Below, piece after piece: positions 1 through 64,000 of a stretch of 64,000 nt of DNA. The notes beneath the pieces are model-generated. The model was given only the letters and a program-made list of their open reading frames with translations. It was not told where the DNA came from and made no database searches. This DNA comes from Mobula hypostoma (Eukaryota), in the NCBI RefSeq assembly GCF_963921235.1, contig NC_086108.1, positions 18,352,001 through 18,416,000 of the forward strand, written 5' to 3'. Each line of letters opens with the position of its first letter. Position 1 is the stretch's first letter. Position numbers and translations under genes: made by a program.

Positions 1-349
1 GGACAGAGTGGATGTGGCAAAGTTGTTTCCCATGATGGGGGAGTCTAGTATGAGAGGGCATGACTTAAGGATTGAAGGGCGCCCATTCAGAACAGAAATG
101 CGAAGAATTTTTTTAGTCAGAGCGTGGTGAATCTATGGAATTTGTTGCCACGGGCAGCAGTGGAGGCCAAGTCATTGGGTATATTTAAGGCAGACATTGA
201 TAGGTACCTGAGTAGCTAGGGCATCAAAGGTTACGGTGAGAAGGCGGGAGAGTGGGATTAAATGGGAGAATGGATCAGATCATCATAAAATGGTGGAGCA
301 GACTCAATGGGCCGAATGGCTGACTTCTGCTCCTTTGTCTTATGGTCTT
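1..349 (+). mobile_element. CR1 LINE 3' end (subfamily B, TCTTATGG tail)
   Basis: ORF2 C-terminus (RGHDLRIEG...QSVVNLWN), 3' UTR and tail tcttatggtcttat; near-identical to 48185-48535 and to 13275-13640 (-). Confidence 0.9.
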
Positions 350-352
350 ATA

Positions 353-1800
353 CATAGAAACATAGAAACATAGAAAATAGGTGCAGGAGTAGGCCATTCG
401 GCCCTTCGAGCCTGCACCGCCATTTATTATGATCATGGCTGATCATCCAACTCAGAACCCAGCCTTCCCTCCATACCCCCTGACCCCTGTAGCCACAAGG
501 GCCATATCTAACTTCCTTTTAAACATAGCTAATGAACTGGCCTCAACAGTTTGCTGTGGCAGAGAATTCCACAGATTCACCACTCTCTGTGTGAAGAAGT
601 TTTTCCTAACCTCGGTCCTAAAAGGCTTCCCCTCTATCCTCAAACTGTGACCCCTCGTTCTAGACCTCCCCAACATCGGGAACAATCTTCCTGCATCTAG
701 CCTGTCCAATCCCTTTAGGATCTTATACGTTTCAATCAGATCCCCCCTCAATCTTCTAAATTCCAACGAGTACAAGCCCAGTTCATCCAGTCTTTCTTCA
801 TATGAAAGACCTGCCATCCCAGGAATCAATCTGGTGAACCTTCTTTGTACTCCCTCTATGGCAAAGATGTCTTTCCTCAGATTAGGGGACCAAAACTGCA
901 CACAATACTCCAGGTGTGGTCTCACCAAGGCCTTGTACAACTGCAGTAGTACCTCCCTGCTCCTGTACTCGAATCCTCTCGCTATAAATGCCAGCATACC
1001 GTTCGCCTTTTTCACCGCCTGCTGTACCTGCATGCCCACTTTCAATGACTGGTGTATAATGACACCCAGGTCTCGTTGCACCTCCCCTTTTCCTAATCGG
1101 CCACCATTCAGATAATAATCTGTTTTCCTATTTTTGCCACCAAAGTGGATAACTTCACATTTATCCACATTAAATTGCATCTGCCATGAGTTTGCCCACT
1201 CACCCAACCTATCCAAGTCACCCTGCATCCTCTTAGCATCCTCCTCACTGCTAACACTGCCACCCAGCTTCGTGTCATCCGCAAACTTGGAGATGCTGCA
1301 TTTAATTCCCTCATCCAAGTCATTAATATATATTGTAAACAACTGGGGTCCCAGCACTGAGCCTTGCGGTACCCCACTAGTCACCGCCTGCCATTCTGAA
1401 AAGGTCCCGTTTATTCCCACTCTTTGCTTCCTGTCTGCTAACCAATTCTCCACCCACACCAATACCTTACCCCCAATACCGTGTGCTTTAAGTTTGCACA
1501 CTAATCTCCTATGTGGGACCTTGTCAAAAGCCTTTTGAAAATCCAAATATACCACATCCACTGGTTCTCCCCTATCCACTCTACTAGTTACATCCTCAAA
1601 AAATTCTATGAGATTCGTCAGACATGATTTTCCTTTCACAAATCCATGCTGACTTTGTCCGATCATTTCACCGCTTTCCAAATGTGCTGTTATCACATCC
1701 TTGATAACTGACTCCAGCAGTTTCCCCACCACCGACGTTAGGCTAACCGGCCTATAATTCCCCGGTTTCTCTCTCCCTCCTTTTTTAAAAAGTGGGGTTA
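353..1800 (-). mobile_element. CR1 LINE, 5'-truncated (subfamily A, TTTCTATG tail) with an uninterrupted RT reading frame
   Basis: ORF 452-1876(-) has NYRPVSLTS, YLDFQKAFDKV, GVPQGSVLGP, FADDTK; (catagaaa)n tail at 353-376. Confidence 0.95.
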
Positions 1801-1894
1801 TGGTATATGAAACAAGCTGCCTGAGGAAGTGGTTGAGGTGGGTACAATAATTTAAGAGACATTTGAACAGGTACATTGATAGGAAGGCTTAGAG

Positions 1895-1974
1895 CAGGGG
1901 TTCCCAATCTGTGGTGAGCCAACTTCTTGGTTAATGGTAGGGGTCCATCGCATAATAAAGGTTGGGAGCCCTTG
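1895..1974. mobile_element. 80-bp hAT (Charlie-like) MITE inside an old CR1 3' fragment (1801-2085)
   Basis: TIRs CAGGGGTTCCCAA / TTGGGAGCCCTTG; 8-bp TSD GCTTAGAG at 1887-1894 and 1975-1982. Confidence 0.85.
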
Positions 1975-2647
1975 GCTTAGAGGGATATGGGCCAAATGCA
2001 GGCAAATAGGACTGGCCTACGTGGACACCATGTTCAGCATGGATGAGTGGGGTCAAAGGGCCCGTTTCCTCATTGTATGTCACTATCTCACCTTTTCAAC
2101 CTGATTCAAGTGAGGTTGATTTGCCTCTGATCCCACCATACACCTCCAATCCTATCCAAAGGATCTCCTCTACCTCCACCCATGTTTAAAGATTTCCTAG
2201 GTCCCACTGAACTACCGAAATATGCTGTCTGTGTGGGGTTTGCATGTTCTTCTCGTGACCATTCTGGGCTCCCTCCCACACATACCCCGATGCTCCAGTT
2301 TCCTCCCACGCTAAACTTCACCAGACCGCACCAGAGTTCAGGATTGAACGTGGTTTACTGGAGTCATGGGTCAGCAGCTCTACCACTGCACAGTCTGTAG
2401 ACTGCTCACTTGTAGGCTACCCCACTTCAGACCACTAACTATATCAGGCTGCAGACATCTTGAGACAAATCATGTTGGCCAGTAAGGGGCACAGGTGAAT
2501 TAAATGCCGAAATATGAGAGTCTAGAGATGGTCCTTGTTGGGGTGATGGAAAGTTGGAGAAGAGGGAATGCAGTGAGAGCTGGAGGTGGTCACAGGGTGG
2601 GAGAAGTACTTGGTGAGGAGTGGGTTTCTTTTTGTTTTCTTTTTTGA

Positions 2648-2839
<192 letters not shown>

Positions 2840-2919
2840 TAAAGGTGCAGGGCGCAGATGTAAAGCCATGATTTTATAGACCTCTAAAAAGTCACCCTTT
2901 AACCTCCTTCAGTCTGGGG

Positions 2920-2997
2920 CAAGAGTTCACAAGCTTTATTATGCATGGCCCCTACCGTTAACTGAGGGGTCCATGGACCCCATATTGAGAACCCCTG
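2920..2997. mobile_element. Degenerate copy of the 80-bp hAT MITE
   Basis: Internal ccctaccgttaactgaggggtccatggacccc matches 40285-40364; ends ttgagaacccctg. Confidence 0.65.
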
Positions 2998-3603
2998 CTC
3001 TAAGGGAGTGAAGACCCAGCCTTTTCATCCTTTTTGTATAACTCCAGGCTCTATTTCCAGTAAAATCCTTGTGAATCTTTCACTGCGCGCTTTCTGCACC
3101 CTTTCTGGTTTAATGACATCCTTCCTGTAACCTGGCAACCACAAATGAGAACAATACTGCAAGTGTGACCTCATCTGACTTGTGCTAATACCAGCCTTTC
3201 ATTGGGGAGTGGGGATGGACAGACGTTGAAGAAAGGGATTCCAATTACTGATGAAGCAAAGGTTTATGGCTGTGGAGTCAGAACATAAAACTGCACAAGT
3301 TGTTGAAATACAGTGGCTGGTGGACCAGTGCGAGCAATAATGTATTCTCATGTTGATCAAGATAAAGAGGTCGAAGTTATACAGAATTTTATTAATCTTC
3401 AAGATATTTGGATTTCTTCCCTTTGAAGTATGATCACTGTAACTTTATAAACAAGTGTGGCAACCGATTTGTGGTCAGTAAGCTCCCACAAATAAACAAT
3501 GAGCATTCTGAGAACTAAAGAGCTAGTTCTTCTTTCCATGGTATAAATCAAAAGCATCCTCTTTTTTGAGGCATGTAACTGAAGGAGAGAACTCCATGGA
3601 GCA

Positions 3604-3787
3604 ACCACACTCCACACAGTTGATGGAGTTAGGGGAGGGTAATGGGGAAGATAGGTAACATAGTGCAACCATACCCCACTCTGACAATGGAGCTAGGGGA
3701 GAGTAATGGGGAGGATAGGTAACATAGAGCAACCATGCCCCACTCTGACAATGGAGCCAGGGGAGGGTAATGGGGAGGATAGTTACA
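3604..3787. repeat. Tandem repeat, about 3 x 64 bp, G-rich
   Basis: Units start at 3604, 3668, 3732 (acca...atggag..aggggag.gtaatgggga.gatag.taca). Confidence 0.85.
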
Positions 3788-4631
3788 GTTTTTAGGAGAC
3801 ACTCTGGAAGATTATACATTCGTAAAGGATTGATCAGAAGTATTTACTTTGCAACATCTCTTGCTGATTTCAAAGTGGGTACCAAAGCATAAAATATCCT
3901 TGTTTAGAATCTTGATTGGTCACTGCATATTCCACCATATTTGTAAGGTTATTATTAGAGCCATGACTGATAGAGTTGCCTCACTAAACCAGTTCCATTT
4001 GCATGTGTTTGATCCGTATCTCTTTCTTATCCATTTATTGTACCTGTCCAAATGTGTTTTAAATACTGCAATTGTACCTACCTCCACCACTTCCTCTGAC
4101 AACTCATTCCAGATGCCTACCACTCTGTGTGGAAAAACCTGCCCCTCAGGTCCCCTTTAAACCTTTCCCCTCTCACCTCGAGTTTTCATCTCTCCTACCC
4201 TAGAAAAATACCGATGGATCATAGAAAGAATCCTATCCGAATCCATCCCAGCTTGGGATTGCAACTGCTTTGCCAAAGGCCACAAGAAATTGCTGGCCCT
4301 TTGGATAGAGTCCCAGGTCATACATGAGATGACTGCAGTCAGCCCATTGTGGATACTGACCATCAGTTACCAATTTACACCAGTCCTTATGGAGGAAAGA
4401 CAAAGTGGGGAGGGAAGGGGGATGCCAACTTTGGTTTAGCTTTAGGCAAAGGATAAAGGATGAGAAAGAACTATTTTATACCATGGCTGACAATGACACA
4501 AGTCAAGTCAAGTTTATTGTCACTTAACAATATACTGTACATGAATATAACATATATATAATGTATATAGAAATAAGACAACGTTCTTTGAACTGGGGTG
4601 TAAAGGATATTAATACACATAACACACATAG

Positions 4632-5290
4632 TACATGATCCCTGAAAGTTGCCTCACAGGTGGATAGGATAGAAAGCTTATGGGGTGTTAGCTTTCATAA
4701 ATCGAGGGATAGAGTTTAAGAGTCGCGATGTAATGATGCAGCTCTATAAAACTCTGGTTAGGCCACACTTGGAGTACTGTGTCCAGTTCTGGTCGCCTCA
4801 CTATAGGAAGGATGTGGAAACATTGGAAAGGGTACAGAGGAGATTTACCGGGATGCTGCCTGGTTTACAGAGTATGCGCTATGATCAGAGATTAAGGGAG
4901 CTAGGGCTTTACTCTTTGGAGAGAAGGAGGATGAGAGGAGACATGATAGAGGTATACAAGATAATAAGAGGAATAGATAGAGTGGATAGCTGGCACCTCT
5001 TCCCCAGGGCACCACTGCTCGATACAAGAGGACATGGTTTTAAGGTAAGGGGTGGAAAGTTCAAGGGGGATATTAGAGGAAGGTTTTTTACTCAGAGAGT
5101 GGCTAGTGCGTGGAATGCACTGCCTGAGTCAGTGGTGGAGGCAGATACACTAGTGAAGTTTAAGAAACTACTAGACAGGTATATGGAGGACTTTAAGTTG
5201 GGGGCTTATATGGGAGGCAGGGTTTGAGGATTGGCACATTGTGGGCCGAATGGCCTGTACTGTGCTGTATTCTATGTTCTATGTTCTATA
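4632..5290 (+). mobile_element. CR1 3' fragment
   Basis: ORF 4685-5227 [13 protein letters not shown]...FFTQRV; (ttctatg)n tail. Confidence 0.9.
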
Positions 5291-5908
5291 ACTTATGAAG
5301 GTAAAAATAAAATGTGCAGATGAATCACACAAAGATAAACTGAAGTCCATTAATATTATATATTGTAAGGTATGGAATAGATTACCAGTGATACTTCGAA
5401 TACGATGTGGCAGGGAGTTCAGAAGCCTAATGGCCTGGATGGAAGATTGGTGGAAATAGGGACAATCAATTATTTCAAAAGGAAATTGGATCATCATTTG
5501 TAGGAAAGAGTCTTGCAGGACTAGTGGTATGGAGAAGGAGTGGGATTGTCTGGGTAGCTGGCATGGACTTGATGGGCTGAATTACCTTGTCCAGAATCAA
5601 TGACTTTCCAATATCCAATAACTCCAACTACAACAGCCTCAAACAATTGTCAGATGATTAGTCTGGTTTCAATGGCAAGAGCCATGAATGAATGAAGAAA
5701 GAGGAAGGAGACGGAATGAAACCATGGGGAGAAAGTCAGTTTTCTACTCTGGCTAAAAGCTCTTTCAACCTTCCCTCCAGATGTGTGGTACAAAGCAGTT
5801 CATGATGTATTTCTACTTGTGTCCCACACTTTCCAATTCTGGCTGTCTCTGGTCAACCTCAAAGACTGCTAACTTTATGTCTTAATTTCTTTGATATTTC
5901 TCTGGCAG

Positions 5909-6068
5909 GTGTCAAACTGGTTTGGTAACAAGCGAATTCGATACAAGAAAAACATAGGCAAGTTCCAAGAGGAAGCAAATCTGTACGCCGCCAAAACAGC
6001 GGTAACTGCGACAAACGCGACACCTCAAGGAAGTCAAGCCAACTCCCCGTCCACTCCCAACTCCACTG
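5909..6068 (+). CDS. PBX: PBX-family exon (exon 6 equivalent; homeodomain helix 3 plus C-terminal helix)
   Basis: tttctctggcag acceptor, G|gtgagt donor; 160 nt, phase 0 to 1; [53 protein letters not shown]. Confidence 0.97.
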
Positions 6069-7934
6069 GTGAGTGTTTATGGGCCACCTTGCACAGCCAG
6101 ACACTAATCAGGTCTTCAATTCGAACAACTCTTAAAGGACACCTCCACCCCGCACTATGGATAAGCTGAAAGGCCAGTTCTCATTGTAGGGATTCTTGTA
6201 ATTGGTGCATAGGAAATCATGAGCTCAGCAGCTTTACCCTGTTATGGCTGAAACAGTCTCAGACAAAAATATTCATGACTAATTCAGAATGCCTGAAATA
6301 ACGGAAAATTGTGGAAATGCTCAGCAGGTCATTCAGCGGAGGGAAAAGCAGAGCTTGGGTGTTAACTCTGTTTCTCTCTGCATGGCTGCTGCCTGACTGG
6401 CTGATTTTCTTTAGAAGTTTCTGCTATGGGTTTAAATGATCTTCTCCAAACACTAAAGCAACCCTAGCACCATTCCATCTTTGTTTCTGAAGATGAAAAT
6501 TCACTGGCCTATCCTTGGATTACTTGGAAACTGGCTGCTCAGATAAAACATCACTACAATGTTGAGTGACCTTTCAGCTTGGGCACAGTTGTGATTTGAT
6601 AGGAGTTGTCAGTTTATTATTAAGCCTGGATGATTCAGGATGGGTGCTGAGCAGAAGATGATGGATATCCCCTCCACAGCTACCAAACCTAAGCTGCTTT
6701 TTCAGACATTGGTTAGCACTGTGTGAGTACCAGATCACCCATCACTCTGTTACTCATTGCTCCTCATTTTCTGAGTTTCCTGGGAATATGTTGTCCGGTA
6801 GACTTGTGAGTTACTTGACTGAGGTCCTCTTGAGGTGCGAATGGTGGTGGTTTTTGATAGGTGATTGGCAGGTGGACTTTTCCCTATCCAATCCTGTGAA
6901 TGAAGGACCTGCAAGGACAAAACCCTTCAACTTGTCTCTTGATGTATCGCATTTTGAGTTAACGATAGCAAAAGTAACAACCAGCAGGAGCTGGCAAGTG
7001 ACGGATCCTTCTAATACGTGGTCAACATTTCTCCTCCTTTACCTAGAGCTTCAGATCAAGTTGTCTTCAGCACTGGGTAACAGCAGCATGTGCTCCAGTC
7101 TGGGAGAGGAAACCACATGCTTCTCTCAACATCACTAGGAGCATTCATTGTTTATCATTCACCTGTCCAATCTGGTGTCAATTGTCTTCCATTCAGAACT
7201 CCCTCCATCTGTTTACTTTCTGCTGCAGTCCTGGTCCCAGCGAACTGAATGCTCCACACTGTTCTGCCGTCATGGAGTGTTGGACTGAACAATATTCCTC
7301 ATGTTGTACGACTATTTGGAAACATACCAAGAAGCAGCAATGAGCATCTGATCAACCAAGATGGGATGGTAAAGGAAGCAACACACATCAAAGTTGCTGG
7401 TGAACGCAGCAGGCCAGGCAGCATCTCTAGGAAGAGGTACAGTCGACGTTTCAGGCCGAGACCCAAGGGTCTTAATTGCAGTGGGAAATTAAGAATCTGG
7501 AGTAACTAATTGAAGTTAAATTTGTCAGTAACCTGATGTGTCCAAATACTTAATGTCTGCCTCGGCAGGACCAATCCATGACATAACCTTTATAGTACTG
7601 TAGCCTATTGTGTGAGACTTTCATTGCTCCCCATCCAATTACGTGTACAGTATATGGATCAAGTCCTGGAAAATGGGATTTGCCTACATGGATACTTTAT
7701 TGTCAGCATGGATACAATGGATGAAGCCTCTTGTTCCATCTTTGAAGACTATCACCTGCTTACCGTGAACAAAATGTGAATGACTAGGGAGTAGAGATTT
7801 AAATCAAATGGAGGACAGATTTGAGGGGAGCTCATATGTTGCTTATATGATGCTACAGGCCTGTGGTACTGCTGCAAGTAAGTTTCTCATTGCAACTGTG
7901 CATACAGGTACTTGCACAGATGACAATATACTCA

Positions 7935-8117
7935 ACTTACAGAACAGAAATAAGATCATAGAATCAGAAAGTCATACAGTACATGAGCAGGAACATAGAA
8001 TCATAGTCATACAGTACAGAAATAGGCTCGTACAATCAGAGTGTCACAGAGTACTCTAACAGCCTCACTGTTTCAGAGAGTCATACAGTACAGAAACAGG
8101 ATCATAGAATCAAAGCA
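7935..8117. repeat. 37-bp minisatellite, block 1
   Basis: Degenerate units of gagtcatacagtacagaaacaggatcatagaatcaga. Confidence 0.8.
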
Positions 8118-11100
8118 TCATAGAACATAGAAGATAGAAATTTACTAACATTACAGGCCCTTCGGCCCACAATGTTCTGCTGACCATGTGACCTACTCTT
8201 AGAGACTGCCTAAAATTTCCCTAGCGCATAGCCTTCTATTTTTCTAAGCTCCATGTACCTATCTAAGAGGCTCTTAAAAGACCCTGTTGTATCCACTTCC
8301 ACCACCGCTGCCAGCAGTACATTCCATGCCCCCACCACTCTCTGTGTGAAAAATTTACCTCTGACGTCCCCTCAGTACCTATTTCCAAGCACCTTAAAAC
8401 TATGCCCCTTATGTTAGCCATTCTAGCCCTGGGAAAAAGCCTCTGACTATCCACACGATCAATGCCCCTCATCATCTTATACACCTCTGTCAGGTTACCT
8501 CTCATCCTCCGCATTCCAAGGAGAAAAGGCCAAGTACACTCAACCTATTCTCATAAAGTATGCCCTCCAATCCAGACAACATCCTTGTAAATCCTTGACA
8601 CTCTTTCTATAGTATCCACATCCTTCCTGTAGTGAGGTGATCAGAACTGAACACAGTACTCCAAGTGGGATCTGACCAAGGTCTTATGTAACATTACCTC
8701 ATGGCTCTTGATCTCAATCCCATGGTTGATAAATGCCAACACACCATACATCTTCTTAACAAAACTGTCAACCTTGGCATCAGCTTTGAGTGTTCTATCA
8801 CCACGGACCACAAAATCTCTCAGATCCTCCACACTGCCAAGAGTCCTACCATTTATATTATATTCTGTCTTCAAATTGGTCCTACCAGAATGAACCACTT
8901 CACACTTATTTAAGTTGAAGCCCATCTGCCATTTCTCAGCCCAGTTCTGCATCCAATCAATGTCCGGCTGTAACTTCTAACAACCCTCCAGACTATCCAC
9001 AACACCTCCAACTTTTTTGTCATCAGCAAACTTACTAAACCACCCTTCTACTTCTTCATCCAGGTCATTATTAAAAATCACAAAGAGGAGAGGGCCCAGA
9101 ACAGATTCCTGCAGAATACCACTGGTCACCGATCTCCACGCAGAATACAAACCATCTACTACACCCTTTGCCTTCTGTGGGCAAGCCAATTCTGGATCCA
9201 TAAAGCAAGACCTCCTTGGATCCCATGCCTCCTTACTTTCTGAAAGAGCCTTGCATGGGGAACCTTATCAAATGCCTTACTGAAATCCATATACACTACA
9301 TTCATTAATGTGTTTTGTTATACCCTCAAAGAATTCAATCAGGCTGATAAGGCACGACTTGCCCTTGACAAAGCCATGCTGACTATCCCTAATCAGATTA
9401 TGTCTTTTCAAATGCTCATAAATCCTGCCTCTCAGGATCTTCTCCAACAACTTACCCACTATTGAAGTCAGAGTCACTGGTCTATAATTTCCTGGGTTAT
9501 CCCTACTCCCTTTCTTGAATAAGGGAACAACATTTACAATCCTCCAACTCTGATACTGTTCATATCCCCACTGATGATGCAAAGATCATTACAAAAGTCC
9601 CAGCAATCTCCTCCCTCACTTCCCACAATGGCCTAGGGTATATCTCATCTGGTCCTGGTGACTTATCTAAAAATGCTTTTCAAAAGCTCCAGCACATCCT
9701 CTTTCTTAATGTCTATATGCTCAAGTATTTCAGTCTGCTGTAAGACATCCCTACAATTGACAAAGTCTTTTGCCCTGGTGAATACTGAAGCAAAGTACTC
9801 ATTAAGTACCTCCGCCACCTCCTCTGACTCCATACACATGTTTCCACTATCGCACGTGATTGGTCCTATTCTTACACGGCTCATCCTCTTGCTCTTCACA
9901 TACTTGTAGAATGCCTTGGGGGTTTTCCTTAATCCTGCTCACCAAGGCCTTCTCATGGCCCCTTCTGGCTCTCCTAATTCCATTCTGAAGCTCCTTCGCA
10001 GCAACCTTGTAATTTTCTAGAGCTCTAACAGTACCTAGTTTTTTGAACCTTTTGTAAGCTTTTCTTTTCTTCTTAACTAGATTTTCTACATACTTTGTAC
10101 ACCATGGTTCTTTAACCCTACCATCATTTCCCTGGCTCAGTGGAACATACCTATTCAGAACTCCATGCAAATGTTCCTTGAACATTTGCCACATTTCTGC
10201 TGTGCATTTCCCTGAGGACGTTTCTCTGTTCCCTTAGGTACAGAGGAGATGTCAGGGGTAAGTTTTTTACGCAGAATGTGGTAAGTGCGTGGAATTAGCT
10301 GCCGGCGGCGGTGGTGGAGGTGGAAACAATGGGGTCTTTTAAGAGACTCCTGGATGGCAACATGGACCTTAGAAAAATAGAGGGCTATGGGTAAAGCCTA
10401 GGTAGTTCCAAGGTAATGTTCAGCACAACTATGTGGGACGAAGGGCCTGTATTGTGCTGTAGGCTTTCTATGTTTCTAACATCTGCTCCCAATTTCAAAG
10501 GTTCAAAGGTCCAATTTAATGTCAGAGAAATGTATACAATATACATCCTGAAATGCTTTTTCTTCACAAACATCCATGGAAACAGAGAAGGGCCCCAAAG
10601 AATGAACGACAGTTATGTGTAAGAGCTCCATAGCAACCAAAGACTTCGCATTTCACCCTGCATTTGAAATACCACAGGTTCTCTCCCTCCCTAATAAGGG
10701 AGAAGGAGGTGGGTGTCTCCATTTTCCCAGCGAGCGGGGAGACATAACAAACAACTCGCTGGCTTACAATGTTAAAAGTCAGTAATGTTGCTTTTTCCGA
10801 GATCTATTCCCAAAGGTCACAAAGATCCCGGGTCTTGGGGCATCTATGTTCCCAAGTTCCTGCCTTATAGCATCATATTTCCCCCTACCCCAATTAAATG
10901 TTTTCCCAAATTGTCTGCTCCTAACCCTCTCCAACACTATGGTGAAGGAGATAGAGTTGTGGTCACTCACCTGACATCACCTGACTCACTCTGACATCTG
11001 ACCAGGTTCAATACCAATACCAGATCAAGTACAGCCTCTTCTCTAGTTGGCTTATCTACACATATTGCTTCAGGAAACCTTCCCGAACACACCTAAGAAA

Positions 11101-12870
11101 TTCCACCCCAATTTAAACCCCTTGTGCTAAGGAGATGCCAATCAATATTAGTTATATGGGAGGCAGGGTTTAAAGGTTGGCACAACATTGTGGGCCGAAG
11201 GGCCTGTACTGCGCTGTACTATTCTATGTTCTATGTTCTATGTTCTATAAAGTTAAGTCTCCCATCTAACAACCCTTTTATTATTGCACCGTTCCAGAAT
11301 CTGCCTCCCTATCTGCTCCTCGGTGTCCCTGTTACTATTGGGGGGTTTATAAAAAACACCCAGTAGAGTTATTGCCCCCTTCCTGTTTCTGACTTCCACC
11401 CACAGAGACTCTGTAGACAATCCTTCAATGACTTTCTCCTTTTCTGCAGCTGTGACACTATCCCTAATTAGCAATGCCACACCCCCACCTCTTTTGCTTC
11501 CCTCTCCGTTCTTTTTGAAACATCTAAAGCCTGGCACACTCAGCAGCCATTGCTGTTCCTGAGGCATCCAAGTCTCTGTAGTGGCCACAATGTCACAGTT
11601 CCACGTATTGATCCATGGTCTAAGTCCATCTGCCTTGTTTATGATACTCCTTGCATTAAAATGGACATATCTCAAACCATCTGGCTGAGTGCATCTTTGC
11701 TCTATCATCTGTCTGTCCTTCCTCACTAACTCCCCATCCTCTGTCTCTTCACTTCGGTTCCCAGCCCGCTTCAAATCTAGTTTAAACCCTCCCCAATAGC
11801 CTTAGCAAACCTCCCCTGCAGGATATCGGTCCCCCTCAGATTCAAGTGCAACCCGTCCTTTTTGTACAGGTCACACCTGCCCCAGAAGAGATCCCAATGA
11901 TCCAAAAATTTGAATCCCTGCCCCCTGCTCCAAACCTTCAGTCACACATTTATCCTCCACTTCATTCTATTCGTCTACTCACTGTCGCGTGGCACAAGCA
12001 ACAATCCCGAGATTACTACCCTTGAGGTCCTGCTTCTCAGCTTCCATCCAAACTCCCTGTATTCTGCTTTCAGGACCTCCATCCTTTTCCTATCTATGTT
12101 ATTGGTATCAATATGTACTACGACCTCTGTCTGCTCACCCTCCCATTTCAGGATATTGTGGACGCGATCAGAAACATCACAAACCCTGGCACCTGGGAGG
12201 CAAACTACCATTCTTGTTCCTTTTACACGTCCACAGAATCTCCTATCTGTCCCCCTAACTATAGGGTACCGTATTACCACCGCACTCCTCATCTGTTCCC
12301 TACCCTTCTGAGCCACAGGGCTCTATTGCTTCCCCCAGGTAGGTCGCCCCTCTCCCTCCCAACATCATTCAAAATAGAGTACTTATTGTTAAGGGGAACA
12401 GCACTACATGACACCCTGCTTTTCCTCTCCTGACGGTCACCCATTTATCTGTCTCCTGTGGCCCCAGGCTGATTACCTGCCTATGGCTCCCGTCTATCAC
12501 CTCCTCACTTTCCCTAACAAGCCGAAGATCATCGAGCTGCAGTTCCCTAAACCCGGTCTTTAAGGAGCTGCAGCTCGATGTCCCTGGCACAGATGTGGCC
12601 ATCAGGGAGGCTGAAAGTCTCCCAGACATCCCATATCTGACACCCAGAATAGAGAACTGGCCTCATAGTCATACCCACTATGCACCGAGCCCCATGAAAA
12701 GCTCCTTTTTAAAACTTTTCTCCCCGACCTATGCAAAGCTCTCTCTCTCTTCCAATCGATTAGTCCGCCGCTAATGCGCTGAGCCCCACAAAATTCTCCG
12801 TTTTTAAATTTTTATCTACGAACTGTGTGAAGCTCTCTCTCTATGAATCAATTGGGCCACTGCTAATGCT
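8118..12870 (-). mobile_element. Near full-length decayed CR1 LINE (5' UTR, ORF1 with SGNH esterase-like domain, ORF2 APE+RT) with internal insertions
   Basis: ORF1 11975-12316 (IVRGTDRRFCG...CLPGARV...VVVHIDTNNI); APE 11253-11774 (FNARSI, TETW, GGGVALL); RT fragments 8263-10194; duplicated ~95-bp unit at 12680-12870; inserts near 10238-10480, 10497-10845 and 11152-11248. Confidence 0.9.
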
Positions 12871-12879
12871 ATAGTCCTA

Positions 12880-13272
12880 CAGTATAGAAATAGACACATA
12901 GAATCAGACGGTCACAAAGGAAAGAAACAGGCTCATAGAATCAAAGAGTCATACAGTACAGGAAAGGGATCGTAGAATCAAAGAGTCATACAGTACAGAA
13001 TCAGGGCAGAATCAGAGAGTCAAACAGTGCAGAAACAGGATCAAAGAAGCAGAGGGTCCTGTACTACACAAATAGGCATGTAGAATCAAAGAGTCACAGA
13101 GTACAGAAACTAGCTGATAGTACCAGAGCGATGTACAGTACAGAAAAGGGATATACTGTAATCAGAGAGTCATACAATACAGAAACAGCCTTGTAGAATC
13201 AGAGAGTCAAACAGTACAGAAATGGGATCATGAATCAGAGAGATACAGGACAGAAATAGACTCGCTGATTCA
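12880..13272. repeat. 37-bp minisatellite, block 2
   Basis: About 10 degenerate units of the same consensus. Confidence 0.85.
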
Positions 13273-13274
13273 AA

Positions 13275-16200
13275 GACCATAAGACCATAAGACAAAGGAG
13301 CAGAAGTCGGCCATTCAGCCCACCGAGTCTGCTCTGCCATTTTATCATGAGCTGATCCATTCTCCCATTTAGTCCTACTCCCCTGCCTTCTCACCATAAC
13401 CTTTGATGCCCTGGCTACACAGATACCTATCAATCTCTGCCTTAAATACACCCAATGACTTGGCCTCCACTGCTGCCCATGGCAACAAATTCCATAGATT
13501 CACCACCCTCTGACTAAAAAAATTTCTTCGCATTTCTGTTCTGAATGGGCGCCCTTCAATCCTTAAGTCATGCCCTCTCGTACTAGACTCCCCGATCATG
13601 GGAAACAACTTTGCCACATCCACTCTGTCCATGCCTTTCAACATTAGAAATGCTTCTATGAGGTCTCCCCTCATTCTTCTAAACTCCAAGGAATACAGTC
13701 CAAGAGCAGACAAACGTTCCTCATGTTAACCCTCTCATTCCCCGAATCATTCTAGTGAATCTTCTCTGTACCCTCTCCAACGTCAGCACATTCTTTCTTA
13801 AATAAGGAGACCAAAACTGCCCACAGTACTCCAAGTGAGGTCTCACCAGTGCCTTATAGAGCATCACTGCAGTTGTACAAGGCCTTGGTGAGACCACACC
13901 TGGAGTATTGTGTGCAGTTTTGGTCCCCTAATCTGAGGAAAGACATCTTTGCCATAGAGTGAGTACAAAGAAGGTTCACCAGATTGATTCCTGGGATGGC
14001 GGGACTTTCATATGAAGAAAGACTGGATGAATTGGGCTTGTACTCGTTGGAATTTAGAAGATTGAGGGGGGATCTGATTGAAATGTATAAGATCCTAAAG
14101 GGGTTGGACAGGCTAGATGCAGGAAGATTGTTCCCGATGTTGGGGAAGTCCAGAACGAGGGGTCACAGTTTGAGGATAGAGGGGAAGCCTTTTAGGACCG
14201 AGATTAGGAAAAACTTCTTCACACAGAGAGTGGTGAATCTGTGGAATTCTCTGCCACAGGAAACAGTTGAGGCCAGTTCATTGGCTATATTTAAGAGGGA
14301 GTTAGATATGGCCCTTGTGGCTACGGGGGTCAGGGGGTATGGAGGGAAGGCTGGGGCGGGGTTCTGAGTTGGATGATCAGCCATGATCATAATAAATGGC
14401 GGTGCAGGCTCGAAGGGCCGAATGGCCTACTCCTGCACCTATTTTCTATGTTTCTATGTTTCTATTCTCTATTCCTCTAGAAATGAATGCCAACATTGCA
14501 TTCGCCTTCTTCACCACAGACTCAACCTGCAGGTTAACCTTAAGAGTATCCTGTACGAGGACTCCCAAGTCCCGTTGCATCTCAGAACTTTGAATTCTTT
14601 CCCCATTTAAATAGTAGTCTGCCCGTTTATTTCTTCTGCCAAAGTGCATAACCATACACTTTCCAACATTGTATTTCATTTGCCACTTCTTTGCCCATTC
14701 TACCAATCTATCCAAGTCTCTCTGCAGACTCTCCATTTCCTCAGCACTACTGGCCCCTCCACCTATCTTCGTATCGTCAGCAAACTTAGCCACAAAGCCA
14801 TCTATTCCATAATCCAGATCGTTGATGTACAATGTAAAAAGAAGCGGCCCCAACACTGATCCCTGTGGAACACCACTGGTAACTGGCAGCCAACCAGAAT
14901 AGGATCCCTTTATTTCCACTCTCTGTTTCCTGCCAATCAGCCAATGCTCTATCCACATATGTAACTTTCTCGTAATTCCATGGGCTCTTATCTTGTTAAG
15001 TAGCCTCCTGTGTGGCACCTTGTCAAAGGCCTTCTGAAAATCCAAATATACAACATCCACTGCATCTCCCTTGTCTAGCCTACTGGTAATTTCCTCAAAA
15101 AATTGTAATAGGTTTGTCAGGCAGGATTTTCCTTTAAGGAATCCATGCTGAGTTCTGCCTATCTTGTTATATGCCTCCAGGTACTCTGTAACCTCATCCT
15201 TGACAATCGACTCCAACAACTTCCCAACCACTGATGTCAAGCTAGCAGGTCTATAATTTCCTTTTTGCTTCCTTGCCCCCTTCTTAAATAGCAGAGTGAC
15301 ATTTGCAATCTTCCAGTCTTCCAGAACCATGCCAGAATCTATCGACTTTTGAAAGATCATCGCTAATGCCTCCGCAATCTCCACAGCTACTTCCTTCAGA
15401 ACACGAGGGTGCATTCCATCTGGTCTAGGAGATTTATCTACCTTTAGCCTATTCAGCTTCCTGAGTACTTTCTCTGTCGTAATTGTGACTGCGCACACTT
15501 CTCTTCCCTGCCACCCTTGAGTGTCCGGTATACTGCTAATGTCTTCCTCAGTAAAGACTGATACAAAATACTTGTTCAGTTCCTCTGCCATCTCCTTATC
15601 TCCCATTACAATTTCTCTAGCATCATTTTCTATCGGTCCTGTATCTACTCTCACCTGTCTTTTACTCTTTATATACTTGAAAAAGCTTTTAGTATCCTCT
15701 TTGATATTATTTGCTAGCTTCCTTTCATAGTTAATCTTTTCTCTCTTAATGACCTTCTTGGTTTCCTCTTGTAAGGTTTTAAAAACTTCCCAATCCTCTG
15801 TCTTCCCACTAATTTTTGCTTCCTTGTATGCCCTCTCCTTTGCTTTAACTTTGGCTTTGACTTCTCTTGTCAACCATGGTTGCATCCTTTTTCCACTCGA
15901 AAATTTCTTCTTTTTTGGAATATACCTGTCTTGCACATTCCTCATTTCTCGCATAAACTCCAGCCACTGCTACTCTGCTGTCTTTCCCGCCAGTGTCCCT
16001 TTCCAGTCAACTTTGGCCAGTTTCTCTCTCATGCCACTGTAATTTCCTTTACTCCACTGAAACACCGACACATCAGATTTCGGCTTCTCTTTTTCTAATT
16101 TCACAGTGAACTCAATCATGTTATGATCACTGCCTCCTAAGGGTTCCTTCACCTCAATCTCTCTAATCACCTCCAGTTCATTACACAATACCCAATCCAG

Positions 16201-16305
16201 TACAGCCGATCTCCTAGTGGGCTCAACAACAAGCTGTTCTAAAAAGCCATCTCGCAGACATTCTACAAATTCTCTCTCTTGAGATCCAGTGCTGACCTGA
16301 TTTTC
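13275..16305 (-). mobile_element. CR1 subfamily B, 5'-truncated, interrupted by a subfamily A copy
   Basis: ORFs 14446-15954, 15970-16305 and 13375-13713; (accataag)n tail at 13275. Confidence 0.95.
13866..14464 (+). mobile_element. CR1 subfamily A 3' fragment nested in subfamily B
   Basis: Nearly the exact reverse complement of 353-950; (tttctatg)n tail. Confidence 0.95.
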
Positions 16306-18945
16306 CCAATCTACTCGCATGTTAAAATCCCCCACAATTATCATAACACTGCCCTTCTGACAAGCCATACAGTACAGAAATAGGGCAAAGAATCTCAGAT
16401 ACAAAGAATACAGAAACAGGATATAATCGAAGAGTCATACAGTACAGAAACAGGATCATAGAAGCAGAGTCCTATACTACAGAAATCAGCATGTAAAATC
16501 TCAGAGTCACAGAGTACAGAAACAGGCTCACAGTAAAGAAACAGAAATATATAATCAGAAATTCATACAGTACAGGAATAGGCTTGTCATATCAGAGGGT
16601 CATACAGTACAGAAACAGGATCATAGAATCAGAGAACCATGCAGTACAGTAAGAGGCACATAGAATCAGAGGGTCATACAGTACAGAAACAGGATCCTAG
16701 AATAAGAGGGTAATACAATAAAGAAACAGGCTTGTAGAATCAGAGTCAAACTGTACAGAAACAGGTTCATATAATCAGTGAGTCATACAGTAGAGGAATA
16801 GACTCATAGAATCTGAGGGTCATACAGTACAGAAAGAGGATCATAGAATCAAAGAGTCATACTGAACAGAAACTGGATCACAGAATCAGAGTCCAACATA
16901 CAGAAACAGGCTTGTAGAATCTGAATGTCATACAGTAGGGAAACAGGATCACAGAATCAGAGAGTCATCCAGACAGAAACAGGGTCATATAATCAGTGTC
17001 ATACCATACAGAAATCATGGAATTAGAGAGTCATACAATAGAGAAACAGGATCAATGAATCAGAGAGTCAAACAGTAGAGAACAGCTTCACAGAATCTGA
17101 GCATCATACAGTACAGAAACAAGATTGAAGAATCAGGGAGTCATACAGTACAGAAACAGAGAATCAGACAGTACAGAAATACAATCACAGAACCAGACTG
17201 TCATACAGTATAGAAACAGGATCATAGTCTCAGAAGGTCATATAGAAATGGAGACTTGTACAGTAGAGAAACAGGACTATAGAATCAGAGAGTTATACAT
17301 TACAGGAATGCGATCATAGAATCTGAGTGTCAAATAATACTGAAATATAATCAGAGTCATACAGTACAGAAACTGGCTTGCAGAATCAACAAGTTATATA
17401 GTACAGAAATACAACTCGTAGAATCGGTCATACGGTACAGAAAATGGATCACAGAATAAGACTAGAAACAGGCTTGTAGAATCAGATTGACATACAGTGC
17501 AGAAACAGGATCATAGAATCAGTGTCATACAGTACAGAAAAAGGATCATAGAATTGGTGTCATACAATACCGAAACAGGATCATAGAATCAGAAAGTCTT
17601 ACAGTACGGAAATAGGCTGGTAGAATCAGAGGGCTATACACTACAGAAACAGGATCATAGAATCCAAGAGTCATGCACATAGAATCAGAGAGTCCTACAG
17701 TACAGAAACAGGATCACAGAATCATAGAGTCCTACAGTACAGAAACAAGCTCATAGAGTCAGAGAGTCATATAGTACAGAAATAGGATCATAGAATCAGA
17801 GAGTCATGCAGTGCAGAAACAGGATCATAGAACTAGGGAGTCATAAAATAGAGAAACAGTCTCATACAATTGGAGAGTTATACAGTACGGAAATAGGCTT
17901 ATAGTATCAGAGAGTTATGCAGTACAGGAACAGGCTCATAGAATCAGATAACCATACAGTACAGAAGCAGGTTCATTGAAACAGAGAGTCATACAGTACA
18001 GAAATAAACACATAGAATCAGAGGGTCATACAGTGCAGTAACAGGATCGTAGAATCAGAGACATACAGTACATAATTGGGCTCATCGAATTGGAGAGAAA
18101 TATAGTGCAGAAACAGGATAATTGAGTCAGAGAGTCATACAGTACGGAAATAGGCAAGTAGAATTAGAAGGTCACAAAGTACAGAAACAGGCTCATAGAA
18201 ACAGAGAGTCGTAAAGTAGGATCAGAGAGGCAATCAGCACAGAAAAAGGATCATATAATCAGAGAGTCCTATAGTACGGAAACAGGAACATATAATCAGA
18301 GAGTCCTATAGTACGGAAACAGGAACATATAATCAGAGAGTCCTATAGTACGGAAACAGGAACATATAATCAGAGAGTCCTGTAGTACGGAAACAGGAAC
18401 ATATAATCAGAGAGTCACACAGTAGAGAAATAGGACCATAGAATCAGAGAGTCACACAGTAGAGAAATAAGCTGCTGGAATCAGAGGGCCACACACTACA
18501 GAAACAGGATCATAGAATCCGAGAGTCATGCAGTACAGTAACAGGCACATAGAATTAGAGGGTCATGCAGTGCAGAAGCAGGATTGTAGAATCAGAGAGT
18601 CATACAGCATAGAAATAGGATCACAGAATTAGACATTCGTACAGTACAGAAACAGGATCATAGAACCAGAGAACCATACTGTACAGAAACTGGCTTGGAG
18701 AATCAAAGTTATGTAGTACAGAGATAGGCTCATAGAATCAGGGTCATACAGTACAGAAACAGGATCACAGAATCAGGGAGTCATACAGTACAGAAACAGG
18801 CTTGCGGAATCAGACGGTCATACAGTACAAAACAGGGTTGTAGACTCAGAGGGTCATACAGTATCGAAACAGGATCATACAATCGGGACGTCATAAAGTA
18901 CAGATATAGACTCGTAGAATTAGAGAGTCATACAGTACAGAAGTA
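16306..18945. repeat. 37-bp minisatellite, block 3 (about 70 units)
   Basis: Period 37 seen directly in the near-identical units at 18261, 18298 and 18335. Confidence 0.95.
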
Positions 18946-19396
18946 TACTTGTATAGCCATAGAACTGTACAGCCCAGAAAAAGTTCCTTCAGTCCATCTA
19001 GTCCATGCCAATTAAGGCACGCCATCCAAGCTGGTCATATTTGTCAGTGCTTGAGCCATACTTTCAGTTCATGATCTCCATGCTGCCCACTAAACCGATC
19101 TGCACTAATTCCTTTTGCACATTTTATATAACCATATAACGATTACAGCACGGAAACAGGCCATCTCGGCCCTTCTAGTCCGTGCCGAACTCCTACTCTC
19201 ACCCAGTCCCACTGACCTGCACTCAGTCCATAACCCTCCATTCCCTTCCTGTCCATATATCTATCTAATTTAACTTTAAACGACAACATCGAACCTGCCT
19301 CAAACACTTCCGCTGGAAGTTCGTTCCATATAGCCACCACTCTCTGAGTAAAGAAGTTCCCCCTCATGTTACCCCTAAACTTTTGCCCTTTAACTC

Positions 19397-20616
19397 CACT
19401 TTTTAAAAAAGGAGGGAGAGAGAAACATGGGAATTATAGACCGGTTAGCCTAACATCGGTGGTGGGGAAAATGCTAGAGTCAGTTATGGACCTTGTTATG
19501 GTATTGATGTGGATAGAGAATTGATTGGCAGACAGGAGAATTGGTTGGCAAAGAGTGGGAATAAATAGGACCTTTTCAGAATGGCAGGCAGTGACTAGTG
19601 GGGTACCACAAGGCTCCGTGCTGGGACCCTAGTTGTTTACAATATATATTAATGACTTAGACGAGGGAATTAAATGCAGCATCTCCAAGTTTGCGGATGA
19701 CACGAAGCTGGGCGGCAGTGTTAGTTGTGAGGAGGATGCTAAGAGGATGCAGGGTGACTTGGATAGGTTAAGCGAGTGGGGAATTCATGGCAGATGCAAT
19801 TTAATGTGGATAAATGTGAGGTTATCCACTTTGGTGACAAGAACAGGAAAACAGATTATTATCTGAATGGTGGCCAATTAGGAAAAGGGGAGGTGCAACG
19901 AGACCTGGGTGTCATTATACACCAGTCATTCAAAGTGGGCATGCAGGTACAGCAGGCAATGAAAAAGGCGAATGGTATGCTGGCATTCATAGCAAGAGAA
20001 TTCGAGTACAGGAGCAGGGAGGTACTACTGCAGTTGTACAAGGCCTTGGTGAGACCACACCTGGAGTATTGTGTGCAGCTTTGGTCCCCTAATCTGAGGA
20101 AAGACATCCTTGCCATAGAGGAAGTACAAAGGTTCACCAGATTGATTCCTGGGATAGCAGGACTTTCATATGATGAAAGACTGGATCAACTAGGCTTATA
20201 CTCGTTGGAATTTAGAAGATTGAGGGGGGATCTTATTGAAACGTATTAAATCCTAAAGGGATTGGACAGGCTAGATGCAGGAAGATTGTTCCCGATGTTG
20301 GGGAAGTCCAGAACGAGGGGTCACAGTTTGAGGATAAAGGGGAAGCCTTTTAGGACTGAGATTAGGAAAAACTTCTTCACACAGAGAGTGGTGAATCTGT
20401 GGAATTCTCTGCCACAGGAAACAGTTGAGGCCAGTTCATTGGCTATATTTAAGAGGGAGTTAGATATAGCCCTTGTGGCTAAAGGGATCAGGGGGTATGG
20501 AGGGAAGGCTGGGGCGGGGTTCTGAGTTGGATGATCAGCCATGATCATACTGAATGGCGGTGAAGGTTCGAAGGGCCGAATGGCCTACTCCTGCACCTAT
20601 TTTCTATGTTTCTATG
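19397..20616 (+). mobile_element. CR1 subfamily A, 5'-truncated with an internal deletion
   Basis: TSD TTTAACTC at 19389-19396 and 20617-20624; RT motifs [19 protein letters not shown]. Confidence 0.95.
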
Positions 20617-20958
20617 TTTAACTCTCAACTCATGTCCTCTTGTTTGAATCTCCCTCGCCCTCAATGGAAAAAGCCTACGCACGTCAACTCTATCAATCCT
20701 CCTCATAATTTTAAACACCTCTATCAAGTCCCCTCTCAACTTTCTACGCTCCAAAGAATAAAGACCTAACTTGTTCAACCTTTCTCTGTAACTTAGGAGA
20801 TGAAACCCAGGCAACATTTTAGTAAACCTCCACTGTACTCTCTCAATTTTATTGACATATTTCCTATAATTCGGTGACCAGAACTGTACACAATACTCCA
20901 AATTTGGCCTTACCAATGCCTTATGCAATTTCAACATTACATCCCAACTCCTATACTC

Positions 20959-21330
20959 TCTCACGGTGGTGTCTGAAAAGAGGATGCTGTCTAAGTTGCA
21001 TGCCATCTTGGTCAATGTCTCCCATCCACTACATAATGTACTGGGTGGGCACAGGAGTACAGACAGAGACTCATTCCTCCAAGATGCAGCACAGAGCATC
21101 ATAGGAAGTCATTCCTGCCTGTGGCCATCAAACTTTACAACTCTTCCCTCGGAGGGTCAGACATCCTGTGCCGATAGGCTGATCCTGGACTTATTTCATA
21201 ATTTACTAGTATAATTTACATATTTCTATTTAACTATTTATGGTTCTATTACTATTTATTATTTATGGTGTAACTGTAACAAAAACCAGTTTCCCCCTGG
21301 GATCAATAAAGTATGACTATGACTATGACT
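20959..21330 (+). mobile_element. Rex1/Babar-like LINE 3' end
   Basis: HPLHN...SFLPVAIKLYN-type C-terminus, aataaa, (gactat)n tail; approximate TSD ctatactc/ctacactc. Confidence 0.7.
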
Positions 21331-24300
21331 ATGACTACACTCAATGCTCTGATTAATAAAGGCTTTCTTCACCACCCTATCCACATGAGATTCCACCTTC
21401 AGGGAATTATGCACCATTATTCCTAGATCCCTCTGTTCTACTGCATTCTTCAATGCCCTACCATTTACCATGTATGTCCTATTCTGATTAGTTCTACCAA
21501 AATGTAGCACCTCACATTTTTCAGCATTAAACTCCATCTGCCATCTTTCAGCCCACTCTTCTAACTGGCCTAAATCTCTCTGCAAGATTTGCAAACCTAC
21601 TTCATTATCCACAATGCCACCTATCTTAGTATCATCTGCATACTTACTAATCCAATTTACCACTCCATCATCCAGATCATTAATATATATGACAAACAAC
21701 ATTGGACCCAGTACAGATCCCTGAAGCACATCGCTATACACCGTCCTCCAATCTGACACACAGTTATCCACCACTGCTCTCTGGTGTCTCGCATCCAGCC
21801 ACTGCTGAATCCATTTGACGACTTCGATGTTAATGCCTAACAATTGAACCTTCCTAACTAACCTTCCGTGTGGAACCTTGTCAAAGGCCTTACTGAAGTC
21901 CATATAGACAACATCCACTGCTTTACCCTCGTCAACTTTCCTAGTAACCTCATCAAAAAATTCAATAAGATTTGTCAAACATGACCTTCCACGCACAAAT
22001 CCATGTTGACTGTTCCTAATCAGACCCTGTCTATCCAGATAATTATATATACCATCTCTAAGAATACTTTCCATCAATTTACCCACCACTGACGTCAAAC
22101 TCACAGGCCGATAATTGCTAGGTTTTCTTTTAGAACCCTTTTTAAACAATGGAACCACATGAGCAATACACCAATCCTCCGGCACCATTCCCGTTTCTAA
22201 TGACATTTGAAATATTTCTGTCAGAGCCCCTGCTATTTCCACACTAACATCCTTCAAGGTCCTAGGGAATATCTTGTCTGGACCCGGAGACTTATCCACT
22301 TTTATATTCCTTAAAAGCGCCAGTACTTCCTCTTCTTTAATCGTCATACTTTCCATAACTACCCTTCTTGTTTCCTTTACCTTACACAATTCAATATCCT
22401 TCTCCTTCGTGAATACTGAATAAAAGAAATTGTTCAAAATCTCCCCCATCTCTTTTGGCTCCACACATAGCCGACCACTCTGATTCTCTAAGGGACCAAT
22501 TTTATCCCTCACTATCCTTTTGCTATTTATATAACTGTAGAAACCCTTTGGATTTATTTTCACCTTACTTGCTAAAGCTGCCTGGTATCTTCTTTTGGCT
22601 TTTCTAATTTCTTTCATAAGATTCTTTTTACATTCTTTATATTCCTCAAGCACCTCATTAACTCCAAGCTGCCTATGTACCCTCAAAATTTCACCTTTAA
22701 ATGACCTCCATTTCTCTATTACATCCTTCCCATAAAACAAATTGTCCCAATCCACTCCTTCTAAATCCTTTTTCATCTCCTCAAAGTTAGCCTTTCTCCA
22801 ATCAAAAATCTCAGTCCTAGGTCCAGTCCTATCCTTCTCCATAATTAGATTGAAACTAATGATATTGTGATCACTGGGCCCGAAGTGCTCCCCAACGCAT
22901 ACCTCCGTCACCTGCCCTATCTCATTCCCTAACAGGAGATCCAACACTGCCCCTTCTCTAGTTGGTACCTCTATGTATTGCTCCAAAAAACTATCTTGCA
23001 CGCATTTGACAAACTCCAAACCATCCAGCCCTTTTACAGAATGGGCTTCCCAGTCTATGTGTGGAAAATTAAAATCTCCCACAATCACAACCTTGTGCTT
23101 ACTACAAATATCTGCTATTCCCTTACAAATTTGCTCCTCTGGTTCACGGTCCCCATTAGGTGGTCTATAATACACCCCTATAAGTGTCACTACATCTTTC
23201 CTATTCCTCAATTCCACCCAAATAGCCTCCCTGGACGAGTCCACTAATCTATCCTGCCAGAGGACCGCTGTTATATTTTCTCTGACAACACCTCCCCCTC
23301 AGCAATGCAACAGCTCCCCCTTTACGGTCATAGTCTTCTCCATCTAGGTGATTGTTTAGATGTTTCAGTAATGTTTTGAGTGTCTCTGCCTCCACATTTC
23401 TTCAGGCTTCATATTGTATCCTCCAACCACACTTTGGTTACCTCTAAACTTCCAGCCTCTTACCTATCCCTCCTGTCTTTGTTACCCTACCTAGGGGTAA
23501 AGACATTGAAAGCTGTGAAATGCAGTTTTTTGGAGCCTGCAGCTAAAAGGAGAATGCTGCCTATCTCAGCAGACCCGACAGGTGAATGTTGAGTTTATGT
23601 TACAGGTGGTTTGCCTTACTGCAGGAATGTCCACTTCTGATACAAATCAGGACATCATGCTACCTAAAATTGTTGAATTCAATTTGGGGATATGAAGGAT
23701 GGAATATGCCTTTTCCTTAAGCCTATTTATGGGACAAGGAATTAAAGCAGCAGGCAACTGCATCACCTTTGTACATTGAACACTGGCATTCTGCAATCTT
23801 TGAATTCATAGGTGTTGTGTTTCTGGAAGGAAAAAAGGATGGAAAGGGCAGGATCATTTGCCAAAGGCAGAACACTATAACCAACTGCAGCCCAACCGGA
23901 TTTATTGCCACTACTTATACTGCTGTCCAGAGGTGGAAACACTAGGGAATGGGACTCCATCTCCAGGTGATTTTTAAATGGAGCACTCGAGCTTTCACCA
24001 TCACCATCATTGTTTCTTTTGTGCCAAGTAACCACTGCTGGATCCTCAGGGTATGAATGCCCCCTGCCAAGAAGATTCTTTGAACTCTCTCGTTGGAAAA
24101 GGGAATGTTCTTTGATGGTGTCCTGATGTCTTCCCAGCATTGGCCTTCAATCCTTAACTTTCTTATTTATTATTAAAGAGCCTAGCCAGCCCATTCAGCA
24201 TCAGTCATATTCCACGTGATGATGTCCGGTAGTCTCCCAGCCTTTCTGCACCCCCCACCCCCTCCCTGTTGCCTGCATTGACTTATTGCTTTCAATCAAG

Positions 24301-24889
24301 CCTCAGAGTCTTGCACCGAGATGAGGTCAAACATGACACTGAGACAAGAAGAACATGACAGTAAATCCAATAGGTTGGACTTCAGGGGCATTTTATAGAC
24401 AAAGCCTTTCTCTCCCTTGGATGTGGATGTGGTTCCTTTCCTGGAGTGAACTGGTCCACAGGATGGATTTCACAAGACAGAGCTGAGGTCCAACCTTGTG
24501 TGTGTGTTTCAGTTAGGATGGGAACTGAATCCATGAGCTCTGTTTCTGTCTTCTTGACCTAACCTTTGACTGTCAAAGCAGCACTGGTACCATAGCTGTG
24601 CAGGTGGTGTAGGAGGGTGGTGAGGGTAAGGTTTATACTTCTATGTGGGCTTGTTTTCCCAGCTGTAGGTTTGAGTGCAAATGGGGCAGAACACAACGCA
24701 CACATTAATGAGGCCATAGTTTAACATCCTGTGCATCCACTGGGTCTCTGGAGATGTGCTTAAAGGCAAATTAAGAGTGAGCACAATGGTTGTTGCAATG
24801 ATGGTCGAGTGGCAGGGGCCTGGCTGGTCTTCCTGCCAACGTTCTCAGTAGATGCAATTTATATGTTACTTAAGCTTTGTCTGTAGTTT

Positions 24890-24904
24890 TGTGTGTATAC
24901 GTGC

Positions 24905-24945
<41 letters not shown>

Positions 24946-25010
24946 CGTGTGCGCGCATGTGTCGGTGTGTGTGTGTGTGTGTGTGTGTGCACGCGCACGA
25001 GTGTGTGCGT
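24890..25010. repeat. (GT)n microsatellite, interrupted
   Basis: Direct observation. Confidence 0.9.
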
Positions 25011-25814
25011 ATTTGTATGTTGTGTTTGGTATTCCGATGTGTGTGGATTGAAGTGGATTTATTACTGTCACATGTACTGATGAACAGTGGAAAAACTTGT
25101 CTTGCGTACTATTCACACAGATAAGACCATAAGATACAGGAACGTAATTTGGCCCCTTTGAGTCTGCTCCACCAGTCTATCATGGCTAATTTATTATCCT
25201 TATCAATCCCATTCTCCTGCCTTCTCCCTGTAACCTCTGACACCCTGCCTATCAACCTCCTCTTCAATTATGAATTGGCCTCCACAGACATCTGTGGCAT
25301 TGAATTCCACAGATTCACTAACCTCTGGCTAAAGAAATTCCTTCTCATTGCTGTTCTTAATGGGTGTCCCTCTATTCTGAGGCTGTTCTCTCCAGTTCTA
25401 GACACAGTCTCTACAGGAAATGTCCTCTCCACATGCACTCTATCTAGGACTTTCAACATTCAATAGATTTCATTGAGATCTCTCCTCAGTTCTTCTAAAC
25501 ACCAGAGAGTACAAGCCCAGAGCCATCAAAGTGCTACTCATGCCTTTCATTCCTGGAATCATTTTGGTAAATCTCCTTTGGACCCTCTCTAATGTCAGCA
25601 CATCATTTCTCAGATGTGGGGTCCATAACTGCTCACAAGATCCCAAGTGCAGTCTGACCAATGCCTTATAAAGCCTCAGCATGACATCCTTTCTTTTATA
25701 TTTTGGTCCTCTCGAAATAGATGCTACACTGTATTTTCCTTCTTTAGTACCAACTCAACCTGCAATTGAACATTTAATGAATCCTGCACAGGGACTCCTA
25801 TGTCCATTTGATAT

Positions 25815-26000
25815 TGCAGTGCTGGCTGAGCTTGGCAATTAAGCTCGCAGATATTTTATCACCAATTGAGGTGACATTCTCGGAGTACACTCAATGCAAG
25901 CACTCCTAGAGAGAAACACCAACAACTGTACACTGAGGATGTCACCACAACTGGCAATGAAATCTCTGCAAGTTAATTGCCAAGCTCAGTGAACACTGTA
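25815..26000. mobile_element. Penelope-like inverted-repeat (hairpin) element
   Basis: ctgagcttggcaattaa...ggtgacattctc is complementary to gaggatgtcacc...ttaattgccaagctcag. Confidence 0.6.
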
Positions 26001-26580
26001 ACATCAAACGCCTCAAACCAAGCTATCAATATTCAACACCATCCTAGATTCCCAAATCCCTTTGCACCTCTGCTTTTTGAATTTTCTTCCTGTTTAGCCT
26101 TTGACTATACCTTTATTCCTTCTATTAAAGTGCATGTCCTGACACTTCCCTACAGTATATTCCACCTGCCACTTCTTTGCCCATTCTCCCAATCTGATTC
26201 AGTCCTTCTGTAGACTCCCTTCTTCCTCAACACTACCTTCCCCCTCCACCTGTCTTCCATCATCCACAAAGTTGGCCATAAAGCCATCAATTGCATCATC
26301 CAAATCATTAAAATATTAAGTGAAAAGAAGCAGTCCCAACACCGAACTGTGTGGAAAACCATTTATCACTGGCAGCCAACCAGAAAAAGCCCACTTTATT
26401 CCCACTCCTTGTCTCCTGCCAGTTAACAAATCTTCTATCCATGCTAGTACTTTCCCGTAATATCATGGGCTCATATCTTTTTAAGCAGCCTTTTGTGAGG
26501 CACCTTGTCAAAGACCTTCTGAAAATCCAAGTAAGTATCATCTACTGACTCTCATTTATCTGTCCTGCTCGTTATTTCTC

Positions 26581-29075
26581 AGAAACCATAAAAACCATAG
26601 AAAAACTACAGCACAGAAACAGGCCTTCTGGCCCTTCTTGGCTGTGCCGAACCATTTTCTGCCTAGTCCCACTGACCTGCACATGGACCATATCTCTCCG
26701 TACACCTCCCATCCATATATCTGTCCAATTTATTCTTAAATGTTAAAAAAGAACCCGCATTTACCACCTTGTCTGGCAGCTCATTCCACACTCCCACCAT
26801 TCTCTGTGTGAAGAAGCCCCCCTAATGTTCCCTTCACCCTTAACCCATGTCCTCTGGTTTTTTTCTCCCCTTGCCTCAGTGGAAAAAGCCTGCTTGCATT
26901 CACTCTATCTATACCCATCATAATTTTATGTACCTCTATCAAATCTCCTCTCATTCTTCTACGCTCTAGGGTATAAAATCCTAACCTATTCAACCTTTTT
27001 CTGTAACTCAGTTTCTCAAGTCCCGGCAACATCCTTGTAAACCTTCTCTGCACTCTTTCAACCTTATTAATATCCTTCCATAATTTGGTGACCAAAACTG
27101 AACACAATACTCCAGATTCAGCCTCACCAATGCCTTATACAACCTCATCATAACATTCCAGCTCTTATACTCAATACTTTGATTAATAAAGGCCAATGTA
27201 CCAAAAGCTCTCTTTATGACCCTATCTACCTGTGACGCCACTTTTAGGGAATTTTGTATCTGTATTCCCAGATCCCTCTGTTCTACTGTACTCCTCAGTG
27301 CCTTACCATTAACCCTGTATGTTCTACCTTGGCTTGTCATTCCAAAGTGCAATACCTCACACTTGTCTGTATTAAACTCCATCTGCCATTTTTCAGCCCA
27401 TTTTTCCAACTGGTCCAGATTCCTCTGCAAGCTTTGAAAACCTTCCTCACTGTCCACTACACATCCAAACTTTGTATCATCAGGAAATTTGCTGATCCAA
27501 TTTACCACATTATCATCCAGATCATTGATATAGATGACAAATAACAATGGACCCAGCACTGATCCCTGTGGTACACCTTTAGTCACAGGCCTCCACTCTG
27601 AGAAGCAATTCTCTACTACCACTCTTTGGCTTCTTCCATTAAGCCAACGTCTAATCCAATTTACCACCTCTCCATGTATACCTAGCGACTGAATTTTCCT
27701 AACTAACCTCCCATGCGGGACCTTGTCAAAGGCCTTACTGAAGTCCATGTAGACAACATCCACTGCCTTCCCTTCATCCACTTTCCTGGTAACCTCCTTG
27801 AAAAACTCCAATAGATTGGTCAAACATGACCTACCACGCACGAAGCCATGTTGACTCTCCCTAATAAGTCCCTGTCTATCCAAATGCTTGTAGCTTCTAT
27901 CTCTTAGTACTCCCTCCAATAACTTACCAACTACCGATGTCAAATTTACCGGCCTACAATTTCCTGGATTAATTTTCAAAACTTTTTCAAACAACGGAAC
28001 AACATAAGCCATTCTCCAATCCTCTGGTACCTCACCCGTAGATACCGACATTTTAAATATATCTGCCAGGACCCCTGCAATTTCAACACTGGTCTCCTTC
28101 ACGGTCCGAGGGAACACCCTGTCAGGTCCTGGGGATTTATCCACTTTAATTTGCCTCAAGATAGCAAGCACCTCCTCCTTTTCAATCTGTACAGTTTCCA
28201 TGATCTCACTACTTGTTTCCCTTAATTCCATAGACTTCATGACAGTTTCCATAGTAAATACAGACGCAAAAACCCATTTAAGATCTCCCCCATTTCTTTT
28301 GGTTCCGCACATAGCCGACCACTCTGATCTTCAAGAGGACCAATTTTATCCCTTACAATCCTTTTACTCAATATACCTGTAAAAGCTCTTTGGATTATCC
28401 TTCACTTTGACTGCCAAGGCAACCTCATGTCTTCCTTTAGCCCTCCTGATTTCCTTCTTAAGTATTTTCTTGCACTTTTTATACTCCTCAAGCACCTTAT
28501 TTACTCCCTGTTTCCTATACATGTCATACAACTCTCTCTTCTTCTTTATCAGAGTTGCAATATCCCTTGAGAACCAAGGTTCCTTATTCCTATTCCTGCC
28601 TTTAATCCTGACAGAAACATACAAGCTCGGCACTCTCAAAATTTCTCCTTTGAAGGCTTCCCACTTACTGATCACATCCTTGCCAGAGAACAACCTGTCC
28701 CAATCCATGCTTTTTAGATCCTTTCTCATTTCTTCAAATTTGGCCTTCTTCCAGTTTAGAACCTCAACACTAGGACCAGATTTGTCTTTATCCATGATCA
28801 AGTTGAAACTAATGGTGTTATGATCACTGGAACCAAAGTGTTCCCCTGCACACACCTCCGTCACTTGTCCTAACTCGTTTCCTAATAGGAGATCTAATAT
28901 TGCATCCTCTCTAGTTGGTCCCTCTATATATTGATTTAGAAAACTTTCCTGAACACATTTTACAAACTCTAACCCGTCTAGACCCCTAACAGTATGGGAG
29001 TCCCAATCAATATGTGGAAAATTAAAATCCCCTACCACCACAACTTTATGTTCCCTGCAGTTGCCTGCTATCTCT
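26581..29075 (-). mobile_element. CR1 subfamily D (CTATGGTTT tail)
   Basis: ORFs 27008-28312 and 28364-29041; highly similar to 60951-63080. Confidence 0.95.
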
Positions 29076-30360
29076 CTTCAAAGAATTCCAACTGATTTGT
29101 CAAGCAACATTTTCCCTTAAGGAAACCATGTTGACTTTGGCCTAATTTATCATATGCCTCCAAGAACCTAAAAAGCTCATTCTTTATGATAGACTCCAAC
29201 ATCTTCACAACCACTCAATACAGTTTAACTGGCCTATAATTTCCTTTCTTATGCCTTTGTTCCTTCTTGAAGGATGGAGTGACACCTGCAATTTTCCAGT
29301 CCTCTGGAACCATTTCATAATCTAATGATTCTTGAAAGGTCATTTCTTTTGCCTCTAATTTCTCTTCAGCTACCTCCTTCTGAACCGTGGTGTGTAGTCC
29401 ATCTGGTCCAGGTCACTCATCTACCCTTCAGACCTTTCAGCTTCCCAAGCACCTTCTCTTGAGTAATGGCAACTATTCTCACTTCTGCCCTCTGATACTC
29501 TTGAATTTCCGGCATACTGCTGGTGTCTTCCATAGTAAAGGCTGACATAAAAGTTCATCTGTCATTTCTTCTCCCCCATTACTACCTCACTAGTGGCATT
29601 TTCCAGTGGTTCAATACCCATTCCTGTCTTTTTTTTACTCTTTACATATCTGAAAAAACTTCTGGTATCTTCTTATTTTATTGGCTATTTTACCTTCATA
29701 TTTAATCTTTGCTCTCCTTGTTGCTTTTTTTTGTTGGTTTTTATAGCTTCCCAATCCTCAGGCTTAATTTTTGCTATATTATATGCCCTCCCTTTTCTTT
29801 TTATACTGTCTTTGACTTCTCTTGTGCACTGTTGTCTCATCCTCCCTTTAGAATACTTCTTCATCTTGGGATGTATCTATCATGTGCCTTCCAAATTGCT
29901 CCCAGAAACTCAAGCCATTGCTGCTCTGCCATCATCCCTGTTAGTGTCCCCTTCCAATCAACTTTGGCCAGCTCCTCTCTCATGCATCTGTAATTCTCTG
30001 TACTCCTCTGCAATACTGATACATCTGACTTTATCTTCTCCCTCTCAAATTGCAGGATGAATTCTATCATATCATGATCACTGACTCCTCAGGGTTCCTG
30101 TACCTTAAGCTCCCTAATCAAACCTGGTTCATTACACAATACCCAATCCAGAATTGTCTTTCCATAGTGGTCTCAATTTATTACACAATGCATTGAGGGA
30201 ATACAAAGTAAAACATTCTCAGAATTCAGTATATAGTGAAAAAATGTGTGTTTGGTATTATTTGTGTGCATGTGCTTGATCTTATATGTGCGTGGTGTTA
30301 TGAGAGTATGTGTGATTCAGATTAATTTATTTGTTTATCAAATATTCATCAAAACATACA

Positions 30361-30880
30361 GTTTTTGGCCCCTTGTCTAAGAAAGGATGTGTTGACATTG
30401 GAAAAGGTTCATTGGAGGTTTCACAAAATCTATTCCAGAATTGAAAGGCTTATCATATGAAGAGTATTTGATGACTCTGGGCCTATACTCCCTGGAATTT
30501 AGAAGGAGGGGTGACCTCATTGAAACCTATCAAATGTTGAAGGCCCTCAGTAGAGTGGATGTGGAAAGGATATTTCATATGGTGGGGGAGTCTAGGATCA
30601 GAGGACACAGCCTCAGAAGACAGGGGCATCCTTTTAGAACAGAGATGAGGAGGAATTCCTTCATCCAAAGAGTGGTGAATCTATCAAATTCATTGCCACA
30701 GATGGCTGCAAAGCCATTGGTTATATTTAAGGCAGATAGATTCTTGATTAGTCAGGGTGTGAAGGGATATGGGCAGAAGGTAGGAAATTGGGGCTGAGAG
30801 AAAAAGTGGATCAGCCAAAAAGAAATAGTAGAGTAGATCTGATGGGCCAAATTGCCTAAAATCTTATGGTCTTATGGTCT
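30361..30880 (+). mobile_element. CR1 3' fragment
   Basis: ORF 30441-30797; tcttatggtcttatgg tail. Confidence 0.85.
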
Positions 30881-31144
30881 TGAAGCTGCTCAGAGTAAAC
30901 ATTCACAGAGGACCAAGTAAAGTCAGACTCCTTGGACAGAAGTGGTATTTGAGAAGTAATGTTAATGCTGAGGCCCAGCTGGTGGTTCTTTGCCTCACAG
31001 TGTTTGGCTTGGCTCAGTTAATAATACTTGGCTGTGTTCATGGATTCCTTGCGTGTGTTTCAGTTCTCCACATAAAACCTGATACAGAGATAGGAGAAAG
31101 GAGGGAAAGATGCATATCACAATCAATTAATGCTCATGCCTAGG

Positions 31145-31183
31145 TGTCTCTGTGTGTGTCCTTGTGTCTGCAGTTCTATCTGA

Positions 31184-31214
<31 letters not shown>

Positions 31215-31420
31215 CACGCGCGCACATGCATGTAAATGTGTGGAAGACTGTGTGTTAGTAAATGAGAGTGTGTATATATGAAAGAGAGGCTTTGTGTGTA
31301 TGTGAAAGTGTGCACATGAGAGTGTAAATGTGTGTCTGTGTGCTTACGTGAGACAAAATGTGCATGTGAGTATATGAGGGAAAACATGTGTGTTTATGTG
31401 TGAGCCTGAGAGATACACTG
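31145..31420. repeat. (GT)n / TG-rich low-complexity region
   Basis: Direct observation. Confidence 0.8.
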
Positions 31421-31427
31421 AGATTAA

Positions 31428-31630
31428 GAACCACACATAAGATATTGGAGGAATTCAGCAAATCAGGCAGCATCTATGGAGGTGAATAAAGATTCAACGT
31501 TTCAGGCTGAGACCCTTCATTAGGTCTTGGTATGAAACATCGACTGTTTATTCCTCTTAGCCTGACTTGCTGAGTTCCCCTAGCATTTTGTGAGTGTTGC
31601 CCAAGATTTCCAGCATTCTTAATCTCTTGT
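31428..31630. mobile_element. Penelope-like inverted terminal fragment
   Basis: cacataagatattggaggaattcagc...cgtttcaggctgagacccttcatt...gctgagttcccctagcattttgtg; related pieces at 7375-7465, 49325-49420 and 57130-57292. Confidence 0.6.
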
Positions 31631-34261
31631 GTCTGTGAGTAAAAATGAGATTGAATGTGTGTATCTGTATCTTTATGACTGTTTTCACAGAGAGCAACAT
31701 ACAATGTGAGTTTGTATGCCCATGTGGCTGTCACAGAAAAGTAAATTGCCACGTTACCCAGTCTGGATGGATTGTGTCCCAAACCACCAGTTTGGTTGAT
31801 TCCTGTCAACTTCCTCCTCTGTGAACAAATGGCTACTGGCTCCGTCTCTTGCAACCACACTTATCGATGATCCAATATAACTACAGTTGTATGTGACAAT
31901 ACAGCCCATCTTGCTCTTAGTGTGGAGTTGCACCCTCTTCACTGCAATGTGATTGGCTGATGTTATGATGAATAGAGTGATGTCTTTGTGGGATTGGCAT
32001 TAGGTTTCAATGCTTGACTGTTGGGTCAACCAGCAGGTCTTGGAACAGCAATGATTTGGTAACAGCAACCACAGTGGATCAGGGTAAGTATATGATTTAC
32101 AAAATCACAAAAGAAACTTCATCAGTATCAGTTCAAAAACACATCTCACATCTGGCTGTCAAACCCCTGGGATCACATTCATCCCAAATGTGTCACATTT
32201 CTGCAATCTCCCCACCAGCCTCACACCTGGAACTTACTCTCCCTTCTGCTTACAGCCCCTGGATATTTCTTGTATGGATATGACCCATATCTCTACCATA
32301 ACAGCATGAGGAACTATCAGGCCAATGTTAACCTTGACTCTTACCTGGGGACAGAGGTTCTCAAGCTACGGGTTGCTTGCAACTTTTTATTGAATATGCA
32401 GTTTTCTTCCAGGTTTTAAGTCTGACATATTCATTAACATCTGTAAATACCCTGAAAGCCCTGTTACCACAGCAACGAAGTTGACTGTCACTTTACCTCT
32501 TCCCTATTTTACATTTCCCTTTCACCTGCATTTACAGTGGTATCTGGACTGCTGTGTCTTGTCCGATCATCTTACCTATCCTCACCTTCCCTTCCCTCAC
32601 CTCCAATCCTCCTTTCCACTCATGTTGCCTCCACGTCTCCACTCCTCCCTCTACTCTGCATCTCCCTTTTCAACCTGACCCCTCTCCCTGTATCTATCTC
32701 TGTCTCCATCTCTCCTCCACTTTCCTTAGCCCTCTTCTCTTCCCAGTCTCCTTCCATGTTTCGCAACAAGATATCTTAAGCATTGGACCATTGCGGAAAT
32801 GGGATATTGAAGAGAGGTTGATTTTTCTGACCACCTTCCCCAGAGGGTGCAGTTACATGAAGCCCAGTAGATGGCCATTGTGTATTTACAAGCAGAAGGG
32901 AGATTGAATGACCCTGCTGGATCTCTGTGCATTGACTCAGCTCTCTCCTACTGCTAACAGTGAAGCTGCTCCCACTTCTTCAATGCCAAGGTTAGGCTGA
33001 TCCAGCTTAGAGTAAGTGAGTGCCAAAAGATTCCTTGGCAATGCTGCTTTGGACAGATTTTTACCTCACCTTTTCTCCAAGTACTCGTCCCCAGGTAATT
33101 TTTATCAATCCATCCTCTTCATTGCTTTTGCTTCTCGCTGGTAATTGACTGACACAGCTGGCTGCTTGTTGGTAAGTCTGGGAGGTTACATGGGCTAGGT
33201 GTGATTACAGCTGTAGTTTCAGTGGTTCAGTTTGACAGAGTACTACAGCAAGGCACTAGGTTGCTCGATTCAGTTTTTCCATGCCAGCTAAGTTGCCCAC
33301 CTGAGCTAGTCTTACTTGCCTGTGTTTGGCCTATATACATCTATCTATCTACGTCCCCATTCAAATGTTTTTTAAATGTTATAATTACACCCACTCCTTC
33401 CTCTGGCAGCTCTTTCCAAATGGATTCTTTGTGAAAAGGTTGTCCAAAGGTCCATTTAAATCTTTTTTCCTTGCACTTTAAATCTATGCTCCTTAGTTTC
33501 AGACACCCCACCTCATATTATCCTGGAGAAAAACACTATTCACTTTATCTATTCTAATGAATTTATAAAGCTCGATAAGATCACCACTCAGCTATCAATG
33601 TTCCAAGGACAAAAGCGCTAGCCTGTCTGGCCTCTCCTCAATACTCAAGCCCTCCAACCCCAGTAACATCCTCATTCAACTCTTCTGCAGCTAAATGAAA
33701 TCCTTCGTATAGCTGGATGACCAGAACTGTGCACAATACCCCACATGATGTCTCTGCTGAGGCAGCTGATTGGCTGTACTTACCACACACTCAGCCACTC
33801 TACAGGTAGCTGGCTCTCAAACATTTATCAAACAATATATAATTGGAGAGAACTAACCTCTTCCTGTTAAACTCCATCACGTGACATTGTATTCCCTCAG
33901 AACCCTTATACCACAAGCTTTCTCCTCTTCTTTTTTAATCGTGGGCATAGCCCCTTCCACGTCCATCACAGATTCTTATTCCTCTTTAGCTGATACACAA
34001 AACTTCCCTTAACGCTAAAAGCCGGACCATTGACATATTGGATGAAAGGAAAAAAGGAAGGGAGAGCAAACAGAATGGATTTCTGCTAATGCAGAAAGTG
34101 AGGGAATTGACTGTAGAGCATGGGTCCTTTAGGTATTCATGGTCCACTGGTATCTAGCACGGTTTGGATAAGTTCAAGTTAAAAGTAAATTTATTATCAA
34201 AGTACATATGTCACCATATATATACAACCCTGAGAATCATTTTCTTATGGGCATTCACAGT

Positions 34262-34870
34262 AGATTATGAAGACACGTAGTCCTCTTTTTATTGTCATTT
34301 AGTGATGCATGCATTAAGAAATGATACATTATTTCCTCCGGTGTGATATCACAAAACACAGGACAGACCAAGACTGAAAAAACTGACAAAACCACATAAT
34401 TATAACATATAGTTACAACAGTGCAACAATACCATAACTTGATGAAGAAGTTCATGAGCACAGTAAAGTTCGAAGTTTCTCAAACGTCCCAGATCTCACG
34501 CAGACGGAAGAAGGAAGAAAAACTCTCCCGTCCATGCCGACCACAAACCGACTCTGAGTCATCCGGAAACTTCGAGCTCTGATCAGCTCTCTGACACCGA
34601 GTACTCAGCGCCATCTCTGTCCAAACGATTCGACCTCCTTCTTGGTCGCCAAAAGCAGGCAAAGCTGGGGATTTTGAGGCCTTCCCTCCGGAAGATTCCC
34701 GACCACACAGTAACGACAGCAGCGAACGGGCATTTCAGAAATTTCTCCAGATGTTTTCACGTCCATTCTCCATCAAATCAGAATTGTCCACGGCCCCTAT
34801 TTAACAGATGCAATATCATTTTTCACCGGAGGGCTGTGCACACGCAGGCGCGCCGCCATCTTCTCCTCCC
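34262..34870 (-). mobile_element. Non-autonomous non-LTR retroelement, copy 1 (5' GGAGGAGAAGATGGCG)
   Basis: Colinear with 57870-58549 at both ends; TSD ACAGTAGAT at 34257-34265 and 34876-34884. Confidence 0.75.
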
Positions 34871-34977
34871 GAGATACAGTAGATACGAGAATCACAAATG
34901 GATGGACAAATAGTGTGTAAAAGACAACAAACTATACAAATACAAAAGGAAAGAAAAACGATCTAAGAATAATAAAA

Positions 34978-36428
34978 CACTACGTACACTTAAACACACT
35001 TAGATTAACACTACCCAGCACAGAAGGAGGAAGAGGAATAACTGACATAAAAATGAAATTACACAACAGTCAAATAAAACTTCTAAGGATATATTTTCAT
35101 CAACAAAAGCAGGATTCAGCACTCAATGAGAGCGTATGGAACTCTGATAAGAAGTACATACCACTAAATTCCCAGGATTCAGGACATTTACAAAGGCAGG
35201 TGTGAAAAAAGAGCCTGAAGGATCACTGGGGACCCGAGTCACCCCAACCACAAACTGTTCCAGCTGCTACCATCCGGGAAACGCCAGAACCAACAGGTTC
35301 CGGGACAGCTTCTTCCACCAGGCCTCTTCCACCAGGCCATCAGACTGATTAACTCACGCTGATTTGAGTGTATTTCTATGTTACATTGATTGTTCTATTT
35401 ATTATAAATTGCTATGGTTGCATATTGCACATTTAGATGGACATGTAATGTAAAGATTTTTACACCTCATGTATGTGAAGGATGTAAGAAATACAAAGTC
35501 AATTCAATTCAATTCAATTCAATTCAAATGAAACCACAACCCAGAAAAGTGAAGAAATTATCACCCATGGAAGAAAAAGTTAACCAATGCAAGAGCATGA
35601 CTCCCCATAGAAGACATCCCCACAATCTGAGCAGAATAGATGTTGAGAAGGAAGCGTCAAATGCCTGGCTCACAGTTGGAGACCTCTTCCCAGAAACAGA
35701 AGAGTTCCGTGTGGCAGTACAGGACCAAGTGGTCAGCACTAAACTGATCAAAAATACATAATAAAAGTCCAACAAATTCAAAGTGATAAATACAGAAAAT
35801 GCTGTGAGAAACCAGAAAAACTTTAACACATTACAGGATCCTGCAGCAGTTTAACTCAATCTGATTACTTACACAGGCCCAATCAAGTGGCAAACATCAT
35901 TCACCAAAATCTTGCTTTAAAATACAAACCCATAAAAGACACCATACCTTACAATAAATCAAGCCTGATCCAGTTCTTGAGTCAGAGTCCAACAAATTAT
36001 ATTATGACCGATCCATTATCACAGTTCATACAATCCATATTAACTGTCTAGATATAATATTACAGGGTAAACAAACAGAACAACTTACTAAATAGATACA
36101 GCCATTCCAAACACACATAACATATAGAAATCAGAAAGTAAAAAAACAACAGTAAAATGCCAAATTAAAAGAGGAAATTGAAAGACTATGGAACATGAAC
36201 AAGATATACATTGCTCCAGTATTAATATCTACAACTGATATCATCCCAAAGTCACTACACAATAACATTAAACAATTAGGCCAATACTGCAATATTTATA
36301 TAAATCTCCAGAAAGGCACAATACTAACCACCACTAGAATAGTCCAAAAGTTCCTAGCAATTGAGAAATGAGGGTGTTTTGCTATACCTGTAGCTTAGGT
36401 TTTACCTGCTTGATCTGAAAAAAAAAAG
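34978..36428 (+). mobile_element. R4/Dong-clade (restriction-like endonuclease) non-LTR retrotransposon, 5'-truncated and decayed
   Basis: RLTLPSTEGGRG; WLTVGDLFPETEEF..AVQDQV; CCHC-like knuckle (DKYRKC..E...HITGSC) then YLHRPNQVANIIHQ; YLIDTAIPNTHN; LQKGTILTTTRIV; poly(A) at 36418-36427. Confidence 0.85.
35171..35525 (+). mobile_element. Rex1/Babar-like 3' fragment, (CAATT)n tail, nested in the R4-like element
   Basis: Reverse complement of 59360-59650; HPNHKLFQLLPSG motif. Confidence 0.75.
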
Positions 36429-36939
36429 CAATAATTATTGAGAACAGGAGATGAAGAGGTTGTGGAAACGGTTCAATAATGGGTGAGTGAAGTTGAGTGA
36501 AGTTATCCCATCTGGTTCAAGAGTTTGATGGTTGGGGATAATGACTATTCCAGAACCCTGGTGGTGTGAGTGCTGAGGTTCCTGTACCACCGTCCTGACG
36601 GTAGCAGTGAGAAGAGAACATGGCTTTGGTCGTGGGGGTCCTTGATAATGGTTGCTGCTTTACTGTGAGAGCATTCTATGTAGTTGCGCTTAATGGCGGG
36701 AAGGGCTTTACCCATGATGGACTGGGCCATATCCACTAATTTTTGCAGGCTTTTCTGTTCAAGGGCATTGGTATTTCCATACCAGGCCATACCAGTCAGT
36801 CTACTCTCCACTACACATCTATAGAAGTCTGTCAGAGTTTTAGATGACATGCCAAATCTTCATAAACTTCTAAGAAAGTAGAGGTGCTGCCGTGCTTTCT
36901 TTGTAATGGCACCCAAGGCAGATGCTCCGAAATGATCAC

Positions 36940-37340
36940 TTGTGTGGCTGTTCGACACTACATCATGCTTAGAGAGAACAGAAATTTTAAAATAGTCCAT
37001 TTGTGTGTGTTAGGGTTCAAAAAGTAGTCATTTTTGTCACTGATAGTTGGTAAGAAATTGTTCGTCCATCGTTGACGTCGATGAGGACCTCGACACCATT
37101 ATGATGGTGTCAAGACTAGCGCGTGATTTGGATTTAAGCAGTAAGGCAATTCAGAACTGTTTTGCTCACTGAGGATTCAAGCGTTCAGTCTTGGAGATGC
37201 CAGAAATGGCCAAGAGTGAAAATGAAATGATTTCACTACTTCAACAAGTTAGGGACTATAAAGAACTTGAAAGGATCAACATTTATCTTTAATGCTACAA
37301 TGAAGATGAAGATTTAGAAGATGCAATCATCAAAAGTTTA
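36940..37340 (+). mobile_element. Probable Tigger/pogo DNA transposon remnant
   Basis: KAIQNCFAH.GFK reading at about 37143-37180 followed by an acidic tail. Confidence 0.4.
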
Positions 37341-37429
37341 AGATGGCACTGATAAGTGGCAACACTTTGTGAGCAGCTCCAATGGGAATCATCAAATATC
37401 TCATTTAGTACTACTACAGCTGAAGTCCT

Positions 37430-38230
37430 CTGTCCCAGCCATGTTGTTTTAAGATGTTTACAAAATCTATTGATCATCAAATACAGCAGACCCCAGATAG
37501 CAGGCTCAGGTCATCAGTGCCATTCCTCTTTAAGAAAACAGAAGTGTGGCAAGGGGGCCGGTCTGTAGGTACGATTGAATTGCAGAGGCCTTAGTCCCCA
37601 TTCCTGACTAATCTGCTGGAAAATAAAACTAAAGATCTCAGAGCAAGATTACAGAATCAGAGGGACATCAAGGATTGTTGTGTACTTTGCTTCACGAAAA
37701 CATGGTTCAGCACTACCATTTCGGACGCAGCACAGGCTGCAGTCAGAAGGCTTCACCATTCACCAATAAACAGGACAGCTTACTCTTTTAAAGGTAGAGG
37801 AGGTGAAGCATGTTTCATGATTAACCCATCGTGGTGCACAGATGTGGCGATTTCGTCTCAATCCTGCTCACCTGTCCTGGAACATCTGGTGGTCATGTCG
37901 GACATACCCAAACCAGAAGTTGTGATAAACCAACATAGCCTGCTGAGACATTCAAGACTGGTGATATACAAGAAGTCCAGGTACCACCTAGAGAAGACTA
38001 TTTTAAGAGCAAAAAATCAATTCCAATTGAAGTTAGAGCTCAGGTAGAAGGTACAGGTGCCTCAGGACTTACACTACCAGCTTCAAGAACAGTTATATTC
38101 ACTCAACCATCAAAAAGGGATAGCTACACTCATTTAAGGACTCTGTTATATTGTTACTTAATGCTCCTTATTTGTTGCTATTTATTTGTATCTGCATTTG
38201 CACAGTTTGTTTACAGTTTACAGTTCCAGA
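37430..38230 (+). mobile_element. Rex1/Babar-like LINE remnant (APE endonuclease part and 3' end)
   Basis: RDIKDCCVLCFTKTW, KGRGGEACFMINPSWC. Confidence 0.6.
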
Positions 38231-38267
38231 TGAAAAAGGATCTAGTGCTTTCCTGGCATATATAACA

Positions 38268-38417
38268 AATAAACTCTTCTCTGGCTTCAGGCTAGGTACA
38301 GGTATCAATTAGAATTGACGATTCAATGATCAACTCTGCTATCATCCAGAGTTTGTCATTGAAACATCGGTTATAATTGGTATCTGTACTCAGCTGGAAG
38401 CCCAAGAAGAGTTTATT
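38268..38417. mobile_element. About 150-bp palindromic Penelope-like element
   Basis: aataaactcttct..ggcttc...gtacaggtatcaatta pairs with taattggtatctgtac...gaagcc..agaagagtttatt. Confidence 0.65.
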
Positions 38418-40284
38418 CATGCAGTTCCTGATGTTTGCTCTTTACAGACTCTGTTCTATAGATTGATTTGCTAAATATACCTTCCAGAAAGAGAACCTCA
38501 GGGTTGTGTGCGGTGACATGTATGTACTTTGACTGGTCAGAGCATCAAATGATATGGTGAAAAGGATGTGTTGTCATCAGAGAGGGAATTTAGAAGAATG
38601 CAGGGGGATCTCATTGAAACCTACCGAATGTAGAAAGGACTAGGGTGGATGTGGAGAGGATGTTTCCCATGTGGGGATAACCAGAACTATAGGGCACAGC
38701 CTCAAAATTGAGGGGCAGCCTTATAGAACAGAGGTAAGGAGGATATTTTTTTTAGACAGAGGGTAGTGAATCTGTGGAATTCTCTGCCAAGGATTACTTT
38801 GAAACTTGAACTTTACCAGCAATCACTAATAGTAAGTGTGGTGGGTTAAACTCAGTCATTAGGTCCATAGTTCGAAAAGAAGTGATAGACTAGCGTAGTT
38901 GTGAACTATCTCAGCACATAGCTCTTGGAAAAACGTCACACATACAATGAGGCAACTTGGGGCATTGTAAGAGAATGAGACAGCAATCTCTGTTGTTCTG
39001 AAGCAACATCCCATAAATTGGACTTGGACAGGTTGGATAAACTAGGGCTGTTGTGTTTGGGTCGCAGAAGCTGAGGGGAGACCTGATACAAGTGCATAAG
39101 TTTCTGAAAGTCATAGATAGATTAGAAAACTGGTATCATTTTCCCAGGGTCAAAATGTCTGTTTCTAAAGGACATGCATTTCAGGTGAGTGGGGAAAGCT
39201 CAAAGGAGATATGCAGGGCAAGTTTTAAACACAGAGTGGTGGGTGCCTGGAGTGTGCTGCCAGGTGAAGGGGTGGAGACAGGTATGAAAGAGGTTGTAAG
39301 CAGCTTCTATGTAGGCACATGAATATGTGGAATGGGGAAGGTTGTAGACTGTGTGCAGGCAGAAGAGATTAGTTTAATTAGCTATCATTATCCGAATTAG
39401 AAGGGCCTGTTCTTGTTCTGTACTGCTCTATGTAACTGTATGAATGGCAACAGATCTGCCCGTTGGGTTATCATTTTGTGCACCTCTTCCTGTCAACAGG
39501 AAAGCAGTGGCTGGTTGTGTTGGTGTAAGTGAGACCATAAATGCTTTTGAATGAGTTTGTCAGATTACATGGGCTTGGTGCATCCAGTGATGCAGAGAAC
39601 TACAAGCTCTCTGCATCACTGGAGTTATGTTGCAATGTTCCCTCTCCCAACCTTCCCACCCTTCCCATCTGACAATGACTTTTCCATCATCAGCTTTGTC
39701 TAGAATGACCACAATGTGTGCTACCTCTATGCCTTTTGTTAATCTTCTCCCCTTCTCTCATCTGAAGGTACAGAGACACGCTACAGATCGGTGGGCTCCT
39801 GCAGCCCTCCTGCTCCGCGCCCTGCTGGCCGCTCATCGTGCACAAGCTTAGAGAGTGAGTGTTACTGGCTGGTCTCAAAGTTGGGGGTGCGGGCTACAGA
39901 ACCAGCACCATCGCCAGGGGCCATGTCATCCAGTGCACTGAACAGCAGCAAGGTGCCACTTTCTTCCCCAGCCACCCTGACAACCAGGAAGAAACTTTAG
40001 AACTCCAGCCTCACCCATCATTCACAATCCAAGGATCAAATCTTCAGTTCCGAAACCACAGCTGCATTGATAAGCCTCTGCCTTCCTGTTTTGGGACAGG
40101 TAGATACAGATTTATCAATAAACTATCAATTCGAGGTGTGAACTGGCGCTGTGGACAACCAACTGAGTCTGCAGTGTAGGAATGCTTGCCAGATGCAGCT
40201 GCAAGAGGGAGAATGCTACAGGAGCAAAGTATTCAGCATTTCAAGCATCACAGGCTGAAAGTTGGATGCTTATTGACCCTAGAT

Positions 40285-40364
40285 CAGGGTTTCCCAAACT
40301 TTTTCATGCCATGAGCCCCTACCATTAACCGAGGGGTAAGTGGACCCCAGGTTGGGAAACCCTG
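40285..40364. mobile_element. 80-bp hAT MITE
   Basis: Perfect TIRs CAGGGTTTCCCAA / TTGGGAAACCCTG; TSD CCCTAGAT/CCCTAGAG. Confidence 0.9.
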
Positions 40365-40371
40365 CCCTAGA

Positions 40372-40662
40372 GAGATACAGCACAGAAATGGGCCCTTCAG
40401 TCCACTGACCATCAACCTCCTCTATTCTCCCCTATTTCCCGACATTCTATCACTCGCCTACACACGAGGGGCAGTTTGCTTCAGCCAATTAACCTACATG
40501 CCCACATGGTGGTTGGGAGGTGAGAGGAAACCAGAGCACTGGCAGAATACATTGCAGTCACAGGAAGAACGTGTAAACTCCACATAGACAGCATCTGCAC
40601 TCAGGGTCAGGGTTGAACCTGGGTCTCTGGAACTGTGAGGAAGCTGTGCCACTATGCCTCCC
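40372..40662 (-). mobile_element. tRNA-derived SINE (HE1/V-SINE-like) with CR1-type 3' end
   Basis: B-box GGTTCAACCC on the - strand near 40610; core ggaaaccagagcac...cacaggaagaacgtgtaaactccaca; related copies at 48610-48910 and 2200-2395. Confidence 0.65.
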
Positions 40663-42203
40663 ATGGGTTATGGATACTTTGTTGCTTTGTGTACAAACAG
40701 GTGAGGTATCAATATTTATATTAAACAAATATTGGATGACATCGCAACATAATAGGAGCCAAATCATTAGAAATTGAGATTATTAGTGTCCATTATTTAA
40801 ATGCAGACCTAAAAAGAATGGAGTTACAACTTCAGCTGGCATGATGCCAGGTGCTTGTCTTGGGTAGGAGATTGCCACAAAAAAGGGCAGACTGACAATG
40901 CCACAATATGTACCACAAAGCTCTGGCTTATGTCCTGCTTGGGTACAGATAATAGTTGTACAGCAGGGATGCAGGCCATTTGGCCCATGATATCCAGGCT
41001 GACCAAGTACTATCTACACTAAACCTATTATCCATGTCATTTCAGCTTCGTCCTGCCATTTCAGCTCCCTCTTCACATTGCTAAGTCCACTTCCAGTCAC
41101 CCTGCTCCTGCTGCTCCTGGTTCACCCAGCATGGGTCACTGGACACCACCCTTTCAGGTTCACTTCAGCTCTATCACTCCTTCTTCCTTCTGTCTGCTTC
41201 AACTCCACTCTGCCATGGTGGTTGCAGGCTGTGTTATCCTAAGGGGGCGGGGGGGGTCGGGAGTGAGTTACAGTGTAGGTTGCGGATTCATTCTTACTGG
41301 AATGAATATACGTTGGTATTAGACAGCATTTCCACTGGGAACCAATATGACTGGGGTAATGTGCAGGGATCATGCAGAGGTGCTGGATGAAGGAGGGGCA
41401 AGTGAAGATGGTTTGCAGCTGAAGACCCTTTTCGACTATGGGTGGGTAGTAGCTCACCAGCAGCAAAAATCCTTGGTGTGATTTTTGTGTATCATGGCTG
41501 TGATTGGAACCACAGAGCGGGGTGACCATCACAATAGCTCCCACCCATCAACAAGGAGCCGCACTTCAAGCTGGAAATGTCTGCAAACATCTCAGAGTTT
41601 TCTGTCCATTGTAATGTAATTCCGAGTCCTCTCAAAGACTGGCTCACTTTCACCCCTGTCAGAGACCAGCAGTGGAGGTGGTTGGAGGAGGATGTTCTAT
41701 CACAAGATGTATTAGGAGTTCAGGCATTGTCCATTGTCTGCAGGGATACCAGTGTGCAGCACTGAATACCAGCTCCACCACTGGAAACTAAAGAGATTTC
41801 ACTTGCTTAATGCCAGCTTAATGTGTGTGACCTTACACAGCAATACTCAGAAGAGGGGTGATCTCTGAATCGACTTTAAATACTTCCTTCTCTGGAAATA
41901 CTATGACACTAACTTCATTTGAGCTACTAAGCAGAAGCTGTTTGACCCAGTGAGTTCCTCCAGCAATTGCTCATTGCTGGGGCTACAGCCCTCAAGGGGC
42001 CAAATGTCCATCACTGCTTCTGCTTTGTCAGGCTCTGAAGGGGCTTTCTTTTGCATTGCCTGGAGATGAACATGGGTTCCCTGGCAGTCGTCCCATTGCA
42101 GTGGGCAAAGAAGGCTTTATTACCAATCCCTGGTATGAGCCTACTCTCCCTCATGCCCTGCAGGGAGTGGGTTACTTGTACCTCTTGCTCTCACCACACA
42201 TGC

Positions 42204-45200
42204 CACAATATCCTGGCGGGAAAGTTTAATAGAGCTGTTAGGGAGGGTTTAAACTAATTTGGCAGGGGGATGGGAAACGGAATGATGGAGCGGAGGAAAG
42301 GGAAAACAGAAATAAATTTAAGATAGTGAGCAGTAAAGATGTCAGGAAAGACAGGCAGGTGATGGGGCAAATTTGTAGCCATTGGGATGAGTTGCAGTGC
42401 AATAAAGTTGCAGTGAAATCAAAGCAAAAAGTACCAAATACTGGTCTTAAGGTGTTATACTTAAATGCACGCAGCATAAGGAATAAGGTGGATGATCTTG
42501 TTGTACAGCTACAGATTGGCAGGTATGATATTGTGGCCATCTCTGAGATGTGGCTAAAGGATGCATGTCCCTGGGAGCTGAACGTCCAAGGATACACGGT
42601 GTCTCGGAAGGATAGGAAGGTAGGCAGAGGGGGAGGCGTGGCTTTATTGGTAAGAAATGATATTAAATCATTAGAAAGAGGTGATATAGGATTGGAAGTT
42701 GCATAGAAACATAGAAACATAGAAAATAGGTGCAGGAGTAGGCCATTCGGCCCTTCGAGCCTGCAGCACCATTCAGTATGATCATGGCTGATCATCCAAC
42801 TCAGAACCCCGCCCCAGCCTTCCCTCCATACCCCCTGATCCCTTTAGCCACAAGGGCCATATCTAAATCCCTCTTAAATATAGCCAATGAACTGGCCTCA
42901 ACTGTTTCCTGTGGCAGAGAATTCCACAGATTCACCACTCTCTGTGTGAAGAGGTTTTTCCTCATCTCGGTCCTAAAGGGCTTCCCCTTTATCATCAAAC
43001 TTTCACCCCTCGTTCTGGACTTCCCTAACATCAGGAACAATCTTCCTGCATCTAGCCTGTCCAATCCCTTTAGGATTTTATACGTTTCAGTAAGATCCCC
43101 CCCTCAATCTTCTAAATTCCAACGAGTATAAGCCCAGTCGATCCAGTCTTTCATCATATTAAAGTCCTGCTATGCCAGGGATCAATCTGGTGAACCTTCT
43201 TTGTACTCCCTCTATGGCAAGAATGTCTTTCCTCAGATTAGGGGACCAAAACTACACACAGTACTCCAGGTGTGGTCTCACCAAGGCCTTGTACAACTGC
43301 AGTAGTACCCCCCTGCTCCTGTACTCGAATCCCCTTGCTATGAATGCCAGCATACCATTCGCCTTTTTCACCACCTGCTGTACCTGCGTGCCCACTTTCA
43401 ATGACTGGTGTATAATGACACCCAGGTCTCATTGCACCTCCCCTTTTCCTAATCGGCCACCATTCAGATAATAATCTGTTTTCCTGTTTTTGCTACCAAA
43501 GTGGATAACCTCACATTTATCCACATTAAATTGCATCTGCCATGAATTTGCCCACTCACCTAACCTATCCAAGTCACCCTGCATCCTCTTAGCATCCTCC
43601 TCACAGCTAACACTGCCGCCCAGCTTCGTGTCATCCGCAAACTTGGAGATGCTGCATTTAATTCCCTCATCTAAGTCATTAATATATATTGTAAACAACT
43701 GGGGTCCCAGCACTGAGCCTTGCGGTACCCCACTAGTCACTGCCTGCCATTTTGAAAAGGTCCCGTTTATTCCCACTCTTTGCTTCCTGTCTGCCAACCC
43801 ATTCTCTATCCACATCAATACCTTACCCCAATACCGTGTGCTTTAAGTTTGCACACTAATCTCCTGTGTGGGACCTTGTCAAAAGCCTTTTGAAAATCCA
43901 AATATACCACATCCACTGGTTCTCCCCTATCCACTCTACTAGTTATATTCTCAAAAAATTCTATGAGATTCGTCAGACATGATTTTCCTTTCACAAATCC
44001 ATGCTGACTTTGTCCGATGATTTCACCGCTTTCCAAATGTGCTGTTATCACATCTTTGATAACTGACTCTAGCATTTTCCCCACCACCGATGTTAGGCTA
44101 ACCGGTCTATAATTCCCCGGTTTCTCTCTCCCTCCTTTTTTAAAAAGTGGGGTTACATTAGCCACCCTCCAATCCTCAGCAACTAGTCCGGAATCTAAAG
44201 AGTTTTGAAAAATTATCGCTAATAAATCCACTATTTCTTGGGCTACTTCCTTAAGCACTCTGGGATGCAGACCATCTGGCCCTGGGGATTTATCTGCCTT
44301 TAATCCCTTCAATTTACCTAACACCACTTCCTTACTAACAGGTATTTCCCTCAGTTCCTCCATCTCACTAGACCTTCTGTCCCCCACTATTTCTGGAAGA
44401 TTATTTATGTCCTCCTTAGTGAAGACAGAACCAAAGTAGTTATTCAATTGGTCTGCCATGTCCTTGTTCCCCATAATCAATTCACCTGTTTCTGTCTGTA
44501 GGGGACCTACATTTGTCTTAACCAATCTTTTTCTTTTCACATATCTATAAAAGCTTTTACAGTCAGTTTTTATGTTTCCTGCCAGCTTTCTCTCATAATC
44601 TTTTTTCCCTTTCCTAATTAAGACCTTTGTCCTCCTCTGTTGGACTCTGAATTTCTCCCAGTCCTCAGGTGAGCCGTTTTTTCTGGCTAATTTATATGCT
44701 TCTTCTTTGGAATTGATACTATCCCTAACTTCCCTTGTCAGCCACAGGTGCACTACCTTCCCTGATTTATTCTTTTGCCAAGCTGGGATGAACAATTGTT
44801 GTAGTTCATCCATGCGATCTTTAAATGCTTGCCATTGCATATCCACCGTTAACCCTTTAAGTATCATTTGCCAGTCTATCTTAGCTAATTCATGTCTCAT
44901 ACCTTCAAAGTTACCCTTCTTTAAGTTCAGAACCTTTGTTTCTGAATTAACTATGTCACTCTCCATCTTAATGAAGAATTCCACCATATTATGGTCACTC
45001 TTACCCAAGGGGCCTCTCACGACAAGATTGCTAATTAACCCTTCCTCACTGCTCAGTACCCAGTCTAGAATAGCCTGCTCTCTGGTTGGTTCCTCGACAT
45101 GTTGGTTCAAAAAACTATCCCGCATACATTCCAAGAAATCCTCTTCCTCAGCACCCTTACCAATTTGGTTCACCCAATCTACTTGTAGATTGAAGTCACC

Positions 45201-48200
45201 CATTATAATTGCTGTTCCTTTATTGCACGCATTTCTAATTTCCTGTTTAATGCCATCCCCAACTTCACTACTACTGTTAGGTGGCCTGTACACAACTCCC
45301 ACCAGCGTTTTCTGCCCCGTAGTGTTATGCAGCTCTACCCATATCAATTCCACATTCTCCCGGCTAATGTCCTTCCTTTCTATTGCATTAATCTCCTCTC
45401 TAACCAGCAATGTTACCCCACCTCCTTTTCTTTCATGTCTATCCCTCCTGAACATTGAATATACCTGAATGTTGAGCTCCCATACCCTGGAGCCATGTCT
45501 CTGTGATCCCAACTATATCATATTCATTAATAACAATCTGCACTTTTAATTCATCCACCTTGTTACGAATGCTCCTTGCATTGACACACAAAGCCTTCGG
45601 GCTTGCTTTTACAACACTCTTAGCCCTTATACAATTTTGTTGAAAAGTGGCCCTTTTTGATTCTTGCCCTGGATTTGCCAACCTGCCACTTTTACTTTCA
45701 CCTTACTACGTTTTGCTTCTACCCTCATTTTACACCCCTCTGTCTCTCTGCACTTGTTCCCATCCCCCTGTTGTGAACTAACCTCCTCTCTCATAGTCTC
45801 TTTAATTTCATTCCCACCCACCCCCCCAACCATTCTAGTTTAAAGTCACCTCAGTAGCCCTCGCAAATCTCCCCGCCAGGATATTGGCCCCCTAGGATTC
45901 AAGTGCAGAATCATTATGGGTTGAGCGAAGAAATCGCAGGGGTAAAAGGACCCTGATGGCAGTTATTTATAGGCCTCCAAACAGTTGCAGTGATGTGGAC
46001 TACAAATTACAACAGGAAATAAAAAAGGCTTGTCAGAAGGGCAGTGTTATGATCACTGTGGGGGATTTTAACATGCGAGTGGATTGGGAAAATCAGGTAG
46101 GCACTGAATCTCAAGAGAGAGAATTTGTAGAATGTCTGCAAGATGGCATTTTAGAATAGCTTGTTGTTGAGCCCACTAGGGGATCAGCTGTGCTGGATTG
46201 GGTATTGTGTAATGAACCGGAGGTGATTAGAGAGATTGAGGTGAAGGAACCCTTAGGAGGCAGTGATCATAACATGGTTGAGTTCACTGTGAAATTTGAA
46301 ATAGAGAAGCCAAAATCTGATGTGACGGTATTTCAGTAGAGTAAAGGAAATTACAGTGGCATGAGAGAGGAACTGGCCAAAGTTGACTTGAAAGGGACAC
46401 TGGCGGGAAAGACAGCAGAGCAGCAGTGGCTGGAGTTTATACAAGAAGTGAGGAGGGTGCAAGACAGGTATATTCCAAAAAAGAAGAAATTTTCGAATGG
46501 AAAAAGGATGCAACCGTGGTTGACAAGAGAAGTCTAAGCCAAAGTTAAAGCAAAGGAGAGAGCATACAAGGAAGCAAAAATTAGTGGAAAGACAGAGGAT
46601 TGGGAGGTTTTTAAAAGCTTACAAAAGGAAACTAAGAAGGTCATTAAGAGCGAAAAGATTAACTATAATTAATTAACTATTAAGCTAGCAAATAATATAA
46701 AAGAGGATACTGAAAGCTTTTTCAAGTATATAAAGAGTAAAAGACAGATGAGAGTAGATATAGGACCAATAGAAAATGATGCTGGAAAAATTGTAATGGG
46801 AGATAAGGAGATGGCGGAGGAACTGAACGAGTATTTTGCATCAGTCTTCACTGAGAAAGATATCAGCAGTATACCGGACAGTCAAGGGTGGCAGGGAAGA
46901 GAAGTGTGCACAGTCACAATTATGACCGAAAAAGTACTCAGGAAGCTGAATAGTCTAAAGGTAGATATATCTTCCGGACCAGATGGAATTGCACCCGTGT
47001 GTTCTGAAGGAAGTAGCTGTGGAGATTGCGGAGGCATTAGTGATGATCTTTCAAAAGTTGATAGATTTTGGCATGGTTCCGGAGTACTGGAAGATTGCTA
47101 TTTAAGAAGGGGGCAAGGAAGCAAAAAGGAAATTATAGACCTGTTAGCTTGACATCAGTGGTTGGGAAGTTGTTGGAGTCGATTGTCAAGAATGAGGTTA
47201 CAGAGTACCTGGAGGCATATGACAGGATAGGCAGAACTCAGCATGGATTCCTTAAAGGAAAATCCTGCCTGACAAACCTATTACAATTTTTTGTGGAAAT
47301 TACCAGTAGGCTAGACAAGGGAGATGCAGTAGATGTTGTATATTTGGATTTTCAGAAGGCATTTGACAAGGTGCCACACATGAGGCTACTTAACAAGATA
47401 AGAGCCCATGGAATTATGAGAAAGTTACATATGTGGATAGAGCATTGGCTGATTGGCAGGAAACAGAGAGTGGGAATAAAGGGATCCTATTCTGGTTGGC
47501 TGCCGGTTACCAGTGGTGTTCCAAAGGGGTCTGTGTTGGGGCCGCTTCTTTTTACATTGTACATCAACGATTTGGATTATGGAACAGATGGCTTTGTGGC
47601 TAAGTTTGCTGATGATACAAAGATAGGTGGAGGGGCTGGTAGTGCTGAGGAAACGGAGAGTCTGCAGAGAGACTTGGATAGATTGGAAGAATGGGCAAAG
47701 AAGTGGCAAATGAAATACAATGTTGGAAAGTGTATGGTTATGCACTTTGGCAGAAGAAATAAACGGGCAGACTATTATTTAAATGGGGAGAGGATTCAAA
47801 GTTCTGAGATGCAACAGGACTTGGGAGTCCTCGTACAGAATACCCTTAAGGTTAACCTGCAGGTTGAGTCGGTGGTGAAGAAGGCGAATGCAATGTTGGC
47901 ATTCATTTCTGGAGGAATAGAGTATAGGAGCAGGGGTGTAATGTTGAGTCTCTATAAGGCGCTGGTGAGACCTCACTTGGAGTACTGTGGGCAGTTTTGG
48001 TCTCCTTATTTAAGAAAGGATGTGCTGACGTTGGAGAGGGTACAGAGAAGATTTGACTAGAATGATTCCGGGAATGAGAGGGTTAACATATGAGGAACGT
48101 TTGTCCGCTCTTGAACTGTATTCCTTGGAGTTTAGAAGAATGAGGGGAGACCTCATAGAAACATTTTGAATGTTGAAAGGCATGGACAGTGGATGTGGCA

Positions 48201-48535
48201 TAGTTGTTTCCCATGATGGGGGAGTCTAGTACGAGAGGGCATGACTTAAGGATTGAAGGGTGCCCATTCAGAACAGAAATGCAAAGAATTTTTTTTTAGT
48301 CAGAGGGTGGTGAATCTATGGAATTTGTTGCTACGGGCAGCAGTGGAGGCCAAGTCATTGGGTGTATTTAAGGTAGATGTTGATAGGTATCTGAGTAGCC
48401 AGGGCATCAAAGGTTATGGTGAGAAGGCGGGGGAGTAGGACTAAATGGGAGAATGGATCAGCTCATGATAAAATGGCGGAGCAGACTCGATGGGCCGAAT
48501 GGCTGACTTCTGCTCCTTTGTCTTATGGTCTTATG
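42204..48535 (+). mobile_element. CR1 subfamily B (end of ORF1 plus complete decayed ORF2), interrupted by subfamily A
   Basis: ORF1 end NILAGKFNRAVREGLN*; APE 42326-42706 resumes at 45906 (ESLWVE); RT 47068-48060; tcttatgg tail. Confidence 0.93.
42703..45905 (-). mobile_element. CR1 subfamily A, ORF1 end plus almost complete ORF2
   Basis: ORFs 43815-45512 and 43429-43818; (catagaaa)n tail at 42702-42725. Confidence 0.95.
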
Positions 48536-49510
48536 ATGCTGGTGCCTGAGAGTGTTCAACTGATCATTGCCATCCCTGCTTTTGCTATTTTTGTTGAAGC
48601 TTGCAGTTCATGGAGTCATACAGACCCTTCAGCCCATCAAGTCTGAGTCAACCATCGACCACCTATTTACAGCAAACCTCCACTCATTCCCACCCCCCCC
48701 CCCGGATTCTCCCCACATTGGCATTAATTGTCCCCCTGAGATTCTCCCACTCGCCTACACACATGGGCAATTTACAGTTGGTGATTAACCGACTGTCTTG
48801 CACACACATAAACAGAGAAGATGTACAAACTCCACACAAACTGCATCCAAATTGGGATTGAACTCCTAACTGCGGAGCTCTGAGGCAGTGGATCTGCCTG
48901 CTGTGCCATCCAAAAATTAAACAAGCTTGGAGTCCATAGCACCCTCAAAGTCAGTGCACAAATTGATAGGGCAATAAAGAAGGTATCTTTAAGGTCAAGG
49001 TATTGAGTTCAACAATCAGGATGTGTTGCAGCTAATTAATCCACCAGCCACACGGAGATGGAGCACCAGGAAAAAACGCAGATGGTTCTATTGTCTTGAT
49101 AAAGAATAATATGGGATGGAGACGCAGCAGTCTTGGTTACTCTTTACATTGAATTGCACAGTGGTAGGACAGGGCTTTCTGACCACAGAGAAGCAAATCA
49201 CAGGATGTCCACTTAAATTATGCAGTTCCTCAGTATGAAAACATGGAATAATCCCTCTTGATGTGTGGATGTCTCCACGGATTTATCAATATACAGTTTG
49301 AACTGGCCTTAGCAATTGATCAAGACACAAGATGCTGGAGGAATTCAATGAGTCAGATAGCATCTGTGGAGGAAGTGGGCTCTGTGCAGATGAAAGGTCT
49401 GGACCTCAAAGCATTAATAAGTAGAGCTGGAGTGACCCAGCTCTTCAGGCAGTCCAAAGTGAAACACAGTCCTGTCCCCTGATCCTGGCATTTTGATCTG
49501 CTGACACTGT

Positions 49511-52249
49511 ATAGACAATAGACAATAGGTGCAGAAGTAGACCATTCGGCCCTTTGAGCCTGCACCGCCATTCTGAGATCATGGCTGATCATCTACTATC
49601 AATACCCAGTTCTTGCCTTGCCCCATAACCCTTGATTCCCCTATCCATAAGATACCTATCTAGCTCCTTCTTGAAAGCATCCAGAGAATTGGCCTCCACT
49701 GCCTTCTGAAGCAGCGCATTCCACACCTCCACACCTCTCTGGGAGAAGAAGTTCCTCCTCAACTCTTTCCTAAATGACCTACCCCTTATTCTTAAACCAT
49801 GCCCTCTGGTACTGGACTCTCCCAGCATCTGGAACATATTTCCTGCCTCTATCTTGTTCAAACCCTTAATAATCCTATATGTCTCAATCAGATCCCCCCT
49901 CAATCTCCTCAATTCCAGCTTGTAAAAGCCCAGTCTCTCTAACCTCTCTGCGTAAGACAGTCCGGACATCCCAGGAATTAACCTAGTGAACCTACGCTGC
50001 ACCTCCTCCACAGCCAGGATGTCCTTCCTTAACCCTGGAGACCAAAACTGCACACAATACTCCAGGTGTGGTCTCACCAGGGCCCTGTACAAATGCTAAA
50101 GGATTTCCTTGCTCTTGTACTCAATTCCCTTTGTAATAAAGGCCAACATTCCATTAGCCTTCTTCACTGTCTGCTGCACTTGCTCATTCACCTTCAGAGA
50201 CTGATGAACAAGTACCCCTAGATCTCTTTGTATTTCTCCTTTACCTAACTCCACACCGTTCAGATAATGATCTGCCTTCCTGTTCTTGCTCCCAAAGCGA
50301 ATAACCTCACACTTATTCACATTAAACGCCATCTGCCAAGTTTCTGCCCACTCACCCAGCCTATCCAGGTCACCTTGAATTCTCCTAACATCCTCATCAC
50401 ATGTCACACTGCCACCCAGCTTAGTATCATCAGCAAACTTGCTGATGTTATTCACAATGCCTTCCTCTAAATCATTGACGTAAATCGTAAACAGCTGTGG
50501 TCCCAATATCGAGCCCTGTGGCACCCCACTAGTCACCACCTGCCATTCCGAGAAACACCCATTCACTGCTACCCTTTGCTTTCTATCTGCCAACCAGTTT
50601 TCTATCCATGTCAATATCCTCTCCCCAATGCCATGAGCTCTAATTTTACCCACCAATCTCCTATGTGGTACCTTATCAAATGCCTTCTGAAAGTCAAGGT
50701 ACACCACATCCACTGGATCTCCTGTGTCTATCTTCCTGGTTACATCCTCGAAAAACTCCAACAGATTATTCAAGCATGATTTGCCCTTGGTAAATCCATG
50801 CTGGCTCGGCCCAATCCTATCACTGCTATCAAGATATGCTGCTATTTCATCTTTAATAATGGACTCTAGCATCTTCCCCACTACTGTTGTTACAGGGCGA
50901 TAGTTCTCTGTTTTCTCCCTCCCTCCTTTCTTAAAAAGTGGGATAACATTAGCCATTCGCCAATCCTCAGGAACTGATCCTGAATCTAAAGAAAATGATC
51001 ACCAATGCATCCGCAATTTCCAGAGCCACCTCCTTTAGTACCCCAGGATGCAGACCATCTGGACCTGGGGATTTGTTAGCTTTCAGTCCCATCAGTCTAC
51101 TCATCACCGTTTCCTTCCTAATGTCAATCTGTCTCAGTTCCTCTGTTACCCTATGTCCTTGGCCCATCCATACATCTGGGACATTGCTTGTGTCTTCCCT
51201 AGTGAAGACAGATCCAAAGTACTTATTAAATTCATCTGCCATTTTTCTGTTTCCCATAACAATTTCTCCCAATTCATTCTTCAAGGGCCCAACATTGTTC
51301 TTAACTATCTTCCTTCTCTTCACATACCTAAAAAAACTTTTGCTATCCTCCTTTATATTCCTAGCTAGCTTGTGTTCATACCTCATTTTTTCTCCCCGTA
51401 TTGCCTTTTTAGTTAAGTTCTGTTGGTCCTTAAAAATTTCCCAATCATCCGTCTTCCCACTCACCTTAGCTCTGTTATACTTTTTTAATGCTATGCTATC
51501 TGACTTCCTTTGTCAACCACTGTGGCCACTTTCCCCCTTTGAATCCTTCCTTCTCCGGGGGATGAACTGATTTTGCACCTTGTGCATTATTCCCAAGAAT
51601 ACCTGCCATTGCTGCTCCACTGTCTTTTCTGCTAGGATATCCGACCAGTCAACTTTGGCCGGCTCCTCCCTCATGGCTCCATAGTCTCTTTTGTTAAACT
51701 GCATACTGACACTTCTGATCTGCCCTTATCCCTCTCAACTTGCAGATAAAAACTTATCATATTATGGTCACTACTTCCTAATGGCTCCTTTACTTCAAGA
51801 TCACTTATCAAATCCTGTTCATAAATCCAGAATAGCCTTATCCCTGGTCGGCTCTCGTACAAGCTGCTCCAAAAATGCATCCCGTAGGCACTCTACCAAC
51901 TCCCTATCCTGGGGTCCAGTACCAACCTGATTTTCCCAGTTCACCTGCATATTGAAATCCCCCATTACTACTGCGACATTCCCTTTGCCACATGCCATTG
52001 TTAACTCCCTATTCAACTTGCACCCAATATCCATGCTACTGTTTGGGGGCCTGTAGATAACACCTATTAGGGTCTTTTTGCCCTTACTGTTCCTCAGTTC
52101 TATCCACACTGATTCTATTTCTCCTGATTCTATGTCCCCCCTTGCAAGGGACTGAATCTCATTTCTCACCAACAGGGCAACCCCACCCCCTCTGCCCACC
52201 TTTCTGTCCCTTCGATAGCACGTATACCCTTGTACATTCAATTTCCAGG
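49511..52249 (-). mobile_element. CR1 subfamily E ((ATTGTCT)n tail)
   Basis: ORFs 49589-50092, 50096-50956, 50967-51464; APE part to about 52249. Confidence 0.93.
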
Positions 52250-52261
52250 TATAGTGTGTCT

Positions 52262-52586
52262 TTGTGAAAGTGAGGAAGGGAGAATAAAGAAATGAGAATG
52301 AGAAAGGGACGGGGGAGGGAGAAAGAGGGCATAGAGTGAGATGGAGTAAGAGAGAAAAGAAGAGATAAGAGAAAGATAAAGTATGAGAGAGGAGGACAAG
52401 AGGAAAAAGATGAGGGAGAAAAGAAAGTGAGAGAAATGGAGAAAGAGAGATAGACAAAGTCAGAGAGGATAGCAAGATTGAAAGAAAAAGGGAAAAGAGA
52501 CAGAATGGGAGAGTGAGAGAATGAAGAGGGAATGTGTGTGTGTGTGAGAGACAGAGAGAGAGATAGAGATAGAGAGTGAGAGAGAC
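52262..52586. repeat. Polypurine (GA-rich) low-complexity tract
   Basis: Direct observation. Confidence 0.85.
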
Positions 52587-52631
52587 TATCTGCAGACTGG
52601 TCAATGAGGTACAACCCTTTGTTCTCTACAG

Positions 52632-52744
52632 GTTCATTGGTTTCGTATAACCTGGCAAGCACTGGAGATCTGTACATGAGCATGCAGGCACTTAATGGGG
52701 ACACATTCCAGCAAACCCAGGTCGGCGCAAATGTGCAATCACAG
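52632..52744 (+). CDS. PBX: PBX-family exon (exon 7 equivalent, the a/b alternatively spliced exon)
   Basis: ttgttctctacag acceptor, CAG|gtaggg donor; 113 nt, phase 1 to 0; [38 protein letters not shown] aligns with PBX1/3 GS...[27 protein letters not shown]. Confidence 0.95.
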
Positions 52745-54707
52745 GTAGGGCATCACACAAACTGCTTCAAATGGCAGGGATGGATGGCGAGGCTCCCCAT
52801 TCCTTCATAAGATGAGAATGGTGCTCACTTCATCACTCACCAATGGTCAACCAGCAACTGTCCAGTGCAGACAGGGCCGACTGAGAAGCACATCATGGGG
52901 GAATAACCGGATGGTTCCACATGTGCCAGACCCCAGGGACACTAAGCAGCCTCCCTTGGCACCCGAAGGTGATGGTGTCAGTACTCTACACAGGGACACC
53001 CATAGGTAAAAATGTCTCAGAACCTTATATCCAGCCCTTCATTTCATTATGGGGTTGTGAAGCAGCTCTGTGATGTTGAATCACTTTGCCTTTGGTCCCA
53101 AAGCCCTGGCATGTCATGGTGCTAGTCCCAGCTTTGTTACTTAATGGTCTGGTTCCTTAGTAGCTGCTCCATCATCAAATCCTTCTAATAGTAGCCCACA
53201 TTGCATGCTTTGGGCTGAGATCGATGTGCTGCCTGACTATAGACTACTACAGACCAATGTCCCACCATGTGCCCCACTCTTCAACCCTTCTGTTAGCAGT
53301 CACAGATGTAACCCCGTGCTCACGGGCCAGTGATATCCTGAACTTGGCTGGTTTGTAAAATGCCATGGACAGTGGATAGTTCTGAACAGTTCAATCCAAC
53401 AACGTGAACACCCAGAGGCCATTCTCCTATTGTAGACAATTGTCCCATCCCATTTCCTGCACCACTGGTACGGTCCAATTCCTTTCCATTTACAAGGGCA
53501 GCGGAACCAGGAATGAGTGTGGCTCCCATTAGCAAGGAGGCAGATGTTTTGACATCTGTAGTCCGATTCCAGCTTACTACCACTCCACTGCCATTCCCTT
53601 CTGGGAAATGCAAGGAAATCAAAATAGTTTCAGAGATTGGGAGGGTGGAGCATCGTGTCCACAGGGGAGACTGGCCTCACGATTGGGTGATCATCTATCA
53701 GACCTGAAGGAAGTTTATAAGGTCATGAGAAATGTTCAGAGGGTTGATAGTCGTTATCTTTCTCCCAGAATAAAAATGTCAAAGGACATAACTTTGAGGT
53801 AGACACATAGAAAACCTACAGCAGAATACAGGCCCTTCGGCCCACAAAGTTGTGCCGAACATGTCCCCACATGTCCCTAGATGAGGGAGGAGAAGTTTAA
53901 AGGGGATGAAGGTTTTTTAGACTGTGAGTGGTAGGTGCCTGAGATTGGCTGCTGGTGGGGAGGGTGGAATTGGTGTTGGCTGATACAGTAATGGCTTTCA
54001 AAAGGCTTTTAAATGGTACATGTATATGCAGAGAATGGGGGGAACACGGATCATAAGCAGGCAGAAGGAGTTAGCAGTAAGGAGAGGTTGGACGAATTTG
54101 GACTGTTTTCTCTAGAGCATCAGGAGACCTCGTAGATATTTATGAAATGATAAGTGGCATAGGGTAGATAGGGTCTTTTCCCAGGGTGGAAACATCAAGT
54201 TCTAGGGGGCATAGCTTTCAGTGAGGTGGGAGTAGGGAGGAGGGGAAGTTTAAAGGAACTTACCACCTTCCACAGTAGGCGTCTCTAACTTGTTACTCTT
54301 TGCACCAAAAAATTTTCTGTATTTTCAGGTCATGTAGTATTGGAAGCAGATACAATCGTGGCTTTCAGATAGACACATGAATGTGCAGGGAATGGGGGTA
54401 TGGGTCATTTGCAGGCAGAAGGGATTTGTTTAATTTGCCATCATTCTCAGCACAGTCATTATTGCCTGAAGGCTCTGACCCTGCGCTATATTATTCAATG
54501 TTCATCTGTCCAGCAAGGCTGGCAATGGGGTTGGTGTTGCAAGACAGAGGCTCAAAAGATCTTTATTTGACCACAGGAGCCCACGAGAGGTGGAAAAGGG
54601 GTGCAAAAGGTTTGTAAGTCTTTGTGGTGTCAGAAGTCCTACCTTCTGCTGGCTGCAGCAGAACAGTGCAAGGTCACAGCCATAGCAGACTCTTCTTTCT
54701 TTTCCAG

Positions 54708-54797
54708 GTGGATTCCTTGCGTCATGTCATCAACCAAACCGGAGGATACAGCGATACCCTGGGAACAGGTCGGATGTACAGTCCACAGCCCTTGAAT
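54708..54797 (+). CDS. PBX: PBX-family exon (exon 8 equivalent)
   Basis: ttctttcttttccag acceptor, |gtaagg donor; 90 nt; [30 protein letters not shown]. Confidence 0.95.
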
Positions 54798-57359
54798 GTA
54801 AGGAAACTGTCCCCTCCTCCTCTCTATCCTCAGTCATACAGCCTGTAGCAAAAAGCCCAACCTTTAGGTGTTGATCTCCTCCTCTCCTCCTAACTGCAGC
54901 ATAACTCACCCTCTTGCTCAGCAGCCACCTTGCATGCTTCAATGGGACTTTCATACACCAGCTGCTTCATGTACACTTCTACAATCTCCTGAACTAAACA
55001 GAAGCGAGAGAAGGCCATTCAGCTCCTCATCTTCTTCTGTCATTCCATGAAGTCACAGCTATTTTCTTCACAGCTCTTATAAACCTTGAGTCAAACTAGA
55101 TCCACAGTACATTGATAAAACACTAATCTGTGATTAGCTACAATTGGACCCTTCCTGGTTTTAGACAACTAATCTTATGCCCAGCCAGAGTTTACCCCAA
55201 ACAAAAGGAAAACTTCAATGAGATGAGATGGTCCAAAGGAGCTCAAGGATAATGTTAAATTGAAAAGTAGGATGCACAATCCAGCAAGGACTAATGGTAG
55301 ACCAGAGGAATGAGATGTTTCTAAAGGTCTTGCAGCAGACAATTAAAAACACTCACATTTCTGTGAATATACTGTATAAATAGAGGAAGGTAGCTAAGGT
55401 GAGAATTGAGCCCCTAGAGCAGGGGTTCCCAATGAGGAGCCACAGACACCTCAATTAATAGTATACTTTTTTAGTTCTTCTACCAAAGTGCATGACCATA
55501 AACTTCCCGACACTGTATTCCATCTGCCATTTCAATGCTGATTCTCCTAATTTGTCTAAGTCCTTATGTAGCTTCTCTACTGCCTCAAAATTACCTGCCC
55601 CTCTACCTATTTTTATATCATCTGCAAACTCTGCAACAAAGCCATCAATTTCATCCTCTATATCATTGACATATAACGTAAAAAGGATCTGTCCCAAAAG
55701 AGATCTCTGTGGAACACCACGTCACTGGAAGCCAACCAGAAAAGGATCGCTTTATTCCCATTCTTTTCCACCTGCTAATCAGCCTTTTTTTTTGCATGTT
55801 AGAATCTTTCCTGTAATACCATGGGTTCATAACTTATTAAGAAGCCTCACATGTGGCGCCTTGTCAAAGGCCTTCTGAAAATCTAGGTACAAGCATCAAC
55901 CCATTCTCCTTTGTCTCTCCTGCTTGTTATTTCCTTAATGAATTCCAACAGATTTGTCAGGCAAGATTTTCCCTTGAGGAAACCATGCTGACTTTGGCCT
56001 ACTTGTCATGGTACCCTGAGACCTCATTTCCTACCATCTGAGGTCAGACCTGAGGTCTTGCTTCCTTCTTGAAGAGTGGAGAGACACTTGCAATTTTCCA
56101 GTCTTCCAGTACCATTCCAGAAACTAGTAATTCTTGAAAGATCATTACTAATGCCTCCACGATCTCTTCAACCACCTCTTTCAGAACCCTGGGGAGTTCA
56201 CCATCTGGTCCAGGTGACTTATCTACCTTCAGACCTTTCAGGTTCCTAAGAACTTTGTCTCTGTTTATGGTAACTTCACACACCTCATGACCCCTGACAT
56301 CTAGAACTTCAACCATACTGCTGGTGTCTTCCACGTTGACGGATGGAAATTACTTACTCAGTTCATCCGCCATTTCCTTGTCCCCATTTCTACCGCTCTA
56401 ACATCATTTTCCCATGGTCTGATATCCACCCTTGCCTCACTTTTACACTTTATGCATCCGAAGACACTTTTGGTATCCTCTTTAATATTATTGGCGCCTA
56501 GTTTCATATTCAATCTTTACCTTCTTAATGACTTTTTAGTCGCCTTCTGTTAGTTTTTAAAAGCTTCCCAATCCTCTAAATTTGCACTAATTTTTGCTCT
56601 ATTATGTGCCCTCTCTTTGGCTTTTATGTTGGCTTTGGCTTATCTTGTTAGCCAGAATTGTGTCTTCTTTCTTTTAGAATACTTCTTCCTCTTTGAGACA
56701 TATATATACAGTGCCTTCCATAATGGTTCCAGAAATTCCTGCCATTGCTGCACTGCCATCATCCCTGCCAGTGTTCTTTTCAAATCACTTCTGACCAAAC
56801 CCTTTCTCATGCCTCATTAATTCCCTTTACGTCACTGTAATACTGCTACATCTGACTTTAGCTTCTCCTTCTCAAATTTCATGGTGAATTCAATCATGTT
56901 ATGATCACATTCCCCTAAGGGTTCTTTTACCTTAAGCTTGCTAATGAATTATGATTCATTGCACGGCACCCAATCCAGAATAGCTGATCCCCTAGTATGT
57001 TCAACCACAACCTGCTCTAAAAAACCATCTCGTAGGTATTCTAGAAATTCACACTCTTAAACCCTGCACCAACCTGATTTTCCCAATCTACATCCATACT
57101 GAAATCCCCCATAACTATTGTCACATTCAAACACGAGGATATCTGCAGATGCTGGAAATTCAAGCAAGATTTCTCTTACTATCTCTTCTTTCAGTTAGTC
57201 CTGACGAAGGGTCTCGGCCCTAAACGTCGACTGTTCTTCTTCCTATGGACGCTGTCTGGCCTGCTGCATTCCACCAGCATTTTGTGTGTGTGACTATTGT
57301 GACATTGCCCTTTTGGCATGCATTTTCTATCTCCCATTGTAATTTGTAGATCACATCCT

Positions 57360-57623
57360 GGTGGCGTAGTGGCATCAGCGCTGGACTTTGGGGTGAGAGA
57401 TCCCGAGTTCAAATCCGATCGGCTCCCTTGCACGCCTTCCATCTGTGCCAGGGTTGAGTGTCGAGCTAACAACACAACCTCGTTAAAAAAAAGCCTGGCG
57501 AGGGATGGGTTCTGTCAGGTTTCATATGCCCAAGGCACGCCATATGATGAGCATACCAAAAGCTTGTCATGATGGCGCCCTAACGACTCCACCAGGAGTT
57601 AAGGGCGCGCACACACACACACA
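57360..57623 (+). mobile_element. tRNA-derived SINE with (CA)n tail
   Basis: A-box TGGCGTAGTGG 57362-57372, B-box GAGTTCAAATCC 57405-57416; TSD CACATCCT at 57352-57359 and 57624-57631. Confidence 0.85.
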
Positions 57624-57869
57624 CACATCCTTACTACTGTTTGTGAGTTTGTACATTACTCCCATCATTTTATCCTTGCAGTTCCTTATCTCTATCCACA
57701 ACGCTTCAAAACCTTCCAACCTTATTTCACCTTTTTCTGAAAATTTGATTTTATTTTTTACCAGCAGAACAATGCCACCCACTCTGCCTTCCTACCTATC
57801 TTTTTGATACAATGTTTCCTTGTATGTTAAGCTCCCGTTTATAATCTTCTTTCAGCCATTATTCAGTGA

Positions 57870-58549
57870 TTAGATTAGATTATGAGGATACGCAGTCCTC
57901 TTTTATTGTCATTTAGTAATGCATGCATTAAGAAATGATAAAATGTTCCTCCAGTGTGATATCACAGAAACACAAGACAGACCAAGACTGAAAAACTGAC
58001 AAAAACCACATAATTATAACATATAATTACAACAGTGAAAGCAATGCTGTAATTTGATAGAGAACAGACCATGGGCACGGTAAAAAAAGTCTCAAAGTCC
58101 CTCGAAAGTCCCATTATCTCACGCAGACAGGTAGAAGGAAGGAAACTCTCCCTGCCATGAGCTTCCAGCACCGCAAACTTGCCGATGCAGCATCCTGGAA
58201 GCACCCGACCACATTCCGACTCTTGAGTCCGTCCGAAAACTTCGAGCCTCCGACCAGCTCTCCGACACCGAGCACCAAGCACCATCTCTGCCAAGCGCTT
58301 CGACCCCAGCCCTAGCCGCCAGAAACAGGCAAAGCCGAGGATTTGGGGCCTTCCCCTCCGGAGATTCTTGATCACACAGTAGCAGCGGCAGCAAACCGGG
58401 CATTTCAGAAGTTTCTCCAGATGTTCTTCCGTGCTTCTCACGTCTGTCTCCATCAAATCAAAATTGTGCACGGCATCCTACTTACAAATACCGATATCAT
58501 TCACCGGAGAGGCCGCACGCGCTGCGTTGCGCGGCCATCTTCTCCTCCC
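57870..58549 (-). mobile_element. Non-autonomous non-LTR retroelement, copy 2 ((TCTAA)n tail)
   Basis: Colinear with 34262-34870; host CR1 rejoins as cagtgat|gccaacaac. Confidence 0.75.
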
Positions 58550-59234
58550 TGCCAACAACATCATATATGCCAATCTGTAACTATGCTACAGGTTCATCTA
58601 CCTTTTCCCATATACTGCGCGCATTCAAATATAACATCTGCAGTCCTGTATTCACCATTTTCGATTTTGTCTGCCTTTTTTGTTGCAACTCATCCTGTTG
58701 ACTGCAATGGTTGGGGTTCATGCACTAAAGAATGAGGCTGGTGAATTAATAATTGAAAAGAAAGATAATTGAATGAATTGTTTGCTCAGTTTTCACCATG
58801 GAACACATTGTTGGTATCCCTTAAAATATCACATGGGCTAATTTGAAATAACATGGTGGAATTACAATAATTCCAATTGCACTGGGTACAACTTTGGAGA
58901 AACTTGGTGGGGGGGCCGGTTGAGAGAGAGTGTAAAGATGGGCAGGACCCAATGGATTGCACTCTGGGGCTTCTAAGGAAGTGGCTGCAAGATAGTAGAC
59001 ATATTTAAATATTTTTGCTAAACTCCAAGAGGGAACCAAAAGATTGGAAAACTGCCAAAACTTGCTTAAAAAAAGAGAAAGGCAGAATGCAGGGAACAAT
59101 AAACCAGTGACTGTAACATTTATAATTGCCAAGATGCTTTCGTCAAAAATGAAAGAAAGAATAATCAATTATTTAGAAAAGCTGAATATAATCAAACCTA
59201 CTGTATTTCACAATTTTGGCATCATTACACTGGC

Positions 59235-60670
59235 TGCCTGATACTCAGTTATATTTAAGGCTCTGAATGATATAGCTCCTCTGTATATTTTGGAGTGTTA
59301 CATCCTGAATCGTAATCTTAGATCCAGAAATACTGATTTGCTTAGATTTCCTAGAGAATTGAATTGACTTTATTTCTTACATCCTTCACATACATGAGGA
59401 GTAAAAATCTCTATGTTACGTCTCCGTCTAAATGTGCAATCATAGTAATTTATAATAATTTATATTAAATAGAACAGTCAAAGTAACATAGAAATACACT
59501 CAAATCAGTATGAGTTAATCAGTCTGATGGCCTGGTGGAAGAAGCTGTCCCGGAGCCTGCTGGAATAGATTGTGGTTGGGGTGACTTGGGTCCCCAATGA
59601 TCCTACAGGCCCTTTTTACACACCTGTCCATGTAAGTGTCCTGAATCATAGGAAGTTTACAACTACAGATGCGCTGGGCTGTCCGCACCATTCTCTTCAG
59701 AGTCCTGCAATTACGGGAGGTACATTTCCCATACCAGGCAGTGATGCAGCCAGTCAGGATGCTCTCAATTGTGCCCCTGTAGAAAGTTCTGAGGATTTGG
59801 GGGCCCATACCAAACTTCCTCAACCGTATGAAGTGAAAGAGGTGCTGTTGTGCCTTTTTCACCACACAGCTGGTGTGTACAGACCACGTGAGGTCCTTGG
59901 TGATGTGGACGCTGAGGAATTTGAAGCTGTTTACCTTCTCAGTCCCAGGTAGATTGATGTCAGTAGGGGTTAGCCCGTCTCCATTCCTCCTGTAATCCAC
60001 AACTAGCTCTTTTGCTTTTGTGACATTGAGGAAGAGGTTGTTTTCTTGACACCACTGTGTCAGAGAGATGACTTCTTCCCTGTACTTCTTCTTCCCCTCT
60101 GTATTGTTTGAGATAAGGTCAATCAATGTAGTGTCATTCGCAAATTTAATTAGCAGACTAGAACTGTGGGTGGCGGCACAGTCATGGGTATACGAGTAAA
60201 GGAGGGGACTTAGCACACAGCACTGAGGGGCTCCTGTATTGAGATTCAGAAGGGTGCAGGTGAGGTTCCCACTCTTACCACCTGCCGGCAATCTGACAGG
60301 AAGTCCAAGAACCAAGCATACAAGAACTGGTGATGCAGCCTTTTGTTTTTACGCCCCAAAAATTGTGGAATGCTCTTACAGACTGACATAGGCCAGGCTA
60401 GTACTGTGGAATGTTTCAAAACACTTCTAAAAACCGGCTTTTAGCCTATTTATAGGGTTATTTAATGCCTGAAGATGTTGATTGCACTTATATAATTTGG
60501 TATATTCAATTACATTTATTCTATATAATGTTTATCTTATGATTTTAATTGTATTTTTATGACTATATTACTTTATTGTTACATTTTATGTAAAGTATTT
60601 TGAACCTGTATCATAATGTATGAAAGGTGCTATATAAAGGTGCTAATAATAATAATAATTATTATTATTA
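59235..60670 (+). mobile_element. L2-like LINE 3' fragment split by a Rex1/Babar copy
   Basis: FKALNDIAPLYI...RNLRS...; GDAAFCFYAPK.WNAL; (taa)n tail 60645-60670. Confidence 0.6.
59357..60322 (-). mobile_element. Rex1/Babar LINE RT fragment
   Basis: ORF 59515-60315: TGAPQCCVLSPLLY, KFANDTT, FYRGTIESILTGCITAWYG. Confidence 0.85.
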
Positions 60671-60950
60671 AGTAGGTAAGAAAGCAAATGGTATTTGAGC
60701 TTCTTCGCAAAGAGGGATTAAAATTGATGCAGTTTTATTACAGTTATACAGGGTGTTGATGAAGCCACACCCTGAGTACTACATACAATTCGGTCCTCTT
60801 GCCCAAAACAGATGTAGTATGGATGGAGGCAGTCCAAATAAGATTCACCAGAATAATTCCTAGGATGAGAGGGCTGTTCTACCAAGAAAGAAAGGGCAGT
60901 TTAGATTTGTATTCTGTGGAGCTTAGAAAAATGAGAGGTGATCTCATTAA

Positions 60951-63080
60951 ACCATAGAAACCATAGAAACTACAGCACAGAAACAGGCCTTTTGGCCCTT
61001 CTTGGCTGTGCCGAACCATTTTCTGCCTAGTCCCACTGACCTGCACACGGACCATATCCCTCCATACACCTCCCATCCATGTATCTGTCCAATTTATTCT
61101 TAAATATTAAAAAAGAACCCGTATTTACCACCTTGTCTGGCAGCTCATTCCATACTCCCACCCCACTCTGTGTGAAGAAGCCCCGCCTAATGTTCCCTTT
61201 AAACTTTCCCCCCCCCTCACCCTTAACCCATGTCCTCTGGTTTTTTTCTCCCCTTGCCTCAGTGGAAAAAGCCTGCTTGCATTCACTCTATCTATACCCA
61301 CCATAATTTTATATACCTCTATCAAATCTCCCCTCATTCTTCTACGCTCCAGGGAATAAAGTCCTAACCTATTCAACCTTTCTCTGTAACTGAGTTTCTC
61401 AAGTCCCGGCAACATCCTTGTAAACCTTCTCTGCATTTTTTCAACCTTATTTATATCCTTCCTGTAATTTGGTGACCAAAACTGAACACAATATTCCAGA
61501 TTCGGCCTCACCAATGCCTTATACAACCTCATCATAACATTCCAGCTCTTACACTCAATACTTTGATTAATAAAGACCAATGTACCAAAAGCTCTCTTTA
61601 CGACCCTTTTAGGGACGCCACTTTTAGGGAATTTTGTATCTGTATTCCCAGATCCCTCTGTTCCACTGCACTCCTCAGTGCCTTACCATTAATCCTGTAT
61701 GTTCTACGTTGGTTTGTCCTTCCAACGTGCAATACCTCACACTTGTCAGTATTAAACTCCATCTGCCATTTTTCAGCCCATTTTTCCAGCTGGTCCAAGT
61801 CCCTCTGCAGGCTCTGAAAACCTTCCTCACTGTCTACTACACCTCCAATCTTTGTATCATCAGCAAACTTGCTGATCCAATTTACCACATTAGCATCCAG
61901 ATCATTGATATAGATGACAAATAACAATGGACCCAGCACTGATCCCTGTGGCACACCACTAGACACAGGCCTCCACTCAGAGAAGCAATTCCCTACCACC
62001 ACTCTCTGGCTTCTTCCATCGAGCCAATGTCTAATCCAATTTACCACCTCTCCATGTATACCTAGCGACTGAATTTTCCTAACTAACCTCCCATGCAGGA
62101 CCTTGTCAAAGGCCTTACTGAAGTCCATGTAGACAATATCCACTGCCTTCCCTTCATCCACTTTCCCGGTAACCTCCTCGAAAAATTCCAATAGATTGGT
62201 CAAACATGACCTACCACGTACAAAGCCATGTTGACTCTCCCTAATAAGTCCCTGTCTATCCAAATGCTTGTAGATTCCGTCCCTTAGTACTCCCTCCAAT
62301 AACTTACCTACTACCGACGTTAAACTTACTGGCCTATAATTTCCCGGATTACTTTTCGATCCTCTTTTAAACAACGGAACAACATGAGCCAATCTCCAAT
62401 CCTCCGGCACCTCACCTGTAGACAGCGACATTTTAAATATTTCAGCCAGGGCCCCTGCAATTTCAACACTAGTCTCCTTCAAGGTCCAAGGGAACACCCT
62501 GTCAGGTCCCGGGGATTTATCCACTTTAATTTTCCTCAAGACAGCAAGGACCTCCTCCTTTTCAATCTGTACAGTTTCCATGATCTCACTACTTGTTTCC
62601 CTTAATGCCATAGACTTCATGCCAATTTCCTTAGTAAATACAGATGCAAAAAACCTGTTTAAGATCTCCCCAATTTCCTTTGGTTCCGCACATAGCCAAC
62701 CACTCTGATCTTCAAGAGGACCAATTTTATCCCTTACAATCCTTTTGCTCTTAATATACCTGTAAAAGCTCTTTGGATTATCCTTCACTTTGACTGCCAA
62801 GGCAACCTCATGTCTTCTTTTAGCCCTCCTGATTTCTTTCTTAAGTATTTTCTTGCACTTCTTATACTCCTCAAGCACCTTATTTACTCCCTGCTTCCTA
62901 TACACGTCATGCAACTCCCTCTTCTTCTTTATCAGAGTTGCAATATCCCTTGAGAACCAAGGTTCCTTATTCCTATTCACCTTGCCTTTAATCCTGACAG
63001 GAACATACAAATTCTGCACTCTCAAAATTTCTGCTTTGAAGGCTTCCCACCTACCGATCACATCCATGCCAGAGAACAAC
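60951..63080 (-). mobile_element. CR1 subfamily D, 5'-truncated
   Basis: ORFs 61598-63172 and 61125-61580; (accatagaa)n tail; sits in an older + strand CR1 remnant (58730-59190, 60670-60950, 63100-63145). Confidence 0.95.
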
Positions 63081-63147
63081 CATAAAAGATTGAAACATTC
63101 AAACATAAAAGATTTTAAAAGGGCTTGATAGGTTAGATGTGGAGATA

Positions 63148-64000
63148 CGGTGGCATGCAAAAGTTTGGGCACCTCTGGTCAAAATTTCCGTTACTGTGAA
63201 CAGTTAAGTGAGTAGAAGATGAACTGATCTCCAAAAGCCGTAAAGTTCAAGATGAAACATTCTTTCCAACATTTTAAGCAAGATTAGTGTGCTATTTTTG
63301 TTTTGTACAATTTTAGAGTGAAAAAAAGGAAAGGAGCACCATGCAAAAGTTTGGGCACCCTAAGAGATTTGAGCCCTCAGGTGACTTTTACCAAGGTCTC
63401 AGACCTTAATTAGCTTGTTAGGGCTATGGCTTGTTCACAGTCATCGTTGGGATAGGCCAGGTGATACAAATTTCAAAGCTTTTTAATACCCTCACTCCTC
63501 AAACCTTGTCTCAACAATCAGCAGCCATGGCATCCTCGAAGCAGTTGCTTAGCACTCTGAAAATTAAAATAAATGATGCCCACAAAGCAGGCGAAGGCTA
63601 TAAGAAGATAGCAAAGCATTTTCAGGTAGCGTTTTCCTCAGTTCATAATGTAATTAAGAAATTACATGGCAGTTAACAGCAATGGTGGAGGTCAAGTTGA
63701 GGTCTGGAAGACCAAGAAAACTTTCCAAGGTAACTGCTTGTAGGATTGCTAGAAAGGCAAATCAAAATCCCCGTTTGACTGCAAAAGACCTTCAGGAAGA
63801 TTTAGCAGACTCTGGAGTGATGGTGCACTGTTCTACTGTGCAGCAACACCGGCACAAATATGACCTTCATGGAAGAGTCATCAGAAGAAAACTTTTCCTG
63901 CATCTTCACCATAAAATTCAGCGTCAGAAGTTTGCAAAGGAACATCTAAACAACCCTGATGCATTTTGGAAACAAGTCCTGTGGACTGATGAAGTTAAAA
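63148..64000 (+). mobile_element. Tc1-like DNA transposon, left end and frameshifted transposase (runs off the window)
   Basis: TA then CGGTGGCATGCAAAAGTTTGGGCACC; inner direct repeat ATGCAAAAGTTTGGGCACC at 63341; ATG 63527 MASSKQL...HKAGEGYKKIAK; then RSGRPRK, NPRLTAKDL, FWKQVLWTDEVK. Confidence 0.93.

Follow-up and report, generated by a model that had tools for sequence, protein, structure and literature searches.

Sequence evidence for a conserved slippery heptamer and probable -1 frameshifting at the ORF1/ORF2 junction of CR1 retrotransposons

RESULTS

CR1 ORF2 is very probably expressed by frameshifting. Comparison of CR1 elements from a ray genome and other hosts suggests that ORF2 is very probably made by programmed -1 frameshifting, as an ORF1-ORF2 fusion. 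We found that ORF1 of these elements ends in the heptamer T_TTA_AAC, that the heptamer lies in the X_XXY_YYZ phase with a stop codon adjacent to it, that the two ORFs overlap by little more than the heptamer, and that the ORF2 frame continues through an open linker that mostly has no AUG. This arrangement is deeply conserved, and the heptamer appears to be a real, deeply conserved recoding signal. Because the second gene is usually without a usable start codon, a fused protein made by a one-base backward slip is likely. These comparisons support the preliminary description, which had proposed such a fusion from the window (the whole stretch of 64,000 nt that we analyzed).

Three junctions in the window. 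The features in the window are as follows.

11253..12673, - strand: third CR1 copy, with a decayed esterase ORF1 and a -1 frame open into the endonuclease
11780..11786, - strand: heptamer of the third copy, with TAG at 11777-11779
42206..42703, + strand: first piece of a 5'-truncated CR1 copy, with the last 16 ORF1 codons, the junction, the ORF2 linker, and the first half of the endonuclease
42239..42241, + strand: TAG closing the ORF2 (-1) frame two codons 5' of the heptamer
42248..42254, + strand: slippery heptamer T_TTA_AAC, read as Leu-Asn in ORF1 and as Phe-Lys in the ORF2 frame
42255..42257, + strand: ORF1 stop codon abutting the heptamer; the -1 frame reads CTA (Leu)
42265..42277, + strand: candidate stimulator, the conserved G-rich motif GGGGGNTGGGAAY, 10 nt past the heptamer
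42362..42364, + strand: in-frame ATG, ORF2 codon 38, retained only in the subfamily of this copy
42464..42706, + strand: start of the APE endonuclease, severed by the nested insertion, with the Asn of the NARS motif at 42464
42702..45905, - strand: nested CR1 of a different subfamily, 5' truncated about 60 nt above its junction, with a frameshifted linker
45838..45844, - strand: heptamer of the nested copy, with TAG at 45835-45837
45904..46996, + strand: ORF2 of the copy at 42206 resumed past the nested insertion (46996 is the end of the stretch compared)

TTTAAAC at 42248-42254 on the + strand is followed directly by TAA at 42255-42257. As had been described, it stands in the ORF1 phase, and the -1 frame is shut by the TAG at 42239-42241, so that the overlap barely exceeds the heptamer. 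Both - strand sites reported earlier, each a heptamer plus TAG, are also present. TTTAAACTAR has exactly three matches in the window against 0.37 expected, and 1 of 100 shuffles reached three.

The copy that carries the 42248 site is a dead, truncated fragment. It retains only 16 ORF1 codons, with its 5' truncation at about 42206, roughly 42 nt above the heptamer. Its -1 frame is open from 42242 to 42706. ORF2 had been described as open through the endonuclease; this holds for the first half and fails beyond it, because the nested CR1 splits the copy at 42703/45904. The endonuclease start matches residues 73 to 145 of the 152 in Pfam PF03372, with a score under the curated cutoff. The two pieces are collinear and are 94.8% (498 nt) and 90.5% (1,100 nt) identical to the subfamily relative L196. 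The nested 3.2-kb copy is 92.8% identical to the intact element L186 over 3,215 nt. It is out of frame because 262 nt, instead of the 258 of its subfamily, separate its heptamer from the endonuclease motif, which confirms the downstream indel noted earlier. In the third copy the -1 frame is indeed open where an ORF had been placed at 11253-11774, and we correct its extent to 11801-11253, stop to stop. Three CR1 reference copies account for 29,786 of the 64,000 bases of the window. We also observed that the copy at 42206 and the opposite-strand copy nested in it (window 42206-46996) are both 5' truncated 40 to 60 nt above their own heptamers. The window copies are dead relics of the putative frameshift design. 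Since the 42248 copy is a dead fragment, the question shifts to the design of the family.

Intact elements carry CR1-clade traits. The elements have an esterase ORF1, an ORF2 with APE endonuclease and reverse transcriptase, and 8-bp 3' repeats. Of 20 stretches examined, two (L186 and L187) were fully open, with 341 open codons in the ORF1 frame and, counting from the heptamer, 1,006 in ORF2. ORF1, an SGNH esterase (PF13472, E value of 9e-18, in L077), comprises 311 residues when its first Met is taken as the start; the 42248 copy keeps a remnant of it only. The closest named ORF1 protein, 95% identical, comes from a devil ray. The L186 ORF2 contains the APE endonuclease (PF03372, residues 91 to 277) and the reverse transcriptase (PF00078, residues 564 to 781). 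A 3' end made of short 8-bp tandem repeats, not poly(A), is a trait of the CR1 clade, and such repeats terminate L186, L187, and L189. By eye, the junctions also agree with rows published for ray and shark CR1 consensus sequences. In most copies an ORF2-frame stop sits 2 or 5 codons above the heptamer, and the overlap of the two ORFs is therefore scarcely longer than the heptamer itself. The subfamily of the 42248 copy (L247 to L272) mostly has DRLH in place of DGLH as its esterase motif.

The heptamer is conserved at synonymous positions. We sampled 90 of 13,858 copies by an ORF1 motif, ignoring the heptamer. The heptamer was exact in 74, carried one or two substitutions in 10, and was disrupted by indels or insertions in 6. 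A column table was built from 70 of these copies (17 clusters), leaving out the 6 disrupted copies, 1 duplicate, and 13 copies with small indels. In this table TTA was the majority codon in 15 of 17 clusters, as was AAC, and the ORF1 stop alternated between TAG (8/17) and TAA (7/17). The preliminary description had noted that the codon before TTA changes while its third-position T stays. We found that this codon encodes Gly, Ala, Thr, Ser, Cys, Asp, or Asn and that its T, the first heptamer base, is present in all 70 indel-free copies.

Because the table admitted at most two heptamer mismatches, a genome-wide count is fairer. We searched the 3.48-Gb genome with a synonym-tolerant pattern (any first base, a Leu-like codon, an Asn codon, and a stop) and found 8,798 exact heptamers among 10,617 matches. 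The first heptamer base differed in 469 matches, which were dispersed over subfamily backgrounds, and the nonexact matches look like decay after insertion. A separate T_TCA_AAC subfamily was considered and rejected; with 10 copies against 336, this variant is sporadic decay.

As a control we compared ORF1 columns among 10 diverged lineages (the majority sequences of 6 subfamilies plus 4 single copies, after 5 of the 15 candidates had been dropped as too short), with a median identity at 4-fold sites of 0.57. None of the 21 control columns with at least four amino acids had an invariant third base. Other invariant Leu and Asn columns of ORF1 use two or three codons, and the heptamer Leu and Asn use one each. 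At codons -2 and -3 before the heptamer (window 42240-42245), the third base was G in 10/10 lineages despite five or six amino acids. The constraint, or a G bias, thus reaches past the heptamer; G-ending codons are frequent in these elements, and the invariant G reflects either a 5' element or that bias. Alignment of the junctions, which had been put forward as a check, showed the synonymous positions of the heptamer to be invariant across subfamilies and distant hosts.

The ORF2 linker is open and mostly without AUG. Modal distances from heptamer to endonuclease were 258, 231, 162, 150, 216, 147, and 201 nt, all multiples of three, and 83 of the 111 copies with a detectable endonuclease motif were in frame. 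ATG was absent before the endonuclease Asn motif in 53 of 66 open copies. We then took majority sequences for the 10 subfamilies with at least three copies each. In eight, the -1 frame was free of stops from heptamer to endonuclease, with linkers of 49 to 86 codons; over the 495 codons of these eight linkers, we counted no stop in the -1 frame, compared with 32 and 55 in the other two. The remaining two (three copies each, with indels) gave no open majority linker. A 27-nt in-frame linker deletion has spread to nine copies. The linker thus behaves like a start-less coding sequence.

AUG was absent before the endonuclease in six of the eight open subfamilies; the subfamily of the 42248 copy retains Met 38, and one other has Met 53. 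In-frame ATGs upstream of the endonuclease, as described earlier, are therefore real for that copy and its subfamily and do not extend to most subfamilies. Across all eight, the first in-frame AUG lies at codon 38 or later, AUGs near the stop lie in other frames, and no stop-start AUG of the SART1 type overlaps or adjoins the ORF1 stop in the ORF2 frame. A conserved downstream ATG had been named beforehand as the observation that would speak against frameshifting, and we found none common across the subfamilies. APE enzymes use the Asn of NARS and the Glu of ETW for catalysis. The youngest subfamily has its first AUG at GDFN (codon 206 or 215), beyond both motifs; in L186 and L187 it is codon 206 of 1,006, inside the Pfam endonuclease match (91 to 277).

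In one subfamily, two of three copies (L026 and L027) share an extra base in a linker A-run that breaks ORF2. This subfamily is possibly a nonautonomous branch.

No downstream structure, and a G-rich motif. Folding of the downstream sequence (stem, pseudoknot, or G-quadruplex) had been put forward as a check; neither folding nor pattern searches found a stem, a pseudoknot, or a universal G-quadruplex. Of 26 copies folded in all, the 23 from the ray all had z scores above -2, by ViennaRNA, which is blind to pseudoknots, over a purine-rich stretch that offers few pairs. The region downstream of the 42248 site folds worse than shuffles (z of +1.2). A two-tier G-quadruplex pattern was common in just three of eight subfamilies and a three-tier pattern in none, and a universal quadruplex was rejected. 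We found no long-range partner common to subfamilies. Pairing with the 3' end of the element was also rejected, with a weak match in one subfamily and none in another. A weak, recurring match to the protein-conserved Cys-Leu-Pro codons of ORF1 was seen as a sequence match alone. The distant metagenome element L151 has a 9-bp hairpin (445-467; z of -2.4) in place of the G-rich motif, and L175 has a weaker hairpin than that of L151.

G runs had been reported 6 to 12 nt behind each site. A conserved motif, GGGGGNTGGGAAY, does start 10 nt after the heptamer, and it has decayed in the copy with the 11786 site. In column counts it has G at Gly wobble positions, and the alligator and crocodile consensus rows carry it at an equal distance from the heptamer. 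The junction thus has several features of a -1 frameshift cassette, namely, an X_XXY_YYZ heptamer in the phase of the upstream ORF, retention of the heptamer at synonymous positions, and a -1 ORF open from the heptamer without its own start (8/10 subfamilies open, 6/8 AUG-less). A classic stem-loop or pseudoknot 5 to 9 nt downstream was rejected, and because no ray copy folds better than a z of -2, we do not class the junction as a classic pseudoknot-type cassette.

DISCUSSION

Other routes to ORF2. The main rival to frameshifting remains termination-reinitiation, in which ribosomes stop at the end of ORF1 and begin ORF2 anew at a nearby codon, AUG or otherwise, the conserved bases being the signal for this. 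L1 ORF2 is reportedly translated independently of AUG, which we count in favor of this route, as we do the two subfamilies with an in-frame AUG ahead of the endonuclease, the TTG (5/8 subfamilies) or ACG (2/8) among early ORF2 codons, and the lack of a frameshift-type structure on folding. SART1 employs stop-start coupling, according to passages of PMC3708506 and PMC3894237. However, AUG is missing ahead of the Asn motif in six of eight subfamilies, and no start-like codon is common to all. In the subfamily of the 42248 copy, which lacks near-cognate codons early in ORF2, the 38 codons up to the AUG are nevertheless open. Reinitiation also leaves unexplained the fixed -1 phase and the exact X_XXY_YYZ before the stop, and we consider it unlikely. 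It is still less likely that the bases are kept for some other reason (the end of the ORF1 protein, dual coding, or a binding site in RNA or DNA) while ORF2 comes from a separate transcript or internal entry. The esterase C terminus could need Leu-Asn, the constraint extends a few codons upstream, and internal entry has been proposed for LINE ORF2 generally (a passage of PMC3894237). However, a requirement of the protein cannot hold the wobble base at T in a codon that varies among at least seven amino acids, AUG is absent from most linkers, and ORF2 has no room for its own start because its frame is closed 2 to 5 codons upstream.

Recoding at the RNA level, by splicing into the junction or by polymerase slippage that adds one base, would also join the frames, and an acceptor-like TTTGCAG/G lies just past the stop in several subfamilies. 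In the others this AG is missing or out of phase. LINE copies arise from element RNA, so recoded RNAs should leave recoded copies. We found an extra heptamer base in 37 copies against 8,798 without it, and among 30 copies picked by downstream sequence, 28 were unspliced through the heptamer and 2 were 5' truncated at it. Since spliced or base-inserted copies are absent or rare, we regard RNA-level recoding as very improbable. A 5'-truncation hotspot at the junction was rejected as well, as truncation points were spread across the 30 copies. Among the matches listed from four contig runs, whose type was guessed, none had a joint over the junction, which weighs neither way.

Proposed mechanism. 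We propose that in esterase-type CR1 elements a minority of the ribosomes that end ORF1 would slip by one base in the 5' direction on U_UUA_AAC, pass the adjoining stop, and read on into the endonuclease and reverse transcriptase. The product would be a Gag-Pol-like fusion, predicted at about 1,315 residues in the youngest subfamily, with the predicted junction ...Leu-Asn-Leu.... We infer that the pause would come from the stop codon and the G-rich motif, not from a local hairpin or pseudoknot. More tentatively, CR1 may use a structure-free -1 shift driven by the stop and a protein bound to the G motif, possibly ORF1p, and this shift may be ancestral to esterase LINEs, with other heptamers in distant ones; we hold this extension as a possibility of lesser probability. 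Vertebrate CR1 elements rank with the most numerous repeats in sharks, reptiles, and birds.

Several of the closest known systems are viral. Passages of PMC5009743 describe U_UUA_AAC as among the most shift-prone heptamers on mammalian ribosomes. They also describe the IBV-type coronavirus site, where the same seven bases, again phased X_XXY_YYZ, close a structural ORF and the polymerase is encoded in the -1 frame. Retroviral gag-pol frameshifting likewise places the polymerase in the -1 frame, as proposed for CR1. Unlike these viral sites, the CR1 junction belongs to a non-LTR element, has an overlap of about the heptamer and an adjacent stop, and, in the ray elements, has no downstream hairpin or pseudoknot that we found. 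In PRRSV-type protein-activated frameshifting, an unstructured motif 11 nt past the shift site stimulates, and in pea enation mosaic virus a nearby stop codon stimulates shifting at a stop-dependent site (passages of PMC5009743). These precedents may carry over to the CR1 stop and G motif, although the CR1 motif is G rich and at 10 nt, whereas that of PRRSV is C rich.

Among retrotransposons, a figure legend in a review asserts -1 frameshifting for ORF2 of the Dictyostelium APE-type non-LTR elements TRE5-A and TRE3-A (PMC5911963); these belong to another lineage with another ORF1, and the passages seen from that review do not include vertebrate CR1. In two-ORF Penelope-like elements, a frameshift with a pseudoknot can separate ORF1 (figure legend of PMC8557442), and esterase ORF1s are common to Penelope-like and CR1-type groups (passage of PMC3905857). 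Penelope-like elements form a class of their own, with an endonuclease of the GIY-YIG type, and the pseudoknot claimed there was not found here. Stop-start coupling in SART1 and the 2A-containing LINEs are known noncanonical routes to ORF2 (passages of PMC3708506 and PMC3894237). In contrast, CR1 has no overlapping stop-start AUG, and we noticed no 2A-like motif on reading the linkers.

We found no report of CR1 frameshifting in the searchable full-text literature, a scope that leaves the founding 1997 and 2003 CR1 papers and the Repbase reports outside. Those founding papers are said to describe closely spaced or overlapping ORFs and may have proposed slippage. In the searched portions of its main text and supplement, a 2026 survey of vertebrate CR1 does not contain the word "frameshift" (PMC13343379), and "CR1" is absent from the first 300,000 of the 449,034 characters of PMC5009743. 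The passages obtained from PMC11835228, PMC2734521, PMC5006619, and PMC4120745 hold no report of CR1 frameshifting, and the matches in the part of the PMC4316615 supplement covered were unrelated. LINE ORF2 translation is described in print as an open question (passage of PMC3894237). If our proposal is true, it would explain how the copying enzyme of CR1 elements is made. One of the major LINE clades of vertebrates would then use a retrovirus-like strategy, slippage would set the ORF1:ORF2 ratio, and the reverse transcriptase would be tethered to a lipid-binding esterase. Annotations that start ORF2 from its first Met would be too short, and the junction would have to be included in cloned CR1 constructs.

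The junction beyond the ray genome. Among 120 ORF1 matches listed, 71 of the 80 showing the DGLH motif end in Leu-Asn, including named shark, ray, coelacanth, frog, turtle, lizard, snake, and bird (hummingbird) proteins; the bird support is from proteins only, with no bird DNA among the sequences compared. More distant esterase ORF1s end in Leu-Asn in only 37 of 70 cases. Distant esterase ORF1s (P0112, P0120, P0230, P0235, P0257, P0283, P0291, P0303, P0248, P0247, and P0295) end in Gln-Gly-Asn (seven seen), Ser-Gly-Asn, Lys-Asn, Asp-Phe, or Phe-Phe-Arg. Such ends, known from proteins alone, would fit other slippery heptamers, for example, G_GGA_AAC.

In the supplement of PMC13343379, of which the first 400 characters per consensus were searched, we read by eye a heptamer plus TAR at the end of ORF1 in 17 of 20 matches; these were selected by motif and give no denominator. 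By our reading of the row codes, the hosts are alligator, crocodile, bowfin, bullfrog, elephant shark, coelacanth, several sharks and rays, and one teleost. In a bearded dragon row the heptamer is followed by TGA, and one catshark consensus has no stop directly behind it. The site was present in 6/6 CR1 rows located through upstream terms in the same searched portion.

A synonym-tolerant scan of public contigs gave 31 metagenome and 14 prokaryote-assembly matches. The heptamer was exact in all four CR1-like matches and in none of the 41 others. Three of these four contigs have a -1 endonuclease with no AUG ahead, and the fourth, at 257 nt, was too short. L151 is distant, with an ORF1 29% and an ORF2 43% identical to those of the ray. 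No CR1 was found in viral contigs, one weak match aside.

Where the heptamer follows a Gly or Ser codon, the site is an 8-bp palindrome, GTTTAAAC (window 42247-42254), and so the heptamer matches on the opposite strand too; other subfamilies do not keep the palindrome. CR1-like sequences also occur under prokaryote names (P0020, P0153, and L214). They include a Pseudomonas "SGNH hydrolase" 60% identical to ray ORF1, an archaeal "reverse transcriptase," and the 257-nt contig in a bacterial assembly, and these CR1-like entries are probably animal contamination.
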